Shown here: piece by piece, positions 1-56,744 of the stretch
Position numbering within the stretch: the stretch's first letter is position 1
Layout of the letters: each line of letters opens with the position of its first letter
Assembly: GCF_002571385.2 (NCBI RefSeq)
Contig: NW_019217949.1
Span: forward strand, 466,455 to 523,198
Direction: 5' to 3'
From: Stylophora pistillata
Lineage: Eukaryota
DNA length: 56,744 nucleotides
The notes under the pieces: generated by a model
What the model saw: only the letters and a program-made list of their open reading frames with translations
What the model was told of the DNA's origin: nothing
The model's database searches: none
Program-made: the position numbers and the translations under genes

Positions 1-64
1 TTCATTGTATCTGATTTATCATCACGGGTTTATTACGAATCAACTTAACGGCCTGCTCCCAGTT

Positions 65-137
65 GGCTTGTTAGCTCAATTGGTAGAGCGCTGCACTAGT
101 ATCGCAGAGGTCAGTGGTTCGAATCCCGTACAGGCCT
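65..137 (+). tRNA. tRNA-Thr(AGT)-like sequence, probably SINE-type or pseudo-tRNA (copy 1)
   Basis: Acceptor GGCTTGT/ACAGGCC, D-arm GCTC/GAGC with A box TAGCTCAATTGG, anticodon loop CT-AGT-AT, B box GGTTCGAATCC, followed by T7. Two T-stem mismatches (AGTGG/CCCGT) and one anticodon-stem mismatch. Confidence 0.55.
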
Positions 138-312
138 GATTTTTTTCAGGTCTGATTTTCGCTATTGCATAAATAGCGCTATCTACTGCGAAGGATCGTG
201 CATCATACGTATTTAATACCGCAGTTCAAAATATATGAACTTCATATGTTCATTGTATCTGATTTATCATCACGGGTTTATTACGAATCAACTTAACGGC
301 CTGCTCCCAGTT

Positions 313-385
313 GGCTTGTTAGCTCAATTGGTAGAGCGCTGCACTAGTATCGCAGAGGTCAGTGGTTCGAATCCCGTACAGGCCT
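313..385 (+). tRNA. tRNA-Thr(AGT)-like sequence (copy 2)
   Basis: Identical to copy 1. Confidence 0.5.
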
Positions 386-560
386 GATTTTTTTCAGGTC
401 TGATTTTCGCTATTGCATAAATAGCGCTATCTACTGCGAAGGATCGTGCATCATACGTATTTAATACCGCAGTTCAAAATATATGAACTTCATATATTCA
501 TTGTATCTGATTTATCATCACGGGTTTATTACGAATCAACTTAACGGCCTGCTCCCAGTT

Positions 561-633
561 GGCTTGTTAGCTCAATTGGTAGAGCGCTGCACTAGTATCG
601 CAGAGGTCAGTGGTTCGAATCCCGTACAGGCCT
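561..633 (+). tRNA. tRNA-Thr(AGT)-like sequence (copy 3)
   Basis: Identical to copy 1. Confidence 0.5.
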
Positions 634-808
634 GATTTTTTTCAGGTCTGATTTTCGCTATTGCATAAATAGCGCTATCTACTGCGAAGGATCGTGCATC
701 ATACGTATTTAATACCGCAGTTCAAAATATATGAACTTCATATGTTCATTGTATCTGATTTATCATCACGGGTTTATTACGAATCAACTTAACGGCCTGC
801 TCCCAGTT

Positions 809-881
809 GGCTTGTTAGCTCAATTGGTAGAGCGCTGCACTAGTATCGCAGAGGTCAGTGGTTCGAATCCCGTACAGGCCT
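809..881 (+). tRNA. tRNA-Thr(AGT)-like sequence (copy 4)
   Basis: Identical to copy 1. Confidence 0.5.
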
Positions 882-1056
882 GATTTTTTTCAGGTCTGAT
901 TTTCGCTATTGCATAAATAGCGCTATCTACTGCGAAGGATCGTGCATCATACGTATTTAATACCGCAGTTCAAAATATATGAACTTCATATATTCATTGT
1001 ATCTGATTTATCATCACGGGTTTATTACGAATCAACTTAACGGCCTGCTCCCAGTT

Positions 1057-1129
1057 GGCTTGTTAGCTCAATTGGTAGAGCGCTGCACTAGTATCGCAGA
1101 GGTCAGTGGTTCGAATCCCGTACAGGCCT
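1057..1129 (+). tRNA. tRNA-Thr(AGT)-like sequence (copy 5)
   Basis: Identical to copy 1. Confidence 0.5.
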
Positions 1130-1304
1130 GATTTTTTTCAGGTCTGATTTTCGCTATTGCATAAATAGCGCTATCTACTGCGAAGGATCGTGCATCATAC
1201 GTATTTAATACCGCAGTTCAAAATATATGAACTTCATATATTCATTGTATCTGATTTATCATCACGGGTTTATTACGAATCAACTTAACGGCCTGCTCCC
1301 AGTT

Positions 1305-1377
1305 GGCTTGTTAGCTCAATCGGTAGAGCGCTGCACTAGTATCGCAGAGGTCAGTGGTTCGAATCCCGTACAGGCCT
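1305..1377 (+). tRNA. tRNA-Thr(AGT)-like sequence (copy 6)
   Basis: As copy 1, with D-loop AATCGG instead of AATTGG. Confidence 0.5.
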
Positions 1378-1552
1378 GATTTTTTTCAGGTCTGATTTTC
1401 GCTATTGCATAAATAGCGCTATCTACTGCGAAGGATCGTGCATCATACGTATTTAATACCGCAGTTCAAAATATATGAACTTCATATATTCATTGTATCT
1501 GATTTATCATCACGGGTTTATTACGAATCAACTTAACGGCCTGCTCCCAGTT

Positions 1553-1625
1553 GGCTTGTTAGCTCAATCGGTAGAGCGCTGCACTAGTATCGCAGAGGTC
1601 AGTGGTTCGAATCCCGTACAGGCCT
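1553..1625 (+). tRNA. tRNA-Thr(AGT)-like sequence (copy 7)
   Basis: As copy 6. Confidence 0.5.
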
Positions 1626-4491
1626 GATTTTTTTCAGGTCTGATTTTCGCTATTGCATAAATAGCGCTATCTACTGCGAAGAATCGTGCATCATACGTAT
1701 TAGCGAAATATGTTAATTTGTGTTCTGCTTATGTCTGCGGTGCTTTCATGGAATGAAATGCTTTTTTTCGCTGCCAAATTTTATCAAACCTGCTTACTTT
1801 TCAAGTTCCTTGCGCGGATAATCATAGTATATCGACTTCCAAAGAGCTCAATGCGAAACTTGAAAGTTTAAGACTACCTTTCATGAATTATTAAGATGTA
1901 CTGATTTGGTTGTCTTCTCAATACGCTCTTTGGGAACTTTGGAGGGGCGACACAAATTCAACTGACATTGAAAGAGTTTCTTAATCCTATAATTAAGTCC
2001 AAAGACTGCGATATACTTTTGCAAATAGTTGAGTGCAGCTGATCTGTAAAACTTGCCTAAATTAAAATTTTTAGAGATGTTTGCATATTTAATGAGGATA
2101 ATGGTTTCCAGAATTGAATTTCTGCGACAAAAGTTAAAAAACATCAAACATTTTTGGTTCCAAATGAAGACAACACGATGTAAAGTTGCCGTTTGTGATA
2201 GTTTTTAAATAACTTGAGCGAAATCGAAATAAATTCCCTTTTTTCCCATTTTCGCCGGAAACAGAGGAACAACGAAAACCAGAGGAAAAATAGTTTCACA
2301 GTAAAAAAGTGATATCTCACAACAGCTAATTTCTAAGGACACTTTCTTTTACTAAGCACCTACACAGAATGGTTTGTCTTGAAATATTAAGGTCAGCAAA
2401 AAAAAACAATAAACGTATCACACTCACGAGCAACTGCGAAAAATTGATAATACTTCAACCTTTTCGTCAAAAAAGCTATTTTCACAATAAAATTTTGTGA
2501 TCCGATCTGGCTGGTAAATGTGACGCCAATCTTTCCAATACAAGGCGATCTTCTATTGACAGCTTCTTAACCTGAGCTAAACAATATCTAAAAATTCGAC
2601 TTTGTCAAGTTTAAGTGCATCTGTCGCATAAGATTAACAGAACCGTTTTTAGGAACAGGTTAGTTCTTATATTCACTTTGAACTTAATTGAGAACCTCAG
2701 TTTTTCTCTTTTTTCTTTAACGATATACTCATATGAGCTGCAAGCAGGAACCCCAGAAATTTTATCCTCTAACAATTTTGAGACGGAGTGTGGTAAACTG
2801 TTATAAGAAGTTTAGTATTAATTTTTCAAGGCGGTGAGAGCTTCGAACATGTTATCCTAATATTTGCCACTACTGATAATCTAACCGAAAATTTCAGCTA
2901 ACCTAAGTCTGTGATAAAGACACTCTACAGAAAGTAAAACATCAATGCGCAGACCTCTACGTTATGCCAGAGTCCTAGAAGCGAATTGCCGAGAAAATGT
3001 TGAAATGCTGATACGAGCGCATTTACTGCCTAGCATACTAGAGGATTTTAAAAGAAAACAATTTCGCCAGCGCGGTCCTTAAAGATCAACAGGAATATTT
3101 AATCGTTATAAAAAAAATAGAACACATCTTACCTCACATATATACGAAATTGCCACAAAGTAAAGTAGTAGAAGCATTATTTTAAGTCCGTGCTGCTGCA
3201 AGTTTTCGTATCGATCTCGAAAAGAACTTCGCCTCTGGCGTTTGCAGGTGTATCAAACTTGAAATGGCCCAAAAACGCTGAATTATTAACGCTATTAACG
3301 CACCCCGTTAGATGCCATGGTGACAGATTGACATGGCGATTATGATTATTTTACTTAGCGGTGTTCGTGTCAGCCATGTTGATTTTAAAATTTTGCCGCT
3401 TGGAGAGTTTTTGTTTCCACAAAACACAGAACACAACAGGCCTATGGAAAGGTTAGCGAATGTTTTATATTTGACAAAAATGCCAAATAAAAAAGCGCAC
3501 TGGTTGAAGAAAACAAACCACGAAATGTTTCGTACAGCATGATGAAATTACGATTTTTTTGTCGTCTAAAGTTACTTGATCGTTAAGGACATTTCTCTTT
3601 ACAGTCATTTGTTTCAAGAATGGAAGTATACTAACGTGAAAGTGAGCAAATTCAAATGCATCGGCTTTGTTCGATTAATGAATAATTCACTCGGTATTAG
3701 TGTATGTTAATTAGAGCAGAATTTATTACGGAATGATTTTCTTCTAAAACGTTTCTACTTGGCTTTAAAAATTACACGAGACAATTTGCTCCTCCAAGTA
3801 GAAGTTTCTATCTTCTATCGTGGGTCTTAAGCCGGCACCTTGAGGAATCACTCCAAAACCGCTTTGGTGACACTTCGCCCTTCCACTAACAACAGAGTAT
3901 CTCAACCTACGTCATCTTTACATAAAGAAAATTTCCGACTATTATTTTTGTCATAGTAAACCCGTTAATGTCTTGACACACGATCATGCAGATGAAGTTC
4001 AAACGCTCTTACATTACATGTTATTGCGCGCTTAAATTATGTCCGTTAACAAGTTTCCTCGCTATCGTCACTAATTTACTTTCTAAAATAACTTCTACAA
4101 GTCTTACAAATTTCTGCCTTTAAAGTAAAATAAAACAAAAAATTCTGGATCACATTTAACAACAATCTAAAGTCATCGATAGCTGAGTTCACAAAGAAAA
4201 TGTGAAGCACTCAATTAAGGGTAAATTCAACGGCCTCAGTATTGCGACAAAGTTGGAAGACCACTCAATGAACGTAACAAGCAGGGCAAACTTCTCTTTT
4301 CCCTATTCTGCTAGTTAAAAAAAATCTGATAAATGGTTTTAATTAAGAGTGGAACAACATAATACTACCTTACTACCTACCATTGCAAATCCCTTAATCA
4401 ATACCCTTAGACTGGCTATGAGGTTGTAAAAATCAGTTCAAACTTTTCATAAGGAAATTTTTGGAAGATTAGTTTCCACTTTCATCTAAGC

Positions 4492-4668
4492 CGACGTTTC
4501 GGCGACGAATGAAAATAAAATTAACAAATGCGAGTTCAAGAGTTACAACTAATTGTGAATTTTATTTTCATTCGTACCCTTGATAATGGCGTCATGAAGT
4601 CGCCGAAACGTCGGGATATTATATCGTTCGTTTTTACCTGTCTATGTATTACTAAATCTTTGTTAATA
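4492..4668 (+). mobile_element. Tiny Penelope-like terminal-repeat insertion with 5' inversion and a degenerate minimal hammerhead motif
   Basis: Flanked by a 12-bp direct repeat TTTCATCTAAGC (4480-4491 and 4669-4680). Internal inverted repeats CCGACGTTTCGGCGAC / GTCGCCGAAACGTCGG. Motif CCC-TTGATAA-TGGCG..CGCC-GAAA-CGTC-GGG at 4577-4615. Confidence 0.7.
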
Positions 4669-4864
4669 TTTCATCTAAGCATTTCTAAAAGAACAAAATA
4701 ACTGAAAACCTTCTCAAAATCCATAAATCAGTTAATAGTTTTGGAAGTTAAATTTACATACCTCTCTAAGGGCTCAAATCTGATATCCCTAATAAAAACT
4801 CTCCCTTTGTGTACATATTTTCGAAAAAAAAGTGAAAAATGTTTTTTAACAACATCGAAGTCTA

Positions 4865-5782
4865 CCGCATTTACCCGCGTATAGGCCGCACTATGAACTA
4901 TTGACCTGATCTCAGAGAGAAAAAAATTTTCCAGTAACAAAGCACAATCAAGCCAAAAAGTTGAGAAAACTCTTTCCTTTTTTAATTTCTCATTCGACAA
5001 CAAAACACCATCTCTAAGAAAGAAAACCGTCTTCTTGAGTGGAAATGTTCGTAGAAAATATTTACATGCTTCCATCTTCGTATGTTCTTCTTGTATACTC
5101 CATATTGGCGTGCAGCTTCTCGGTTTCCCNAAAAAAAAATGAACCCCTTCTCTATGCAAAGCGAATAGAGCAAATGTTATCGAGGATATCGCTCGCGTTG
5201 TTTGTGATTCAAAGATTCAGCTGTCGTACGGGCCAAAAGTAACCAGAAAATGGGTGGAACTACTTGCAACTATGAAATGAAAAGTGAAATACGAGGATAT
5301 CATGTATATGGAAACACCTGGAAATCCACAATTTATGAAACCGATTCAACTGGAAATAAACTCGTGGGACACCTGTCGGCAGAATTCAGCCGTATTGCTT
5401 GTTATTTTATTGAGAACGGTAGGGAGATTTCTTGCCAAGTGACTGGAAAGAGGGTTCACTCACAAGGTCCTCGAGGAGGAACGGCTATTCCATGCAAATT
5501 ACAAGTGGACGTCTTAAATACGAAACAATGTTCGGAAGCGGGACAAACTTATTACAGCCGAGAGAAGCCAAATTCTTGGAAGATATGGACTAATTTAACG
5601 TAAGCTCGTATAATGCGTTGAATAAAATTGTGAATAACGGAGGAAGTTTGTTGATTATTGTGTTGGGAAACTTTGCATATTAATGAGCTCTGAACTCTTG
5701 TACCCACGTAAAGGCCGCAATGCAAACTTTCAAGGTGGTTTTTCGTCAAAAAAGTGCGGCCTATATACGCGGGTAAATACAG
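4865..5782. mobile_element. Non-autonomous pogo/Tc1-mariner-like DNA transposon
   Basis: TIRs CCGCATTTACCCGCGTATAGGCCGCAC (4865-4891) and GTGCGGCCTATATACGCGGGTAAATACAG (5754-5782), with TA on both sides. Sub-terminal TIR-like copy at 5701-5719. Disrupted HTH remnant IRFA*..GNREAARQYGVYKKNIRRWK on the - strand (~5060-5170) resembles the pogo N-terminal DNA-binding domain. Confidence 0.8.
5250..5603 (+). pseudogene. HIRAN-like domain fragment carried inside the pogo-like element
   Basis: SEIRGYHVY...VGHL....SR....F...G.EI.C.VTGKR...GG..IPC resembles the invertebrate stand-alone HIRAN-like family. The central ExxNxxDxxA segment appears deleted. Confidence 0.55.
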
Positions 5783-5905
5783 TATTTTTAAGCTTCAAAA
5801 CATTTAAATTAAGTTTCATGACTATTTTAGGTCAAAGTCTTCCAAGAAAATATGAAGTAATTTCTGCAAAAATACAGGATACTCTTGCCATTTGGTGAAA
5901 AAACT

Positions 5906-8262
5906 TTAGTTAAGGACATTTTTTATCATTTCTAAAGCCATTTCAGGGGCATCTATCGGAACCATATGACCAGCATTGAGAATATAGTAAAGGCCAAAGT
6001 TTTTGTAGCTCTTCAAGAAAGCTCCAGTTTCCCTCTTTTCCAATTTTGATGGTGCATACAATGGTTTCCTGGATGCCTTCAAAAATTCTGGCATGCCATC
6101 CCACTGAAGTTTTGAAATCCACAATTCTGGGCCCACAGTTCCACAAATCATATCAAGCTGACCTTCATACACAATCACTTTCACCCCTCCCCTAACAAGT
6201 TCGCCCACATCTGATAACACTGATGATGGGATGTCATTGCGTTGACTGATTGCCACCAAATCTGATTGACCACCCCATGTGACATTTTCTGGTATAATAC
6301 CAAGCTTCTTCCTGATTGGCCCATTCATGAGCTCAAAGAGAGGGTCATGGTGTGCTCTTATTACATATTGCACAAACATTTGATCATGTGACAGCCTGAA
6401 AGTATTCTTGCAGATATGGGATTGTGCGGAGACAGAATCTAATACATTATGACGCAACACATAATAAACATCAACATTGTCTGTTACATTAGCGATGAGT
6501 TTGTTTCCCTTGTCGCTTAAATCCATAGCTGTCTTAAAATCTCCTTTACTGGCAGCACTAGAAGTTTCCGTGGCCAATTCTTGGACATTATTGTAGTCTT
6601 TACCATCCAGCAGTGAAAAGGAAAACAGATAGAGTCCATAAGAGAGAACTGTGTCTTCAAAAGAGATCAAGGAGTCTCCAAGAGCAAGCCCATTAAGTTT
6701 ACACTGAATCTTCTTTTCATTAATCAAGATATATAGGGCCTTACCAAATGCAGCAGCCATTTTACCACCATATGACTCACCAGCAATGAAAAATGGTATC
6801 TTCTGGAAAATTGGGAACTTAAGCAGAAAAGCTTTGAAGAAGGTGACCAAGTCAGCTGTAATTTCTAAAAAGACAAATAATAAGGATTCATTCCTCTCAA
6901 ATAACAGTATTCCAAATTATTGAACCAATAAATATGGAGCTTTGTGCAAAGCTGGGAACCTTGCATTTGCAATATTTTAACAGACTGGCCCTGAGGTTAA
7001 CTTACTTTATTAAAGCTGGTTTAAAAGGGGGCTTGTATAAACAATCTCAAGGCAAGACCAAAACACAGAGATATAGGTTCCCTTACTACTTGTTGTTAGA
7101 AGTGTGTAGGTTCTTTAACATCCCCCACTAATCAGTACAGATTTTAGAGGCAGGAAAGAAGACTAGAAAGTCTAACCATTTGCAGATATCACTACAAAGG
7201 CAGCACATTCTCCTCAATAATTTTTAAGACCCTTAGTCTGGGGTTAGAACCCCCCCCCAACTCCTGCTTGGCAATCTGGAGCTCTTCATAACCTGAACTA
7301 ACAAGGCTTTGCTTTTGCCAAATTCCAGCTGTCTCAATCAAAAAGATTTGTTTCCATCCACACTCTCTCCCCTTTTATCCATTACTTTATGTACTAGGTA
7401 ATCAGCTGGTTAATTTTGCGTCCTTCTCAAGTTTTTTTAAAAATTTAAACAGCTTTAATTTAATTGAAAGGGGAGAAGNNNNNNNNNNNNNNNNNNNNNN
7501 NNNNNNNNNNNNNNNNNNNNNNNNNNNNNNNNNNNNNNNNNNNNNNNNNNNNNNNNNNNNNNNNNNNNNNNNNNNNNNNNNNNNNNNNNNNNNNNNNNNN
7601 NNNNNNNNNNNNNNNNNNNNNNNNNNNNNNNNNNNNNNNNNNNNNNNNNNNNNNNNNNNNNNNNNNNNNNNNNNNNNNNNNNNNNNNNNNNNNNNNNNNN
7701 NNNGGGAAAGGGGGAGGGGCTGAGGGGTTGCATTATAGCAATTTACAAGTCACTTCCACATCCTACTGAAAACAGTATAGGCTTTACCAGTGTGGAAATT
7801 CTGGGCCACAGCTTGCCTAACCTTGCCCAACCCAAAACTGAGCTACGTGTTCAACAAATTCAAAACAAAGGTCCCCTACCAACCTGAGATATTCCTGGTG
7901 AGGGCCGATGGATCTTTGACATAACTATATCCACAACCTACAGGATTATCCACAAAAACGATGTTGGCTTCTCTTATCCACGTTGTGTTGCGCGACTCGA
8001 GACCGACGTCCAGGGGACCGATCTCTGCGAAATTTCCGTACCCTGTGGAGGAAGCCCCGGGACCTCCCTGCAGCCACATTAACAGAGGTTTCTGAAATCT
8101 TTGGGCAGGATCTTTCACCTGGGCCCCATAAAACCACCAAAACATGTGAGCATTTGGTCTGACCTCCACATAATCCCAGGCTTCATCTGGTATCAGTGGT
8201 TCTGATTTCGCAGCTTGAATGGATAGCTGAAAAGCAACGAGCATGTAAGTGATCGAAGCCAT
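5906..8262 (-). CDS. SCPEP1: Retinoid-inducible serine carboxypeptidase-like (peptidase S10), paralog A, 445 aa, 2 exons
   Basis: Exons 8262-7884 and 6864-5906, phase-1 GT-AG intron. Signal peptide, WLQGGPGASS, FVDNPVGCGYSY, GESYGG (Ser), QLDMIC (Asp), AGHMVP (His). Confidence 0.93.
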
Positions 8263-8600
8263 TTAATTTTCGTTTCAGTCTAAGTACGGGTTGAGACTGG
8301 TGATGAGTAAAATTCGCTCGAGAGAGGTCTGGGTAATAGGGTGGGGAGGGGTAGGGGTAAAACGAACACTTCTTTTTTTTTAATTTTCTGACAAACTTTT
8401 TTGAGTAGGACGCAGAATGAACTTAAGTAGGTAGACGCTTCTTATTTATACCTTTCGAATAAATGTGTATTTTTTATGTAAACTTCAAAAGTCGAAACCT
8501 TCTTTTATTCGTTACGATTTCAGCGCTATGTCTTAGTCACTCCTCCCTGCTGTAGGAAATTTATTCACAGTCCGCATGACAACTCGAGCACATTTCCAAG
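8263..8600. promoter_or_regulatory. Probable bidirectional promoter between SCPEP1-A and HYPK
   Basis: Divergent ATGs are 338 bp apart. YY1-like CAAGATGGCGG overlaps the HYPK ATG. G-rich box at 8338-8357. Confidence 0.55.
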
Positions 8601-11600
8601 ATGGCGGAAAACTCTCAGCAACCTTTGCCGAAAAGACATGATTTACAAACGTCTGCAGACCTTGAGAGAGTCACAGATTATGCTGAAGAGAAAGAAATAA
8701 GTACAACGGACATAGAAAATGTAAGTACTGTGCTTTTTTTTTAAACTAGAATACTAAAGATCAAAAGTGAAATTATGCATTTGGTTGCATTTTCAAGATC
8801 CTGATTTTACTTTTCAAATTACAAGTCTTATTTGGTCAGTTTTTGATATCGTAGCGGGTAGTTCACAGCTTGACTGATATTTTGCTTAACACACTGAGAA
8901 TTTGTAGCGAAAAATAGCCGTAGACATCAAAATTTAGCAGCAGAATTCTGCGTACGTAGTTACGAGTGACTTTAGAAAGAAGCAGAATTCTGCGTACGTA
9001 GTTACTAGTGACTGAAGCATTCTTCGATCTCCATTGCTTATTTAGTGTAGACCTTGCCAGTCACATAGCATGCAATGATGCAATGCATGTGGTTTAGAGT
9101 GGCTCTACATGCATTAGATTTTGTCGAGTTTTGCTGTGGTCAATTGCCTTGAGACACAGCTTCATTCAGCTGTCTCTGAATGGTAGTTCAGTTGAGTATC
9201 AGTGCTGTTGTGTCAATACATCGCAGAGCTCAACACTAATGGTAGCCAAATAGCCACAGACAGTTTCAAGGCAGTGTGGCAGAGTGGTCAGCGCGTCGGA
9301 CTCGCAATCTGCTGCTCGCGGGTTCCAGTCCCACCCTGACAACTATCTGGATTTGTTTCACGGTAGCTCTGAGTTCAAATCCTCAGCCATGCTTGTAAAT
9401 AGCCAACTGGTTTGCCTTCGGCCAGGTGCGATTCTTAATAATGTTATGTTCAATTTGAATTATTTGTTTCAGTTATTTCTTTGTGGAGAACCTGTAAACT
9501 AGCTTCAGCTAAGTGTTTCTTCCGTGTTAAATAAAGATTATTATTATTATTATTATTTATTATTAGACTTAGTCGAGTAGAAAATCGGTTTTGATTCATG
9601 GTTTTTGATTTTCATTAGCCAGTTTGGCTAGTAAACAAACTGAAATTGTCGTAACATCTAAAAACATCTTAGAAGATGTTACTAGTCACTTGGCTAGTAA
9701 GTTGAAAAGTTATTGTCGAGCCCTGCATTGAATGATGCATCTTTTTTGTGTGTTTGTGTTTTGTTTTCCACTTTTAGGCCATAAGTCTAGTGGAGGGAAG
9801 ATATTCTGAAGAAAAAGCTGCCAAGTTACAAAGGTGAGTGAACCAGAATCCAGAGTTCAATGTCAGAGACATTCATGCCTATCTGTTATGACTTGTAATC
9901 TAAGCAGGGCTTGACACTAACTTTTCAACTTACTAGCCAAGTGGCTAGTGACATCTTCTAAGATGTTTTTAGATCTTACAACAATTTCAGTCTGTTTACT
10001 AGCCAAACTGGCCAGTGGAAATTGAAAACCACTAGCCAAAACTGAATTTCTACTAGTCTGTGGCTAGTGGGCTACTGTTAGTGTCGAGCCCTGCGAAGTA
10101 GACATGCTTTTCATTTTGTTTGTATAGAACGCAGATGGCAAGAACTTGATTCACAACTTGATTTACTGGTTATTATAGAATGTCGAAATAAGTGTACATG
10201 GTAGAAGCGTGTGATTTGACTCGTCAGGTTTTTTGCCTAATAGTTTTGAGTGGAATAAATCGAATTTATAACAAAAACGACTATGCTTTCTTTGTGTTTA
10301 TAACATTCACGTACACCCCACAGGAAATTGGAATAATCCAAGTATAGAATATTAGCCCTATAACTCCTGAGATCAGGCTCCGGTTGTTCAAAGGGCGGAT
10401 AACGCTATCCAACAGATAAATCGCTATCCAGCAGATAAGTGTTACCAAAACGTACTGCGCTATCCACCAGATAGAGATTTATCCAGTGTATAGCGTTATC
10501 CATCCTTTGAACAACTGGGACCTGATTGTTCATTCTCCCCTCTCACTGCTGCAAATTTCCTTGTAACTTAGTCTTGAGAATTTGGTGATGAATTAAAACA
10601 ACAACTTCTGCCTGATAAGTTTGGGTGTTCTCATAAACTGTTTGCCAACCGATAAGTGGATATTATTGGGAGAAGTTACATGTTAGTCACTTCTGGAAGT
10701 TGAAGAGCTAAGCCATAAACTTAATTTTCTGACAGGAAAGTTGAATAATTCAAGGATAGACTATTAAGAAATGAACCTCATCAGCCAGCCATATGGAACA
10801 ATATACAGAATTTGGATATATGAACAAAGTTGAAATGGTAAATTGGCCACTGTAACGATTACAAAAGCTGACGTTTCGAGCATTAGCCCTTTGTCGGAGC
10901 GAATAGAGGAATTGTGGGTTGTGTGTGCTTTTAAAGGCAGAAAATGGAGCTACATTATTGGTGGAACATGGCAACGAGAAAAACACAAATAAATTAGTGG
11001 AATGAAAAGCGTTCGTTGATCCCTGTGGGATTTAGACAAACCAGCAGTCTACCGGCAGTCTAAATCCCACAGGGATCAACGAACGCTTTTCATTCCACTA
11101 ATTTATTCGTGTTTTTCTCGTTGCCATGTTCCCACCGATAACGTAGCTCCATTTTCTGCCTTTAAAAGCACACACAACCCACAATTCCTCTATTTGCTCC
11201 AACAAAGGGCTAACGCTCGAAACGTCAGCTTTTGTAATCGTTTCGGTGGCCAATTTTCCATTTCAACTTTGTTGATAGATCCAAATTATTCTGCTACCCC
11301 CACCAACGCAGCCCCAAACAGTTTCTTTAGAAACTATCAGCCATTATACATGATTGTGATTAGAAAGGAGAGCCGAGATAGCTTTGAATGATGAATGCAA
11401 GATGAATGCCACCTCTCTTTAAACACCTTGAACCTCCCAGTGCCCTTATATTAATAACTTGCTAAATTTCCTAGATAGATTTAAGAAAAAAAACTAAAAG
11501 GAAAAGTGAAAATGAGATGTTTGGCTCGAAGATCTTTGTTTTCCTGAACACAGTGGTCAAAGTTTGGGCCTGTGCACTGGGATCAAATTGGGCTGGCCAT

Positions 11601-51560: not shown

Positions 51561-54500
51561 AGGAGCATGCACACGTCGTCTGAACTAGGCCTGAGTTTTT
51601 CAACTAAGACTTTCTTTGACGTGTCGAGCTTTAGTCCTTTGTCAGGGCGTCTACTAAAACCCGAAAAGGCAAAACATAAGTACAAGCGAAACTACTGAAG
51701 TCACTAAAACGAAACGACCAGGTAAAACGATCAAGACATGGAAACATAAGAAAAAAAAAGCAGTAAAAAATAATGAAATGAATGCCCTAGGGTCAGCCGT
51801 CATATTCGTCGATCTCGTGTCGATGATTATGGCCATACTTCTGGTGTACTTAACAGGGAAATTCAGTTGTCTCTCTTTTCCCATCGGCTTGGGTTGCCCT
51901 CTCAAGCAGGGTAACATGATATAAAGGCATCTTGTCTGGCAGAGTGGTAATACGTAAACATTTTTCAGAAAAAAACTTGCTTGCGTAACTGGCTTACGTT
52001 GTCTTTGGCCTTAAGAGGTAAATGAAGATGCTGTAAAGCGTGAACTAAATTACTACTCTTGAAAAAATAATGAGATTTATCACGGGTCAGATGTTAACAC
52101 CTCAGATCGTCGTTGAATCAAATTTTACGGTGAAGGATTCAGTTGTTAGAGACCTTACTGTAAAGGTTCAGGTCAAATACCATCTTCGTGACTACGTTTA
52201 GGATCGTGGAACGTCAAAGTTGGCGTTCAGACTCATTTAGATTCAACATGCATGTTTAGCAATGATAATATAAGCAAATGTTTATGCTAGTGCACAAATT
52301 TAATTGGCTGATTCATTACACTGCGCTATTGGGCGTTCACATTCAGGTCGGACGACTTTATCAAGAAATACACTTTGCTCTAGAAATTTGCTTATATCCG
52401 TCCCTTGTTGTCTATATTCACAGAGGAGGTAAGTTTCAAGTTCATCAATTTTATACAAGGAATTGTAGGGAGATGATGTAGCTCTCAGCTCTCAGCGGCT
52501 CTAAATTTCAAAGGACAAGTTTTGCTTGGCTGCATTCTAGCGTCGTTTAGAAGTCGGCAATGCAGATGATCAATTTGTGCAATGAACTCTTTATTTGCAG
52601 CCCCCTGTGACATCTAAAAACCTCTTTAAACTTGTGAGTCTAGCAAAAAATAAGCAATATATGCAGCCGCATAAGTACAAATTGTCTGCAAGATTAAAGG
52701 CAAAATCAATTATAACAACTCAGTAAATAGACGTCCAAGTTTACCTTGGGACTCCGTAAAGAAAATATATTTTACAATAGACATAGCGAATAAAAAAACG
52801 AATTACTGTAGTGAATACTAGTAGTATTTCCAGATGCTCAGGGTTAGCTTTTCAAAGACTCTATACTAAAGCAAGACAAACGATCAAACACTAACTTCAG
52901 ATATAGATTTCAAAAGAAAACCGTTCACTAATTATGCATATAAAATTTGTCAGCTTTTAGAATCGAGTAGAATTTTCTACTGCTGCCAGGAACGTAGAAG
53001 CCACACATAATCAACCAACAGTGCCTGACTCCCTAAAGAACTACCGCAAAAGAGAGATTAATCGTAATTATGCAAGTGTTGGCCTTTAAATTAATAACTG
53101 CGGTCAATATATCGGGCCGTGAGAATGACGGTCAAAGCGCGCATTAGTGTGCGAAACCTCGATTGGAAAGATTTCCATATAACCCCATACAATAATTATG
53201 CATTCCATGTCATAAAGACTAAATATAAAGGTTTCTTGCAACGCTCTATGCAAATAAATGTATGGGGTCATGTGGAAATCTTGCCCCTTGATTTTTTTCA
53301 GAAAACGTTGCTTGTGAATTAATCTTTTTTAAAACTTGCGTGAAATGATCTATGCCTACTTCTGCATATACTCCCGAACTCACTCTTCATGCATCGTTTG
53401 CTAATTCGTAGTTAGCGAGGATTCTTTCTGAATCTCATCAGTTGCCTTCCCAAAAAAGAATTCGTCACGGAGGAATGACAAGTTGTGTAGGATCGTAATA
53501 ATTCTTTCGTGGTAACGGCAACAGACAGTAAATTTCCATTACATTCCACGTACTGATTCACGCTTTCTTGCTGCCACCAAAGACGTTCACTCGACCGCGA
53601 CAGAATGCAAAGGACTCAATTTTTGTTTTACGATCCTGATGCTCACCGCCTACTTGCCTCGTTAACTAAGCTGCTATTTACACGGGGCGTGTGGTTACAG
53701 ATACTGAATTTTAAATCTTGATAACTACATTTTAAAAAACACATCAAAATTTTCAAATAAATCATCACGTTAATAAATTTAACTGACAATTTTGGTAAGG
53801 ATTCGTAAAATCGAATCTACAGGGGAAATACAGGGTTTTGATTGTGGCTTGCAAGTTACTGTTAAGTATTACTTGTATTTTTCAACAAACAGTGAGAGCA
53901 AAGTACGTGTTCTCCTTGACCTATGAAGATACTTGTGAACCTGCAATACAACAAATAAAAATAAGTGGTATACCATCATTAGTACAAGCTATTTCTAACA
54001 TTGTTACAAAGAAACTTAAAACAGGTATTATTCACTATGAAATGAAATTTTTGTCTTGCACATCTAACATGGACCTGCACCAAATCAGACACATGCAAAA
54101 GCACAGACGAATTTATAGTTATGATAATTTGGAACCCGCTCCAAAAATGAAAAGACTGCAACAGATATATTTTAGAAACAAAATCAAATTCAAAGTTATA
54201 CAACAGCACAAGAGTGAGACAATCCGAACTACTGATATCTGCATTAATTAATTCAAAGAGAAAATCAGGGAAGGTCCTAACTGATATGCTGTGTTTACAA
54301 TGTTTTCACGATGAAATATACTTCCTTGCTTTCAGACCATTATGATTTAAATTTCATAACATATCTTTTTTAACACACGCATCAATTGGCATGTACTTAT
54401 TACTCTTGGGAAGGGGAACTCCTTAAAAAAAAGGACTGGGGTGCTCGTTGTACCTTTTAGGGGTTAAAAAGGTGAGCTTGGTACCCCTTAGGCTGTTTAG

Positions 54501-55109
54501 CCTCAAAAGGTCCACAGCAGCAGCTCCTGTGATACCTTTTAGGGTATTGCACCAAAAATATGTGACAGTGCGTTGTTGTAGAATTGGTGTCTTTCAGGGA
54601 TGAAAAAAAAATTTTATGCTACGCCCACAAACCAGGACCTTGGTACCTCTTAGTATTTCTTTTAGAACCTCTGCGCACCGCGAATGGTCAACTCTCATAA
54701 CAGCACGTCTACCTGTAGCCCGACTTACCATCTTGGATCGTCTTGTTTTTTTCAGGTATCCGGTCTTAGCTTGAGACAAAGCGACAAGTCTGCTTCGCAG
54801 TTGTTTTTGGCCTCTTCACGTGACCCCAGAGAAAGGTGAGTGTGGGAGAACTCGAGAGCGCATTGCGAGACGAGACCAAACAACGGCAGCAAAAGGCAGA
54901 TCATAAAGATCAGTGTTTCCTTCTCTTAAACATTTTTATTAGTGCCGTCCAGCTCTACGAAAATGAAAACAATGACCGACCCAATCTAGAGAGGGGAGGG
55001 GAGGGAAAAAAGAGGGAAGACAGGGACTGAAAAATCGAATCATCTCACATCATCGCCTCTGTATGTGCGCCACCTCAATTTCCTTTCTTCCTATCTGATT
55101 GTAGTTAAG

Positions 55110-56639
55110 ATGGAGGAGAATGCAAATCTCACGTCTAAAGACGAAAAACGCGATTTCGCAGAGTTTGACGATGTCTTTGAACATGTGTCCTCCTTGGGAA
55201 GATACCAATTACTAGTGACTTTCTTTACGGGCTTTGTGTTGATCTTTCCCGTCACAACTCATTTCACCTTGCTCGTGTTTGCTAATGGTACGCCCAAGTT
55301 TGAATGTGTCACGCCAAATGTCACCTGTGGGGGCGTGAAGAAATGCTGTGACGAATGCGACTCCTACGAGTTCACGGGAATTTTCAAAAGCACTACATCT
55401 GAGGTAATTATTTTTGATCAGTTATTAACTTTAGGACCGACCGTTATTTATGACCTTAGGGGATGAGGGATTTGTCGCGATAAAATTTATCTGGTCTCCC
55501 CATAAGATTTATAATATTCTTAATGATCCCGCCCTTCATTCGCACTAAATTGGCAGTCGATTTTCCATGATACCACCTTTAATCTCCTACCGGACCTTCA
55601 CGGCCAAGCGGTTGTACAGTTCAGTTACATGGTAGACTAAGTACAAGATTAGTCCCCAATCCCGCTCTATGTTGAAACGATTCATCCCTACTCCCCAAGT
55701 CACTCCCAATGAAAACCATGCGACTCCCAAAATCTTCCACTCTCTCCTCTCTCAAGGAGATAAGTAATGACTGTGTAATTGTTTCCTGTTCAGTTAGCAA
55801 ATCAAATTCTTTTCATTTCAGTGGAATTTGATTTGTGACCGAGCATTCCTGGGTGCTACTATCCAGTCCTGTTTCTTTGCTGGGATGCTGGTTGGTTCTT
55901 TTGTGACTGGGATAATTTCAGACGCCTGGGGTCGAAAGAAGTGTATATTTGCGTGCAACGCTGTAATGGTAAGCACATAATTACCTGGTTGTTTCATATT
56001 ATAATATGCTAAACATAACATAACATAACATAACACCTTCAGGGACTAGTCATTGGAGAACCTAATTTTTTTAATTTCACAATTAGGACACAGCTTCGAA
56101 CTTAATTGAGATAAGGTGCTGGCTGTGTGAGGCGATGGCCAGATGAAAATTTTTACAGGGGCTGTTTCAGAGCTAAAATATGATAATTGACAACTCTAAC
56201 GATTAGGTTTCTTAGCCACATAGAGAAAAAAAGCCTTGACTGGAGTTTTGTCATTGTATGATGTAGTTCTCAGTTATCTTTCAATTTTTTACTTATCCTC
56301 GAGCTCTTTGAGGAAGATCCCCGCCCAAGCCTTATTTTTTGTCTCCAAAATTTTTCAGATTTTAACAGGAGTTACCTCGGCGTTGGTCGATTCCGTCCCT
56401 CTGTTCACATTTCTTCGATTCGTAGTTGGTTTCAGTTTGACAGGAGTGATGCTTACACAGTATATTTACGTCATGGAGCTGATTGGACCTACTAAAAGAA
56501 CCCTGGCTGGAAATTTGGAGTTTCTATTCTTCAATGGCTTTCAGCCACTGTTTGTTGGTATCGCCTATTTTGTACGAGACTGGAGGCATCTCATCCTTAT
56601 TTCCACTCTCCCAGCTGTTTTGTTGTTTCCTTTCTGGAA
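55110..56639 (+). CDS. Second SLC22 family transporter, first three coding exons (continues beyond the window)
   Basis: Exons 55110-55403, 55822-55968, 56359-56639. Exon 2 and 3 lengths (147, 281) and phases match the first paralog. Confidence 0.92.
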
Positions 56640-56744
56640 GTAAGTGACCAAAACGCAAAAAAAATGTATCCCTCCGAATGCTAAGAAGAAAGTAGACAAC
56701 ACCCCACTTAAACCGAACGGCCCAGAATCTGCAGCGCAAGATGG

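Follow-up and report, generated by a model that had tools for sequence, protein, structure and literature searches.

A tRNA-Thr-like tandem repeat of Stylophora pistillata as a dispersed non-coding family likely copied by a Penelope-like retrotransposon

Described elements closest to the coral repeat

Penelope-like elements (PLEs) of the EN+ type, namely Poseidon PAc (PMC11167929) and Neptune, Naiad, Hydra and MRC1 (PMC8557442, partial text), show 5′ truncation, partial tandem copies and an inverted 5′ copy. They have AT-rich targets and a one-sided “tail” that results from two internal starts of reverse transcription (RT). These starts, which explain the tail, and the extension of both strands have been demonstrated in vitro (PMC11167929). 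The coral repeat described here resembles the EN+ PLEs in all of these respects, and its multicopy head-to-tail insertions are also seen in the non-autonomous MRC1-type elements of Chlamys (PMC8557442, partial text). In contrast to the EN+ PLEs, it carries neither an ORF nor a hammerhead, and its 3′ end is common to none of the families examined. The 49 nt between its two end sites match the PLE tail but differ from it in length, the tail being 30–40 nt in the literature (partial texts), approximately 25 nt in Poseidon E and 90 nt in Neptune B of this genome.

Animal non-LTR retrozymes are non-coding tandem units of 220–400 nt (220–240 nt in Acropora millepora) with low GC content, a self-paired fold and long target duplications. 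Dependence on PLEs has been proposed for them, and their circular RNA is closed by RtcB (PMC7229834, partial text; bioRxiv 10.64898/2026.07.22.740005). The coral family shares these traits as far as the RNA circle, which in its case is predicted only. The initial annotation had likened the array to retrozymes, and the analogy holds for non-coding, self-paired tandem units within 170–400 nt. However, the type I hammerhead of each retrozyme unit is missing, and a tRNA mimic with A and B boxes and a T7 tract is found instead. The absence of a hammerhead on both strands, as first annotated, is borne out by Rfam, which returns a tRNA alone at E-values up to 1, and by an empty core-motif scan of both unit strands; the same scan of 32 cluster representatives gave one loose match. 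No homology to pLTRs was found, and two unit copies 2.66 kb apart, considered as a pair of pLTRs, proved to be a segmental duplication.

The schistosome SINE-like retroposons Sm-alpha and Sj-alpha also consist of tandem Pol III-type units, of which at least two copies are needed for propagation, but their multimers are cut by a hammerhead that the coral unit lacks (PMC6765202, partial text). The non-autonomous Helenus and Cassandra elements (TRIMp3) carry a non-decoding tRNA-like Pol III module in the terminal repeat, which is often read as tRNA-Thr(AGT) and inflates tRNA gene counts. These are LTR elements with a PBS, a PPT, fixed ends and 4–5-bp duplications (PMC10886601, partial text), whereas the coral family has scattered 5′ ends and 12-bp duplications, and the sequence reads from unit to unit with no internal region. 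The tricRNAs share with the substrate predicted below the C32-G proximal pair, a spacing of 6 nt to the 5′ cut, bulges of 3 nt and circularisation by RtcB. The predicted coral “intron” would differ in being a whole mobile unit that arises only from two copies in tandem, and in this substrate the helix is fully paired and the T arm weak (PMC6614914, partial text). Coral CMITEs were considered as well and are unrelated (PMC2872659, partial text). No description of the family was found in the literature searched, and related coral repeats may stand in the supplements of the 2026 bioRxiv preprint.

The array and the insertion geometry of its family

The window is the whole stretch of 56,744 nucleotides of Stylophora pistillata (contig NW_019217949.1, positions 466,455 to 523,198). 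Its positions 1 to 1701 form a tandem array with a period of 248, 6.9 copies and 99% matches (TRF), in which five positions in total vary among the units. Thus far the initial annotation, which had described a homogeneous 248-nt array, is reproduced, but it missed that the array is a single insertion of a family scattered through the genome, and that this family inserts with a Penelope-like signature. Both the homogeneity and the 6.9 copies are soft. In many other arrays of the family, the inner units agree with the majority sequence, and marks of another subfamily appear in the units at the edges. This suggests gap-filling, which may have inflated the exact length and homogeneity of the window array; long arms among the insertions are possibly gap-filled too. 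A scaffold gap of 1,432 N adjoins the 5′ end, so that the array start, the other arm and the target duplication fall outside the sequence. Contigs of two sequencing runs (X1 and X14), one run possibly from the source sample, span the 3′ junction at 1701, and loose contig ends lie at 1697–1702 in four runs; no empty allele was seen in the run contigs searched around this junction. Contigs of poly(A) runs contain the unit and cross the T7 tract, while strand, level and ends are unreadable from them; the junction of a circle would have the same sequence as a tandem junction. Features of the window are collected in Table 1.

Table 1. Positions of the repeat features in the window (phase 1 is the first nucleotide of the tRNA-like module)
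Feature	Position	Strand	Remarks
Insertion arm, 6.9 head-to-tail units	1..1701	+	Phase 1 = position 65; scaffold gap at start, family end site 1 at end
tRNA-Thr-like module	65..137	+	A box ~72-83, B box ~116-126; repeats at 313, 561, 809, 1057, 1305, 1553
Palindromic anticodon loop ACTAGT	95..100	+	nt 31-36; ACCGGT in relatives; predicted pairing with next unit's loop
Hairpin H1	133..152	+	T7 tract in loop; takes 3′ strand of own unit's acceptor stem
Hairpin H2	160..178	+	Compensatory changes at 3/7 pairs across subfamilies
Stem H3	185..225	+	185-190 pairs with 220-225; end site 1 in loop
End site 1	205..218	+	Phase 141-154, peak 145-149; 71/155 3′ ends; inferred RT start; array ends here, 1697-1701
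Hairpin H4	230..250	+	Predicted fold and subfamily comparison
End site 2	253..268	+	Phase 189-204, peak 193-200; 60/155 3′ ends; loose ends; second inferred RT start
Leader	272..312	+	Phase 208-238 complementary to T arm and variable loop; phase 239-248 to next unit's D arm
Second family copy, 5′-truncated	39866..40043	-	Extends from phase 23 to end site 1 (39878-40000); 12-bp duplications 39866-39877 and 40032-40043
Third partial family copy	40859..40951	-	Within local duplication of ~950 bp

The unit belongs to a non-coding repeat family that is dispersed through the genome, where at least 9,222 of its tRNA-like heads occur, and a Penelope-like retrotransposon likely copies it. Two sites approximately 49 nt apart account for 131 of 155 3′ ends, with windows that cover 12% of the unit and were set after inspection of the data, at loci selected either as best matches or through a 21-mer. 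The 5′ ends are scattered over the unit, with 19 of 142 in the same windows. Arms occur in 51 head-to-head and no tail-to-tail pairs, and in 28 of the 30 classifiable pairs each arm uses its own site (p 4e-7). Target duplications of at least 10 bp (mode 12 bp, 78% A+T) flank 23 of those 28, while a control with mismatched flanks reached 11 bp in 16 of 3,894 cases. Relatives in coral metagenome contigs behave alike: 99 of 157 ends fall in bins 131–150 and 191–200, and 35 pairs are head-to-head with none tail-to-tail. There were no matches to the unit in viral contigs. A pattern with one extra base gave only three insertion variants.

The two arms of an insertion diverge by 3.0%, compared with 4.9% between insertions (0 of 2,000 permutations), and have locus-private changes in common. 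Gene conversion could also produce this similarity. Together, the rule of one site per arm and the shared private changes suggest that a single event, drawing on a single source, primes both target strands. Classic twin priming on a single RNA is compatible with only 6 of the 28 pairs. The initial annotation had seen neither a plain tRNA cluster nor a tailed SINE here, and the geometry agrees: there are two internal 3′ ends and no tail, and 71 of 111 arms extend upstream of the tRNA +1. At least two T7 tracts are crossed in 39 of the 111.

The two fixed internal 3′ ends with a one-sided tail, the 5′ truncation, the partial tandems and the inverted 5′ copy are those of PLEs, and the 12-bp mode resembles the duplications of PLEs in the host. 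By eye, each of four Poseidon pairs in this genome combines a short end with a long one, with duplications of 12–14 bp, and one Neptune pair has a duplication of 11 bp. A partner with a unit-like terminal repeat was not found among 120 PLE loci, as far as these were listed, a small part of the 1,590 and 3,794 candidates. Searches with GIY-YIG and Poseidon proteins led to families of the Neptune, Poseidon and Hydra types, whose readable termini mostly have hammerhead-like motifs and are in no case unit-like. PLE fragments next to arrays (L061, L111, L163 and L164) were considered as partners and looked like neighbours or gap joins. No Naiad ORF was found, motif patterns giving four matches (control ten) and then two, and none of six words taken from the unit occurs in the Naiad/Chlamys/Hydra supplement.

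The tRNA-like module and the fold of the unit

ARAGORN reports seven tRNA-Thr(AGT) in the array, each with an Rfam score of 48.9 bits, against 71.9 bits for the real tRNA-Thr(AGT) gene of this genome. As first annotated, the A and B boxes, the acceptor stem (seven pairs, one of them G-U) and the T7 tract (140–146) are present. The T stem has two non-pairs and the anticodon stem one (A31-C39), which confirms the broken stems, but the T-stem defect is confined to the subfamily of the window, as relatives in other corals mostly retain this stem. An unbroken cloverleaf bearing the conserved anticodon loop is lacking, and decoding by the look-alike is unlikely. Identity to the genome's own tRNA-Thr(AGT) gene is 50 of 73 positions, and to eight other tRNA genes 38–48, so Thr(AGT) appears to be the closest tRNA by a small margin. 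An origin from Ile(AAU) is unsupported: two patterns found nothing, and Thr(AGT) is nearer.

The anticodon loop is palindromic in both lineages, as ACTAGT or ACCGGT, in 250 of 257 copies of this genome and 37 of 58 relatives; the palindromic core was present in 97 of the first 100 genome matches listed. The two forms differ by a two-base switch. The CTAG/CCGG change counts as one double event, obtainable by two CpG decays. As CTAG already stands in the real tRNA-Thr(AGT), family A may simply have inherited its palindrome. Both the acceptor stem and the D stem are conserved, with covariation at acceptor pair 7:66.

All four spacer hairpins were located where the annotation had placed them, with predicted probabilities of 0.76–1.0, and the covariation it had asked for is seen in H2. 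All 200 shuffled versions fold less well than the unit itself (z -4.1). A T run of at least six is kept in 75 of 85 distinct full units measured. None of 150 leader shuffles folded as well as the window unit, but a test of cis-pairing by the leader gave z below -2 in only 9 of 19 family members, and the duplex energy between leader and tRNA gave a weak result. RNAalifold on A1 recovered H1–H3 and part of the T region, and neither the cloverleaf nor the leader pairing.

A predicted circular template and its alternatives

The account put forward is that a PLE copies the unit from an RNA circle, predicted to be cut out of two neighbouring units by the host tRNA-splicing enzymes; as a whole it is held tentatively, at slightly under an even chance. 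Its steps differ in strength. Very probably, the PLE protein nicks both strands approximately 12 bp apart and primes RT at site 1 from one nick and at site 2 from the other, with the cDNAs joined at their 5′ ends. With nearly as much confidence, the template would be a circle or a multimer rather than a linear monomer, in view of the arms that extend upstream of +1 or hold several T7 tracts, of the 5′ ends that do not pile up at +1 and of the closeness of paired arms. Pol III would transcribe the unit from its A and B boxes, and when it now and then passes the first T7 tract, an RNA of 330 nt would result. A T7 tract within an “intron” should terminate Pol III, which counts against the account; read-through by Pol II would also serve. 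In the part that remains tentative, and may well be wrong as a set, nt 1–37 of one unit and nt 38–73 of the next would make up a tRNA body. The palindromic loops would form the anticodon-intron helix with its C32-G pair, H1 and the leader would hide the inner tRNA halves, TSEN would cut each of the two units behind nt 37, and the 248-nt “intron” would be closed by RtcB. The tRNA mimic would thereby stand in for the dimeric hammerhead of retrozymes.

Fold predictions bear on this step in both directions. The acceptor stem forms across units with a probability of 0.85–1.0 and within its own unit with 0, and constraining the fold to the pre-tRNA form costs 2.1 kcal/mol relative to the minimum. 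In the predicted two-unit tRNA body the acceptor reaches 0.99, the D arm 0.88 and the T arm at most 0.15, with mixed values in relatives. Among 15 two-unit stretches of this genome, the cross-unit acceptor is at least 0.99 in 14 and the central helix at least 0.6 in 8, and in all 15 the downstream unit's T arm stays at or below 0.15. The relatives' stretches form the acceptor in one of five and the central helix in two of five. The cross-unit anticodon helix of the window unit has a probability of only 0.25, and the favoured central helix is of 6 bp rather than 4, with A31-C39 unpaired. The C32-G proximal pair, the 6 nt to the 5′ cut and the 3-nt bulge are predicted from the two-unit sequence and the constrained fold; pair and spacing conform to the pre-tRNA rules of flies, but a fully paired anticodon-intron helix reduces splicing there, which counts against the step (PMC6614914, partial text).

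The same PLE mobilisation could use an uncut multimeric read-through RNA. The tRNA part would then serve solely as a Pol III promoter, a role also argued for in Helenus/TRIMp3 and Sm-alpha, and the palindrome would be an inherited feature. This is a real possibility, though a doubtful one. All of the end geometry agrees with it, uncut RNA is the dominant insertion substrate of the anole PLE in vitro (PMC11167929), CTAG is native to the real Thr(AGT) loop, and the most amplified subfamily has lost the T stem and kept the B box. It leaves the covarying acceptor pair, the second palindrome and the masking of the inner tRNA halves by the leader unexplained, and arms with several T7 tracts would need repeated read-through. 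That the palindromic loop is instead a kissing-loop dimerisation signal, loading two RNAs on a dimeric PLE protein to give two arms, is improbable. The retroviral DIS is a comparable signal. A 6-nt palindrome in a 9-nt loop and the 6-bp favoured helix would suit this reading, as would the predicted dimer of the PLE protein (PMC11167929); the private changes common to both arms, which are closer than random copies, favour one template or source array, and Poseidon two-arm insertions arise with no tRNA.

Cleavage of multimers into monomers at each cloverleaf by RNase P and/or RNase Z, as the initial annotation had suggested, is more improbable still, even though conservation of the acceptor and D stems and covariation at pair 7:66 speak for it. 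The single-unit cloverleaf has a probability near 0 in multimers, the 5′ ends show no pile-up at +1 (4 observed, 3.6 expected), and the slight excess at 74–81 (8 against 3.8) is not significant over 248 windows. Arms cross the cut sites freely, and cuts at both ends would leave the promoter and the RT sites on separate pieces. A better candidate for the processing would be the tRNA splicing endonuclease, with the two-unit fold as its substrate. An ordinary LINE-dependent tRNA SINE (SINE2) that underwent twin-priming inversions and afterwards expanded locally in tandem would share the tRNA head with A and B boxes, the scattered 5′ truncation and the variable-length duplications. It is very improbable, being largely refuted by the end geometry: there is no poly(A) or simple-repeat tail and no single tailed 3′ end, the 5′ ends do not begin at the tRNA start, each arm ends inside the unit at a different fixed site, and arms overlap in phase and extend upstream of +1. 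A functional tRNA-Thr(AGT) cluster can be practically dismissed. ARAGORN, U73, the AGU anticodon and the T7 terminator speak for it, but the low bit score and broken stems, the C33 and GGU anticodon of relatives, and the mobile-element geometry of the copies stand against it.

The family forms a large natural record of Penelope insertion. Joint priming of both target strands, to which its arms point, is an open step of the PLE cycle (PMC8557442, partial text; PMC11167929). If TSEN cleavage is true, a mobile element makes its circular template through host tRNA splicing and a ribozyme is not needed; a mobile element using tRNA splicing in this way was not found in the literature searched. It is conceivable, if somewhat short of an even chance, that such repeats form a ribozyme-free class of retroelement. 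Their tandem copies would pose as one intron-bearing pre-tRNA, TSEN and RtcB would release a circle, and a dimeric Penelope RT, starting at two sites, would copy the circle into the two strands of a single 12-bp staggered cut. On this view, “tRNA genes” of coral genomes would by the thousands be such elements. With more than 9,000 tRNA-Thr look-alikes in a single coral genome, counts of tRNA genes and the annotation of repeats would be distorted.

The tandem array and its tRNA-Thr-like module

At the start of the window, 248-nt units lie head-to-tail in 6.9 copies, each holding one tRNA-Thr(AGT)-like module, as the initial annotation had described. The broken T and anticodon stems that it reported are present (two non-pairs and one, respectively), while the acceptor stem it called perfect has seven pairs including one G-U. 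The four spacer hairpins (H1–H4, with the T7 tract in the loop of H1) match its description, and its statement that there is no hammerhead agrees with a core scan of both strands, which returned no match. At E up to 1 over window positions 1–3000, tRNA was the sole Rfam match. The observation is confirmed, with a reservation about the assembly, and the overall interpretation offered for the array is partly supported.

The array begins immediately downstream of a 1,432-N gap and terminates at site 1, one of two fixed internal positions of family 3′ ends; contigs from four runs show many differing continuations at 1697–1702. Many other arrays carry the majority sequence in their inner units and another subfamily in their edge units, so array length and homogeneity are unreliable in the present assembly. 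The tandem structure itself is supported by 20 locus-private substitutions, spread over 12 of 82 loci, that recur in at least two units.

The module scores 48.9 bits versus 71.9 for the Thr(AGT) gene of the host genome, with 50 of 73 bases common to both. Among relatives, the related repeats from coral metagenome contigs, it has a GGU anticodon with C33. Decoding is unlikely. An old family copy at L391:1501–1573 (−) reaches 66 bits, and ARAGORN takes it for tRNA-Thr(GGT), an example of how family copies pass as tRNA genes. A GAT anticodon for tRNA-Ile is unusual in animals; one such call, at L373:903–977 (−), adjoins a tRNA-Lys gene.

The two Peptidase_S10 genes of the window are in divergent orientation, and Pfam gave no RT match for either LINE-like frame.

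Features located in the window outside the array
Feature	Position	Strand	Remarks
Serine carboxypeptidase gene (Pfam Peptidase_S10)	5906–8262	−	one very long exon, ~330 aa
Serine carboxypeptidase gene (Pfam Peptidase_S10)	13587–16995	+	one very long exon, ~330 aa
Homeodomain exon	27042–27407	−	tandem with second; similar upstream exon ~30.7–31.2 kb
LINE reverse-transcriptase C-terminus-like frame	28271–29257	−	by eye
Homeodomain exon	34567–34956	−	tandem with first; similar upstream exon ~35.8–36.2 kb
Second family copy	39878–40000		flanked by 12-bp duplications
LINE reverse-transcriptase C-terminus-like frame	49499–50639	−	by eye

Dispersal and insertion geometry

The 248-nt unit is a dispersed family. 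Exact patterns matched the spacer 3,657 and 4,508 times and the tRNA arm 9,222 times in the 398-Mb host genome. Arms, the tandem runs of an insertion, were mapped at 89 fetched loci (36 best BLAST hits, 40 by 21-mer list, 13 others), leaving out arms at locus edges and a 33-bp minisatellite in L056. Counted from tRNA +1 in tRNA sense, 71 of 155 resolved 3′ ends fall at phase 141–154 and 60 at phase 189–204; these two windows, chosen post hoc with the data in view, span 12% of the unit. Just 19 of 142 5′ ends lie inside them. Arm pairs were head-to-head in 51 cases and tail-to-tail in none. With 8 pairs touching gaps and 13 with an off-site end set aside, 28 of the remaining 30 have one arm per site, and 23 of those 28 carry target duplications of at least 10 bp (mode 12). 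In a separate count, 24 of 63 gap-free insertions lay between duplications of at least 11 bp; among 3,894 mismatched flanks, 16 reached that length.

A pattern scan of metagenome contigs yielded at least 120 relative loci, the listed full units being ~68–79% identical to the window unit. Among the matches listed, 55 of 157 ends fall at 131–150 and 44 at 191–200, so both sites are kept, and arm pairs are again head-to-head (35, with 0 tail-to-tail). Duplications of at least 11 bp are retained in just 5 of 31 readable pairs of the listed relatives because the copies are more decayed.

Insertions of Penelope-like elements (PLEs) are described, in the accessible text of PMC8557442, as 5′-truncated partial tandems, frequently with an inverted copy and a one-ended 30–40-bp tail. 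For the anole PLE, work with purified protein showed cleavage and extension of both strands at AT-rich DNA, with reverse transcription beginning at two internal sites that delimit the tail (PMC11167929). Neptune, Poseidon and Hydra-type elements are numerous in the host genome; read by eye, four Poseidon pairs have one short and one long end with 12–14-bp duplications, and one Neptune pair has an 11-bp duplication. The family is very probably mobilised by a PLE. A terminal repeat like the unit was not found at any of the 120 PLE loci examined in the host genome, and Poseidon E has two end motifs loosely similar to sites 1 and 2.

Several local structures were also recorded. Poseidon E (L291–L323) is a young family whose hammerhead-like core starts with UUGAUAA, not CUGANGA; a variant of this kind occurs in most of the Poseidon families listed. 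At L359:657–1403, two distinct Poseidon families lie tail-to-tail, immediately after the first end site of one. A ~950-bp duplication at 39.8–41.4 kb of the window contains a 330-bp other repeat and a partial family copy, and ~30 nt of short repeated sequence separates the duplication from the 5′ end of the copy. At L056:4429–4893, the 5′ end of one insertion holds a 54-bp minisatellite of 33 nt of leader and other sequence, suggesting repeated template jumps.

The template and the role of the tRNA module

The template is very probably something other than a linear monomer. Among the 111 arms resolved in full, 71 extend upstream of tRNA +1, 33 cross at least two unit starts and 39 include at least two T7 tracts. 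No excess of 5′ ends was seen at +1 or at 34–42, and the T tract has just a weak excess. Within the outer 248 nt, the two arms of an insertion are 3.0% divergent, against 4.9% for arms of different insertions (27 pairs; 0 of 2,000 permutations). This is explained by one circle or one source multimer, although gene conversion could also produce the similarity.

A single-unit cloverleaf is absent from the predicted folds. In these folds the acceptor 3′ strand is taken up by H1, and the 41-nt leader pairs with the T arm and, in the next unit, with the D arm. Eight sequences have C-G at leader 226 and tRNA 51 and five have A-U, probably through one event; this change also disrupts the T stem of the window's subfamily. 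A 20-sequence alignment shows compensatory changes at 3 of the 7 pairs of H2; at acceptor pair 7:66, 9 sequences have U-A and 11 have A-U. Few independent events lie behind these counts. For a 330-nt RNA running from +1 of one unit to the T7 of the next, the cross-unit acceptor (p 0.85–1.0) and D arm (0.88) are predicted. The anticodon loops, ACTAGT in the window family and ACCGGT in relatives, are both palindromes; the palindromic loop occurs in 250 of 257 host-genome copies and in 37 of the 58 relatives, where a single CpG-type decay accounts for 13 of the 21 exceptions. In the 330-nt RNA the two loops pair as a bulge-helix-bulge-like motif in about a quarter of the predicted ensemble, 2.1 kcal/mol above the minimum. 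Across 15 two-unit stretches, predictions include the cross-unit acceptor in 14, the central helix in 8 and the downstream T arm in none; in five from relatives they are mixed.

We tentatively place a tRNA splicing endonuclease (TSEN) step on this two-unit fold. The modelled geometry would share a C32-G proximal pair and 6-nt spacing with fly pre-tRNAs, whose introns are circularised by RtcB and in which a fully paired helix gives poorer splicing (PMC6614914, accessible text). If each unit were cut after nt 37, precisely one unit would be set free. This logic resembles that of PLE and retrozyme hammerheads, described as dimers that form between tandem copies via a palindromic loop (PMC4209133), with RtcB closing their monomers (PMC7229834), as far as the available texts go. 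The proposal is weakest in that CTAG already belongs to the native tRNA-Thr(AGT). That the module is merely a promoter is a possible reading, ranked behind splicing; the palindromic loop as a dimerisation signal is improbable, and RNase P/Z processing of multimers, raised in the initial annotation, is the least probable of these.

Relation to known elements

The suggested likeness to retrozymes was borne out in that the family works like a non-LTR retrozyme, a class for which dependence on PLEs is now proposed (bioRxiv 10.64898/2026.07.22.740005, available text), but it lacks the hammerhead. Sm-alpha, the closest tandem Pol III element, likewise differs in having one (PMC6765202, accessible portion). 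A canonical SINE and a Helenus-type TRIM (PMC10886601, available text) were rejected as identities. The accessible part of the anemone repeat library paper (PMC12070523) holds nothing specific on such repeats. Searches of the accessible literature found no account of a tRNA-bearing, PLE-mobilised coral repeat, nor of a mobile element that uses TSEN.

On this model, the family is a new form of PLE-dependent tandem retroelement, its processing step being a bold and provisional proposal. Nematostella has 17,000 tDNAs, mostly clustered according to the accessible text of PMC2888827, and by analogy these may include elements of this kind.
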